Assembly (NCBI GenBank): GCA_044426075.1
Contig: JAWXUT010000001.1
Coordinates: 1 to 50,688 of the forward strand
Reading direction: 5' to 3'
Source of the DNA: Bacillota bacterium
GTDB lineage: Bacteria; Bacillota; Clostridia; Christensenellales; DTU072
Length of the DNA stretch: 50,688 nucleotides
The notes beneath the pieces are model-generated. The model was not told the origin of the DNA and made no database searches. It was given only the letters and a program-made list of their open reading frames with translations. The translations under genes were made by a program, and so were the position numbers. Positions 1-50,688 of this stretch are shown in pieces (position 1 is the stretch's first letter; the number at the start of each line of letters is the position of its first letter).

Positions 1-60
1 ACCTCCGAAATTAATATTTTTAACCAAAACAGTGCATAACTTAATTCTACTGGAATTTAG

Positions 61-109
61 TGAAAAAGTAAACACCATTTTTTTGTCCACTGTGGAATTT
101 ACTTTTTCA
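61..109. repeat. 12-bp perfect inverted repeat (TGAAAAAGTAAA / TTTACTTTTTCA) separated by 25 nt, in the upstream region of the first gene
   Basis: Arm 61..72 is the exact reverse complement of arm 98..109. An inner TCCAC/GTGGA mini-palindrome is also present. No U-tract follows, so an operator or structural element is more likely than a terminator. Confidence 0.5.
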
Positions 110-173
110 TTTGACTAAAATAAAATATTTTAAATAAAGAACTTAATAATTATATACAAGAGTTGTTAAGTTG

Positions 174-182
174 TGTTATAAT
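174..182 (+). promoter_or_regulatory. Extended -10 promoter element (TGtTATAAT) for the AIR-synthase-like/yicC operon
   Basis: TGTTATAAT at 174..182, just upstream of the ATG at 190. There is no good -35. Confidence 0.35.
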
Positions 183-189
183 ATACTAT

Positions 190-1164
190 ATGAGAGTTGG
201 TAAGTTACTTAATAACGAATTAATTAAAGAAGTATTATCAAAAGTCACGCATTTCAGACCCGAAGTTGTGGTTGGTGCGGGGCTAGGTGAAGATTGTGCT
301 TCGCTATCAACAGATAAAATTATTTTAATATCCACTGACCCAATTACAGCAGAGGTTGCAGATATCGGCAGTTTGGCAATAACAGTTGCAACAAACGATA
401 TTTATGCAAGTGGCGGAGTACCAATGGCGCTATCATTGACAATATTGATGCCAACTTCCGCAACGGCTGAACAAGTGGGTGAGATAATGGAATGTGCAAA
501 CGCAAAAGCGGTTGAAATCGGGGCAGAAATTATCGGCGGTCACACTGAATTTACAGATGCAGTTGTGCGTCCAGTGGTTACAGTAACCGCGTTAGGGATA
601 GCAGAAAATCATTTGCAGACTACAAATTTAGTTGTGGGTGACAGCATTATAATAACCAAACATATCGCGTTAGAAGGCACAGCAATCCTTGCAACACAAT
701 ATGAAAATATGTTAAAAGATGTGTTAACTGAGCAAGAATTGTTATTCGCAAAAGGACTATCTAAAAAAACTAGCATAGCAAAAGACGCACGCATTGCCAC
801 AAGTTGTAAGGCACGCACAATGCACGATATCACCGAAGGCGGCATATATGGTGCACTAGCAGAAATTTGTCAAAGTTCTAGTTTGGGTGCTGAAATTAGC
901 GTTGATAGTATCCCAAAACTTGATATATCTCAAAAGATATGCAATCATCTTGGCATAAATATATATGGGCTGATATCTAGCGGAAGTTTATTAATAACTA
1001 CGCCCGACCCAGATGCAATTATAGCAAAGTGTAAAAATGAAGATATAAATGCAACGGTAATCGGCAAGATAGTTGCAACAAAAGGTGCATATGCACTACA
1101 AAATGAAAAACGAGAGTTGCTTTGTGTTAAGGCAGATGAGCTCTTTAAATTACTGGAGAAATAG
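190..1164 (+). CDS. AIR synthase-related protein (PurM/HypE/ThiL superfamily)
   Basis: ORF 163..1164. GLGEDCA near the N-terminus and IIGGHTE centrally are typical of the PurM-like fold. The ATG at 190 is preferred over the TTG at 163. Confidence 0.6.
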   Translation: MRVGKLLNNELIKEVLSKVTHFRPEVVVGAGLGEDCASLSTDKIILISTDPITAEVADIGSLAITVATNDIYASGGVPMALSLTILMPTSATAEQVGEIMECANAKAVEIGAEIIGGHTEFTDAVVRPVVTVTALGIAENHLQTTNLVVGDSIIITKHIALEGTAILATQYENMLKDVLTEQELLFAKGLSKKTSIAKDARIATSCKARTMHDITEGGIYGALAEICQSSSLGAEISVDSIPKLDISQKICNHLGINIYGLISSGSLLITTPDPDAIIAKCKNEDINATVIGKIVATKGAYALQNEKRELLCVKADELFKLLEK

Positions 1165-1165
1165 T

Positions 1166-2038
1166 ATGAACAGCATGACTGGCTACGGCAAAGGTGAAGC
1201 AGAATTAGGTGGCAGAAAAGCGACTGTTGAATTAAAATCTGTTAATCATAGGTTTTTAGACTTATCAATTAAGCTTCCACGCGGGTTTCAATTTGTTGAA
1301 GATAGTATAAAAAAAGCGATATCGGCTTCTTGTACAAGGGGACATATTGATGCTTATGTAAATTATGAGGATAACAGAGAAAGCAAAGCAGTAATCAGTA
1401 TAGATTATGACTTGGTTCAGCAATATATCAATGCATCATTACAACTTGCAGCAAAGGGATTTAGTGACAATTTAGGTGTTGCAGAAATATTAAAGGTTCC
1501 CGATGTTGTAAAGATTGTTGCAGATACTGACGACGAAAATGAAATTCAAAAGGTTGTGGTTGAAGCAGCACAGAAGGCGGTTGTGGCTCTTGTAAAAATG
1601 CGTGGCGCAGAGGGTGCACGATTAGTGGCAGACTTAAAATTGAAGCTAATTGATATACAAAACGGCGTTAATCGCATAGCAGTTCAAGCTCCAAATGTGC
1701 AAATTGAGCACAGAGAAAAGATGATTGAGCGCATACAAGAGGTGCTCGGTGATGTTACGTTAGACGAGCAAAAACTTGCAAATGAAGTGGCTTTTTATGC
1801 AGATAAATGCAATATAGATGAAGAAATAACAAGGCTCAACGGGCACATAGCGCATTACAACGAGATATTTTCTGCGGGTGGCGCAATGGGCAAAAAGCTT
1901 GATTTCTTGACGCAAGAAACAAACCGAGAAGTAAACACTATCGGCAGTAAATCCAATAACAGTATCATTACAAAAGAAGTATTGCTCCTTAAAAACATAG
2001 TAGAAATGATTAGGGAACAAGTGCAAAATATTGAGTAG
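1166..2038 (+). CDS. yicC: YicC family stress-induced protein
   Basis: MNSMTGYGKGE...VELKSVNHRFLD N-terminus and a C-terminal DFLTQETNREVNTIGSK motif. ATG at 1166 is preceded by GGAGAA. The ORF-track start at 1073 overlaps the upstream gene and is rejected. Confidence 0.85.
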   Translation: MNSMTGYGKGEAELGGRKATVELKSVNHRFLDLSIKLPRGFQFVEDSIKKAISASCTRGHIDAYVNYEDNRESKAVISIDYDLVQQYINASLQLAAKGFSDNLGVAEILKVPDVVKIVADTDDENEIQKVVVEAAQKAVVALVKMRGAEGARLVADLKLKLIDIQNGVNRIAVQAPNVQIEHREKMIERIQEVLGDVTLDEQKLANEVAFYADKCNIDEEITRLNGHIAHYNEIFSAGGAMGKKLDFLTQETNREVNTIGSKSNNSIITKEVLLLKNIVEMIREQVQNIE

Positions 2039-2053
2039 TCAAGGAGTAGCATC

Positions 2054-2668
2054 GTGGGCAGAAGAGGATTATTATTTGTATTATCAGGACCATCAGGCGC
2101 GGGTAAAGGCACGGTGTTAGACCGCGTCATACAAGTTGTGGATAACATTGCGGTGTCAACATCAGTCACCACGCGCGACCCTCGTCCAGGTGAAATAGAC
2201 GGACTACATTATTATTTCAAAACACAAGAAGAATTTGCAGATATGGTTCAAAATGATGAATTTTTAGAGTATGTTGCAAAATTCAAGAACAAATATGGCA
2301 CACCTAAAGCCCCAGTTCAAAAGCTATTGAATGACGGATACGATGTTGTGCTTGAAATTGAAACAAACGGGGCTGAAAATATTCGCAAGGTATTCCCAGA
2401 AGCGTGTTTCATATTTATAACACCAAGTAGCTATGCTGAACTTGCCCGCAGATTGAACACAAGGGGCACAGAAACAGAAGAGTCTAAGCAATTAAGGCTA
2501 AAAATAGCAAAGCGCGAGTATACTTGTATGAAGGATTATTCATATGTGAGTATCAATGATGATTTAGACGATTGCGTACAAAATGTAATCGGCATAATAA
2601 AAGCACAGCGATGTGCGCTAGCAAACAATCAAGAATTAGTAGAAAATTTTTTCACATTAAACAGTTAA
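2054..2668 (+). CDS. gmk: Guanylate kinase
   Basis: P-loop SGPSGAGKGT. GTG start 7 nt after AAGGAG (2041..2046). Conserved yicC-gmk-rpoZ context. Confidence 0.9.
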   Translation: MGRRGLLFVLSGPSGAGKGTVLDRVIQVVDNIAVSTSVTTRDPRPGEIDGLHYYFKTQEEFADMVQNDEFLEYVAKFKNKYGTPKAPVQKLLNDGYDVVLEIETNGAENIRKVFPEACFIFITPSSYAELARRLNTRGTETEESKQLRLKIAKREYTCMKDYSYVSINDDLDDCVQNVIGIIKAQRCALANNQELVENFFTLNS

Positions 2669-2684
2669 AGGAGACTGAAACATT

Positions 2685-2876
2685 ATGATGATAGATCCAC
2701 CAATCGACAAACTAGTACAAAAGGCACCTTGCCGTTACGCATTAGTAGTAGCAGTTGCAAAAAGAACCAAAGAAATTTTGGCTCTTGAAGACAGCGAACA
2801 ACTTACAAACGGAGAAAAAGCGGTTTCATTTGCAGCAAAAGAAATCTATAACGGTGATATAAAAATTATACTTTAG
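2685..2876 (+). CDS. rpoZ: DNA-directed RNA polymerase subunit omega
   Basis: 63 aa with IDKLV...RYALVVAVAKRTKEI, a typical omega sequence. Sits between gmk and coaBC. Confidence 0.85.
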   Translation: MMIDPPIDKLVQKAPCRYALVVAVAKRTKEILALEDSEQLTNGEKAVSFAAKEIYNGDIKIIL

Positions 2877-2880
2877 TAGT

Positions 2881-4056
2881 ATGAAACGCACTGTTATATT
2901 GGGGATAACTGGTGGAATAGCTAGTTATAAGGCGTGCGAAATAGTCAGCAGACTTAAAAAGCTGAACTATAAAGTGCGCGTAATAATGACGCAGAACGCC
3001 ACCGAGTTTATCACCCCGCTTACATTAGAAACTCTCAGTGAACACCGAGTTGTAACAGATATGTTTGACAAAGAGCGTTCATATGAGGTTGAGCACATCA
3101 GTTATGCAAAGCTTGCTGATGCTTTTGTGATTGCGCCAGCAACGGCAAATGTAATTGCAAAAATAGCAGAAGGCATAGCAGATGATATGTTGACCACCAC
3201 AATAATGGCAACAAAAGCGCCAATAATAATCGCCCCCGCAATGAACACAAATATGTTTAACAGTGAGGCGTGCCAAAAAAATATGGCAATATTAAAAGAG
3301 CGTGGATGTATTTTTATAGAGCCAATTGAGGGTCTACTTGCTTGCGGTGATGTTGGCAAAGGTAAAATGGCAGAGCCCGAAAATATAGTTCAGTGTATTG
3401 ATAATATGCTAACACCTTGCCCTGATTTTAGGGGCAAAAGGGTGCTAATTACAGCGGGAGCAACAAAAGAGCCAATTGATGGAGTTAGATATATAACAAA
3501 CCACAGTAGCGGAAAAATGGGTGTAGCGCTTGCAGAGTGTGCACTTAATCGTGGGGCAGAAGTCACAATGGTGGTTGGTAGCGTAAGCGTGCCACTTCCA
3601 GAAGGTGCAAATATAGTAAAAATAAGCACCACTCAAGATATGTTCCAAGCAGTTATGGACAATTTGGGTGATAGTGAGGTTATAATAAAGGCGGCAGCCC
3701 CCGCAGATTACAAGGTGAAAAATTATTCACCACTAAAGATAAAATCAGAAAATTTAACGCTAGAATTAGTTAAAAATCCCGATATTGCGCGAGCAGTTGG
3801 GGCTAAAAAAGGCGATAAAAAGTTAGTTGTGTTCGCAGCAGAAACACACGAACTTATGGAAAATGCGCACCGCAAATTGCAGTCGAAAAATGCCGATTTA
3901 ATTGTGGCAAATGACGTGACTCAAGAGGGTGCAGGGTTCAATGTAGATACAAACATAGCCACGCTAATTACTAGCGACGGCAGAATAACAGCGCTAGAAA
4001 AGATGTCAAAAGTAGAACTTGCGGACATTATACTAGACACCATAGCAGAGCTTTAA
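2881..4056 (+). CDS. coaBC: Bifunctional phosphopantothenoylcysteine decarboxylase / phosphopantothenate-cysteine ligase
   Basis: N-terminal flavoprotein motif GITGGIASYKA and C-terminal CoaB motif ITAGATKEPIDGVRYITNHSSGKMG. Confidence 0.9.
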   Translation: MKRTVILGITGGIASYKACEIVSRLKKLNYKVRVIMTQNATEFITPLTLETLSEHRVVTDMFDKERSYEVEHISYAKLADAFVIAPATANVIAKIAEGIADDMLTTTIMATKAPIIIAPAMNTNMFNSEACQKNMAILKERGCIFIEPIEGLLACGDVGKGKMAEPENIVQCIDNMLTPCPDFRGKRVLITAGATKEPIDGVRYITNHSSGKMGVALAECALNRGAEVTMVVGSVSVPLPEGANIVKISTTQDMFQAVMDNLGDSEVIIKAAAPADYKVKNYSPLKIKSENLTLELVKNPDIARAVGAKKGDKKLVVFAAETHELMENAHRKLQSKNADLIVANDVTQEGAGFNVDTNIATLITSDGRITALEKMSKVELADIILDTIAEL

Positions 4057-6236
4057 TGATATACCAAGTAATAGTTGATATTAGTAATTCCGAAGTGGAT
4101 AAAGTATTTGACTACAGTAGCGCCACGCCAATTGCGGTTGGAAGTAGGGTGCTAGTGCCATTTGGTCATAGGCAAATTGAGGGCTTTGTGATGGGAACAA
4201 AAACCGAAAGTCATCGTGAAACCAAAGATATTATTAAGGTTTTAGATGACTTTACTGCTATATCCCCCGAAATGATAGCGCTAGCAAACCACTTAAAAAC
4301 AGTCAATTTACGATACATTGATTCGCTTAGGTTGTTTATCCCTAGCAAGTTGAGGGGTGGCAGAATAAAGGTTCTCAAAAAGAATTATCTTACAATTAAT
4401 AGGGATATTAGTGTAGAAGATATGCTGCTATCCATAAAAGCAAACGCAGTTGCGCAGCGCGGAATTATAGCAAGGCTCAGTGAAGTTGACGGCGAATATG
4501 AGTCAACTATTAACAGCGAATTTAATGCGGGAGCTACAAAAAAGCTCATCGAAATGGGCTATATAATAAGCGAATCCATTGAAGTTGGGCGTGTGCCATA
4601 TAGCATTAATATAGAAAAGAAACACATTGTTTTAACAGAAGATCAACAAAATGCGGTTGACACCATAGTAAATGGCGACAAAATGACGCATCTTTTGCAC
4701 GGTGTTACGGGTTCTGGCAAAACAGAAGTTTATATGACTATTATTGAACAGATGTTGCAAAGCGGTAAAACTGCAATAATGTTGGTGCCAGAAATTTCAC
4801 TTACACCGCAGATGTTGGGCGTATTTAGAAATAGGTTCCACAATCAAGTTAGTTTACTGCATAGTGGATTATCAGACGGCGAGCGATTTGATGAGTGGCG
4901 TAGGCTACAACGCGGAGAAAGCAAGGTTGCACTTGGTGCGCGTTCTGCAATATTTGCACCAGTACAAAATGTGGGTGCTATTATTATAGATGAAGAGCAC
5001 GACAGCAGTTATGTAAGCGAAAGCAATCCCAGATATTTTACGGTAGATGTGGCAAGTTTTAGGGCAAAGTACAATAGTGCAAAGCTAATACTTGGCAGTG
5101 CAACACCTTCAGTTGACACATATAATAGTGCAGTTAAGGGTGAATACAATCTTGTAAAGCTAGAAAATAGAGTCAATAAACGCGCTATGCCAACAATTGA
5201 TGTGGTTGATATGAGAAGCGAACTTAGGCAAGGCAACTTCTCAATTTTTAGCAAAGAGTTGTTGCGTGCAATTGAGAGCACCTTAGCGGATAAAAATCAA
5301 ATTATGATATATTTAAACCGCAGAGGATACGCTTCATTCTTGCGATGCAAAAGTTGTGGTTGGGTTGCAAAGTGCCCCGATTGCGATGTGTCACTTACAT
5401 ATCATAAGGAAGAAAATAGACTAAAATGCCACTACTGTGGCAAGCAGTTTAATGCAATAGATGATTGCCCAATATGCGGATTTAAGGGACTTAAAGAGGG
5501 CAAAGTGGGTACCGAAAAGGTGGTAAGTGAGATTGCAAGGTTGTTCCCTGAAGCACGGGTGTTGCGTATGGATAATGACACTACAAATACAAAATCCAGC
5601 TATATAGATATATTGCAAGCCTTTAGCAGCGGCGATGCGGATATTTTAGTTGGCACGCAAATGATAGCCAAAGGGCATGACTTTAAAAATGTAACGCTAG
5701 TTGGTATATTAGATGCAGACCTATCACTTTACTTTACGGACTATAGAAGTAATGAGCGCACTTTTCAGTTGATAACGCAAGTTGCGGGTAGAGCGGGCAG
5801 AGAGCAAAAGAGCGGAAGAGTTGTTATGCAGACAAGTAATCCCAAGCACTTTGTGTTCGACTATGCAAAGCGATATGATTATGTTGGATTTTTTGAAAAA
5901 GAAATCAACACGCGCGAAGTTACTAAGTTTCCGCCATTTACAAAAATTGTGCGTATCTTGCTTGTATCAAAAGATGATGACAAAGTTATGGTGGCAACGC
6001 GTGAAATGTATGAGCGATTAAACAAGGTTCGCAACAAGTATGGCAATGCAATAATACGTATGCAACCTATGCGGGCGCCAATCAAGCGTATGCAAACTAA
6101 CTATAGATTCCAAATAGTAATATGGTTGAATGTAGATATCCCGCAAGAAGTTATGGATGCGATTTATAATGAAGCACGTGCAACAAACAAAGATGTGTCA
6201 AGTTTTGTGGAGATAAATCCACAACATATGATGTAA
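4056..6236 (+). CDS. priA: Primosomal protein N' (replication restart helicase PriA)
   Basis: Walker A GVTGSGKTEVY, an IIDEEHD box, and a Cys-rich zinc module (CKSCG...CPDCD...CHYCG...CPICG). TAATG overlap with the coaBC stop. Confidence 0.92.
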   Translation: MIYQVIVDISNSEVDKVFDYSSATPIAVGSRVLVPFGHRQIEGFVMGTKTESHRETKDIIKVLDDFTAISPEMIALANHLKTVNLRYIDSLRLFIPSKLRGGRIKVLKKNYLTINRDISVEDMLLSIKANAVAQRGIIARLSEVDGEYESTINSEFNAGATKKLIEMGYIISESIEVGRVPYSINIEKKHIVLTEDQQNAVDTIVNGDKMTHLLHGVTGSGKTEVYMTIIEQMLQSGKTAIMLVPEISLTPQMLGVFRNRFHNQVSLLHSGLSDGERFDEWRRLQRGESKVALGARSAIFAPVQNVGAIIIDEEHDSSYVSESNPRYFTVDVASFRAKYNSAKLILGSATPSVDTYNSAVKGEYNLVKLENRVNKRAMPTIDVVDMRSELRQGNFSIFSKELLRAIESTLADKNQIMIYLNRRGYASFLRCKSCGWVAKCPDCDVSLTYHKEENRLKCHYCGKQFNAIDDCPICGFKGLKEGKVGTEKVVSEIARLFPEARVLRMDNDTTNTKSSYIDILQAFSSGDADILVGTQMIAKGHDFKNVTLVGILDADLSLYFTDYRSNERTFQLITQVAGRAGREQKSGRVVMQTSNPKHFVFDYAKRYDYVGFFEKEINTREVTKFPPFTKIVRILLVSKDDDKVMVATREMYERLNKVRNKYGNAIIRMQPMRAPIKRMQTNYRFQIVIWLNVDIPQEVMDAIYNEARATNKDVSSFVEINPQHMM

Positions 6237-6254
6237 ATACAACGGAGGCAAGTT

Positions 6255-6707
6255 ATGGCAATAAGAAATATAACAAAAGAAGGCGACGCCGTATTGAGAA
6301 AAAATGCGCGTATTGTGACCAGTTTTGATGCAAGATTGGGCATTTTGCTAGATGATATGAAAGAAACTATGTTCAAGGCAGACGGTTGTGGCATAGCAGC
6401 TCAACAAGTTGGAATATTGAAGAGCGCGGTGTTAGTTTATCATGAAGAAAAACTATACGAATTAATCAATCCAATTATAAGTGAAACCGAAGGTGAAGAG
6501 GTTGCAGTTGAGGGTTGTTTATCTGTTAGTGCTGAAAAGAACTGTGCAGTAAAAAGGCCAACAAAGTTAAAGGTTAATTATCAAGACAGAACGGGCACCC
6601 CTATTGAAATGATAGCAGAAGGCTGGCTTGCACGTATAATATGCCACGAATGTGATCACTTGCAAGGCAAGTTGTTTATAGATAGAAAGGTAGAGGGTGG
6701 TAAATGA
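6255..6707 (+). CDS. def: Peptide deformylase
   Basis: All three PDF motifs are present: GCGIAAQQVG, EGCLS, HECDHLQG. Confidence 0.92.
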   Translation: MAIRNITKEGDAVLRKNARIVTSFDARLGILLDDMKETMFKADGCGIAAQQVGILKSAVLVYHEEKLYELINPIISETEGEEVAVEGCLSVSAEKNCAVKRPTKLKVNYQDRTGTPIEMIAEGWLARIICHECDHLQGKLFIDRKVEGGK

Positions 6708-7630
6708 GAGTAATATTTTTAGGCACACCCGATTTTGCAGTACCAGTATTGCAGAAAATATTAGGCAGTGCGCACGAAGTTGTGGCGGTTGTAACGCAGC
6801 CGGACAAAGCTAGCGGACGCAAGAAGAAATTGCAAGCTCCACCAGTAAAAGTTTGCGCAGAAGATGCGGGATTAAAGGTGTTGCAATACGACAAAATAAG
6901 TAAAGAAGGTGTTGCGGAACTTACAGCATTAAACGCAGATATAATGGTAACTGCGGCATATGGTCAAATTTTAAGTGATGAAATTTTGGGTTTATGCAAG
7001 CACGGAGTTATCAATGCACACGGCTCAATATTGCCAAAGTATCGCGGAGCATCTCCCGTACAATGTGCGTTGCTTGCGGGTGAAGAAGTTGTTGGCGTAA
7101 CGGTTATGCAAACAGCAAAAGCGGTTGATAGTGGGGATATTATTTTAACAAAAAGTATCCAACTAGACGGCACAGAAAATATAGCAGAGTGTATGGCAAA
7201 GCTTGCAGTTGTGGGTGGCGAAGGTATAGTGGAAGCGCTTGATAGTATAGAAGCGGGCACTGCAATCTTCACTGAACAGAACCATAATGAAGCAACATTT
7301 TGCAGTAAATTCAGCAAAGAAGACGGGCAATTAGACTTCACAAAAACCTCAAAAGAGCTTGTGAATTTTGTACGAGGGATGAATCCTTGGCCATCAGCTT
7401 TTTGTGGCACTCCAAATGGCAAGATTAAAGTTTTGCGTGCGGTTCAAATTGAATATAGCGGCAAAGAGGAGTGTGGCACAGTGGTGTTATCCGACAAAAA
7501 AACAGTTGCAATAAAAACAGCGGATTCCGCTTTAAGCATATTAGAACTACAAGGTGAAGGCGCAAAGGCTATGGATATAGCATCATATTTGCGCGGCAAA
7601 ACAATAGAAAAAGGAACAATGTGGGAATGA
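6704..7630 (+). CDS. fmt: Methionyl-tRNA formyltransferase
   Basis: MRVIFLGTPDFAVP N-terminus and HGSILPKYRGASP motif. 4-nt overlap with def. Confidence 0.92.
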   Translation: MRVIFLGTPDFAVPVLQKILGSAHEVVAVVTQPDKASGRKKKLQAPPVKVCAEDAGLKVLQYDKISKEGVAELTALNADIMVTAAYGQILSDEILGLCKHGVINAHGSILPKYRGASPVQCALLAGEEVVGVTVMQTAKAVDSGDIILTKSIQLDGTENIAECMAKLAVVGGEGIVEALDSIEAGTAIFTEQNHNEATFCSKFSKEDGQLDFTKTSKELVNFVRGMNPWPSAFCGTPNGKIKVLRAVQIEYSGKEECGTVVLSDKKTVAIKTADSALSILELQGEGAKAMDIASYLRGKTIEKGTMWE

Positions 7631-8859
7631 GTTATTTAAAAGAAAGCCACGAAGTATTGATGGACATAGTTGCAAATGAAGCATATATAAATATCGCTAT
7701 GCAAAAAATCAACGACGGAATTGATAGGGCGCTAGTTACAAAAATAGTATATGGCACAATTGAACATTATTTTGAATGCGAATATATATTGCATCAACTA
7801 ATACAAAATATGCCCCGCCCCGCAATAAAGGTTGTTATGTTGCAAGCAACGTACGCATTGCTTCATTTAAATGTGCCACAATATGCAATAGTAAATGAAA
7901 GCGTCAGTTTAGTTGAAGAATTGGGCAAAAAACAACAAAAAGGTTTCGTAAATGCGATACTAAAAAAGATTTGTCGCAAAGAATTTACTATGCCTAAAAA
8001 GGGCGAACCAAGGTATTTAGAAGTTAAATACAACTTGCCACAATGGCTAATAAATGAGGTAAGAAGGGTGTATCCTGCACAATATGACAAAATTTTGTCG
8101 GCAGAACCTCGCATTGAAGAGCACATCAGATTGTCTTCAAAAATGGATAGCGAAAAGTTTTTAAAACTTTCTCCCGATGCCGAAGAAACATTAACTGGAT
8201 ACTTCACAAGAAATATTGAAAGCGTTAAAAACCTATATGAACGTGGTATGCTAACCTATCAATCGTTGACATCAACATTTGCAATTAAGGCTATGGGCGA
8301 CGTTTTGGGTAAAAGTATGCTAGATGTGTGTTCTGCACCAGGTGGCAAAGCGGTTTATGCTGCAGAGCTTGGCGCAAGTGTAGTTGCGTGCGATGTTCAC
8401 CCCCACAGAGTAGAACTCATTAAGGGCTATGCAAAGCGTATGGATACATTTGTAAACGCTGTTGTAAAAGACGGCACCGCATACAAAAAGGAATGGGCAG
8501 AAAAGTTTGATGTTGTGTTAATTGACGCACCTTGTTCTGGTTTAGGCGTGCTTACTAAAAGGCGTGATATTGCACTAAAGCGCTCTTTGGGTGACATAAG
8601 TAGCCTTGTTGGGATACAAAAGCGTCTACTTAGTGTAGCAAGCAAGTATGTTAAAAAGGGCGGAATATTGATTTATTCCACTTGTACAATTCTTCCACAA
8701 GAAAACAAAAATGTGGTGAGCGAGTTTTTGGCTAGCAGCGAAATTGCATTCCAGTTAGATACAATTCCATTGCCATATGACAACAGCGGAGAAATACAGT
8801 TTTTGCCAAATAACGAGGGCTTAGACGGTTTCTATATAGCGCGACTAAAGAGGATATAA
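7627..8859 (+). CDS. rsmB: 16S rRNA (cytosine-C5)-methyltransferase RsmB (NusB-like N-domain + SAM methyltransferase)
   Basis: DAPCSG and YSTCT motifs. The ATG at 7627 forms an ATGA overlap with the fmt stop. The ORF-track GTG at 7621 is an alternative start. Confidence 0.85.
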   Translation: MSYLKESHEVLMDIVANEAYINIAMQKINDGIDRALVTKIVYGTIEHYFECEYILHQLIQNMPRPAIKVVMLQATYALLHLNVPQYAIVNESVSLVEELGKKQQKGFVNAILKKICRKEFTMPKKGEPRYLEVKYNLPQWLINEVRRVYPAQYDKILSAEPRIEEHIRLSSKMDSEKFLKLSPDAEETLTGYFTRNIESVKNLYERGMLTYQSLTSTFAIKAMGDVLGKSMLDVCSAPGGKAVYAAELGASVVACDVHPHRVELIKGYAKRMDTFVNAVVKDGTAYKKEWAEKFDVVLIDAPCSGLGVLTKRRDIALKRSLGDISSLVGIQKRLLSVASKYVKKGGILIYSTCTILPQENKNVVSEFLASSEIAFQLDTIPLPYDNSGEIQFLPNNEGLDGFYIARLKRI

Positions 8860-9893
8860 TGATAAGTTTACAAGAGTTTTCACTTGCAGAATTAACCGAA
8901 AAGGTGTTGGAAATGAAGCTTCCCAAATTTAGGGCAAAGCAACTTTTTGATATGGCGGTTAGAAATAAAGAGTACAGCGAAGCAACCAATCTTCCCAAAG
9001 CAATGGTGGAAGCGGTGTCAGCGGAGTATGCGGCAACAGCGGTTAAAGTGTACAAGGAATTTTGCAGTAAAGACGGCACAAAAAAATATCTATATGAACT
9101 GTCAGACGGCAACATAATTGAGGGCGTTTATATGCCACACGGATATGGTGACACATTGTGTGTATCAACGCAAGTTGGTTGCAGAATGGGTTGTCAGTTT
9201 TGCGCAAGTGGAATAGGTGGGCTAGTTAGAAATCTTACTGCGGGAGAAATTTTGGGGCAAGTGTTGCTTGCAAATAGGTTAAATGGAGGCACTCCAGAAA
9301 AGCGCGCAGTTACAAATGTAGTGCTTATGGGCAGTGGTGAGCCACTTGATAATTATGACAATGTAATTAAATTTTTACAGTTGGTTTCTGCACCAGAAGG
9401 CATAAATATCAGCCTAAGAAATGTGTCATTATCAACTGTTGGTATAGTGGATAAGATGCGTGAGCTTGCAAACAGTGGGCTAGCCGTTACAATGACAATT
9501 TCTTTACACGCACCAACCAATGATAAAAGAAAACAGCTTATTCCTATGAATGCAAAATACAATGTAATTGCAATAATGAGTGCGGCTAAATATTATTTTG
9601 AGAAGACGCGCCGTAGGCTTATATTTGAATATGCAATGGTTGACGGCGTTAATAGTGATGAAGAAAGCGCGTTAGAACTTGTAAAGTTAGTGCGCGGTGT
9701 GTGTTGTCACATAAACCTAATTAGGCTAAATTATGTAAAAGAAAAAGGGCTACCTCCAGCAGACCGCGACACCGTTGCAAGGTTTGTTGAAGTGTTGGAA
9801 GAAAACAATGTTTCGGTAACCATAAGGCGTAGTATGGGTAGCGATATTGACGGAGCGTGTGGACAATTGCGCCGTAAACATATAGGGGGCTAA
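8859..9893 (+). CDS. rlmN: 23S rRNA/tRNA (adenine-C2)-methyltransferase RlmN (radical SAM)
   Basis: Radical-SAM cluster CRMGCQFCASG and a C-terminal DIDGACGQL motif. 1-nt overlap with rsmB. Confidence 0.9.
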   Translation: MISLQEFSLAELTEKVLEMKLPKFRAKQLFDMAVRNKEYSEATNLPKAMVEAVSAEYAATAVKVYKEFCSKDGTKKYLYELSDGNIIEGVYMPHGYGDTLCVSTQVGCRMGCQFCASGIGGLVRNLTAGEILGQVLLANRLNGGTPEKRAVTNVVLMGSGEPLDNYDNVIKFLQLVSAPEGINISLRNVSLSTVGIVDKMRELANSGLAVTMTISLHAPTNDKRKQLIPMNAKYNVIAIMSAAKYYFEKTRRRLIFEYAMVDGVNSDEESALELVKLVRGVCCHINLIRLNYVKEKGLPPADRDTVARFVEVLEENNVSVTIRRSMGSDIDGACGQLRRKHIGG

Positions 9894-10781
9894 ATGGCAA
9901 AAGGCAACAAAAGTGTCGTTAAACGCGGGCAAGTTATAAAAGCCGTAGGCGGAAGATTTATTGTAAAGAGCGCAGGCAAACTTTACAAGGCGCACGCACG
10001 CGGAAAAATTAGACTGAGCCAAGAAATCTATGTAGGTGACTATGTGGAGTTTGTTGAAGACAGACCATTTGCAATAATAGAAAGTGTTGAGCCTCGCAAG
10101 ACGGTGTTAACAAGACCCTATGTAGCCAATGTGGATACTGCGATAATAGTGGTTGCAAAAGAGCCAGTGCCCGACTTATTGTTGGTGGATAAGGTAATTA
10201 TCAACTGTTTTGCGGAGGGAATAAAGCCATATCTCTGCTACAATAAAAGTGACCTTGCAAGTGCAGAAGACATTGAAAAAGTGTTCGTGCAATATAAAGA
10301 TATAGTGGAGTGCTTTGCAATATCTAGTTTAAACGGCAACGGAATGGAAGTATTTGAGCCAATAATAAACGATAGAACGGTGACGCTTGCGGGACAAAGT
10401 GCAGTAGGCAAGTCAAGTTTGTTGAATAAATTGTTGGGATTAGACCTTGAAACGGGCGAACTATCTGAAAAGATATTGCGCGGTAAAAACACCACAAGGC
10501 ACATTGAAATAATGGAAGCATTTGGTGGGCAAGTGTTGGATACTTGTGGATTTTCTATGTTGGAACTTATGAATATAGAGTCACGCGAGTTGCGACTATA
10601 TTATGATGATTTTTGCAAACTGCAACACGAATGTGCTTACAGAGGTTGCGAACACATAAACGAACCGAATTGTGCGATAAAAAAAGCGGTTGAAGAGGGT
10701 ACAATAAACAAAGCGCGATATGAGCGTTACAAGACAATATACACAGAATTAAAAGAAAACGAAAAGAAAAAGTACGAATAA
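9894..10781 (+). CDS. rsgA: Ribosome small-subunit-dependent GTPase A
   Basis: Circularly permuted GTPase (NKSDL precedes GQSAVGKSSL) with a C-terminal zinc knuckle CAYRGCEHINEPNC. Confidence 0.9.
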   Translation: MAKGNKSVVKRGQVIKAVGGRFIVKSAGKLYKAHARGKIRLSQEIYVGDYVEFVEDRPFAIIESVEPRKTVLTRPYVANVDTAIIVVAKEPVPDLLLVDKVIINCFAEGIKPYLCYNKSDLASAEDIEKVFVQYKDIVECFAISSLNGNGMEVFEPIINDRTVTLAGQSAVGKSSLLNKLLGLDLETGELSEKILRGKNTTRHIEIMEAFGGQVLDTCGFSMLELMNIESRELRLYYDDFCKLQHECAYRGCEHINEPNCAIKKAVEEGTINKARYERYKTIYTELKENEKKKYE

Positions 10782-10791
10782 GGAGGCAATT

Positions 10792-11442
10792 ATGGCAAAA
10801 ACAATGGTATCACCAAGTATCTTATCGGGTGATTTTGTAAATATGGAAAATAGTGTAAAAATTCTAGCAGACTGGGGCGCAGACCTAGTGCATTGCGATG
10901 TAATGGACGGAGTTTTTGTAAAAAATTTGACATTTGGAATGCCAATGATAGCAGCTATTAAAAAAATAAGTCCACTTCCACTAGATGTGCATCTTATGAT
11001 AGTTGAGCCAGAGCGATATGCTGAAGACTTTATAAAAGCGGGCGCAGATTATTTAACGTTCCACCCAGAAGCAAGTAAAGATGCGAAAAAGTTGTTGCAA
11101 GACATCAAAAGCGCGGGAGTAAAGTGCGGAATTGTATTGAATCCTAACATACCATTTGCAGACCACAAACACCTATTGCAATATTGCGATATTATTTGCA
11201 TAATGAGCGTATATGCGGGGCACGGCGGACAAAAGTTTATTGAAGAGAGCCTAGATAAAGTGCGTGAGGTTGCAACTTTCATTGCAGAAAACAACTTAAA
11301 TGTTCAAATTGAAATTGACGGTGGCGTTGGTGAAGAAAACGCAAAACGCATAAAAGAGGCGGGCGTAAGTATATTGGTTGCGGGTTCAGCTGTGTACAAG
11401 TCAGCAGACCCAGCAAAAACAGTTGCCATATTAAAGGCATAA
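10792..11442 (+). CDS. rpe: Ribulose-phosphate 3-epimerase
   Basis: SILSGDF...HCDVMDG...DVHLM and a C-terminal VAGSAV motif. AAGGAGG lies upstream. Confidence 0.9.
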   Translation: MAKTMVSPSILSGDFVNMENSVKILADWGADLVHCDVMDGVFVKNLTFGMPMIAAIKKISPLPLDVHLMIVEPERYAEDFIKAGADYLTFHPEASKDAKKLLQDIKSAGVKCGIVLNPNIPFADHKHLLQYCDIICIMSVYAGHGGQKFIEESLDKVREVATFIAENNLNVQIEIDGGVGEENAKRIKEAGVSILVAGSAVYKSADPAKTVAILKA

Positions 11443-11497
11443 TTTTGTAACATCAACATAAATTGATACATATAATAAACTAATCGGGAGGAGTCCA

Positions 11498-11575
11498 ATG
11501 AAGTTTGTTTGTATCAATTGCCCAAAGGTATTAAAGCCAGTTGTAAGGTTTTTTTGCAATATACTAAGTAAATAA
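11498..11575 (+). CDS. Hypothetical 25-aa Cys-containing small protein (MKFVCINCPKVLKPVVRFFCNILSK)
   Basis: Not in the ORF track because it is under 60 aa. A strong SD, GGGAGGAG (11486..11493), lies 4 nt before the ATG. The stop codon TAA is the first triplet of the palindromic repeat element. Confidence 0.25.
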   Translation: MKFVCINCPKVLKPVVRFFCNILSK

Positions 11576-11701
11576 AAACGCGTATTTTACGCACATAACT
11601 GCACAAATACCCGCTTGCCCAAAGAATCGAGTACGTTTAGTACACTAATCTTTGGTCAAGCGGGCATTTGTTTGTTATACACGCAAACTACGCATTTTTA
11701 C
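11573..11701. repeat. Palindromic intergenic element, copy A (about 129 bp; imperfect terminal inverted repeats around a G+C-rich hairpin)
   Basis: Left end TAAAAACGCGTATTTTACGCACATAAC. Right end GTTATACACGCAAACTACGCATTTTTAC, whose outer 12 nt are the reverse complement of the left end with one mismatch. Same architecture and ends as 28353..28480. Confidence 0.7.
11610..11676 (+). terminator. Putative intrinsic terminator of the rpe operon, carried inside repeat copy A
   Basis: CCCGCTTG-CCCAAAGA pairs with TCTTTGG-CAAGCGGG (11610..11664). It is followed by CATTTGTTTGTT. Confidence 0.5.
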
Positions 11702-11837
11702 TTGTAATTAAAATGAAATTGTAAGGCGTGTCAGTCCACGCCACCCGCAATCCCTGTAGGATAAATTAGTAATTAATATTTTTCACATATCATCACAAAT
11801 CCACACTTATTCACTATTAACTAATACTTATTACTTT

Positions 11838-11901
11838 AAAAGCACCACAAAATTGCAGTGCTTTTAAAAAAGAGTGCAATGAAAATTTCATTACACTCTT
11901 T
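11838..11901 (-). terminator. Tandem intrinsic terminators downstream of pckG
   Basis: On the minus strand, the hairpin at 11901..11869 (AAAGAGTGTAATGAAA/TTTCATTGCACTCTTT) is followed by a T6 run. A second hairpin at 11865..11838 (AAAAGCAC/GTGCTTTT) is followed by TTTTAAAG. Confidence 0.7.
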
Positions 11902-11924
11902 AAATTTAAGTTATTAACTTGCGA

Positions 11925-13721
11925 TTAAGCCTTTTTTAGGTTTGTGCGCAAAGTTTTTAGCTCTTTTGTTAGTTGTTTTGGAAGTCTGTCACCGAATTTC
12001 TTGAAGAATTCTGCGATATCAGCAACTTCAGCTAACCAAGTAGCTTTGTCTACGTCTAGGATTGTTTTCAAATCTTCAATTGAGAAATCAAGACCTTCTA
12101 GATCGATGTCTTCAGCTTTTGGTAGGAAACCGATTGGTGTTTCTACTGCATCAACTGTATCATCACAACGTTTTAAGATCCAATCTAGTACACGCATGTT
12201 GTCGCCGAAACCAGGCCAGATGAACTTGCCGTTGTCGTCTGTACGGAACCAGTTAACGTTAAAGATCTTTGGTGCGCCAGCTTTACATTTTTTACCAATG
12301 TCAAGCCAGTGTTGGAAGTAGTCACCCATATGGTATCCACAGAATGGAAGCATAGCCATTGGATCGTGTCTAACAACACCAACAGCACCAGCTGCAGCAG
12401 CGGTTGTTTCTGATGCCATAATAGCACCTACGAATACACCGTGTTTCCAATCACGTGCTTGATATACCAATGGAGCTGCTTTAGCGCGTCTTCCACCGAA
12501 TACGATAGCTGTTAGTGGTACACCTTTACGGTTTTCAAATTCTGGAGAGATGCATGGGCAGTTACGTGCAGGGGATGTAAATCTGCTGTTTGGATGTGCA
12601 CCTTTAACTGCTGCGCCGTTAGCGTCAACTGTTGTTGGTGTCCAAGGGTTGCCTTTCCAGTCAATTGCTTTCTTTGGAGGATTTTTATCTAGACCTTCCC
12701 ACCAAACTGTTTTTGTTTGTGGTACGTATACAACGTTGGTAAAGATTGTGCCTTTTTGTGTGCTTGTTAGCGCATTTGGATTTGATTTAACGTTAGTTCC
12801 TGGTGCAACACCGAAGAAACCGTTTTCTGGGTTGATAGCATATAGTTTGCCACCTCTACCACGTCTGATCCAAGCGATATCATCACCTACGCAGAATACT
12901 TTGTAGCCTTTAGCTGTGTATGATTCTGGTGGGATAAGCATAGCCAAGTTTGTTTTTCCACAAGCTGATGGGAATGCAGCAGCAAGATATTTTGTCTCAA
13001 CTGAGCCGTCAGCAGCTGGTTTTTCTACGCCTAGGATAAGCATATGTTCAGCCATCCAGCCTTCTTTCCAACCTTGGTATGATGCGATACGTAGAGCAAA
13101 ACATTTTTTGCCTAGTAGTACGTTTCCGCCGTAACCACTGTTTACTGAGTAAATTGTGTTATCTTCTGGGAATTGGCAGATGTAACGGTCTGCATCGTTC
13201 AATTGAACTTTACTATGAATACCACGAACGAAATCGTTGCTGTCGCCTAGTTTAGTGAAAACTTTAGCGCCTACACGTGTCATGATGTTCATGTTTAGTA
13301 CAACATAAATACTATCTGTAATTTCTACACCATATTTAGCAAATGGTGAACCGATTTTACCCATACTGAATGGGATAACATACATTGTTCTGCCCTTCAT
13401 GCAACCATTAGAAATAGCGTCTAGCTTTGCGTAAGCATCTGCTGGAGCCATCCAGTTGTTGGTTGGGCCACAGTTGGTTTCTTCACTACTACAGATGAAA
13501 GTACGACCTTCTACACGAGCTACGTCGTTAACAGCAGTACGGTGATACAAGCAACCTGGAAGCAATTTACTGTTTAACTTAAGAACCTCACCAGTAGAGA
13601 TTGCTTCAGCTGTTAGCTCTTTTAGTTGAGCTTTGCTGCCGTCAATCCAAACAACTTGGTCTGGGCACATAAGATCAGTATATTTTTTTACGAAGTCCAA
13701 AACATATTGATTATTTGTCAT
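11925..13721 (-). CDS. pckG: Phosphoenolpyruvate carboxykinase (GTP)
   Basis: 598 aa. GTP-type PEPCK kinase-1a loop FPSACGKTN and conserved GDDIAW and NWF motifs. AGGAGA lies upstream of the ATG. Confidence 0.9.
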   Translation of the reverse strand: MTNNQYVLDFVKKYTDLMCPDQVVWIDGSKAQLKELTAEAISTGEVLKLNSKLLPGCLYHRTAVNDVARVEGRTFICSSEETNCGPTNNWMAPADAYAKLDAISNGCMKGRTMYVIPFSMGKIGSPFAKYGVEITDSIYVVLNMNIMTRVGAKVFTKLGDSNDFVRGIHSKVQLNDADRYICQFPEDNTIYSVNSGYGGNVLLGKKCFALRIASYQGWKEGWMAEHMLILGVEKPAADGSVETKYLAAAFPSACGKTNLAMLIPPESYTAKGYKVFCVGDDIAWIRRGRGGKLYAINPENGFFGVAPGTNVKSNPNALTSTQKGTIFTNVVYVPQTKTVWWEGLDKNPPKKAIDWKGNPWTPTTVDANGAAVKGAHPNSRFTSPARNCPCISPEFENRKGVPLTAIVFGGRRAKAAPLVYQARDWKHGVFVGAIMASETTAAAAGAVGVVRHDPMAMLPFCGYHMGDYFQHWLDIGKKCKAGAPKIFNVNWFRTDDNGKFIWPGFGDNMRVLDWILKRCDDTVDAVETPIGFLPKAEDIDLEGLDFSIEDLKTILDVDKATWLAEVADIAEFFKKFGDRLPKQLTKELKTLRTNLKKA

Positions 13722-13752
13722 ATTAAATATTCTCCTATTTAAAGTTTTTTTA

Positions 13753-13781
13753 ATTATACCATATTATGAACGAAATAGCAA
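13753..13781 (-). promoter_or_regulatory. Putative sigma-A promoter of pckG (TTGCTA-17-TATAAT)
   Basis: On the minus strand the -35 TTGCTA is at 13781..13776 and the -10 TATAAT at 13758..13753. Confidence 0.4.
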
Positions 13782-13935
13782 GTAACAAACCGCCAAAATT
13801 TTAAAATAATGGCAAAATATTACAATTTATAACGTTGTTATAATAACTTATTAATGTGAACGTTGTGAAAACGCTAGCCCAATGTTAATTGAATACTAAC
13901 AAAAAGGATTAATTTTTAAACGTAAAGTTATTATT

Positions 13936-15189
13936 TTATTTAAATTCATCGTACATATCAAGCGTTGCAAAGTAGTCTGCTGGGGTTTCTGCACGGCGGA
14001 TTAGCGCAACTGAACCGTCTTTTTTAAGCATAAGTTCGGCGCTACGAAGCTTGCCGTTGTAGTTGTAACCCATTGCGTGACCGTGAGCCCCCGCTTCGTG
14101 AATGTACAAATAGTCGCCAATATCAATGGTTGGAAGCGCGCGTTGAACGGCAAATTTATCGCAGTTTTCGCACAAAGAACCTACTATATCGTATGTTGCG
14201 TCAGCCTTAGCTTCTTCTTTACCAAGCACGGTGATGTGATGATAACTGCCATATATTGCAGGGCGCATTAGGTTTGCAGCGCTCGCATCAACACCAACAT
14301 ACTCGCGATAAGTGTGTTTAAAGTGTATTGCTTTTGTAATAAGTGCGCCGTATGGTGCAAGCATATATCTGCCAAGTTCGGTAAATATTTTGATATCATT
14401 TAAGCCGTTTGCTGTGATAACTTCTTTGTAAGCGCACTCCACGCCTTTTGCAATTTCAAAGATATCGCATTTTTCTTGATCTGGGCGATAAGGCACACCA
14501 ATTCCGCCACTCAAGTTTGCAAATACGAATTTAGCGCCAGTTTCTGCAGTAAGTTCGGCAATAGTGCTAAAAATTATGCGCGCAAGTGCGGGATAATAGC
14601 TGTTACCTATAGTATTGCTCGCCAAGAAAGAGTGTATACCAAATTCTTTTACGCCTTTTGCCATTAATGTTTTAACAGCCTCAGTCATTTGTGCACGAGT
14701 TAAGCCATATTTAGCGTCAGCTGGGGTGCCCATAACTGTTCTGTTTATTGAAAAATCACCGCCTGGATTAAATCTCAAGCATATTTTTTCGGGAAGACCC
14801 GCGTGTTTTTCTAAAAATTCAATGTGTGTGATGTCATCTAAATTGATAATTGCATTTAGTTTTTTTGCAAGTACATATTCTTCTGGTGCTGTTTCGTTGC
14901 TACTGAACATAATTTCATCGCCGCTAAAGCCCATTTTTTCTGCCATCATAAGTTCTGTGTAACTTGAGCAATCCACACCCGCGCCATATTCTCTCAATAA
15001 TTTGATGATTGCGGGGTTTGGGGTTGCTTTAACTGCAAAATATTCTTTGTATCCGTTATTCCAAGCAAAAGCTGTGTTTAGTTCTTTGGCGTTTTCTGCA
15101 ATGCCAGTTTCATCATATATGTGAAAAGGGGTGGGATAAGTATTAGCAATTTCTGCTACTTGTGACTTGGTTAAAAAACATTTACTCAT
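13936..15189 (-). CDS. lysA: Diaminopimelate decarboxylase (fold-type III PLP decarboxylase)
   Basis: FAVKATPNP PLP-lysine region and GSLCENCDKF (CExxD) motif. 417 aa. Confidence 0.8.
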   Translation of the reverse strand: MSKCFLTKSQVAEIANTYPTPFHIYDETGIAENAKELNTAFAWNNGYKEYFAVKATPNPAIIKLLREYGAGVDCSSYTELMMAEKMGFSGDEIMFSSNETAPEEYVLAKKLNAIINLDDITHIEFLEKHAGLPEKICLRFNPGGDFSINRTVMGTPADAKYGLTRAQMTEAVKTLMAKGVKEFGIHSFLASNTIGNSYYPALARIIFSTIAELTAETGAKFVFANLSGGIGVPYRPDQEKCDIFEIAKGVECAYKEVITANGLNDIKIFTELGRYMLAPYGALITKAIHFKHTYREYVGVDASAANLMRPAIYGSYHHITVLGKEEAKADATYDIVGSLCENCDKFAVQRALPTIDIGDYLYIHEAGAHGHAMGYNYNGKLRSAELMLKKDGSVALIRRAETPADYFATLDMYDEFK

Positions 15190-15214
15190 TTGTTTCTCCT
15201 AATTCTAGTTATTG

Positions 15215-15796
15215 TTATAATGGTTTGCGATCCATAAGTGCGCGTTGCAAAGTCATTTCATCTGCATATTCAATTTCGCTACCCATAGGGATGCCGTGCG
15301 CGAGGCGCGTGACTTTTATGCCAAGTGGCTTAATGAGTTGGGCAAGATAAATTGCAGTCATCTCTCCGCTGATGTCGGGATTTGTCGCAATAATAATCTC
15401 TTTAACTCCGTCAAGACGCGCTAGCAATTCTTTAATGCGAATATCTTCTGCTCCTACGCCTTTTTGAAAGTCAAGCCCGCCGTGCAATACGTGATAAAGT
15501 CCGTGATAGCCTCCCATTTTTTGGAATGCAATAATGTCACGGGGCTCTTTAACCACGCAAATTGTGGATTTATCTGCCGTTTGACAGCGTTCACAAACAT
15601 CGGTGTCGGTGTAATCACCGCAAAGCTCACAAAACTTTACATTTTGTTTAGCCTCATTGAGTGCATCAATAAAGGCGGCAAAATCGTTTTCTTTCATATC
15701 TATTATGCTGTAGGCATATCTAACAGCAGTTTTTTGACCAACTGCAGGTAGTTTGCGGAACATCGCTATTAATTTTGTCAATGAATCTGGTTGCAT
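15215..15796 (-). CDS. recR: Recombination protein RecR
   Basis: C4 zinc finger CELCGDYTDTDVCERC followed by a Toprim domain. Lies in the dnaX-ybaB-recR context. Confidence 0.92.
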   Translation of the reverse strand: MQPDSLTKLIAMFRKLPAVGQKTAVRYAYSIIDMKENDFAAFIDALNEAKQNVKFCELCGDYTDTDVCERCQTADKSTICVVKEPRDIIAFQKMGGYHGLYHVLHGGLDFQKGVGAEDIRIKELLARLDGVKEIIIATNPDISGEMTAIYLAQLIKPLGIKVTRLAHGIPMGSEIEYADEMTLQRALMDRKPL

Positions 15797-15804
15797 TTTT
15801 TACT

Positions 15805-16152
15805 CTAAAAGAGTCCTCCTAATCCGCCCATAGCACCGCTTAGTGGTCCCATTACGCGTTGTTGTTCTTCTTCAACTAGTTTGCTTGCTTCGTTGAAACC
15901 TGCAATAAGTAGGTCTTCAAGAGTTTCAACATCGTCTGGATCAACTGCTTCTTTGTCAATTTTAATTGAAACCAATTTTCTGTCACAAGTCATAACAATT
16001 TCAACCATTCCGCCGCCGCTAACTGCTTCAACCTCGGTTTCAGCAAGTTCTTCTTGCGCGCGTTGCATATCTTGTTGCATACGTTGAGCTTGTTTCATAA
16101 TGTTTTGCATATTTCCGCCGCCAGCTGTAGGGCGACCACCAAATTTAGCCAT
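15805..16152 (-). CDS. ybaB: YbaB/EbfC family nucleoid-associated protein
   Basis: 115 aa with NMQNIMKQAQRMQQDMQRAQEEL. Sits between dnaX and recR. Confidence 0.9.
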   Translation of the reverse strand: MAKFGGRPTAGGGNMQNIMKQAQRMQQDMQRAQEELAETEVEAVSGGGMVEIVMTCDRKLVSIKIDKEAVDPDDVETLEDLLIAGFNEASKLVEEEQQRVMGPLSGAMGGLGGLF

Positions 16153-16182
16153 AAATATTCTCCTTAAATATGTGATTTATTA

Positions 16183-17826
16183 TTATTTGCGTTTTTTATT
16201 GTCACTTAGATGCGATCCGAACAAAGCGTGAAGGGTTGAGCGGTCAACTACATCTGAAACTTCGGGTGCAGTTTGTGTGCTGAAGGTAATGTTAAAGTCA
16301 GCACCAAGCTCTCTTTTAACAGCATCTTGCAGTTCTTTTTTATTTACATCGTGACGGAACATCTCTACAATAGCGTGCCCAGTGAGGTTGAAGTTTATGG
16401 TGTGTTCATCAACAAGAGACATGTCTTTTGCAGTAAGTTCGTTAATTGCGTGATAAAGCATAAAGCTACTGTTGCGCAGCCCCATTAAGAGTTTGCTTAA
16501 ATACTCTTCTAATATATGCTCATCGTTATTTTCTGGTGTGGTGTCATTGTCGAAAATTGGCGCTTCTGAAGCCTCATCAATTTCTAATCCGGCAAGTTCG
16601 CTAGCTATATCTATTTCTGGCGGAACATCTTCTTCAACTACAACAGTTGCGGATTTAGCAACAACAATGCCTTCTTTTTTTAGTTGTTCAAGTTCTTTTT
16701 CAAGCGTGCGCATTCTGCTTTGAAGCGCAGTTGTATCGGGTTCTGTATAAATCTCACTGGCACGAACCAAGCAAGATTCAAATATTATTTTTGGTTGTGA
16801 ACTGTAACGAACCAAGTTTTCTGCTCCCGCAAGTATATCCATTGCGCGGCCAATACGATAGTTATCATATTTTGCTACAATCTCACGAACTTTTGGTAGT
16901 TCGGATTCGGTGAATGTAGCCTTGTAATCTTTTATGTTTTTAACGCTCAATGAGTCACGCAAAAAGGTGACTAATTCTTTGTTTATTGTGGTGATTCCTT
17001 TGCCCCTACTATATATAGTATTGATCATATATAATAAAGAGGATAAATTGCCGCTTAACATAGCATCCGCCATATCGCTTATTGTCTCAAAATCAGATAC
17101 GCCTAGCACCTCAGAAACATCACTATAGGTCAGCTTTTTAGGCGCATAACTCATACAAGTTTCTGCTAAACTCAGTGTGTCACGAACCGAACCTTCACCG
17201 TGTAACGCAATTGCTTCAAGTGCGCGATGCTCCGCTTCATAATTCATATCCGCAAAAATGGTTTGCAAAAGTGAAACAAGTTCATCTACTGCAACTAGCC
17301 TAAAGTCAAACCTCATACATCTGCTTAGTATGGTTTGTGGCAATTTGTGTACTTCTGTTGTTGCCAAAATAAACATAGCGTGTGCGGGTGGCTCTTCTAG
17401 CGTTTTTAGTAGCGCGTTGAAGGCGGCGGTTGATAGCATATGCACTTCGTCAATTATATAAACCTTAAATTTGCCTAGCGTTGGCGGATATTGTATGTTT
17501 TCACGCAAGTCGCGGATTTCATCAACACCGTTGTTACTGGCAGCATCCATTTCTATTACATCCATATTAGTTGGATTTTGTAGCGCTAAACAAACTTCAC
17601 ATTGCCCGCAAGGTGAACCATCAACTGGTGTTAAACAATTTACTGCGCGTGCAAAAATTTTGGCAGAAGTTGTTTTACCTGTGCCTCGTGTGCCCGTAAA
17701 CAAGTATGCGTGACCCACCATATTATACGCAATTTGGTTTTTAAGTGTGGTTACAATGTGCCCTTGTCCGATAACCGTATCCCAACCAGTGGGGCGATAT
17801 TTGCGATAAAGTGTGCTGTGTGCCAT
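16183..17826 (-). CDS. dnaX: DNA polymerase III subunit tau (gamma/tau)
   Basis: Walker A GTRGTGKTT, zinc module CGQCEVC, IIDEVHM, and the SRC motif (ILSRC). Confidence 0.92.
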   Translation of the reverse strand: MAHSTLYRKYRPTGWDTVIGQGHIVTTLKNQIAYNMVGHAYLFTGTRGTGKTTSAKIFARAVNCLTPVDGSPCGQCEVCLALQNPTNMDVIEMDAASNNGVDEIRDLRENIQYPPTLGKFKVYIIDEVHMLSTAAFNALLKTLEEPPAHAMFILATTEVHKLPQTILSRCMRFDFRLVAVDELVSLLQTIFADMNYEAEHRALEAIALHGEGSVRDTLSLAETCMSYAPKKLTYSDVSEVLGVSDFETISDMADAMLSGNLSSLLYMINTIYSRGKGITTINKELVTFLRDSLSVKNIKDYKATFTESELPKVREIVAKYDNYRIGRAMDILAGAENLVRYSSQPKIIFESCLVRASEIYTEPDTTALQSRMRTLEKELEQLKKEGIVVAKSATVVVEEDVPPEIDIASELAGLEIDEASEAPIFDNDTTPENNDEHILEEYLSKLLMGLRNSSFMLYHAINELTAKDMSLVDEHTINFNLTGHAIVEMFRHDVNKKELQDAVKRELGADFNITFSTQTAPEVSDVVDRSTLHALFGSHLSDNKKRK

Positions 17827-17828
17827 AA

Positions 17829-19385
17829 TTAATTTATTCCTGCCTTAGCCAAGAATTTTGCGAACCCAGCTTGCCCTTCTTCTGTATTTTTGAAAACAGC
17901 GGTGCAATCAAGTATTTTGAAACAAGTGTTGTTGATGTATTCTGTTATAATACTTTCTGCTTGCTCTTCTTCAAGTGCGGTGCCGTGGTCATTTACAAGT
18001 TGCATAACCATACCTAAATGCTTATGAAGAGGGTGTTTTTCGCTTGTGCTCATTTTGCGGAAGTCTGCAGGTTTTGCTCCAGTAAGAACTTCTGCTATAC
18101 ATTGCATTTCATTAAATAATCTGCCGGGAAGAATAAATGTACCCATAGCTTCAATTATGCCAATGCCTTCACCCTTAATGTTGTGCATATCTGCGGTTGG
18201 ATGAAAAATGCCGTGTGGATATTTTGATGTTGTGCGATTGTTGCGTAAAATCAAATAGAATGTATATCCCTCATCTTCAGTGTAAGTTGCAACGGAAGTT
18301 ATTGTGTTATGTGGTTCATCTTCTGTTTTTGCAATAATATTATGCTCTTTATCGGTGTATTCTCTCCAAGCGGAAAGCACACTACTTGCACACCTAATTG
18401 CTTGTGCGCGGTCTTTTGATCTTATTGATACAACGGAATTGTACCAGTCTAAAATACCAATTTCTGCATTTTTATAAGTAGCACTGCTGAATCTTTTGCG
18501 TATGCCTCTCTCAAACATTGGCAAAACCTTTTTGCCACCTTGAAAGTGGTTGTGTGATAAAATACTGCCACCAACTATAGGTAAATCTGCATTGCTTCCC
18601 ATAAAATAATGTGGGAATTGCTCTACAAAATCCGCAAGACGCACAAAGGTGTTGCGTGAAATCTCCATAGGTTCGTGCTTTTCTGATATCGCTATGCAGT
18701 GATTATCAAAATATACGTATGGTGAATACTGCAAAAACCAGTTTTCGTTTGCCAAATTAAGCGGAATCATACGCAATGGCTGCCTTGCTGGCACCTTATG
18801 TGAACCCGCATAGCCTATAACATCGGGGCATATTACACATTTTGGATATGATTGTTGTGGCAATGTACGTTCGTATGCCACTTGTTTATTATCTTTTTCG
18901 GGCTTGCTCAAGTTGATTGTAACAACTATGTTGCCACGCTCGCTACTTGCATTCCAAACCATATTTTTCTCGATATCTTTGGTGCGAATATAATAACTAT
19001 CTTTTGATAAGTCGTATAGATAATCCGTAGCCTGTTGTATCCCAAGATATGCAGCTTTTGATTGAAAGGTGTTTACAACCAATCCCGCTGAAGGTGTTAC
19101 AAAACCCATAACCTTAGCTTCAACTGTTTGAAGGTTGGTTTCTGTTAACTCTTCAAATTTTGTGAATCCGTTGCGAATGGCATATTTAGCTATTGGCTCT
19201 AATATGCTCTTGTGTAGTTCCATAGCGGAAGTGTAGTTGCCTTGCGTGGGTTCATTAATTTCTAGCCAGTCGAAAAGTTGATTTTGTGCGTACATTTTGT
19301 CGACAGTGGTTAATCCCAATTTGCTTGTAGAATAATCTAAAAGGTTTGCTACAGCCTTTGCAATGTCAAAAACAGTTCTTGCCAT
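17829..19385 (-). CDS. galT: UDP-glucose--hexose-1-phosphate uridylyltransferase (long, type-2 GalT)
   Basis: 518 aa with the GGSILSHNHFQGG active-site motif of Firmicutes-type GalT. Its stop lies 2 nt from the dnaX start. Confidence 0.85.
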   Translation of the reverse strand: MARTVFDIAKAVANLLDYSTSKLGLTTVDKMYAQNQLFDWLEINEPTQGNYTSAMELHKSILEPIAKYAIRNGFTKFEELTETNLQTVEAKVMGFVTPSAGLVVNTFQSKAAYLGIQQATDYLYDLSKDSYYIRTKDIEKNMVWNASSERGNIVVTINLSKPEKDNKQVAYERTLPQQSYPKCVICPDVIGYAGSHKVPARQPLRMIPLNLANENWFLQYSPYVYFDNHCIAISEKHEPMEISRNTFVRLADFVEQFPHYFMGSNADLPIVGGSILSHNHFQGGKKVLPMFERGIRKRFSSATYKNAEIGILDWYNSVVSIRSKDRAQAIRCASSVLSAWREYTDKEHNIIAKTEDEPHNTITSVATYTEDEGYTFYLILRNNRTTSKYPHGIFHPTADMHNIKGEGIGIIEAMGTFILPGRLFNEMQCIAEVLTGAKPADFRKMSTSEKHPLHKHLGMVMQLVNDHGTALEEEQAESIITEYINNTCFKILDCTAVFKNTEEGQAGFAKFLAKAGIN

Positions 19386-19441
19386 ATGATAACTCCTTGA
19401 TACTTAAATAATTTAGCCTTAAAATTAAATGCTATACATAC

Positions 19442-19469
19442 ATTATAACATACAAATTAACCCTTGCAA
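19442..19469 (-). promoter_or_regulatory. Putative galT promoter (TTGCAA-16-TATAAT)
   Basis: On the minus strand the -10 TATAAT is at 19447..19442. The -35 is the palindromic TTGCAA at 19464..19469. Confidence 0.35.
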
Positions 19470-19492
19470 ATATTTTTTTACTATGTTATAAT
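19464..19492 (+). promoter_or_regulatory. Putative galK promoter (TTGCAA-17-TATAAT)
   Basis: -35 at 19464..19469 and -10 at 19487..19492, 34 nt upstream of the galK ATG. Confidence 0.45.
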
Positions 19493-19525
19493 TTTTTTAT
19501 AAATATTTTTATAAGTGAGGTCAAT

Positions 19526-20788
19526 ATGACTACAAAAATCGCACCAAAAGAGCTAGTTGCAAGAAAATCTTTTCTAAAAACGGTTCAAGAGATATACACA
19601 GCTTCTCCACAAGAGGTTGCGGAGCGTTATGCTACACTCATAAATATCCATACAGAGAGCTATAAAGGTGCATATGATATGTTCAGTTCACCTGGCAGAA
19701 TAGAGCTTTGTGGCAATCACACCGACCACAATGGCGGGTCAGTGGTTGCTGCGGCGGTTTCTGTTGACACCATAGCAGTTGTCACAAAAATTGCAGAAAA
19801 CAAGATTATAATTAAAAGCGTGGGTTATCCAATAGTAGAAGTTGATATCACCGATCATAAACATTATAGCGCAGAAGAAGGCACATCACACGCCCTTGTT
19901 CGCGGAGTGATAGATGCATTTTTAGCAAGAGGATACAATGTAGGCGGCTTTATTGCAACCACAACCAGCGATGTTTTTAAAGGCGCGGGTATGAGTAGTT
20001 CTGCTAGTTTTGAAGTGCTAGTTACAGCTATATTAAATTATTATTATAATGACGATAAAATTGATGCAGTAGAGCGCGCAATAATAAGTCAGTATGCAGA
20101 AAATGTTTATTTTGGCAAACCATCAGGGCTTATGGATCAAGCATCCATATCAATTGGCGGCGTAAGCTATATGAATTTTAAAGACAACAACGCACCTATC
20201 GTAAAAAAATTGGATTGGCAATTTGCTAATTGTACCGCAGTAGTAATAAACTGTGGGGGCGACCATTGTGATTTGACACCAGAATACGCCTCAATAAAGC
20301 ACGAGATGCAAGCTATTGCAAACCATTTCGGGGCAGAAAAGCTAGGTTATATTGCAGAGGAAGTATTTTATTCAGCCCTCGCGGAACTAAAAGAAAAATT
20401 CAGTGGCAGAGCAATAATGCGTGCAATGCACTTCTATTCAGAAAACGAGCGCGTGCATAATTTTGCAGACGGCGTTATCGCAAACGATATAGATAAAGTA
20501 ATGGGCATTGTAACAGAATCGGGCGATTCTTCTTATCAAAAATTACAAAACTGCTATGTTAGCGGTGATGATGCACAACCTATTCCACTTGGATTAGCAC
20601 TTGTTGCAGAAGAAGATGGCGTGCTTGCAAGGCGCGTACACGGCGGCGGTTTTGCGGGAACAATACTTACATTCGTAGATAACGCATATCTCGCCAACTT
20701 TGTAGAAAATATGGCTAAATACTATGGCAAACAAAATGTATTCGCTGTAAAAATTAGAGCCAATGGCTCATATAAAATAGAAATTTAA
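19526..20788 (+). CDS. galK: Galactokinase-family GHMP kinase
   Basis: GRIELCGNHTDHNGG galactokinase signature and GHMP motif KGAGMSSSAS. Divergent from galT. Confidence 0.8.
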   Translation: MTTKIAPKELVARKSFLKTVQEIYTASPQEVAERYATLINIHTESYKGAYDMFSSPGRIELCGNHTDHNGGSVVAAAVSVDTIAVVTKIAENKIIIKSVGYPIVEVDITDHKHYSAEEGTSHALVRGVIDAFLARGYNVGGFIATTTSDVFKGAGMSSSASFEVLVTAILNYYYNDDKIDAVERAIISQYAENVYFGKPSGLMDQASISIGGVSYMNFKDNNAPIVKKLDWQFANCTAVVINCGGDHCDLTPEYASIKHEMQAIANHFGAEKLGYIAEEVFYSALAELKEKFSGRAIMRAMHFYSENERVHNFADGVIANDIDKVMGIVTESGDSSYQKLQNCYVSGDDAQPIPLGLALVAEEDGVLARRVHGGGFAGTILTFVDNAYLANFVENMAKYYGKQNVFAVKIRANGSYKIEI

Positions 20789-20807
20789 TCAATTTCGAGG
20801 AGAACTT

Positions 20808-21821
20808 ATGAACGCAATGTTAGCAGATGCTACTTGGACGGGTAATGTTCAGTCTGTAGCATTCACTGTTTTTGGCAAAGATGTTGCTTGGTATGGTATA
20901 ATCATAACATCAGCAATGTTAGTGGGCTTATTTGGGGCTTATATTCGTTGTAAAAAAATTGGTCTTACAATGGATGATTTGTTGGAAATCTTTATGATTG
21001 CCATACCTTTAGCCGTTGTATGTGCAAGGTTGGGTTATGTTTTTGCTAGACCAGCGCAATATTTACTTGTTGAAAACTTCGGTTGGGATGATTTTGTAAA
21101 TATTTTTGCCGTGTGGGATGGTGGCTTAACTATAATGACGGGCGTGCCGGGCGGAATACTTGGCGGCTACATTTGGTGCAGGTGGCGTAAAGTTGACTTT
21201 TTAGCGGGGCTTGATATGATAGCTCCAGTTGTATTATTATCACAAGCAATAGGCAGATGGGGCAACTTCTGCAATCAAGAAATTTATGGCGCAGTTATAA
21301 CAAACGCAAATATGCAATGGTTCCCAATGGCGGTTTATATTGCAAGAGATGGTGCTTTTCACCAAGCATTGTTTTTCTATGAAATGGTGTTAAATGTATT
21401 ATTCTTTATCACAATAATAGTGTTAAGTAAGAGGATAAAGCTAAAAGGTTTCGGCATTTTGAGTTATACCGGAAGTTACGCATTTATCCGTTTTGTAATG
21501 GAATTTTTCCGCGACGATGGCAACATATATGATGTTATAAATTATACACAACTATGTTGTTTTATAGCAGCAATTGCTTGCCTAGCAGGAATATTTATAC
21601 TAATTTACAGATCCAAGAAAAAAGGTATTAGAGTTTGGTACAAAGATAAAGTACCCGCAAATGAGCTAGTAATGGCACGTGTAGCGGTTGCTTCAACTGA
21701 AGAAACTACACCTAATAATGAACAAGAAACTATACAATTAAAAGACGCTTCAAAGCAAGAAGAGTTAGAAAAAGCCAAGGAGCGTACATTTTATAAACCC
21801 AAAAACAAAAGCAAAAAGTAA
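20808..21821 (+). CDS. lgt: Prolipoprotein diacylglyceryl transferase, with a K/E-rich C-terminal tail
   Basis: Lgt signature GRWGNFCNQEIYG and multiple TM segments. Confidence 0.85.
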   Translation: MNAMLADATWTGNVQSVAFTVFGKDVAWYGIIITSAMLVGLFGAYIRCKKIGLTMDDLLEIFMIAIPLAVVCARLGYVFARPAQYLLVENFGWDDFVNIFAVWDGGLTIMTGVPGGILGGYIWCRWRKVDFLAGLDMIAPVVLLSQAIGRWGNFCNQEIYGAVITNANMQWFPMAVYIARDGAFHQALFFYEMVLNVLFFITIIVLSKRIKLKGFGILSYTGSYAFIRFVMEFFRDDGNIYDVINYTQLCCFIAAIACLAGIFILIYRSKKKGIRVWYKDKVPANELVMARVAVASTEETTPNNEQETIQLKDASKQEELEKAKERTFYKPKNKSKK

Positions 21822-21830
21822 GGAGATGCC

Positions 21831-23243
21831 ATGCGTAATTTAACTATGTTGACTGATTTATATCAGCTTACTATGATGAACGGCTATGTTGAAACAGACA
21901 CAGCAGACAAAGAAGCAGTTTTTGATGTTTTTTACAGACCAGCACCAGGATTGGAGTGGGCTGTAGCCGCGGGGCTTGAACAAGCCATTGATATGATTAA
22001 CAATCTTTCCTTTTCAGAAGAAGACATCGCATATTTGCGTAGTTTGAACTGTTTTGGAGAAAAGTTTTTCGCGCGTCTAGCAGATTTCAAATTTACTGGT
22101 GATATATATGCGGTTCGCGAGGGAGAAATAGTTTTTCCAATGGAACCAATTCTTACAGTAAAAGCACCAATTTTTCAAGCACAACTTATAGAAACAGCAC
22201 TATTAAACATAATAAATCACCAAACATTAATTGCAACAAAGTCACTAAAAATCACCCAAGAAACAACGGGTGCAGTAAGTGAATTTGGTTTGCGTAGGGC
22301 GCAAGGTCCCGATGCGGGCTTATATGGCGCAAGGGCAAGTATAATAGGCGGTTGCACCTCAACAAGCAACGTGCTAGCGGGCAAGATGTTCGGGCTAAAG
22401 GTTAGCGGAACGCACGCACACAGTTGGGTTATGAGCTTTGATACAGAGCTAGAAGCCTTCAGAAAGTATGCAGAAATTTATCCTAATAACTGCTTGCTTT
22501 TGGTGGATACATATGACACATTAAAGAGCGGTGTGCCAAATGCAATAAAGGTATTTGATGAATTAAAAGCTAAAGGAATAAAGCCAGTTGGCATCAGACT
22601 TGATAGCGGAGATTTAGCTTATTTAAGCAAGCGTGCACGCGTTATGCTAGATGAAGCTGGGCACACAGAAGCTAAGATATTTGCAAGTGGAGATATAGAT
22701 GAAAATATCCTTAATTCATTGCACATACAAGGTGCAAAAATTGATGTATGGGGCATAGGCACAAAGCTAATTACAGCTGCACCAAACCCAGCATTAGGTG
22801 GCGTTTACAAGCTAGCAAGTATTAACGAAACGGGTGTTTGGGTTCCCAAAATGAAAGTTAGTGATACTCAAATCAAAATAACCAACCCAGGTTTAAAAAC
22901 CACATACAGAATTTATGATCAAAAGGGTATGGCAGCTGCAGATATGATTGCATTGCGTGATGAGGCTATTGACACCAGCAAACCACTTACAGTTTTTCAC
23001 CCAGTTGAAACGTGGAAAAAGAAGACTTTTACAGAGTACACTGTTCGTGACATAATGGTTAAAGTAATTGAAAATGGCAAGCAAATAGTTAACAATCCTA
23101 GTTTGAATGACATTGTAACATTTGCAACGCAATCTAGGTCGGAGTTTTGGGCGGAATATATGCGTCTAATAAATCCACATATATATAAGGTAGATTTAAG
23201 CGCGAAGTTGTGGGAAATGCGACAATCTATAATAAACAAGTAA
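21831..23243 (+). CDS. pncB: Nicotinate phosphoribosyltransferase
   Basis: TDLYQLTMMNGY N-terminus, GLRRAQG, and SGTHAHSWVM motifs of the NAPRTase family. Confidence 0.88.
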   Translation: MRNLTMLTDLYQLTMMNGYVETDTADKEAVFDVFYRPAPGLEWAVAAGLEQAIDMINNLSFSEEDIAYLRSLNCFGEKFFARLADFKFTGDIYAVREGEIVFPMEPILTVKAPIFQAQLIETALLNIINHQTLIATKSLKITQETTGAVSEFGLRRAQGPDAGLYGARASIIGGCTSTSNVLAGKMFGLKVSGTHAHSWVMSFDTELEAFRKYAEIYPNNCLLLVDTYDTLKSGVPNAIKVFDELKAKGIKPVGIRLDSGDLAYLSKRARVMLDEAGHTEAKIFASGDIDENILNSLHIQGAKIDVWGIGTKLITAAPNPALGGVYKLASINETGVWVPKMKVSDTQIKITNPGLKTTYRIYDQKGMAAADMIALRDEAIDTSKPLTVFHPVETWKKKTFTEYTVRDIMVKVIENGKQIVNNPSLNDIVTFATQSRSEFWAEYMRLINPHIYKVDLSAKLWEMRQSIINK

Positions 23244-23278
23244 ACACAAAATGACAAAGGGAAAAGAGAGGGTAAGTT

Positions 23279-26200
23279 TTGAATCTTAATAGAATAGAAA
23301 TTTATGGATTTAAGTCATTTGCGGATAAAGTGGCAATTGATTTCAATTCAAACATAACGGGAATAGTAGGGCCAAACGGCTGTGGTAAATCTAACGTTGC
23401 AGATGCTGTAAGGTGGGTATTGGGAGAGCAGACCGCCTCAGTTTTGCGATGCAAAAAGATGCCAGAAGTTATCTTTAGCGGCACAGAAAACAGAAAATCG
23501 TTATCTTATTGTGAGGTATCGTTGTTTTTGGATAACACGCAAAAGTTCTATAAAGTAGATTATGAAGAAGTTATAATAACAAGAAAGCTTGACAAGAGCG
23601 GAGAATCAGAATATTTTATCAACCGCGCGCCTTGTAGGTGGAAAGATATAATTGAGCTTTTTAGAGATAGCGGAATTGGGCGTGAGGGCTACAGCATAAT
23701 TGGGCAAGGCAAGGTAGAAGAAATTTTATCAGCTCGTCCCGAATCACGCAGAAAGATATTTGAAGAAGCCGCAGGAATCACCGCATTTAGGGCTCGTAGG
23801 GTAGAAACTGAAAGAAATCTTGAAAGAACAAGGCTCAATATGGAGCGTATCAACGATATGCGTATGGAAATTGAGCGCAGTTTGCAACCATTAGAAGAAG
23901 AGGCAAAAACGGCAAACAAGGCAAAAGAGCTCAAAAAACGTATGAAAATGATAGATATTTATTATTTTCTACACCAAACAGAGCACAGTGCAGATGAGCG
24001 TGCAAGGTTGACCAAAAGGGTTAAATCGGCGCAACTTGATGTTGAAAATGCTCATAGCGCGCTAGCAGAAAGCAGTCGCGAGTATAATATTTCTATGATA
24101 GATATAGAAAACAGCGATATCTTCACCAATAAATTGCGTGACCAAATTGCAGAACGTATGGTTATAGCAGAGCGCAAAATGGGTGAAACCAGATTATTGA
24201 CAGCGGAGCTAACCAATTTAAAGAAAAAAGGGCAAGAGATAGCAACTGAGATTGCAACTTGCACAACAAGGCAAGCGGATAGAGAGCAAAAGCGCATAGA
24301 AAACACCGACCAACTTGAAAAAAGCACTGCAGAGCTAGCCGAGCAAGAGGCAATTTATGCTGAACTTGAAGCAATTTATAAAGAAATGCAGATAGATGTT
24401 AAGCAACAAGAAATGCAGTTGGAAGCTACCAATGAAATGGTTTTTAACAGCAGTGATAAGTTGCATTCATTTGACAAAGATGAAACAAAACTTGCAGTTG
24501 AGCTAAGTATGTTGTCGGATAGTTTGGGTAAGGATAAAGAAGAATACAAAGAGAAAACCGGCAAACTTTCAGCAGTTAAAAAAGAAATTGATAGAACCGT
24601 TGCTGCGCGCGCAGTAATTGCCGAGGAGAAGGCGGAAAAGGAAGAAGAGCGTGCTTCTGCTATGGAAAAATACAATATGGCACTGTCTGAAATGCAAAAA
24701 GACAAGGCGATATTTGATGAAAAGCAAAAGCTAATAGCACAGTTTGAATACAAGATTGCAAGCGAGAAAAAGATATTAAAAGATTACAACAACTATGCTC
24801 ATTCAGTACGATTTTTGATGAATGAAGCAAACAAAAATCCCGCAGTAAAAGAGTTAATTTTGGGTACGGTTGGTGAAGTTATCAGCGTTCCTAAAGACCT
24901 ACAAGTTGCAATTGAAGTTGCGCTTGGCGGCAGCATACAAAACATAATAGTTGAGCGCGACGTTGATGCAACACAACTTATTAAGGTAATGCGCGAGAGG
25001 AATTATGGTAGGGCAACGTTCTTGCCAGTGGCATCAATTAGAGGCAACTTTTTAAACTCTAGTGCAGATAGAATTCTTGACGAAGACGGCGTTGTAGGCG
25101 TTGCATCTGATCTTATAAATTGTAACAGAAAATTCAGCAATATTATATCAAACTTGTTGGGTAGAACGATTATCGTAGAAGATAGCGAAACTGCAATGCG
25201 GATAAACAAAAGGTACAATGCGGGTATCCGAATGGTCACTATTAGTGGTTCTGTGTTTGCACCAAGTGGAGCAATTACGGGTGGTTCAGCACCTAGCGGA
25301 AGCAGTAGAATTTTAAGTAAAGAGTCTGAGGTTAAAGACCTGGAAACTAAACTTGCAAGATTAGTTCAGCAGTGCAATACCGCGCGTGATATCATTGCCG
25401 AAGCCACCAAAGAAAATCAAGGATTAGAAGACGCTTGCAAGGTATTAAGTGCAAGAATCACGGTTCTTGACAAAGAGTTAACAGCTTATGATGTTAAGTT
25501 AGAAGCGTTAAATAACGAAGCCGAAATATTCAACAATGAAATTGAAAAACTATTGGGCAGAAATGGCGAGATTTCAGCACGAATGAAAGCCGTTAAAGAT
25601 AATATCGATAGGGCAAGTGCCGATAAAGATAGCGCTGCAAATGAAAAAGTGAGTGCAGATGACTTCCTAAACGAGCAACGCCAAAAATTGAACGACGCGC
25701 GTGAAGAGTTAGAAGAAAAAGCGAGCGAGTATATAGCCGCTAAAAATGAATTGACAAAGTTGACTCACGAAGTTGAAACATATACAAGGTCAATTGCAGA
25801 AAACACCGCAGAGATTTCCGCAATCCAAATTCAGCTAGCCGACGCAAAAACGCGAAATGTGATAAATGAGCGTGATGTTATTGCAGCCGAATCTAAAGTT
25901 GACATATCAAATTATGATGAAGAGGATAGAGTTCAGCTAGAATCAATGCGCGCAGAGGTTGCAAAGGTTGAAGAGCATAAGAAAAATATGCAACAAAAGG
26001 TAGCCGAGCTAAACATTACAAAAGAAGAACTTAACAAAAAGATATTGGAAGTTGAAGAGCGCCGTGTTCGTGAAGAATCAGCACTTGAGCGTATGATGTC
26101 AGATGTTGAGGCGTTAACTGAAAGAATCAGCACCGATTATGATATGGATTATAATAGTGCACTTGAGTTCAGAAAAGAAACCGCCGCAGAAGAGTTCGAG

Positions 26201-26893
26201 CTTGATGTTGATAAAGCGGCACAAGAAAGTGCTTCTTTACGTAGAAAAATAGAGCGTTTGGGTCCACTAAACGAACTTGCAGAATCGCGTTTTGTTGAAG
26301 AACAAGAGCGTTTCAGTTCTATGCAGACACAATATGTTGATCTAGAAAAGGCAAGTACAGACTTAAAAACCCTCATTAAATCATTAACTTCAGAGATGAC
26401 TGAAAAGTTTTCAAAGAGTTTCATTCAAATCAACGCAAACTTCCAAGAGGTATTTTGTGAATTATTTGGCGGTGGTCGCGCAGAATTGGTGCTAGAAACT
26501 GAAGATGGCGAAAAGAGTGTGCTTGAAGCTGGCATCGAGATCATTGCAGAACCACCAGGAAAAAAACCACAGCGCATAAGTCTGTTGTCGGGTGGCGAAC
26601 GCGCAATGACAGCCATTGCAATATTGTTCTCAATTATCAAATTGAAGCCAATGCCATTCAGCTTGCTAGATGAAATTGAAGCAGCGTTGGATGAAAACAA
26701 TGCAACATTATTCGCCCAATACTTGAAAAAGTTTGCAAGCAGAACGCAGTTTATCGTAGTAACTCACCGTAAGCCAACAATGGCATTGTCAGATGTTCTA
26801 TACGGTGTAACCAACCAAGAAAAGGGCGTAAGTACACTTGTCAGTGTTAAACTTGAAGACGCAATCAAAACAATTGAAGAGGAGAAAAAGTAG
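23279..26893 (+). CDS. smc: Chromosome segregation protein SMC
   Basis: 1204 aa. Walker A GPNGCGKSN, long coiled coils, a hinge, signature LSGGE, and Walker B LLDEIEAALD. TTG start. Confidence 0.93.
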   Translation: MNLNRIEIYGFKSFADKVAIDFNSNITGIVGPNGCGKSNVADAVRWVLGEQTASVLRCKKMPEVIFSGTENRKSLSYCEVSLFLDNTQKFYKVDYEEVIITRKLDKSGESEYFINRAPCRWKDIIELFRDSGIGREGYSIIGQGKVEEILSARPESRRKIFEEAAGITAFRARRVETERNLERTRLNMERINDMRMEIERSLQPLEEEAKTANKAKELKKRMKMIDIYYFLHQTEHSADERARLTKRVKSAQLDVENAHSALAESSREYNISMIDIENSDIFTNKLRDQIAERMVIAERKMGETRLLTAELTNLKKKGQEIATEIATCTTRQADREQKRIENTDQLEKSTAELAEQEAIYAELEAIYKEMQIDVKQQEMQLEATNEMVFNSSDKLHSFDKDETKLAVELSMLSDSLGKDKEEYKEKTGKLSAVKKEIDRTVAARAVIAEEKAEKEEERASAMEKYNMALSEMQKDKAIFDEKQKLIAQFEYKIASEKKILKDYNNYAHSVRFLMNEANKNPAVKELILGTVGEVISVPKDLQVAIEVALGGSIQNIIVERDVDATQLIKVMRERNYGRATFLPVASIRGNFLNSSADRILDEDGVVGVASDLINCNRKFSNIISNLLGRTIIVEDSETAMRINKRYNAGIRMVTISGSVFAPSGAITGGSAPSGSSRILSKESEVKDLETKLARLVQQCNTARDIIAEATKENQGLEDACKVLSARITVLDKELTAYDVKLEALNNEAEIFNNEIEKLLGRNGEISARMKAVKDNIDRASADKDSAANEKVSADDFLNEQRQKLNDAREELEEKASEYIAAKNELTKLTHEVETYTRSIAENTAEISAIQIQLADAKTRNVINERDVIAAESKVDISNYDEEDRVQLESMRAEVAKVEEHKKNMQQKVAELNITKEELNKKILEVEERRVREESALERMMSDVEALTERISTDYDMDYNSALEFRKETAAEEFELDVDKAAQESASLRRKIERLGPLNELAESRFVEEQERFSSMQTQYVDLEKASTDLKTLIKSLTSEMTEKFSKSFIQINANFQEVFCELFGGGRAELVLETEDGEKSVLEAGIEIIAEPPGKKPQRISLLSGGERAMTAIAILFSIIKLKPMPFSLLDEIEAALDENNATLFAQYLKKFASRTQFIVVTHRKPTMALSDVLYGVTNQEKGVSTLVSVKLEDAIKTIEEEKK

Positions 26894-27790
26894 ATGGGAA
26901 TCTTTAGTAGCATAAAAAGTGCACTAACCAAAACCAAAGAAAATCTAGGCAAAAAGATATTTGAAGCATTCAAAGCTAAAAATCTTGATGATGAATTTTA
27001 TGATGAGTTAGAAATGTCAATGATATCAGCCGATATGGGTGTTTCTGCTACAGAAAGTATAATTTCTGAGTTAAAGGATACTTTGTACAGAAATAAAATT
27101 ACCAATCCAGAAAAGGCGCGCGAAGAACTAAAGCGCATAATGCTTGAAAGTATCGACTATGAAATTCCAGAATATGAATATCCACTACTAGTAATGGTTG
27201 CGGGTGTAAACGGCGTTGGCAAAACAACTGCAATAGGCAAGCTAAGCAAGTATTTTACCTCACAAGGAAAAAGTGTTATAGTAGCCGCAGCCGACACATT
27301 TAGGGCTGCAGCAAGTGAGCAACTTGAAGTATGGGCAAAGCGCGCGGGCGTAAGAATCGTTAAAAATAGCGAGGGTAGTGACCCTGCCGCCGTAGTTTTT
27401 GATGCAATTAGTAGTGCAAAAGCTAAAGGAACCGATGTTATTCTAGTTGACACTGCAGGTAGATTGCACAACAAGAAAAACCTAATGGAAGAACTTAAAA
27501 AAATCAATAGGGTTATAGCTAGAGAATTGCCAGATGCGGACCAAAGAAACTATATTGTGCTAGACGCAACTACTGGACAAAATGCAGTAAGCCAAGTTGA
27601 AATTTTTAACGAAGCAATTGATATTGACGGAATCATTTTGACTAAACTTGACGGAACTGCAAAAGGTGGCGTTGTTATGGCGATATCAGCCGAACTAGAA
27701 ATCCCAGTTGTGTTTGCTGGAATTGGTGAGGGTATTGATGACCTAATTCCATTCAATCCAAATGATTTTATTGATGAAATATTTGCCTAA
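26894..27790 (+). CDS. ftsY: Signal recognition particle receptor FtsY (short form)
   Basis: GVNGVGKTT, DTAGR and TKLD motifs. Its ATG abuts the smc stop. Confidence 0.92.
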   Translation: MGIFSSIKSALTKTKENLGKKIFEAFKAKNLDDEFYDELEMSMISADMGVSATESIISELKDTLYRNKITNPEKAREELKRIMLESIDYEIPEYEYPLLVMVAGVNGVGKTTAIGKLSKYFTSQGKSVIVAAADTFRAAASEQLEVWAKRAGVRIVKNSEGSDPAAVVFDAISSAKAKGTDVILVDTAGRLHNKKNLMEELKKINRVIARELPDADQRNYIVLDATTGQNAVSQVEIFNEAIDIDGIILTKLDGTAKGGVVMAISAELEIPVVFAGIGEGIDDLIPFNPNDFIDEIFA

Positions 27791-27837
27791 ATCTAGTCGA
27801 CAAAACTAGCAAAAATAATACAAATTAAAACGAATAT

Positions 27838-27881
27838 TTTGCTCATACGTGGTTTATAATTTACGTATGAGCAAATTTTTT
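27838..27881 (+). terminator. Intrinsic terminator of smc-ftsY (13-bp perfect stem, 12-nt loop, T6 tract)
   Basis: TTTGCTCATACGT (27838..27850) pairs with ACGTATGAGCAAA (27863..27875). TTTTTT follows at 27876..27881. Confidence 0.65.
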
Positions 27882-28352
27882 ATTAAAGACAAATCACAAA
27901 AAGCAACCGTAAATCAAGTATCCTCACTTCAAGACTTAGTGCTAAAATTGAAGTCCGAAAACGCAAGTTTGGGTGCCGAAATCTCCAGTTATCGCAAAAG
28001 AGAGTGCGAAATAACTGAAGCCTTATCAATGGCAAAAACCCACGCAGAAGAGTACGCGTCGGAGTCACGCATTCGCTATAAAATGGAAGGTGAGCGTTTA
28101 GCCCGATATCGCAAACAATGGCAAGGGTATCTTGCAAATCTATCAAGTGCCGAAGAACTTGGCAAAGAGATATTGCGTACGCAAAAATTATTAAAAGATT
28201 GCAATTCAGAAATTTTCAACGCGTTAAATCGTGATGTAAAAATATCCGACCCCGAGCAAGACTTTCAAGCCGAATCTTCCCGCCTTCAGCCAACCGTTCC
28301 CGACAATCTATCTGGGGAGGATATATGTGACCTCATAAAACAACTAATGTAG
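27867..28352 (+). CDS. Hypothetical coiled-coil protein (DivIVA-like heptad region)
   Basis: ORF 27849..28352. The LQDLVLKLKSENASLGAEISSYRKRECEITEAL region resembles the DivIVA coiled coil. Neither the GTG at 27849 nor the ATG at 27867 has an SD. The ATG at 27867 lies 7 nt after a TATAAT. Confidence 0.45.
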   Translation: MSKFFIKDKSQKATVNQVSSLQDLVLKLKSENASLGAEISSYRKRECEITEALSMAKTHAEEYASESRIRYKMEGERLARYRKQWQGYLANLSSAEELGKEILRTQKLLKDCNSEIFNALNRDVKISDPEQDFQAESSRLQPTVPDNLSGEDICDLIKQLM

Positions 28353-28480
28353 TAAAAACGCGTATTTCACGCACCTAACTTCTAAAACCCCCGCCCGCCC
28401 AGCATTCATTTACGCCTAGTAATATTCGTGCCGGTCGGGCGGGGGTTTTATTGTTATGCACGCAAACTACGCGTTTTTAC
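28353..28480. repeat. Palindromic intergenic element, copy B (about 128 bp)
   Basis: Left end TAAAAACGCGTATTTCACGCACCTAAC and right end GTTATGCACGCAAACTACGCGTTTTTAC. The outermost 13 nt, GTAAAAACGCGTA / TACGCGTTTTTAC, are exact reverse complements. Same layout as 11573..11701. Confidence 0.7.
28384..28455 (+). terminator. Strong G+C-rich hairpin/terminator inside repeat copy B
   Basis: AAAACCCCCGCCCG (28384..28397) pairs perfectly with CGGGCGGGGGTTTT (28436..28449). TTTTATTGTT follows. Confidence 0.65.
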
Positions 28481-28636
28481 ACGACTTCTATTTAAGCAAA
28501 GATAATATAATTCGCGAAAATTTCACGCACATTACTGCACGCAAACTACGCGTTTTTACACGACTTCTATTTGAGCAAAGATAATATAATTCGCAAAAAT
28601 TTCACGCACATTACTGCACAAACTCCGCGTTTTTAC
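28458..28636. repeat. Tandem 79-bp units (2 full copies plus a degenerate third) built from the end sequences of the palindromic element
   Basis: Units start at 28458, 28537 and 28616 (GCACGCAAACTACGCGTTTTTACACGACTTCTATTT[A/G]AGCAAAGATAATATAATTCGC[G/A]AAAATTTCACGCACATTACT). Confidence 0.8.
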
Positions 28637-28685
28637 CTAAAATCCATATATCACGCCCACAACTTTACGAGCACCCAATCTTAGG

Positions 28686-28765
28686 CTTTTTACACGGCTT
28701 CTATTTAAGATTAATAAGTAAGAATTAGTTGCTTTTTTAATCGCGTATTTCACGCACGAAACAGT
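28686..28765. repeat. Degenerate fragments of the same repeat family
   Basis: CTTTTTACACGGCTTCTATTTAAG matches the interior of the 79-bp unit. TCGCGTATTTCACGCAC (from 28741) matches the element's left end. Confidence 0.55.
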
Positions 28766-28830
28766 ATACAATCTTGTGACAGTTTGAATGAAGAATGTAG
28801 GTTTTTAATATATGTTATTTTATTATTAAA

Positions 28831-28856
28831 GGCTATAGCGATTAATCACTATAGCC
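28831..28856 (-). terminator. Putative terminator of the MFS transporter gene
   Basis: GGCTATAGCGAT/ATCACTATAGCC hairpin with one mismatch. On the minus strand it is followed by TTTAATAATAAAAT. Confidence 0.5.
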
Positions 28857-28885
28857 TTAATGTTTGTTAAATTTGTATTACTTTA

Positions 28886-30145
28886 CTATTCTGCGTCTTC
28901 TGCTGTAGTAGCTTTAATTTTTGTTTCAGCTATTTTTGCTGCAGTTTTCTTTGGGAATGAGATGATTGCGATAATTCCTAATGCTGCTAATGCGGCACAA
29001 GCTGCAATTATAAATGCAGGGATCATATCGTTAAAGTTGCCACTAATAGTTGCTTTGTCTTTAAATATACCTGCAATTGTTGATGACATAACTGCGCCAC
29101 AGCCAAAGCCAATCATAACCATTCCGTAAATTGTTGCCACATTTTTTTGACCGAATAGGTCTGATGTTGCATTTGGGAATGTGCTTAGTAGTCCGCCATA
29201 GAAGAATCCGATTATTGCAATTAGTGCAAATATCCACCAGCCGTTTGCAAGTATTACAAGTGCTGTTGAAACTGCGCTTCCAATCATTAGAATAAATAGC
29301 GTATTTTTTCTGCCGATTTTGTCACATATTGCGCCCCAAGTTAGGCGTCCTAAGCTGTTGAATAATGATATTATAATAACACCCACAGATGCGGCTTCTG
29401 CCATACCTTTAAATGTTGCAATTGATGTTGCAAAGCCTATCATCATTAGTCCACCCATACTTGATAAAGCGAACGCCAATGCTAATAGATATAGTTTTGG
29501 ATCTCTAAGTGCTTCAGAAACAGTTTTGCTGTTGTCTGCTGTTTTTGTTGCAGAAGTAGCAACCTTTGGTGACTCGTATAAAAAGAATGAACAAGCTACA
29601 GTAACTACAAAAACAATTGCGCCTAGTACTAAGAATGTTTTTGAATCACCCACGCCAGAACCGCCAAATGCTGTAAGCATTGCAGATATTACTGGTGTAA
29701 ATACAACTCCGCCAAGTCCTAATGATGCAACAATTATGCCAGTTATTAAACCTTTATTGTCTGGATACCATCTTTGTGCGTTTGCAATTGTTGGTGTATA
29801 AGCCATACCCATACCAATACCGCCCATTATGCCATATGTAAACCAAATTAAATAAGGGAAGTTTGCAGTAACTAGTCCAGAACAAATAAATCCTAAGCCA
29901 GCTAACGCGCCACCAAACATAACTATATATTTAGTTTGATATTTTGATGAAAGTTTACCGCCAATAATGCTACCAAAAGCAAGTGTTGCAAGTAATAATG
30001 AGTAAGCTAGGGCTGCTTTTGCAGAGTCTCCAGCGAATAGGATTTCAGCAATACCATTCTGGAACAAGCTCCACACATACGCAATGCCACAACACATTTG
30101 TATCGCAGCAGATGCCACAGTAACTATAATTTTTTTACTATTCAA
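28886..30145 (-). CDS. MFS transporter (oxalate/formate antiporter-like family)
   Basis: 419 aa with about 12 hydrophobic segments. The N-terminus AAIQMCCGIAYVWSLF is typical of OFA-family MFS proteins. TTG start 5 nt after GGAGGAG. Confidence 0.7.
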   Translation of the reverse strand: MNSKKIIVTVASAAIQMCCGIAYVWSLFQNGIAEILFAGDSAKAALAYSLLLATLAFGSIIGGKLSSKYQTKYIVMFGGALAGLGFICSGLVTANFPYLIWFTYGIMGGIGMGMAYTPTIANAQRWYPDNKGLITGIIVASLGLGGVVFTPVISAMLTAFGGSGVGDSKTFLVLGAIVFVVTVACSFFLYESPKVATSATKTADNSKTVSEALRDPKLYLLALAFALSSMGGLMMIGFATSIATFKGMAEAASVGVIIISLFNSLGRLTWGAICDKIGRKNTLFILMIGSAVSTALVILANGWWIFALIAIIGFFYGGLLSTFPNATSDLFGQKNVATIYGMVMIGFGCGAVMSSTIAGIFKDKATISGNFNDMIPAFIIAACAALAALGIIAIISFPKKTAAKIAETKIKATTAEDAE

Positions 30146-30166
30146 TTTGACTCCTCCAATTTAAAC

Positions 30167-30182
30167 TATATTGCGCAATATA
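30167..30182. promoter_or_regulatory. Perfect 16-bp palindrome TATATTGCGCAATATA (candidate operator of the MFS gene)
   Basis: Exactly self-complementary. It lies 10 nt upstream of the MFS SD sequence. Confidence 0.45.
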
Positions 30183-30402
30183 ATTTATCTTAATGTATTA
30201 AAATAACTACATATGTATTTGTAGTTAATAGTAACATAACAAAGTGGGTTTTGTAAAGGAAATTGACAAAGCAAAATTAAAATATTGAGTAAAAATAAGT
30301 AAAAACTCTAAAATATAGCAAAAAGCTAGCAGGTGTAAGCATAAAATGGAACATATAACAATATACTATCATAATGAAAATGTACAAATATAACAAAAAC
30401 TA

Positions 30403-30431
30403 TTGACTTCACAGAGGTTTTTTGATATAAT
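30403..30431 (+). promoter_or_regulatory. Putative promoter of the oxidoreductase gene (TTGACT-17-TATAAT)
   Basis: -35 at 30403..30408 and -10 at 30426..30431. Confidence 0.5.
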
Positions 30432-30470
30432 AAAGATACATTTATAAATTAAATTCATAGGAGAATTGAA

Positions 30471-31652
30471 ATGAAAAAACTTAGATTTGGTATTGTCGGA
30501 ATCGGCAAACAAGGATCATACTATGCAAGAGTTTTAGGTTCACTAAATAAATTGTTGGTTAAAGGCGGAGAGCTAACAGCAATCTGTGAAATCAAAGAAG
30601 ACAGAATTGCATATGCAAAAGCTAAATATCCAAACGTAAAAATCTTTACAGATTACAACGAAATGTTTGCAAGTGGAGAAATCGATGCAGTTTGCGTTGA
30701 GACACCTCACTACCAACATCCTACAATCACAATGGCAGCTTTAAAAGCAGGTTTACATGTTCTATGTGACAAGCCAGCTGGTGTTCACACAACAATGGTT
30801 AAAGAAATGATTGCTTGTGCTGAAGAAACAAAAAAACAATATCCAGATCAAGTATTTGGTATGATGTTTAACCAACGTACAAACCCACTATACATCAAAG
30901 CTAAAGAGATTATCGATAGCGGTGAGTTGGGTGATTTAAAACGTATCGTTTGGATTATCACAAACTGGTATCGTCCACAAAAATATTATGATCAAGGTGG
31001 CTGGAGAGGCACTTGGGGTGGCGAAGGCGGAGGCGTTCTTCTAAACCAATGCCCACACCAACTAGACTTGTTCACATGGTTAGTAGGTCTTCCAGAATCA
31101 GTTTCAGCTACAATTTCAACACGTGGCCGTAACATTTCTGTAGAGAACGATGTTACAGCAGTTTGCAAATACAAAAATGGTGCAACTGGTGTATTTATCA
31201 CATCAACACACGACTTCCCAGGTACAAACAGACTAGAAATTACTGGTGACGGTGGTAAAATCGTTATTGAAGGTATGAAACTTACTTTCACAAAGAACGA
31301 TATTATGGAATCAACTTACAGTTCAAACGGTAAAGAGTTTATGGGTAAAATCCCACACAAAACAACTACATACAAAGGTATGAAGTACTACCTACAACCA
31401 CTAAAATATCCACCACAACATCCAGGTATCATGAAAAACTTTACTGAGTTTATCTTGGGTCAAACAAAAGAGTTCAAAGCTCCAGGCGAACAAGGTATTA
31501 TCGGTTTAACACTTTCAAACGCTATCCACCTTTCAGGTTGGACTGGTAAAGAAGTTAAAATGCCACTTTCAGAAGAATCAGAGAAAGAGTTTATAGCAGA
31601 GCTAGATAAACGTATCAAAGAAGAAGCTGATGCAGGTATCGCAATCGAATAG
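30471..31652 (+). CDS. Gfo/Idh/MocA family oxidoreductase
   Basis: N-terminal Rossmann motif FGIVGIGKQG and the two-domain layout typical of the family. AGGAGAA lies upstream. Confidence 0.8.
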   Translation: MKKLRFGIVGIGKQGSYYARVLGSLNKLLVKGGELTAICEIKEDRIAYAKAKYPNVKIFTDYNEMFASGEIDAVCVETPHYQHPTITMAALKAGLHVLCDKPAGVHTTMVKEMIACAEETKKQYPDQVFGMMFNQRTNPLYIKAKEIIDSGELGDLKRIVWIITNWYRPQKYYDQGGWRGTWGGEGGGVLLNQCPHQLDLFTWLVGLPESVSATISTRGRNISVENDVTAVCKYKNGATGVFITSTHDFPGTNRLEITGDGGKIVIEGMKLTFTKNDIMESTYSSNGKEFMGKIPHKTTTYKGMKYYLQPLKYPPQHPGIMKNFTEFILGQTKEFKAPGEQGIIGLTLSNAIHLSGWTGKEVKMPLSEESEKEFIAELDKRIKEEADAGIAIE

Positions 31653-31675
31653 TTCACTATTCTAAAATAAAATGC

Positions 31676-31750
31676 AATAACCCTTGCGGGCAAACTAACC
31701 AAGATACGATGGTATCTTTAGTTAGTTGTGCCAACGCAAGGGTTATTTTT
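31676..31750 (+). terminator. Long imperfect hairpin terminator after the oxidoreductase gene
   Basis: AATAACCCTTGCG pairs with CGCAAGGGTTATT, with extended inner pairing. TTTTTGTTT follows. Confidence 0.65.
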
Positions 31751-31864
31751 GTTTCAAGCAAAATACATAAAGTTGCAAAATTCGCAATTTACTGTATCTA
31801 TAGCTACAGTAATCGGAATATTATTGCACAAATTTTCTTCACAACGCATTATTATTTATCCATT

Positions 31865-31901
31865 AAAAAAGCTATAAAGAATTGTCTTCTTTATAGCTTT
31901 T
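31865..31901. terminator. Hairpin terminator immediately 3' of tRNA-Val (usable in both directions)
   Basis: AGCTATAAAGA (31870..31880) pairs with TCTTTATAGCT (31888..31898). It is flanked by A5 on one side and T4 on the other. Confidence 0.6.
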
Positions 31902-31977
31902 TGGTGGACAATAACGGGCTCGAACCGCTGACTTCCTCCACGTCAAGGAGACACTCTACCAGCTGAGTTAATTGTCC
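31902..31977 (-). tRNA. tRNA-Val (anticodon GAC), CCA encoded
   Basis: Manual cloverleaf: perfect 7-bp acceptor GGACAAT/ATTGTCC, D stem ACTC/GAGT, anticodon stem TCTCC/GGAGG with loop TTGACGT. T arm AGCGG-TTCGAGC-CCGTT, discriminator A73, 3' CCA, 76 nt. Confidence 0.85.
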
Positions 31978-31988
31978 ATTGCTTAAAT

Positions 31989-32017
31989 ATAGTATCAAAT
32001 TTTGGTATGCTTGTAAA
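31989..32017 (-). promoter_or_regulatory. Putative promoter of tRNA-Val (TTTACA-17-TACTAT)
   Basis: On the minus strand the -35 is at 32017..32012 and the -10 at 31994..31989, 11 nt before tRNA position 1. Confidence 0.4.
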
Positions 32018-32074
32018 GTGTTTTTGAAAAAATATAAAAAATTTACAAGTATTGCAAAAGTTTGCGCTTATTAG

Positions 32075-32103
32075 TTGCTCACTATACTATAATATGATAT
32101 AAT
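32075..32103 (+). promoter_or_regulatory. Putative ileS promoter (TTGCTC-17-TATAAT)
   Basis: -35 at 32075..32080 and -10 at 32098..32103. The leader is short and contains AGGAG. Confidence 0.45.
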
Positions 32104-32140
32104 CTAAAAGCAATAATGTAATATTCTAGGAGTTATTATA

Positions 32141-35100
32141 ATGAAAAAGGAAAATCCATCACCAAATTTTATTGAACTTGAAAAAGAGATGCTTGCTTTT
32201 TGGCAAGAAGAAAAATGTTTTGAAAAACTTGTTGAAAAAAACAAGGACGGGGAGCGTTTCCCATTTTTAGATGGTCCAATAACAGCAAACAATCCAATGG
32301 GTATTCACCACGCTTGGGGAAGAACATTGAAAGATATGAATATCAAGTACAACAGTATGAAGGGCAAATCTTGTCAATTTCAGAATGGTTTTGACGCACA
32401 AGGATTGTGGGTTGAAGTTGAAGTTGAAAAAGAGATTGGCATAAAAGCTAAAAGCGATATTGTTGAATATGGTGTTGATAAGTTTACAACAATGTGTATG
32501 GATAGGGTTAAAAAGTTCAGCGGAGTTATAACCGAGCAATCAAAAAGATTGGGACAATGGATGGATTGGGACAATTCATATTACACAAATACCGATTTAA
32601 ATATCACATCAATATGGCATTTTTTAAAGAAGTGTTACAATAATGGTTGGATAGAAAAGTCACACAGACCAATGCCTTGGTGTCCACGTTGTGGCACAAG
32701 TTTGAGCGACCACGAGATGAGCGGTTCATATGCAGAAATGGAGCATTTATCTATTTATGCAAAGTTGCCAATTAAAGGAACAGATGATAAAATTATCCTT
32801 TGGACAACAACCCCTTGGACACTTAGCAGTAATGTAGCGCTTGCAATCAATCCAGATATTGAGTATGTAAGAGTAACAGTAAAGTCAGATTCTAGCAAGA
32901 TGATTGTTGGAAAAGATGCAATCGGCAAACTAGCAGGCGATATTATTGAAGTTGGCACTCCATTTAAGGGTTCAGAGCTAATTGGCAAAGAATATGAAAC
33001 TTGCTTCACAGAATATGCAACACAAAATTTTGTACACACAATAGTTCCTTGGGAAGATGTTGAGGCAAAAGAGGGTACAGGCGTAGTTCATATTGCTCCA
33101 GGTTGTGGCGCAGAAGACTATGAGCTTGGCAAAAAACTTGGCTTGCCTGCAATATGCCCAATCAATGATGATGGCGTAATGTTAGCTGGATATGGTGATT
33201 TAAGTGGCAAAAAGACCACAGATGTTGTGGATATAGTAGTTGCACAATTAGAAGCACAAAACAAGCTATACAAAACAGAAATGCACAAACACAGCTATCC
33301 AATGTGCTGGAGATGTAAGACCCCAGTAGTATTTAAGTTAGTTGATGAGTGGAACATAAAGACAGAAGAAATCAGACCACAAATGATTGCAGCAGCAAAA
33401 ACAGTAAAGTGGGAACCTGAGTTCGCGGGCAAGCGTATGCTAGACTGGTTGAACAATATGGGCGACTGGAACATAAGCCGTAAGCGTTTTTACGGATTGC
33501 CATTGCCATTCTATCCTTGTGAAAAGTGCGGACATTTAACTGTTATCGGCAGTAAAGAGGAATTAATTGAGCGTAGCGAACACGGCAACATTGACGGGGT
33601 TCCACACTTACACAAACCATATATTGACAATATAAAAATCAAATGCGAGCATTGTGGCGAATTGGTTTCACGTATTCCAGAAGTTGGCGATTGCTGGCTT
33701 GATGCGGGTATTGCACCATTTGCAACCAAGAAATATTTTGAAGACAAAGAGTATTTTGCCAAAAACTATCCATCAGATTTAGTTATTGAAATGAAAGAAC
33801 AAATCAGATTGTGGTTCTACAGTTTGCTATTTATGTCAGTAACACTTGAGGGCAAAGCGCCTTACAAGCAAGTTGTAACACACAGCACTGTTGTTAATGA
33901 AGAGGGCGGCAAGTTCAGCAAAACTGGTTATATGATTAGGTTTGATGAAGCAGCAGAAAAAATCGGTTCTGATCCAGTTAGATATCTATATGCTGGCGCA
34001 CCAGTAGCGGGCGATGTTCGTTTCGGATACAAGTTAACTGATGAAGCAAGGCGTAAAATGCTAGGATTCTGGAATATATATGTATTCTTTAATCTATATG
34101 CAGAAATAGACAGACCAGATATTGCAAACCACAAAATTGATTATGCAACACTAACACACAGTGATAAATGGTTGTTGACACGCACAAATAAATTCATAAC
34201 AGATGCAACAAACTGCATGGAAACTTACAAATCAACCAACTTAATCAAAGAGTTTGAGAATTTTGTTGACGATGTTAGCAACTGGTATATCCGTATAAAC
34301 AGAAGGCGTTTCTGGAAGTCAACCGACAAGGCAGACCAAATGAACGCATACTGGTGTTTGTATCAAGTAATCAAATCAACATTAGGCGTAATGGCTCCAA
34401 TTATCCCATTCTTAACAGATTATATCTGGCAAAACACAGTAAGGGAGATAGAAAAAGATGCACCAATTTCCGTTCATCTATCATCATATCCAACTTGTAT
34501 TGATATTCCAGAAGAGGCTACAATTCTAAACGAAACAGCAGTTACTCGTGAGGTTATAGCAACTGGACAAAGAATGAGAAATGAAGCTCAACTTAAAATC
34601 AAACAACCACTTGCAAAGATGTACATTACAGCATCGGAAGCAGAAACTGAAGCGGCATCAAAGTTGGTTTCAACAATAAAAGATGAATTAAACATCAAAG
34701 AAGTAGTATTTACAGCAGATACAAGCTTATATAATGATGTATATTACACAGTAAACTTTAGGGTTGCAGGCAGAGTGCTAAAAGGCGAAGCTCAAAAACT
34801 AAAGGCAATAGTTGACAATCTAAGCGGAGCAGAATATGCAGAATTAGATGCAATGATTAAAACTGGCAGTGTAAATCTTGGTTCATTTACAAACCTTGAA
34901 CCCGAATTGTTTGAAGCCCATAACAGACCACAAGAGGGTTATCTTGTAACAACAGAAAACAACAAAACACTTGCGTTAGACACCACACTTAATGATGAAC
35001 TAATAGCAGAAGGTATTGTTCGTGAGTTGATAAGACAAATTCAATTGATGAGAAAAGATGCAGGCTTTGCAGTTGAACAACGCATAACCGCAGAAATCAC

Positions 35101-35260
35101 AGCAGAAAGCGACATTGTAACATCAGCAATCACAACATTTGCAGACCGCATTAAGCAAGACATATTGGCAAGCGACTTAGCACCAATTGCAACCGCAGAT
35201 GCAGAGAAGCAAATTGAAGTGCAAGGATATGGTATCAGTATTAAATTAATTAAAGCATAA
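32141..35260 (+). CDS. ileS: Isoleucine--tRNA ligase (long, about 1,040-aa form)
   Basis: Editing-domain motif WTTTPWTLSSN, CWRCKTPV, DWNISRKRFYG, and KMSKS-equivalent KFSKTG. The HIGH region is divergent (PMGIHHAWGR). Confidence 0.85.
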   Translation: MKKENPSPNFIELEKEMLAFWQEEKCFEKLVEKNKDGERFPFLDGPITANNPMGIHHAWGRTLKDMNIKYNSMKGKSCQFQNGFDAQGLWVEVEVEKEIGIKAKSDIVEYGVDKFTTMCMDRVKKFSGVITEQSKRLGQWMDWDNSYYTNTDLNITSIWHFLKKCYNNGWIEKSHRPMPWCPRCGTSLSDHEMSGSYAEMEHLSIYAKLPIKGTDDKIILWTTTPWTLSSNVALAINPDIEYVRVTVKSDSSKMIVGKDAIGKLAGDIIEVGTPFKGSELIGKEYETCFTEYATQNFVHTIVPWEDVEAKEGTGVVHIAPGCGAEDYELGKKLGLPAICPINDDGVMLAGYGDLSGKKTTDVVDIVVAQLEAQNKLYKTEMHKHSYPMCWRCKTPVVFKLVDEWNIKTEEIRPQMIAAAKTVKWEPEFAGKRMLDWLNNMGDWNISRKRFYGLPLPFYPCEKCGHLTVIGSKEELIERSEHGNIDGVPHLHKPYIDNIKIKCEHCGELVSRIPEVGDCWLDAGIAPFATKKYFEDKEYFAKNYPSDLVIEMKEQIRLWFYSLLFMSVTLEGKAPYKQVVTHSTVVNEEGGKFSKTGYMIRFDEAAEKIGSDPVRYLYAGAPVAGDVRFGYKLTDEARRKMLGFWNIYVFFNLYAEIDRPDIANHKIDYATLTHSDKWLLTRTNKFITDATNCMETYKSTNLIKEFENFVDDVSNWYIRINRRRFWKSTDKADQMNAYWCLYQVIKSTLGVMAPIIPFLTDYIWQNTVREIEKDAPISVHLSSYPTCIDIPEEATILNETAVTREVIATGQRMRNEAQLKIKQPLAKMYITASEAETEAASKLVSTIKDELNIKEVVFTADTSLYNDVYYTVNFRVAGRVLKGEAQKLKAIVDNLSGAEYAELDAMIKTGSVNLGSFTNLEPELFEAHNRPQEGYLVTTENNKTLALDTTLNDELIAEGIVRELIRQIQLMRKDAGFAVEQRITAEITAESDIVTSAITTFADRIKQDILASDLAPIATADAEKQIEVQGYGISIKLIKA

Positions 35261-35284
35261 AACTAATTAAACATCATAACAAAA

Positions 35285-35320
35285 AAGGCTGCAAAGAAAA
35301 TATATCTTTACAGCCTTTTT
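35285..35320. terminator. Bidirectional terminator between convergent ileS and the AlbA_2 gene
   Basis: AAGGCTGCAAAGA/TCTTTACAGCCTT hairpin with one mismatch, flanked by A6 and T5. Confidence 0.7.
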
Positions 35321-35336
35321 AAATATCAATTTTGAT

Positions 35337-36659
35337 TTACTTAACTACTTCATACGTTGTATTTTTGCCGTTTCCGCTTTTACTAATAGCACCTTTATCT
35401 AACAGTGTTCTTAAATGTTTTGTAGCCATTGGTTGTGATATTTTTAACAATTCTTCTAAATCTTTGCGCTTAAATTCTGAATATTTTCTCAATTTACTGC
35501 AAATAAATTGCTCATTTTGTGTAAGTTTAGTTGTTGCAATATCTTTTACAGAAGCTGCGGCGTTGCTAGAAGCTGTAGCTAGATTATTGTAAAGTGTTAT
35601 TCTAAAGGCATTGTTTGTGGCTTCAATTAATGGTTTGTTGGGTGTGCTGTTGTAACTCCCCATAATTTTGATAATTCCAGTGCCATAAGCTTCAATTAAT
35701 TTTAGTCTATAAAAAACATTTGCCAAATTTTTATTCCGCAAAATAGAAACGCCAAGTTTCATATCCTCCAAAGAAATTCCACGCAAAAGCCCACCTACGG
35801 TTACAAGTTCAATTCTGTTGTCAAAAATGCTAATTAATGTGCTTGAAGTTAAAGAGTAGTCGCGATGAACTATGGCATTTAATAGCGCTTCTCTAATTGC
35901 TATTTCGGGATATGCCCTATAATCTACCCTTTGGAGCCCATTAAATTCTGCACGGGTGCTGTTGTGAATATTTATAAACTCAAAACATTCACGCAACTGC
36001 ATAAATAATGAACCCGAAAACTCCTTTCTGTCTACAAAAACTTCTTTGGTTTCGCCTTGAAAAACAGCAACTTTTGTTGTGTGCATACATTGGTCGGAAA
36101 GAAGAAGCCCCAAATTTGTATAAAGTTCATCTGAACCGACAATGTTGAGGGTGCGCATTTGCTCGCTTGCAAATCGTATATGTGAATTGATAAATTCTCT
36201 GTTACAGCTATCAAATGTTAAATTTTGATTTAAAGCGCGCACATCTTCAAAATTATCGCCCGATGTTTCCTTTATCATTTTAAGAATTGCAGTGTCGGTT
36301 GCGGGAACTGAAGATGCTCCTTGTCTAACAAATACGCCTTCTGGACGGATACCTTTACCTGCAATATAATATGGTGAAGATGTACCTTTTTGCACTTCAA
36401 TTACAATTATATTTTTTTCTTGCATAGAAGCAATGGCGCAATTAACAAACATCATAATATCGGGCTTTACGCTTTCACGCAATAAATTTGTGGTTTTTAG
36501 CAACACCTCATCTGCGTTACTTACACCTATAACAGATAAATCATCTTCAACACCAATATAAATTTTGCCACCAAAAGTATTTGCAAAAGCAATAACTGTT
36601 TTTTTAATTTCAGCGGTATATTCTCTTTTGTATTCTACATTTATATTTTCGAGTTGCAT
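35337..36659 (-). CDS. AlbA_2 (Schlafen-like) + HATPase_c_4 ('RecG C-terminal-like') + C-terminal winged-HTH protein; putative DNA-binding regulator
   Basis: N-terminal VEYKREY...VIAFANTFGGKIYIGVEDD (AlbA_2), central REALLNAIVHRDY...RNKNLANVF...EAYGTGIIKI (HATPase_c_4), and a C-terminal HTH (DLEELLKISQPMATKHLRTLLDKG). The ATG at 36659 lies 6 nt after GGAGGAA. The upstream ATG at 36674 is part of that SD region. Confidence 0.8.
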   Translation of the reverse strand: MQLENINVEYKREYTAEIKKTVIAFANTFGGKIYIGVEDDLSVIGVSNADEVLLKTTNLLRESVKPDIMMFVNCAIASMQEKNIIVIEVQKGTSSPYYIAGKGIRPEGVFVRQGASSVPATDTAILKMIKETSGDNFEDVRALNQNLTFDSCNREFINSHIRFASEQMRTLNIVGSDELYTNLGLLLSDQCMHTTKVAVFQGETKEVFVDRKEFSGSLFMQLRECFEFINIHNSTRAEFNGLQRVDYRAYPEIAIREALLNAIVHRDYSLTSSTLISIFDNRIELVTVGGLLRGISLEDMKLGVSILRNKNLANVFYRLKLIEAYGTGIIKIMGSYNSTPNKPLIEATNNAFRITLYNNLATASSNAAASVKDIATTKLTQNEQFICSKLRKYSEFKRKDLEELLKISQPMATKHLRTLLDKGAISKSGNGKNTTYEVVK

Positions 36660-36677
36660 CTTAAATTCCTCCATTTG

Positions 36678-36710
36678 TTCTACTACTATTCTACTACTAT
36701 TCTACTACTT
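36678..36710. repeat. Three tandem 11-bp repeats (TTCTACTACTA; gene-sense TAGTAGTAGAA) overlapping the AlbA_2 gene promoter
   Basis: Units at 36678, 36689 and 36700. The last base of the third unit differs. Confidence 0.9.
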
Positions 36711-36716
36711 TGTCAA
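36688..36716 (-). promoter_or_regulatory. Putative promoter of the AlbA_2 gene (TTGACA-17-TAGAAT)
   Basis: On the minus strand the -35 TTGACA is at 36716..36711. The -10 TAGAAT at 36693..36688 is formed by a junction between 11-bp repeat units. Confidence 0.5.
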
Positions 36717-36796
36717 GTATTAGAATGATAAAAATATAAAGAAAGATTTATATTAATCTAGTTTATTCCTAAATATAGTTAATATTTATAATATAT

Positions 36797-36840
36797 TTCT
36801 ACTACTATTCTACTACTATTCTACTACTATTCTAATACTC
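36797..36840. repeat. Second array of the same 11-bp repeat (3 exact copies plus 1 degenerate)
   Basis: Units at 36797, 36808 and 36819, plus TTCTAATACTC at 36830. Confidence 0.9.
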
Positions 36841-36871
36841 ATAGAAATTTGAATAAAGCGTTTGTATAAAT

Positions 36872-36903
36872 AAAAACCCCCTTACAGCTTATACTGCAAG
36901 GGG
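36872..36903 (-). terminator. Intrinsic terminator of guaBA
   Basis: On the minus strand, the CCCCTTGCAG/CTGTAAGGGG hairpin (one mismatch) is followed by GTTTTTATTTAT. Confidence 0.7.
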
Positions 36904-36923
36904 TAAGATTTTGTTTGTATATA

Positions 36924-38459
36924 TTATTCCCACTCGATTGTTGCTGGGGGTTTGCTTGTGATATCATATACTATGCGGTTGATGTGGTCAACTTCGTTTA
37001 CGATGCGGGTTGAGATTTTCTCAAGTACTTCGTATGGGATTTTTGACCAGTCAGCGCTCATGGCATCAATACTGTTAACTGCACGTAGTGCTAGAGTGTA
37101 GTCGTATGTTCTCATATCGCCCATAACACCAACACTTCTCATATTTGTAAGTACTGCAAAGTATTGCCAAATTTCTGTGTCTAGGTTGTGTTTTGCAATT
37201 TCATCACGGAAAATATAATCTGCTTCTTGTAAAATTGCTATTTTAGCAGGTGTGATATCGCCGATAATTCTTATTGCAAGGCCTGGTCCTGGGAATGGTT
37301 GGCGCATAACTATGTCGCGCTCAAGCCCAAGTTCAAAACCTACTCTTCTAACTTCATCTTTGAAGAGGTCACGAAGAGGTTCGATAATTTCATCAAAGTC
37401 AATTACGCTTGGTAGTCCGCCTACGTTGTGGTGGCTCTTGATTAGTGCGGCATCGCCAAAACCAGATTCAATGATATCTGGATAAATTGTACCTTGTACA
37501 AGATATTCCATTTTGCCAAGTTTTCTGCCTTCATCTTCGAATACGCGGATAAATTCAGCACCGATAATTTTGCGTTTTGTTTCTGGATCACTAACGCCAG
37601 CTAGTTTTGATAAAAATCTATCTTGCGCTTGTATGCAGAATAGATTCATACCCAATCCATCGCGGAACACACGCATTATGTCTTCACACTCGTTTTTACG
37701 CATTAAACCGTGGTCAACTAGCATACAAGTTAGTTGATTTCCAACAGCTTTGTGGATAAGTGTTGCGGCAACTGCACTATCAACTCCGCCACTCATTGCG
37801 CATAGAACTTTTTTGTCGCCAACTTTAGCGCGAATTTCAGTAACCATTTTGCTTACGAATCCTGCCATTGTCCATTCACATTTTGCAACGATAACTTCAG
37901 TTAAGAAGTTTTGTAGAATCTTGTTTCCGTCTACAGTGTGCACAACTTCTGGGTGGAATTGTACGCCATAAATTTTTGCCTCTTTATTTGCATATGCTGC
38001 AATTGGGCAAGTGTCTGTTGTTGCGATAATTTCGTAACCCTCTGGAATTTCTGCCACATAGTCGGTGTGTGACATCCAACATACATTGCTTTTATCCACA
38101 TCTTTAAAAAGTGGTGCATCTGCATATTTGATTGGTTGTTTGCCGTATTCTTTTGTAGTTGCGGATTTTACTAATCCACCAGCCAAATGTGCTATTAATT
38201 GCGCGCCATAACATATTCCAAGTAGTGGAATACCAAGTGACAAAATCTCTTTAGAAACTGCCAAAGACTTTTCTTCAAATACACTGTTAGGTCCGCCAGT
38301 AAAAATGATTCCTACTGGTGCGATCTCTTTGATTTTCTCAATTGAAGTTGAATATGGCATTAATTCGCAGTAAACACCCAAATCACGGATACGCCTTACT
38401 ATTAATTGATTATATTGACCGCCAAAGTCTAATACAATTACTATCTCTTTATTATTCAT
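36924..38459 (-). CDS. guaA: GMP synthase (glutamine-hydrolysing)
   Basis: An N-terminal GATase-1 domain, the ATP-PPase motif SGGVDSAV, and a C-terminal PPATIEWE. Confidence 0.93.
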
Positions 38460-38467
38460 ATATTACC

Positions 38468-39940
<1,473 letters not shown>

Positions 39941-39960
39941 TTAAGTTAAATATTAATAGC

Positions 39961-39989
39961 ATTATAAAACAAGTTGCGAAAATTGTCAA
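39961..39989 (-). promoter_or_regulatory. Consensus promoter of guaBA (TTGACA-17-TATAAT)
   Basis: On the minus strand the -35 is at 39989..39984 and the -10 at 39966..39961. Confidence 0.6.
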
Positions 39990-40114
39990 ACAATAAACGG
40001 CATAAAGCACAAATATATATCAAAACTGGTATAATTATGCAGATAAAAGAAGCATAAAAATGTTTCAAAAACGATAATAGAAAATATACTAATAAAGTGT
40101 AGAAAAAAAGGCTA

Positions 40115-40143
40115 TTGACAAAGGGCAAAAAAAGATATAAAAT
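40115..40143 (+). promoter_or_regulatory. Putative promoter of the GH3 gene (TTGACA-17-TAAAAT)
   Basis: -35 at 40115..40120 and -10 at 40138..40143. Confidence 0.5.
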
Positions 40144-40172
40144 GTACAAGATAACTAAATTAGGAGACAGAA

Positions 40173-42629
40173 ATGGGAAGAATTGAAGAATTAATTAGCA
40201 GTATGTCAGTTGCAGAAAAAGCACTAATGTGCAGTGGCAGAAAGTTTTGGTTCACAAGAGGAATCAAAAAGTATGCAATTGAGCCATATATGATGACCGA
40301 TGGGCCACACGGTTTAAGGAAACAAGACCAATCTGCGGATAATTTAGGGATAAATGATGCAATAGAAGCAACTTGTTTTCCGCCTGCAGTAACGCTAGCA
40401 AGTTCGTGGAACCGCGATGTATTAAAAAGGGTGGGCGAAGCCATTGGTGAAGAGGCAAAGGCAGAGCAAGTCGGCATAGTATTAGGGCCAGGAATGAACA
40501 TAAAAAGAAGCCCACAATGCGGAAGAAATTTTGAATATTTTAGTGAGGATCCATATATATCTGGGCAGTGTGCGCGATATTTTATTGAAGGTGTGCAGAA
40601 AAACGGCACGGGAACCTCGATAAAGCACTATGCGGTAAACAGTCAAGAAGGCGACCGATTGCGGATAAACGCAGTAGTAGATGAGCGTGCATTACGCGAG
40701 ATATATTTATCTGGATTTGAAGAGGCGATAACCAAGGCTTCACCATATACAGTAATGTGTTGTTACAACAAAGTAAACGGCAAGTTTGGCAGTGAAAGTG
40801 CTTATTTGATGAATACAATTTTGCGTGAAGAGTGGGGATTCAAAGGATATGTAATGACCGACTGGGGTGCAATAAACGACAGGGTTGAGGGACTAAAATG
40901 CGGAATTGATTTAGAAATGCCAGGCGGTTCGGGAGCAAGCGTGTATGACATTATCAATGCAGTGGGGGACGGCAGTCTTGATATAGAAACATTAAACAAA
41001 GCAGTAAAGAGGTTGCTTGCAATTAACTTTAAGGTGCAAGAAGCACGCGACACAACTGCAAAATACAGTATAGCAGAGCATCACCAGATAGCCAAAGAGC
41101 TTGCCTCAGAGGGTGCAGTGCTACTCAAAAATGACTGCAAGGCGTTGCCACTTTTAGATAATGAAGAGTTCGTTTTGATAGGCGACCTTGCCAAAAATCC
41201 ACGATATCAAGGCAACGGAAGTTCGCTAATTAAGCCCAATAAATTGACAAATTTATATGACACATTGAGTGCCGAAAAGCGTAATTTTGTCTATAGTGCG
41301 GGTTATGATTGTAAAGTTGATAAGATAGATAACAATATGATTGCAGAGGCTGTTTCTGTTGCAAAAAACAGTACTGGCAAGGTAGTTGTGGCACTAGGAC
41401 TCACAAAATTTTATGAGTCGGAAGGAAGCGACCGCACCAACATTGAATTACCTGCAAGTCAAAATGCTTTAATGGCAGAGCTAATAAAAATAGATAAACC
41501 AATTATAGTAATAATGCACTGTGGTGCACCCGTGGCAATGCCTTGGATAGGTGGAGTAAAAAGTATATTAAATATGTATTTAGCGGGGCAAGCAATAGGT
41601 GAAGCAACTGCAGATTTGCTTTTTGGCAAGGCAAATCCTAGTGGAAAACTTGCAGAAACATTCCCAATAGCGCTAGCAGATGCCCCTTGCCATAAATATT
41701 TCCCCGAAGGGCCTATGACAGTTGAATATCGCGAAAGTATCTTTGTAGGATACAGATATTATAACACCATAAATAAACCAGTAGCGTTCCCATTCGGGCA
41801 CGGATTGAGCTATACCACATTTAGTTATAGTGACATAAAGTTAAGCACACAAAGCACCACAACTGGCGATATATCCGTTACATTCACCGTTACAAACACG
41901 GGTGACACGGCGGGCAAAGTTGTATCAGAGTTATATATAGAAAAACAAGACAGTGCTATAGTTCGTGCAAAACGCGAGTTGAAAGGATATGAAAAAACAA
42001 TGCTTAATGCGGGTGAATCTAAGTCCGTAACAATTGAGCTTGACAAACGTGCATTTAGCTACTACAACACAGACACCGCAAGTTGGGCAGTGGAAGCAGG
42101 CAACTACCTAATTCAAATAGGTGCAAGTGTAGAAGATATAGTGCTATCCACCCAACTGCAGTTTATAAGCGATGATAATATAAAGATGTATGACAGCAAA
42201 ACATATGCGGATTATTTTAATCCAAATGGCACATTTAGTGATACAAGTTACTCTGCAATACTCGGGCACAATATCCCATCAAAAGCATATGATATAAATC
42301 CTATCCGTTGGGAAACCACGCCTTTAGAAAACCAAACTCACTGGTTTGGAAGACTATTCTTAAAGTTACTGTTAGGTGGTTCAAATATTGTTATGCGTGG
42401 TGAAGATGAAAATGCCATAATGATGCGTAAGTTTATGCAAGATATGATGCGATCAAACACCTTGCGATCAATGGCAACAACTAACGGCGGACTCATTTCA
42501 CTAGACAGTATGAAAGGGCTAATAATCGCCTCAAATGGCAAAGTCTGCAAAGGGCTCTGCCACACCGCAAAAGGCTTCATTAAAAACTACCGCCTCGACC
42601 GCAAACTCAAAAAAATAGAAAACGACTAA
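40173..42629 (+). CDS. Glycoside hydrolase family 3 (beta-glucosidase/BglX-like) with Fn3-like domain and C-terminal extension
   Basis: GPHGLRKQ, KHYAVNSQE, and a GYVMTDWGA nucleophile region. A C-terminal Fn3-like segment (VTFTVTNTGDTAGKVVSELY) is present. AGGAGA lies upstream. Confidence 0.88.
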   Translation: MGRIEELISSMSVAEKALMCSGRKFWFTRGIKKYAIEPYMMTDGPHGLRKQDQSADNLGINDAIEATCFPPAVTLASSWNRDVLKRVGEAIGEEAKAEQVGIVLGPGMNIKRSPQCGRNFEYFSEDPYISGQCARYFIEGVQKNGTGTSIKHYAVNSQEGDRLRINAVVDERALREIYLSGFEEAITKASPYTVMCCYNKVNGKFGSESAYLMNTILREEWGFKGYVMTDWGAINDRVEGLKCGIDLEMPGGSGASVYDIINAVGDGSLDIETLNKAVKRLLAINFKVQEARDTTAKYSIAEHHQIAKELASEGAVLLKNDCKALPLLDNEEFVLIGDLAKNPRYQGNGSSLIKPNKLTNLYDTLSAEKRNFVYSAGYDCKVDKIDNNMIAEAVSVAKNSTGKVVVALGLTKFYESEGSDRTNIELPASQNALMAELIKIDKPIIVIMHCGAPVAMPWIGGVKSILNMYLAGQAIGEATADLLFGKANPSGKLAETFPIALADAPCHKYFPEGPMTVEYRESIFVGYRYYNTINKPVAFPFGHGLSYTTFSYSDIKLSTQSTTTGDISVTFTVTNTGDTAGKVVSELYIEKQDSAIVRAKRELKGYEKTMLNAGESKSVTIELDKRAFSYYNTDTASWAVEAGNYLIQIGASVEDIVLSTQLQFISDDNIKMYDSKTYADYFNPNGTFSDTSYSAILGHNIPSKAYDINPIRWETTPLENQTHWFGRLFLKLLLGGSNIVMRGEDENAIMMRKFMQDMMRSNTLRSMATTNGGLISLDSMKGLIIASNGKVCKGLCHTAKGFIKNYRLDRKLKKIEND

Positions 42630-42633
42630 ACAA

Positions 42634-42654
42634 AACGCCCCAACAAGGGGCGTT
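42634..42654. terminator. Hairpin AACGCCCC-AACAA-GGGGCGTT after the GH3 gene
   Basis: 8-bp G+C-rich stem. The U-tract lies only on the minus-strand side (TTTTGTTT). On the plus strand it is followed by AAATAA. Confidence 0.45.
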
Positions 42655-42681
42655 AAATAATGCCTAATAAGCATCTACCTT

Positions 42682-42889
42682 TGTCAACGTGACATTGACA
42701 AAAATCTGAAAAAAGCAAATCTGTCAACGTGACATTGACAAAAATCTGAAAAAAGCAAATCTGTCAACGTAACATTGACAAAAATCTGAAAAAAGCAAAT
42801 CTGTCAACGTAACATTGACAAAAATCTGAAAAAAGCAAATCTGTCAACGTGACATTGACAAAAATCTGAAAATTCTACTTTTGTCAACC
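42682..42889. repeat. 40-bp tandem repeat array (5 units plus the start of a sixth)
   Basis: Units start at 42682, 42722, 42762, 42802, 42842 and (partial) 42882. Consensus TGTCAACGT[G/A]ACATTGACAAAAATCTGAAAAAAGCAAATC. Confidence 0.95.
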
Positions 42890-42940
42890 ATATCCGTTGG
42901 TTAATAAACCCGCAAAACAACTGTGTCGAAACTTTCCGCG

Positions 42941-42973
42941 TGCAAACAAAACAAGCACCTCGCGGGTGCTTGT
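42941..42973 (-). terminator. Intrinsic terminator of the Kdo operon
   Basis: On the minus strand, the ACAAGCACC-CGCGA-GGTGCTTGT hairpin is followed by TTTGTTTGCA, directly after the kdsC stop. Confidence 0.75.
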
Positions 42974-42982
42974 CAATCATTG

Positions 42983-43440
42983 TTATTTGTTAAGTGTTTC
43001 TATAAATCCTCTTACTGCTCCATTACCACCGTTATAGGCCGATACAAAATGCGCTACTTGTTTAATTTCTTGTACTGCGTCCTTTGGACAACCTACATAA
43101 CCGCATTGTTGCATAACTTCTAAGTCGTTTAAATCGTCCCCGATATAAGCAACCTCGCTCATATCTATTTTCAAATCTGAAACAACTTCTTTTAATTGGG
43201 GCAACTTATCGTGTATGCCTTGATAAAGCAATTTAATATTTAATTCTTTACATCTTTGCTCTGTGATTTCCGACTTACGCCCCGTTATTATGCAAGGAGT
43301 AATCCCAATTTGTGGCAATATAACACCTATTGCATAGCCATCTTTTACATTAAATGCCTTAACTGCCTCACCTTGCGAACCTATATATATTTTTCCATCT
43401 GTCAACGTCCCATCAACATCCATTACTAATAGTTTAATCA

Positions 43441-43441
<1 letters not shown>
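42983..43441 (-). CDS. kdsC: 3-deoxy-D-manno-octulosonate 8-phosphate phosphatase (HAD-IIIA)
   Basis: LVMDVDGTLTDG nucleophile motif, ITGR, and GDDLNDL. 152 aa. Confidence 0.85.
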
Positions 43442-45928
<2,487 letters not shown>

Positions 45929-45938
45929 TTTTATGCTC

Positions 45939-48900
45939 CTATTTAATAAATTTGCTTACGTATTCTTGCATGCTTTTCTCATGCTTACCTTTAATCTTAC
46001 TAAAATCTTTATCCTTATTTTTTACATATTGCTCAATACAATCAAATACATATTGATACCATTCATCTTTAAAATGCAATGGGTAAATACCCCACGTGTG
46101 AATTGGTGAACCTATGTTATTAGTTAGAGTCTCTACAACAACTATATCATCACCTACATATTGTCTAAATGCCTCCGTAGCAGGCTTAATCAGATCAAAT
46201 GCTGACATGCTTTGGTATTGTAGGTGTTCTAAACATCCATTTGCCTCATTTGCAATTTGATTTATCGGATAGGATTCTATTAAAATAACTTTTTTAGCAG
46301 GATAAATTCGCTTAACAGAATCAGCAATATATTTTATTGTTTTTTGTATAATATCTTCACAAATCATATCAGCTTTAATATCTTCTTCCACAAAATCCTT
46401 TAGAAGTTGACCACCATTTTTTTCTTTATACTTATTGTAGACATTAGTTCTTGTAATTAAATATGATTCCATTTCATTCCGCATTAAAACCATTGGCAAA
46501 CGCATATCGGCAAGATCTATTACTAAATACTCACTCTTAGTTGATAGTAGATAACTAATTCCTGAACTATTTACATCCCTAACAAAACATTTTCGCCTAA
46601 ATAAAGATATGTTTTTGTCCTCGAAATCAACATTTTCTACATTGATACGAACTCTTTCTGGATATAGAAAAGATTTTATTGGATTTGATAATGAAACATA
46701 GTTATTGATAACATACTTATTTTCTTTATCGCAAATTCTAAATATATCGCGACTTACGCAACAACCCAAAATGCTAAATGTGTTTTTATGATATCCACTA
46801 TATTTAACATCAAAACTTGCATCTAAATTTAATTGATCTTTTAATTCTTTTTCTCTTTTGTTCGCTTGCAATTTTAAACATTTATTTATTTCTGCTTTCT
46901 TTTGTTCTAGTTGTAATGTCTTTATTTCTGTTTCAAGCCTGCAATTTCTATTCTTATAAGCTTGGATTTTCAAATTGTTTTTAAGCTCAATTAGTGCGCT
47001 GCCTAATATTGCACAAACACTTATTTCTATGCCTAATGACATTAATTTTTTAGCTATTTTTAACCTATTAATTTGCGATAAATCATCTTTATTTCTAGAA
47101 TAAAAATATAAATATTCATCTTCCAAGCCGTATTGGAGCATGTCGTTATCGGGGCTTTTAGTGATTTTCATTATAGCTATATCATCTATCATTTCTGGAT
47201 CATGTGCTAAAATCTCTTCTAAATAAGACGTTATAGCATAAATTCTTGCCGCACTTTTAAGATTTTTAACGAAAGGTACTATCCTATCATAATCATTATC
47301 ATATTTTTGAGTCCAACAGATTTCATTACACAATACAAATTGATTATTGTTTTGCGCTTGATACCATGAAGTTGCCATGAAATAGCTAGGGTGCATGAAT
47401 ACTTCATGATCAAAAATGCCATATCTAGTTAATTGTGCATCACTAAAAAATTTATTCCTTACTATATTTGCGACATCATATCGGATTAAAAATTTTGCAA
47501 ATACCTCTATGTATCGTTCTCCAAAATAAAATTGTTCAGATTCATTCTTGCAAGTTTTTCGCACTAAATGCACCTTTTTCGTGTATACGATTTTATTCGT
47601 ACTGTAAATATCCATTGTGTTTTTAAGAGCAGTTATTATTTTCAGATAATCGCGATCTTCTTTTGATACTTTCAGTAGTGCTTTGGTCGATGTATAATAT
47701 TCAGCCAAACAAGATATACACTTTATTCTTTCATCCGAAGAATATTGTATGCCATAATCGCATTCTACATCTACAAATACATCATATTTTTTACATTCAA
47801 TATTGGTTTTAATACGCACCAACTCATCAGCTGCACTTTTTACTTCAAGTTTTATTCCAGTATACTGCAGTTCACGCGAAAAAACAAAGCTCTCAATGTG
47901 AGACCTTTTATCCTCATTTTTACAAAATACATATATAAATTCTTTTTCAAAATTACCTACTGCTTTGGGATTTATCTGTATTTTTGACAACTCTATTAAT
48001 GTCATATATCCCAACACTGCCCAATCCAAAAAACCATCGTTTTGCTTGGTGTTTAAAACTACAATTACATCAAGTTCGTTTGCGTTTTTGATGTAAGAAT
48101 TGGCTGCAATATTAAAATTCTCTTCCGACTCATCTACATTATCTAAGATAGTAAACTCATTAGTCTTTGTTAATTTAGTCAACACGCTAACCTCATTGTT
48201 TTTTTGTTGACTTTCATTTGAAAATATGCTGTAAAATGCACTAGTTAATCCATATATGCTTTGGCATTTTGTGCCTAAGAAACAAGACAACTCTTTGGCT
48301 GTATATGCCTTTAGAACAACATTTGCATATGCATACATGTCATTTGATACACCCATACATTTACATTCTGGAAACATATTGGCAATGTTTAAAACTGAAT
48401 CTGATCCAAATCCACATATAAACTTTAAATCTATATTTGTCATAAATGGCAATAATTCTGCAGGCACATAACCAGGGAAAGTGTTTAAATCCTTAGTGTC
48501 CTTTAAAATAGTAGTCATTGATGGATGAGGTTTAATCGTTAAATTATTACAATCATCAACAAGTAAATCTAAAAATAAAGCATTTGTTGTAAAGTAAGCA
48601 TTATCTCTACCATTGAAATATTTCTTATAAAAATCATCTGAATGCAAACGTTTTGAAGCTACGGCATCTGATGAAGGCATAAAAAATGACGTGATATTCT
48701 CTGTGCAATTTTTCAAACCATATCCGATAATTATATTTTCAATATCCATTTTGCTTAAAGTTTTAAATTCACTTGGCCAATTGAAATCTTCAAATGCTAT
48801 TGGTGTAATTAATGGATTGCTATATGCTAACAATACTTTATGATTATCGCATACTTTTGCATAATCTGGAACATTGAAGTTAGCTGAATACACCCACTCT

Positions 48901-49307
48901 GGATGCTTCTCAAATTTCTTCATAGAACCACGACCAAGTTCTAGTCTGTTATATTTAATACACTTTAGAGAAAAATAAATTCCTAAAGAATCTGGTATAT
49001 CTATAGAATTATATATTTCAGAAAATGCGCCAAAATTTATTTTCTCTTTAGCAAAAACTTGATCATATTTTTCGAGAATTGCTTGCTCTATTTTCTCGAC
49101 ACTTCCCCTCAATCCTTCGGCAAAATTTGCTTCATATGGAATAACTCTTGTGAAAATAGATTGCATTTGCTTAACATTGTATTTGTTACCAATATGCCAT
49201 CTTGTATTCCCAACCAAAAGAATAGCATCCTCATTCCTATGTTTGGTTAATCTATGCACAATGCACTGAATTAATGAGCCCCCATGATATAATGCATATA
49301 AAACCAT
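45939..49307 (-). CDS. 1,122-aa multidomain hypothetical protein; putative Kdo (ulosonic-acid) glycosyltransferase/polymerase with coiled-coil linker and an unassigned C-terminal module
   Basis: AGGAG lies 6 nt before the ATG and overlaps the GT2 stop. Its own stop overlaps the kdsB SD. A His-Pro motif (LTIKPHPS, aa 257-264) is followed by FICGFGSDS, and a heptad-rich stretch spans about aa 776-830. The C-terminal module starts FSILGCCVSRD. I recognise no confident family match. Confidence 0.5.
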   Translation of the reverse strand: MVLYALYHGGSLIQCIVHRLTKHRNEDAILLVGNTRWHIGNKYNVKQMQSIFTRVIPYEANFAEGLRGSVEKIEQAILEKYDQVFAKEKINFGAFSEIYNSIDIPDSLGIYFSLKCIKYNRLELGRGSMKKFEKHPEWVYSANFNVPDYAKVCDNHKVLLAYSNPLITPIAFEDFNWPSEFKTLSKMDIENIIIGYGLKNCTENITSFFMPSSDAVASKRLHSDDFYKKYFNGRDNAYFTTNALFLDLLVDDCNNLTIKPHPSMTTILKDTKDLNTFPGYVPAELLPFMTNIDLKFICGFGSDSVLNIANMFPECKCMGVSNDMYAYANVVLKAYTAKELSCFLGTKCQSIYGLTSAFYSIFSNESQQKNNEVSVLTKLTKTNEFTILDNVDESEENFNIAANSYIKNANELDVIVVLNTKQNDGFLDWAVLGYMTLIELSKIQINPKAVGNFEKEFIYVFCKNEDKRSHIESFVFSRELQYTGIKLEVKSAADELVRIKTNIECKKYDVFVDVECDYGIQYSSDERIKCISCLAEYYTSTKALLKVSKEDRDYLKIITALKNTMDIYSTNKIVYTKKVHLVRKTCKNESEQFYFGERYIEVFAKFLIRYDVANIVRNKFFSDAQLTRYGIFDHEVFMHPSYFMATSWYQAQNNNQFVLCNEICWTQKYDNDYDRIVPFVKNLKSAARIYAITSYLEEILAHDPEMIDDIAIMKITKSPDNDMLQYGLEDEYLYFYSRNKDDLSQINRLKIAKKLMSLGIEISVCAILGSALIELKNNLKIQAYKNRNCRLETEIKTLQLEQKKAEINKCLKLQANKREKELKDQLNLDASFDVKYSGYHKNTFSILGCCVSRDIFRICDKENKYVINNYVSLSNPIKSFLYPERVRINVENVDFEDKNISLFRRKCFVRDVNSSGISYLLSTKSEYLVIDLADMRLPMVLMRNEMESYLITRTNVYNKYKEKNGGQLLKDFVEEDIKADMICEDIIQKTIKYIADSVKRIYPAKKVILIESYPINQIANEANGCLEHLQYQSMSAFDLIKPATEAFRQYVGDDIVVVETLTNNIGSPIHTWGIYPLHFKDEWYQYVFDCIEQYVKNKDKDFSKIKGKHEKSMQEYVSKFIK

Positions 49308-49316
49308 AATTTACTC

Positions 49317-50678
49317 CTATTTGCTTGCTAGTTTTTTAACTGCACCGAACTTGCCTTTTTCTATTGCATGTACAAATGCAATGTCATTTTTAGAACCTAA
49401 TTTTTTTATTTCTGCTACGGTGTCTTTGTAGCTTATAACATTGAACATATCAGCTTTTGCTTTTATGCAATACTCGTTAAAAAACTCTTTTCTTATTTTT
49501 GTAAGGGCATATTTATGTGTGTGTACTTTACACAACTGTATTAAGCCCCTTGTTTGGTCAGTAAACTTCTTTCTTGATGACATATGTGTATCTAAATGCT
49601 TAAATATATCAAAATGAACGTATAGCCTTTGGTCATCTGCTGCTACATCTTGCCCTTCTCTTGCTAATCTATAGTAATACAAATATTCTGATATTGACAC
49701 AACTGAACGCGCAGAAGAATATATTTCAACCTTAAAAGGCAAATCATCAAATCTTGGCAAATCTGTATAGAATGAAATTTTTGATTGCTCGATTCTACTT
49801 CTTAAATAAATACCGCGCCAAATTGCAACTCGTAAACTTGCCATAAGTTCACGAACTTTTGCAGCATCTGTAACGCCATTACAATATGGATAACCGATAT
49901 TATCCTCAACTTGTACAATTTCGCCCGTATTTTCATATAAAAAATTAAATCCGCAGTGGCTAATTTCATAACTGCCTTGCATAGCTCTTGATAATAATTT
50001 TTTATACATTGTTGGGTCAATATAATCATCTGGATCTATAAAGCCGATATAGGTGCCTTGTGCCCTATCCATGCCATATTGCCTTGCTGAAGCACAACCA
50101 CCATTTTCTTTAGTTAGTAGTTTAATTCTGTTATCATTTTTTGCATATTCTTGCACTATTTCTGCACAATTATCGGGTGAACCATCATCAACAAATAAAA
50201 ATTCAATGTAGGGAGCTTTCCACGCAGTTACGGTTTCTATGCACTTTGGTAAATATTTTGCTATGTTGTACATAGGCAAAATTACACTTAGTTCTATATC
50301 CCTTTTTGTCCATGCTAAAATTTCGCTAGGCTTATCTATCCCCCAACCGAACAAATACATACTTTCGGCATATTCTCTAGCTTTTTCCCATACGCTAAAT
50401 GAACTTACATCATCACTATTCAATGTACCAACAATATGTTGTGGTTTAAAAAATTCTAGTTCATATATTATTGCATCTTCAGAATCGGGCGTATCAAAAA
50501 CAAAGGCATCGCAGTCTAAACTTTTTGCCTTATCTAGCCCATCACGCAACAAATATGTTATTTTTTTAGGCATATTAATTGTTTTATCAAATTCAGTTAT
50601 TTTTTTTAATTCTTGTTTTACATCTTTTAATTGTTCTTGCTCATTCCAAATTAGACATACTTCTGTTAACTTTGTCAC
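49317..50678 (-). CDS. Family-2 glycosyltransferase with an N-terminal extension of about 125 aa (5' end may lie outside the window)
   Basis: GT-A core SVILPMYN...FVDDGSPDN...IGFIDPDD (DxD). The listed GTG start at 50678 has no SD, and the frame stays open to position 50688. Confidence 0.75.
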   Translation of the reverse strand: MTKLTEVCLIWNEQEQLKDVKQELKKITEFDKTINMPKKITYLLRDGLDKAKSLDCDAFVFDTPDSEDAIIYELEFFKPQHIVGTLNSDDVSSFSVWEKAREYAESMYLFGWGIDKPSEILAWTKRDIELSVILPMYNIAKYLPKCIETVTAWKAPYIEFLFVDDGSPDNCAEIVQEYAKNDNRIKLLTKENGGCASARQYGMDRAQGTYIGFIDPDDYIDPTMYKKLLSRAMQGSYEISHCGFNFLYENTGEIVQVEDNIGYPYCNGVTDAAKVRELMASLRVAIWRGIYLRSRIEQSKISFYTDLPRFDDLPFKVEIYSSARSVVSISEYLYYYRLAREGQDVAADDQRLYVHFDIFKHLDTHMSSRKKFTDQTRGLIQLCKVHTHKYALTKIRKEFFNEYCIKAKADMFNVISYKDTVAEIKKLGSKNDIAFVHAIEKGKFGAVKKLASK

Positions 50679-50688
50679 TTTAAGAATA

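Follow-up and report, generated by a model that had tools for sequence, protein, structure and literature searches.

Which enzyme uses the CMP-Kdo supplied by a complete biosynthetic pathway, and for which surface structure, is the question raised by a large open reading frame (ORF) found next to four Kdo genes in the window, the stretch of 50,688 nt analyzed here. The favoured answer, considered probable, is a protein in which an inverting Kdo transferase using CMP-Kdo is joined to a domain for O-acyl modification of glycans, and which serves a wall or capsular glycan. It largely supports the overall interpretation of a first-pass annotation made on the same DNA.

The large ORF and its operon

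The ORF spans positions 45939..49307 of the minus strand (the strand had been left unstated at first), starts with ATG and encodes 1,122 aa plus a stop. It is a real gene, as first proposed, and all the motifs quoted at the time lie at the residues given to them in the translated product, named in the protein database 'DUF6270 domain-containing protein [Bacillota bacterium]'. An AGGAG ribosome-binding site (49314..49318, minus strand), read directly from the sequence, precedes the ATG by 6 nt and overlaps the stop codon (TAG) of a co-directional family-2 glycosyltransferase (GT2) gene (49317..50688, minus strand). The GT2 gene is N-terminally incomplete: its frame runs on to the contig end, where the cluster is truncated. 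No transporter, initiating transferase or ligase of the locus comes into view, as the contig stops within this gene.

The other genes of the operon also reside on the minus strand. The kdsB gene (CMP-Kdo synthetase, 45191..45928; NCBIfam NF009905, 281.5 bits, cut-off 255) starts 10 nt past the stop of the large ORF, and is followed by kdsA (Kdo-8-phosphate synthase, 44427..45203; NF003543, 430 bits, cut-off 242), kdsD/kpsF (arabinose-5-phosphate isomerase, 43441..44430; TIGR00393, 242 bits, cut-off 203.7) and kdsC (Kdo-8-phosphate phosphatase, 42983..43441; TIGR01670, 173 bits, cut-off 107). The operon end is marked by an intrinsic-terminator-like hairpin with a T-run (42950..42974, minus strand), directly 3' of kdsC. 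The order is GT2, large ORF, kdsB-kdsA-kdsD-kdsC, terminator, with the kds genes tightly packed. The ORF had been placed at the heart of a Kdo operon; the kds genes do adjoin it, but it is the second visible gene and lies upstream of them, not in their middle. This canonical Kdo pathway, translationally packed behind the large ORF, is the sole CMP-sugar pathway in the window.

The transferase unit and its relatives

The product had been divided into three modules, the first assigned to aa 1-370. The modules were found, but the conserved unit of module 1, as measured by the extent of homologue alignments, is aa 1-500. Its core (aa 1-370; 48198..49307, minus strand) features two Rossmann-like domains in a GT-B fold of the GT38/GT52/GT80 sialyltransferase type. 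A beta-rich C-terminal subdomain (aa 371-500; 47808..48197, minus strand; strands at 372-491 in the model) completes the family unit, and is missing in classical GT38/GT52 proteins, as in a GT52-like protein of 333 aa from L006, a locus with a DUF6270 gene. The AF2 model of module 1 (pLDDT 92.2, pTM 0.90) has as top Foldseek match in the PDB 5wcn_A, a GT38 polysialyltransferase with CDP (E=1.2e-5, prob 1.00), with GT80 and GT52 sialyltransferases next (further matches are 4v2u, 2ex0 and 2yk5); TM-scores are modest (0.39/0.49). The sialyltransferase-like GT-B fold had been anticipated. No GT99, GT107 or GT140 structure occurs in the top 50 matches. In profile searches the window protein falls below every Pfam and NCBIfam glycosyltransferase model, Pfam GT38 and GT52 included.

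The protein carries VLYALYHGGSLIQCIV at aa 2-17, LTIKPHPS at aa 256-263 (H261, P262) and FICGFGSDS at aa 296-304. The K259-P-H261-P262 tetrapeptide (48522..48533, minus strand) is the 'HP motif', already suspected to be significant and now recognized as a family signature: among 70 homologues K259 and H261 are invariant, and E123, D247, Y111 and P262 are conserved in at least 90%. E123 (48939..48941, minus strand), presumed to lie in the active site, is a candidate catalytic base, and precedes H261 by 138 residues, the same spacing that separates E153 from H291 in the polysialyltransferase of Mannheimia haemolytica (MhPST). In sialyltransferases the His of the HP motif stabilizes the CMP leaving group; in MhPST, where E153 and H291 are the equivalents of E123 and H261, S339 and T340 help bind the CMP phosphate (PMC5517516). 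The S302-D-S304 residues (G-S-x-S; 48396..48404, minus strand), kept among close homologues at the position of the family-consensus 'ST', would correspond in place to S339/T340.

The protein had been regarded as an orphan. About 120 (121) representative homologues of module 1 were found, and one protein, P0006, shares the full architecture. PF07388 is reached by 6 of 70 family members. A protein that passes both PF07922 (GT52) and PF07388 (GT38) is matched by the family HMM at 94 bits (E=3.5e-31), and hhalign aligns the close subfamily with this protein (95.7%), with E123, HP and GS.S in register. Homology to GT38/GT52 is demonstrable because intermediate sequences connect the families. Module 1 is therefore a divergent, unmodelled branch of the GT38/GT52 bacterial sialyltransferase superfamily, rather than the new type of transferase initially envisaged. 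The GT-B fold, the HP motif, the acidic residue 138 positions upstream, the Ser/Thr pair about 40–48 residues downstream and genomic coupling to a CMP-sugar synthetase are shared with GT38 (NeuS/SiaD; MhPST, 5wcn; PF07388) and GT52 (PF07922) enzymes. In contrast to these, the window protein fails both Pfam models, has the extra subdomain of ~130 aa, is coupled to a pathway making Kdo, not sialic acid, carries a pseudo-copy, a helical linker and DUF6270 on the same polypeptide, and resides in a Gram-positive-type Clostridia host.

Homologues that never co-occur with kds or neu genes had been named beforehand as a refuting outcome, and the loci speak against it. In 6 of the 7 loci whose flanks are long enough to be counted, a CMP-sugar cytidylyltransferase gene adjoins or is near the module 1 homologue; CTP_transf_3 genes were found in the window and in L003, L004, L014, L016 and L018. 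L016 also carries kdsA, kdsD, kdsC, Glf, a GlfT2-like gene, an ABC-2 transporter, a sortase and an LCP ligase. Most cytidylyltransferases beside homologues are not KdsB, but divergent enzymes, PseF-like below threshold, which pair with pyruvate aldolases (HMGL-like, Eda, RraA-like). The donor of the family is therefore not uniformly Kdo, and module 1 might use a different CMP-activated 2-keto-3-deoxy or nonulosonic acid, or a donor unrelated to these, leaving CMP-Kdo to the GT2 or to an enzyme encoded off the contig, which is truncated within the upstream gene. This is improbable for the window protein, behind which only the Kdo pathway is packed, and the close homologues in L016 and L004 are paired with kds or KdsB-like genes. 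Moreover, NDP-sugars, rather than CMP-ulosonic acids, are the typical donors of GT2 enzymes. CMP-Kdo is the predicted donor of module 1.

The duplicate, the helical segment and DUF6270

Module 2 (aa ~529-775; 46983..47723, minus strand), previously left unassigned, is a truncated paralogous copy of module 1 aa 230-496 (hhalign 99.1%, E=1.1e-18), made by the C-terminal Rossmann half and the beta subdomain. In hmmsearch the second domain matching the family profile covers aa 586-826. The copy features KVSKED where module 1 has IKPHPS; because the HP motif is replaced, module 2 is presumably non-catalytic. P0006 has a complete second copy of the transferase unit. The K/E/Q-rich segment that follows (aa 776-835; 46803..46982, minus strand; the string quoted at first lies at aa 785-826) is presumably an alpha-helical linker or a short coiled coil, and a segment of like length is found at the same place in P0006. 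It had been described as heptad-rich; the heptad periodicity over aa 785-826 is weak (10 of 25 positions in a crude a/d count).

Module 3 (aa 846-1079; 46071..46772, minus strand) corresponds to Pfam DUF6270 (PF19786, E=1.9e-16); the sequence FSILGCCVSRD occupies aa 844-854. A DUF of SGNH/flavodoxin-like fold had been suggested, and the AF2 model, built on 6 sequences and with one low-confidence stretch (pLDDT 79, pTM 0.82), has an alpha/beta fold resembling SGNH/GDSL hydrolases. Foldseek matches (3bzw, 8gr2, 4h08, 6njc, 4k3u) have E-values of about 1e-4 and modest TM-scores (0.36–0.5), and include sialate and peptidoglycan O-acetylesterases. G848, C850, R853, D931 and H1078 are invariant across DUF6270. 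The G848-C849-C850 triplet (46758..46766, minus strand) marks the beta1/alpha1 junction, the site of G-D-S in SGNH enzymes, and C850 is a candidate nucleophile, the equivalence resting on secondary-structure position. D931 (46515..46517, minus strand) ends the third core strand of the model. H1078 (46074..46076, minus strand), in a PLH[FY] motif, takes the place of the SGNH block V His, and is a candidate general base. Two helices close the protein (aa 1080-1122; 45942..46070, minus strand; model helices 252-268 and 274-292); the last is lysine-rich, and they might, speculatively, contact the membrane or a partner.

The best matches, among them Ape1 (4k3u), Cj0610c (8gr2) and a sialate O-acetylesterase (6njc), have the small-residue/nucleophile motif immediately behind strand 1 and the His ahead of the final helices at the same places as DUF6270. 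They differ in that DUF6270 has G-C-C for G-D-S, lacks GxND and DxxH blocks as such, and in the window is cytoplasmic and fused to a glycosyltransferase. DUF6270 genes occur in glycan loci; a literature search retrieved no paper with the name DUF6270. The domain might not modify acyl groups at all, but bind glycans or partners without catalysis, or be a transferase of other chemistry, giving the protein two functions in backbone synthesis. The missing canonical blocks and the level of the Foldseek E-values are consistent with this, as is L006, where a hexapeptide acetyltransferase gene already adjoins the DUF6270 gene. Such a function is a tangible but minority possibility: the invariant Cys, Asp and His match SGNH catalytic residues topologically, carbohydrate O-acetyl esterases consistently rank as the closest structures, and no GT fold occurs among the Foldseek matches. 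O-acyl modification is hence preferred.

A proposed model for Kdo addition to a surface glycan

The protein may be viewed as a cytoplasmic multi-domain enzyme helping to assemble a Kdo-containing cell-surface glycan, either wall polysaccharide or capsule. CMP-beta-Kdo would be made by KdsD, KdsA, KdsC and KdsB from the same operon, and module 1 (aa 1-500) would move Kdo onto a lipid-linked glycan, itself the work of the upstream GT2 and of enzymes encoded beyond the contig end. If the GT38 enzymes are taken as a guide, the CMP-phosphate leaving group would be handled by His261 and Ser302/Ser304, with Glu123 as the base, yielding an inverted, alpha-linked Kdo. Module 2, a likely dead remnant of a tandem duplicate, and the following helical segment probably serve as spacer and as oligomerisation or scaffold elements. 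Module 3, by means of Cys850 and His1078 (plus Asp931), most likely adds or removes O-acyl groups, for example O-acetyl, on the same glycan.

Fused Kdo transferases have functional analogues, since coiled-coil multi-module proteins with such activity exist in Gram-negatives: WbbB (GT99), ORF7-O4 (GT137) and KrkA (GT140) (PMC11231755, PMC12887879). WbbB, from Raoultella terrigena and Klebsiella pneumoniae O12, joins a GT99 beta-Kdo terminator, a coiled coil and GT102/GT103 polymerase modules; like the enzyme predicted here, it unites in one protein a transferase that depends on CMP-Kdo and bears an HP motif, a spacer of helical or coiled-coil type, and additional catalytic modules. WbbB works in an ABC-transporter-dependent pathway (PMC11231755, PMC12887879), and the closest homologues of the window protein lie in loci of that kind. 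In contrast, the partner module of the window protein is SGNH-like, not a GT. GT99 is retaining, and its GT-B fold is strongly modified, the N-domain being reduced and a helical subdomain present (PMC12887879). ORF7 of K. pneumoniae O4 is a CMP-Kdo-dependent alpha-(2->2)-Kdo chain terminator, made by two beta/alpha/beta domains and a C-terminal coiled coil (PMC11231755). Close homologues of the window protein would most likely have an ORF7-O4-like activity and role.

Because the closest homologues consist of the transferase unit and long coiled coils and reside in ABC-transporter-dependent loci, we incline to the addition of single Kdo residues, either capping the chain or placed at its side, rather than to processive polymerisation. 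GT38 enzymes are polymerases, which counts against such a role. ABC ATPases near homologues show no recognisable cap-binding module at the C terminus. Alternatively, the protein could be a processive polymerase of a capsule or wall polymer: module 1 would then make a Kdo homopolymer, or, jointly with the GT2, a repeat containing Kdo, and DUF6270 would O-acylate the product. The models are GT38 making polysialic acid and OatC or NeuO O-acylating it; the best structural match, 5wcn, is a polymerase, four co-transcribed genes make up a complete Kdo supply pathway, and the multi-domain layout recalls capsule polymerases such as KrkA (PMC12887879). We consider this rather unlikely, as the family is linked just as much to the mono-sialyltransferases of GT52, and the coiled-coil tails of the closest homologues are typical of terminators, in loci holding other polymerising GTs (GlfT2-like, TagF-like, GT61). 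Single additions remain the favoured role.

Kdo is the classical sugar of lipopolysaccharide (LPS), and the MAG is labelled at NCBI only as 'Bacillota bacterium'. That the operon serves LPS in a diderm member of the Bacillota, the large protein being an LPS core or O-antigen enzyme, is nevertheless very improbable. PriA of the window (at best 59% identity) is related to proteins from Clostridia and Christensenellales-type MAGs, not from Negativicutes or Halanaerobiales; no lpx, waaA or other LPS genes are found within the 50,688-nt window; and the sortase and LCP ligase in L016, as the LCP genes in DUF6270 loci, are hallmarks of wall-polymer attachment in monoderms. The host is best read as a Christensenellales-like Clostridia bacterium of Gram-positive type. 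In a bacterium of this kind Kdo is unexpected, and the protein placed beside its pathway belongs to a branch of the bacterial sialyltransferase superfamily that has no name yet.

Organization of the kds operon and its surroundings

The window is a complete 50,688-bp contig from a MAG labelled Bacillota bacterium. The 1,122-aa protein is encoded on the minus strand at 45939..49307 by an ORF starting with ATG. An AGGAG motif located 6 nt 5' of the start codon overlaps the preceding gene's stop codon, and all the peptide strings quoted in the first-pass annotation were found at their given residues. Four genes of the Kdo pathway (kdsB, kdsA, kdsD/kpsF and kdsC) lie downstream on the same strand, separated by gaps or overlaps of 13 nt at most. 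kdsB, found 10 nt downstream of the large ORF, matches NF009905 with 281.5 bits (cut-off 255), and kdsA reaches 430 bits (cut-off 242). A hairpin and a T-run are located directly 3' of kdsC. At the opposite side, the frame of a family-2 glycosyltransferase (GT2; 49317-50688) continues without a stop as far as the contig end, and the locus is therefore truncated. The GT2 gene is listed as a 453-aa ORF with a GTG start, yet is N-terminally truncated; within the visible part, the GT2 domain does not begin before about residue 130, and may be preceded by another domain.

G+C content is 32.8% in the glycan cluster (42983-50688), against 38.8% in the remaining 42 kb. Lowered G+C is typical of surface-polysaccharide loci, and the drop is compatible with lateral acquisition. 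Housekeeping functions are encoded in the other 40 kb, which include a single tRNA gene (31905-31977, minus strand) upstream of ileS, and a gene for a Schlafen/AlbA_2 and HATPase_c_4 protein (35337-36674, minus strand) between ileS and guaA. Neither T-box nor other Rfam families reach threshold anywhere in the window. The intergenic region between a GH3 gene and kdsC hosts 4.8 tandem copies (98% identical, TRF score 368) of a 40-bp unit at 42682-42872. Each unit contains the imperfect palindrome TTGTCAATGTYACGTTGACA, with a T-rich tail after it, and the array was scored as four hairpins in the terminator scan. The repeats may act as an operator array or as repeated terminators, or may be a repeat element.

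Module 1 and the sialyltransferase superfamily

Pfam and NCBIfam models match nothing in the first 845 residues of the protein; no NCBIfam match was found for the protein as a whole, and no Pfam match for aa 1-500 even at E<=10. A word-indexed protein search with the full-length sequence as query retrieved only one homologue, and exhaustive HMMER searches were therefore needed. With aa 1-780 as query, these identified 121 representative proteins among 1.84 billion, most of them 500-550 aa long and aligned over aa 1-500 (module 1). A scan of GTDB genomes with the 7 closest sequences gave 17 matching stretches, none of which was confirmed, and module 1 had no tblastn match on plasmids. Searches against PDB sequences failed both with the whole protein (nothing meaningful; best match FGFR2 kinase, E=0.63) and with a 70-sequence module-1 profile (no match), so that fold comparison was needed.

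The AlphaFold2 model obtained from the 70-sequence alignment (pLDDT 92.2, pTM 0.90) features two full Rossmann-like domains arranged in a GT-B fold. In Foldseek searches of the PDB the top match was 5wcn, the GT38 polysialyltransferase of Mannheimia haemolytica (MhPST) with CDP (E=1.2e-5, prob 1.00), followed by the GT80 Pasteurella sialyltransferases 4v2u and 2ex0 and the GT52 Neisseria enzyme 2yk5, and at later ranks by GT1 enzymes and UDP-GlcNAc 2-epimerases. The ranking of the model is the pattern expected for a sialyltransferase-type GT-B enzyme. TM-scores are modest (0.39/0.49), probably owing to GT-B domain opening and to an extra subdomain at aa 371-500. The first-pass annotation had proposed a GT-B-like module on the basis of a His-Pro (HP) motif. 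The fold agrees with the proposal, and the motif proved to be a signature of the family: H261 is invariant, as is K259, in the 70-sequence alignment, and P262 is conserved in at least 90% of the sequences, as are Y111, E123 and D247. In the model, H261-P262 comes after strand 256-258 of the C-domain.

Sequence comparisons point in the same direction. The family HMM recognizes a 333-aa protein encoded at L006, a locus carrying a DUF6270 gene, with 94 bits (E=3.5e-31) across the whole GT-B region, and this protein passes both the PF07922 (GT52) and the PF07388 (GT38) models. Alignment by hhalign of the seven closest relatives of module 1 to the L006 protein (probability 95.7%, E=9.5e-9) pairs E123, K-P-H-P and G-S-x-S with E, K-P-H-P and S-S-S, respectively. 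Of the 70 module-1 homologues, 6 reach PF07388. Homology of module 1 to GT38 and GT52 enzymes is confirmed by these indirect links. The protein itself fails both curated Pfam models, and has therefore been assigned to neither family. Module 1 has been filed as a deep, unmodelled branch of the GT38/GT52 superfamily.

The base of MhPST is E153; its HP-motif histidine, H291, stabilises CMP as the leaving group with help from S339 and T340 (PMC5517516). E123, H261 and G-S-x-S are the putative equivalents of E153, H291 and S339/T340. The spacing from the glutamate to the histidine is 138 residues in both proteins. E123 comes after strand 119-122, in a L-E-L-G motif that differs from the D/E-D/E-G motif of the family.

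Functionally, the nearest known proteins are WbbB (GT99), ORF7 of K. pneumoniae O4 (GT137) and KrkA (GT140), all Kdo transferases residing in multi-module or coiled-coil proteins (PMC11231755, PMC12887879). Membership of GT99, GT107 or GT140 was ruled out. In WbbB, KpsC/KpsS (GT107) and KrkA the GT-B fold is modified, the N-domain being reduced and an alpha-helical subdomain being present (PMC12887879), in contrast to the two full domains of the model; no structure of these families was found in the top 50 Foldseek matches of module 1, and PF05159 (GT107) has no match in the protein. GT137, considered for the analogy in terms of Kdo and coiled coils, is set apart by its published fold, described as a pair of beta/alpha/beta domains whose strand order is methyltransferase-like, unlike known glycosyltransferases (PMC11231755). 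Methyltransferases are found among the module-1 matches only from rank 28, at E>0.01. Structurally and evolutionarily, module 1 groups with GT38 and GT52, apart from GT99, GT137 and GT140.

Module 2, the linker and DUF6270

Module 2, left unassigned in the first-pass annotation, can now be traced to module 1. The region spanning aa ~529-775 was aligned by hhalign to aa 230-496, the second half of module 1 (probability 99.1%, E=1.1e-18), and features KVSKED at the place of IKPHPS. Only one homologue, the 1,308-aa protein P0006, has the full architecture, and is 32% identical to the window protein over modules 2 and 3, 23% over module 1. P0006 holds two complete family units (aa 1-494 and 513-993), of which the window protein keeps only the second half of the second. 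The HP motif is absent from the second copy in both. From these alignments it was concluded that module 2 is a decayed duplicate, presumably non-catalytic, which may serve as a scaffold or a spacer. The sole hydrophobic stretch of the protein (aa 755-773, Kyte-Doolittle 2.0) was considered as a transmembrane anchor and rejected, being not conserved in P0006 and mapping to a strand and a helix of the duplicated fold.

The linker (aa 776-835) is rich in K, E and Q, and a segment of similar length is found in P0006. About 50 K/E/Q-rich residues feature weak heptads, with hydrophobic residues at 10 of 25 a/d positions by a crude count. The close stand-alone homologues P0002-P0005, encoded next to ABC-2 transporter genes, have much longer K/E/Q-rich tails (60-240 aa). 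In Gram-negative ABC-transporter-dependent systems a coiled-coil ruler sits on the terminating enzyme (PMC11231755). P0002, P0003 and P0004 (from contigs L001, L004 and L014) end, after the coiled coils, in a conserved basic KYPKGS/TKKR..KKIAK.F motif, which by analogy to the C-terminal helix of WbdD may be a membrane- or partner-binding tail.

Module 3 corresponds to DUF6270 (PF19786), which spans aa 846-1079 and covers all 222 profile positions (E=1.9e-16; 61.1 bits, cut-off 27.5). A word-indexed protein search with this segment alone gave no homologue, and members were therefore collected with a two-sequence profile. Residues G848, C850, R853, D931 and H1078 are invariant in 11 DUF6270 sequences, C849 and S852 nearly so. 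The AlphaFold2 model of the domain, built on 6 sequences (pLDDT 79, pTM 0.82), best matches SGNH/GDSL esterases (3bzw, 8gr2, 4h08, 4q9a, 6njc and 4k3u; prob 0.77-0.99, E 2e-4 to 1e-2), which include a Campylobacter GDSL esterase, sialate O-acetylesterases and the peptidoglycan O-acetylesterase Ape1. The likeness to SGNH folds, proposed for module 3 in the first-pass annotation, is thus borne out by Foldseek. Between strand 1 and helix 1, the domain has G-C-C at the place of the G-D-S of SGNH enzymes, and H1078 sits before the last helices, as the block V histidine does. The canonical GDS, GxND and DxxH motifs are all absent from DUF6270, D931 and H1078 being invariant instead. DUF6270 would thus resemble an SGNH domain in its working, or descend from one, yet is not a canonical member; it is described as SGNH-like, with a probable Cys/His(/Asp) centre. 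O-acyl transfer or removal on a glycan is proposed as its role, and this is the weakest part of the overall scheme. O-acetylation of Kdo is known in the E. coli K13 capsule (PMC12887879). No mention of DUF6270 was found in the literature searched.

DUF6270 genes reside in various glycan loci: beside a GT52/GT38-like gene, NeuB and a gene for CTP_transf_3 (the domain of CMP-sugar cytidylyltransferases) in L006, a TagF-like enzyme and an ABC transporter in L005, a pyruvyl transferase in L007, and GT4, FkbM, ABC transporter and LCP genes in a Rossellomorea megaplasmid. DUF6270 is also fused to Sel1 repeats in the metagenome loci L012 (5221-7632) and L013 (5782-7473). Sel1 repeats are similarly fused to the module-1 family in the homologue P0081, and other module-1 fusions involve polysaccharide pyruvyl transferase, DUF1919 or PGA_cap domains. 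Such domain combinations show that both DUF6270 and the module-1 family are surrounded by a modular toolbox.

Loci of the homologues, donor sugar and proposed role

As expected from the assignment made in the first-pass annotation, module-1 homologues co-occur with kds- or neu-type genes. A CTP_transf_3 gene adjoins those of P0006 (L003), P0004 (L014) and P0032 (L018), two adjoin that of P0003 (L004), and one is found about 1.3 kb downstream of that of P0005 (L016). L016 also carries kdsA, kdsD and kdsC, besides Glf, two GT2s and a GlfT2-like enzyme, as well as a sortase, an LCP ligase and an ABC-2 transporter. Such a gene set is that of an ABC-transporter-dependent locus for wall polysaccharide of Gram-positive type. 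The ABC ATPase of L016 was considered for a cap-binding module, and the candidate was rejected, the extra stretch (about 145 aa) being N-terminal and matching nothing. On the 2.6-kb contig L001, P0002 lies downstream of a Glf fragment and upstream of an ABC-2 permease. The tally omits three further contigs, too short or one-sided to judge. One of these, L017, is a different type of locus: P0009 is followed (1583-5496) by three paralogues that encode C2185-like_N and NKWYS or Methyltransf_21 domains and by a SAM methyltransferase, and no cytidylyltransferase was found in the 5 kb downstream of P0009.

Of the cytidylyltransferases beside the homologues, one is KdsB-like and the others are divergent. 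The divergent CTP_transf_3 proteins (L004, 12257-16017; L014, 5949-8200; L018, 112-2857; L016, 11046-12347) are sub-threshold PseF-like, not KdsB. Their partners are pyruvate aldolases of three unrelated folds, either HMGL-like, Eda/KDPG-type, or with a RraA-like domain fused to the cytidylyltransferase. The pairing suggests that CMP-activated 2-keto-3-deoxy acids are made via a non-NeuB, non-KdsA route, and the module-1 family overall is probably not Kdo-specific. The CMP-sugar pathway in the window, however, is the canonical Kdo one. Use of a CMP-activated ulosonic acid by the window protein, presumably CMP-Kdo, is indicated indirectly by kdsB 10 nt downstream and by the CTP_transf_3 genes at L003, L004, L014, L016 and L018.

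According to the best explanation, the four kds products would make CMP-Kdo, and module 1 would move Kdo to a lipid-linked glycan, the product of the GT2 and of enzymes encoded beyond the visible locus; as in GT38, GT52 and GT80, transfer would proceed by inversion and yield an alpha linkage. The pseudo-glycosyltransferase and the helical segment would space or oligomerise the active domains, and DUF6270 would alter the acylation of the product. The scheme as a whole, from CMP-Kdo supply through transfer and spacing to acyl modification, is regarded as fairly probable. GT38 enzymes are polymerases, and the protein might likewise be a processive one; this is thought rather improbable, because the architecture and the loci of the nearest homologues point to a capping or side-chain role, towards which we lean. 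Transfer of Kdo to flagellin by Maf was rejected, since the Kdo transfer reported is promiscuity in E. coli, and no Maf domain is found in the window.

In textbooks, Kdo belongs to the LPS and capsules of Gram-negative bacteria. A role of the protein in LPS is unlikely: the best matches of the window's PriA (59% identity at most) come from MAGs of uncultured Clostridia and of Christensenellales type, and sortase and LCP genes are found in related loci (L016, the Rossellomorea megaplasmid). The general principle, in which a GT-B enzyme with an HP motif uses a CMP-ulosonic acid inside a modular glycan-assembly protein, is known. New, besides the module-1 family as such, are its links to pathways for Kdo and other keto-deoxy acids in bacteria of Gram-positive type, the tandem copy that has decayed, and a Cys-type SGNH-like DUF as fusion partner. 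The module-1 family was not described in the literature searched on DUF6270, GT38 with Kdo, CMP-Kdo with Firmicutes, Christensenella with Kdo, and teichulosonic acids.

A wider reading is offered as tentative. Christensenellales-type gut Clostridia, which have no outer membrane, might build a Kdo-containing wall polysaccharide or capsule by an unrecognised glycosyltransferase family, a deep sialyltransferase branch deserving its own CAZy family. The family would use various CMP-2-keto-3-deoxy acids, for some of which pyruvate aldolases would take the place of NeuB/KdsA-type synthases, and DUF6270 would be the first SGNH domain with a Cys nucleophile, acting as a cytoplasmic glycan O-acyltransferase.

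Recent Kdo-transferase families (GT99, GT107, GT137, GT140) have been given CAZy families of their own. Neither Pfam nor NCBIfam has a model for the module-1 family (~120 representative clusters), and the searches turned up no characterised member. DUF6270 gains a concrete, testable hypothesis, and module 2 would be a case from nature in which a duplicated glycosyltransferase decays to a structural module. Enzymes attaching Kdo or other keto-deoxy acids with defined stereochemistry would be useful for glyco-engineering. A dedicated Kdo pathway tied to a sialyltransferase-like enzyme in gut Clostridia suggests that this abundant yet little-studied section of the microbiota has surface glycans that are acidic, mimic the host or serve as phage receptors.
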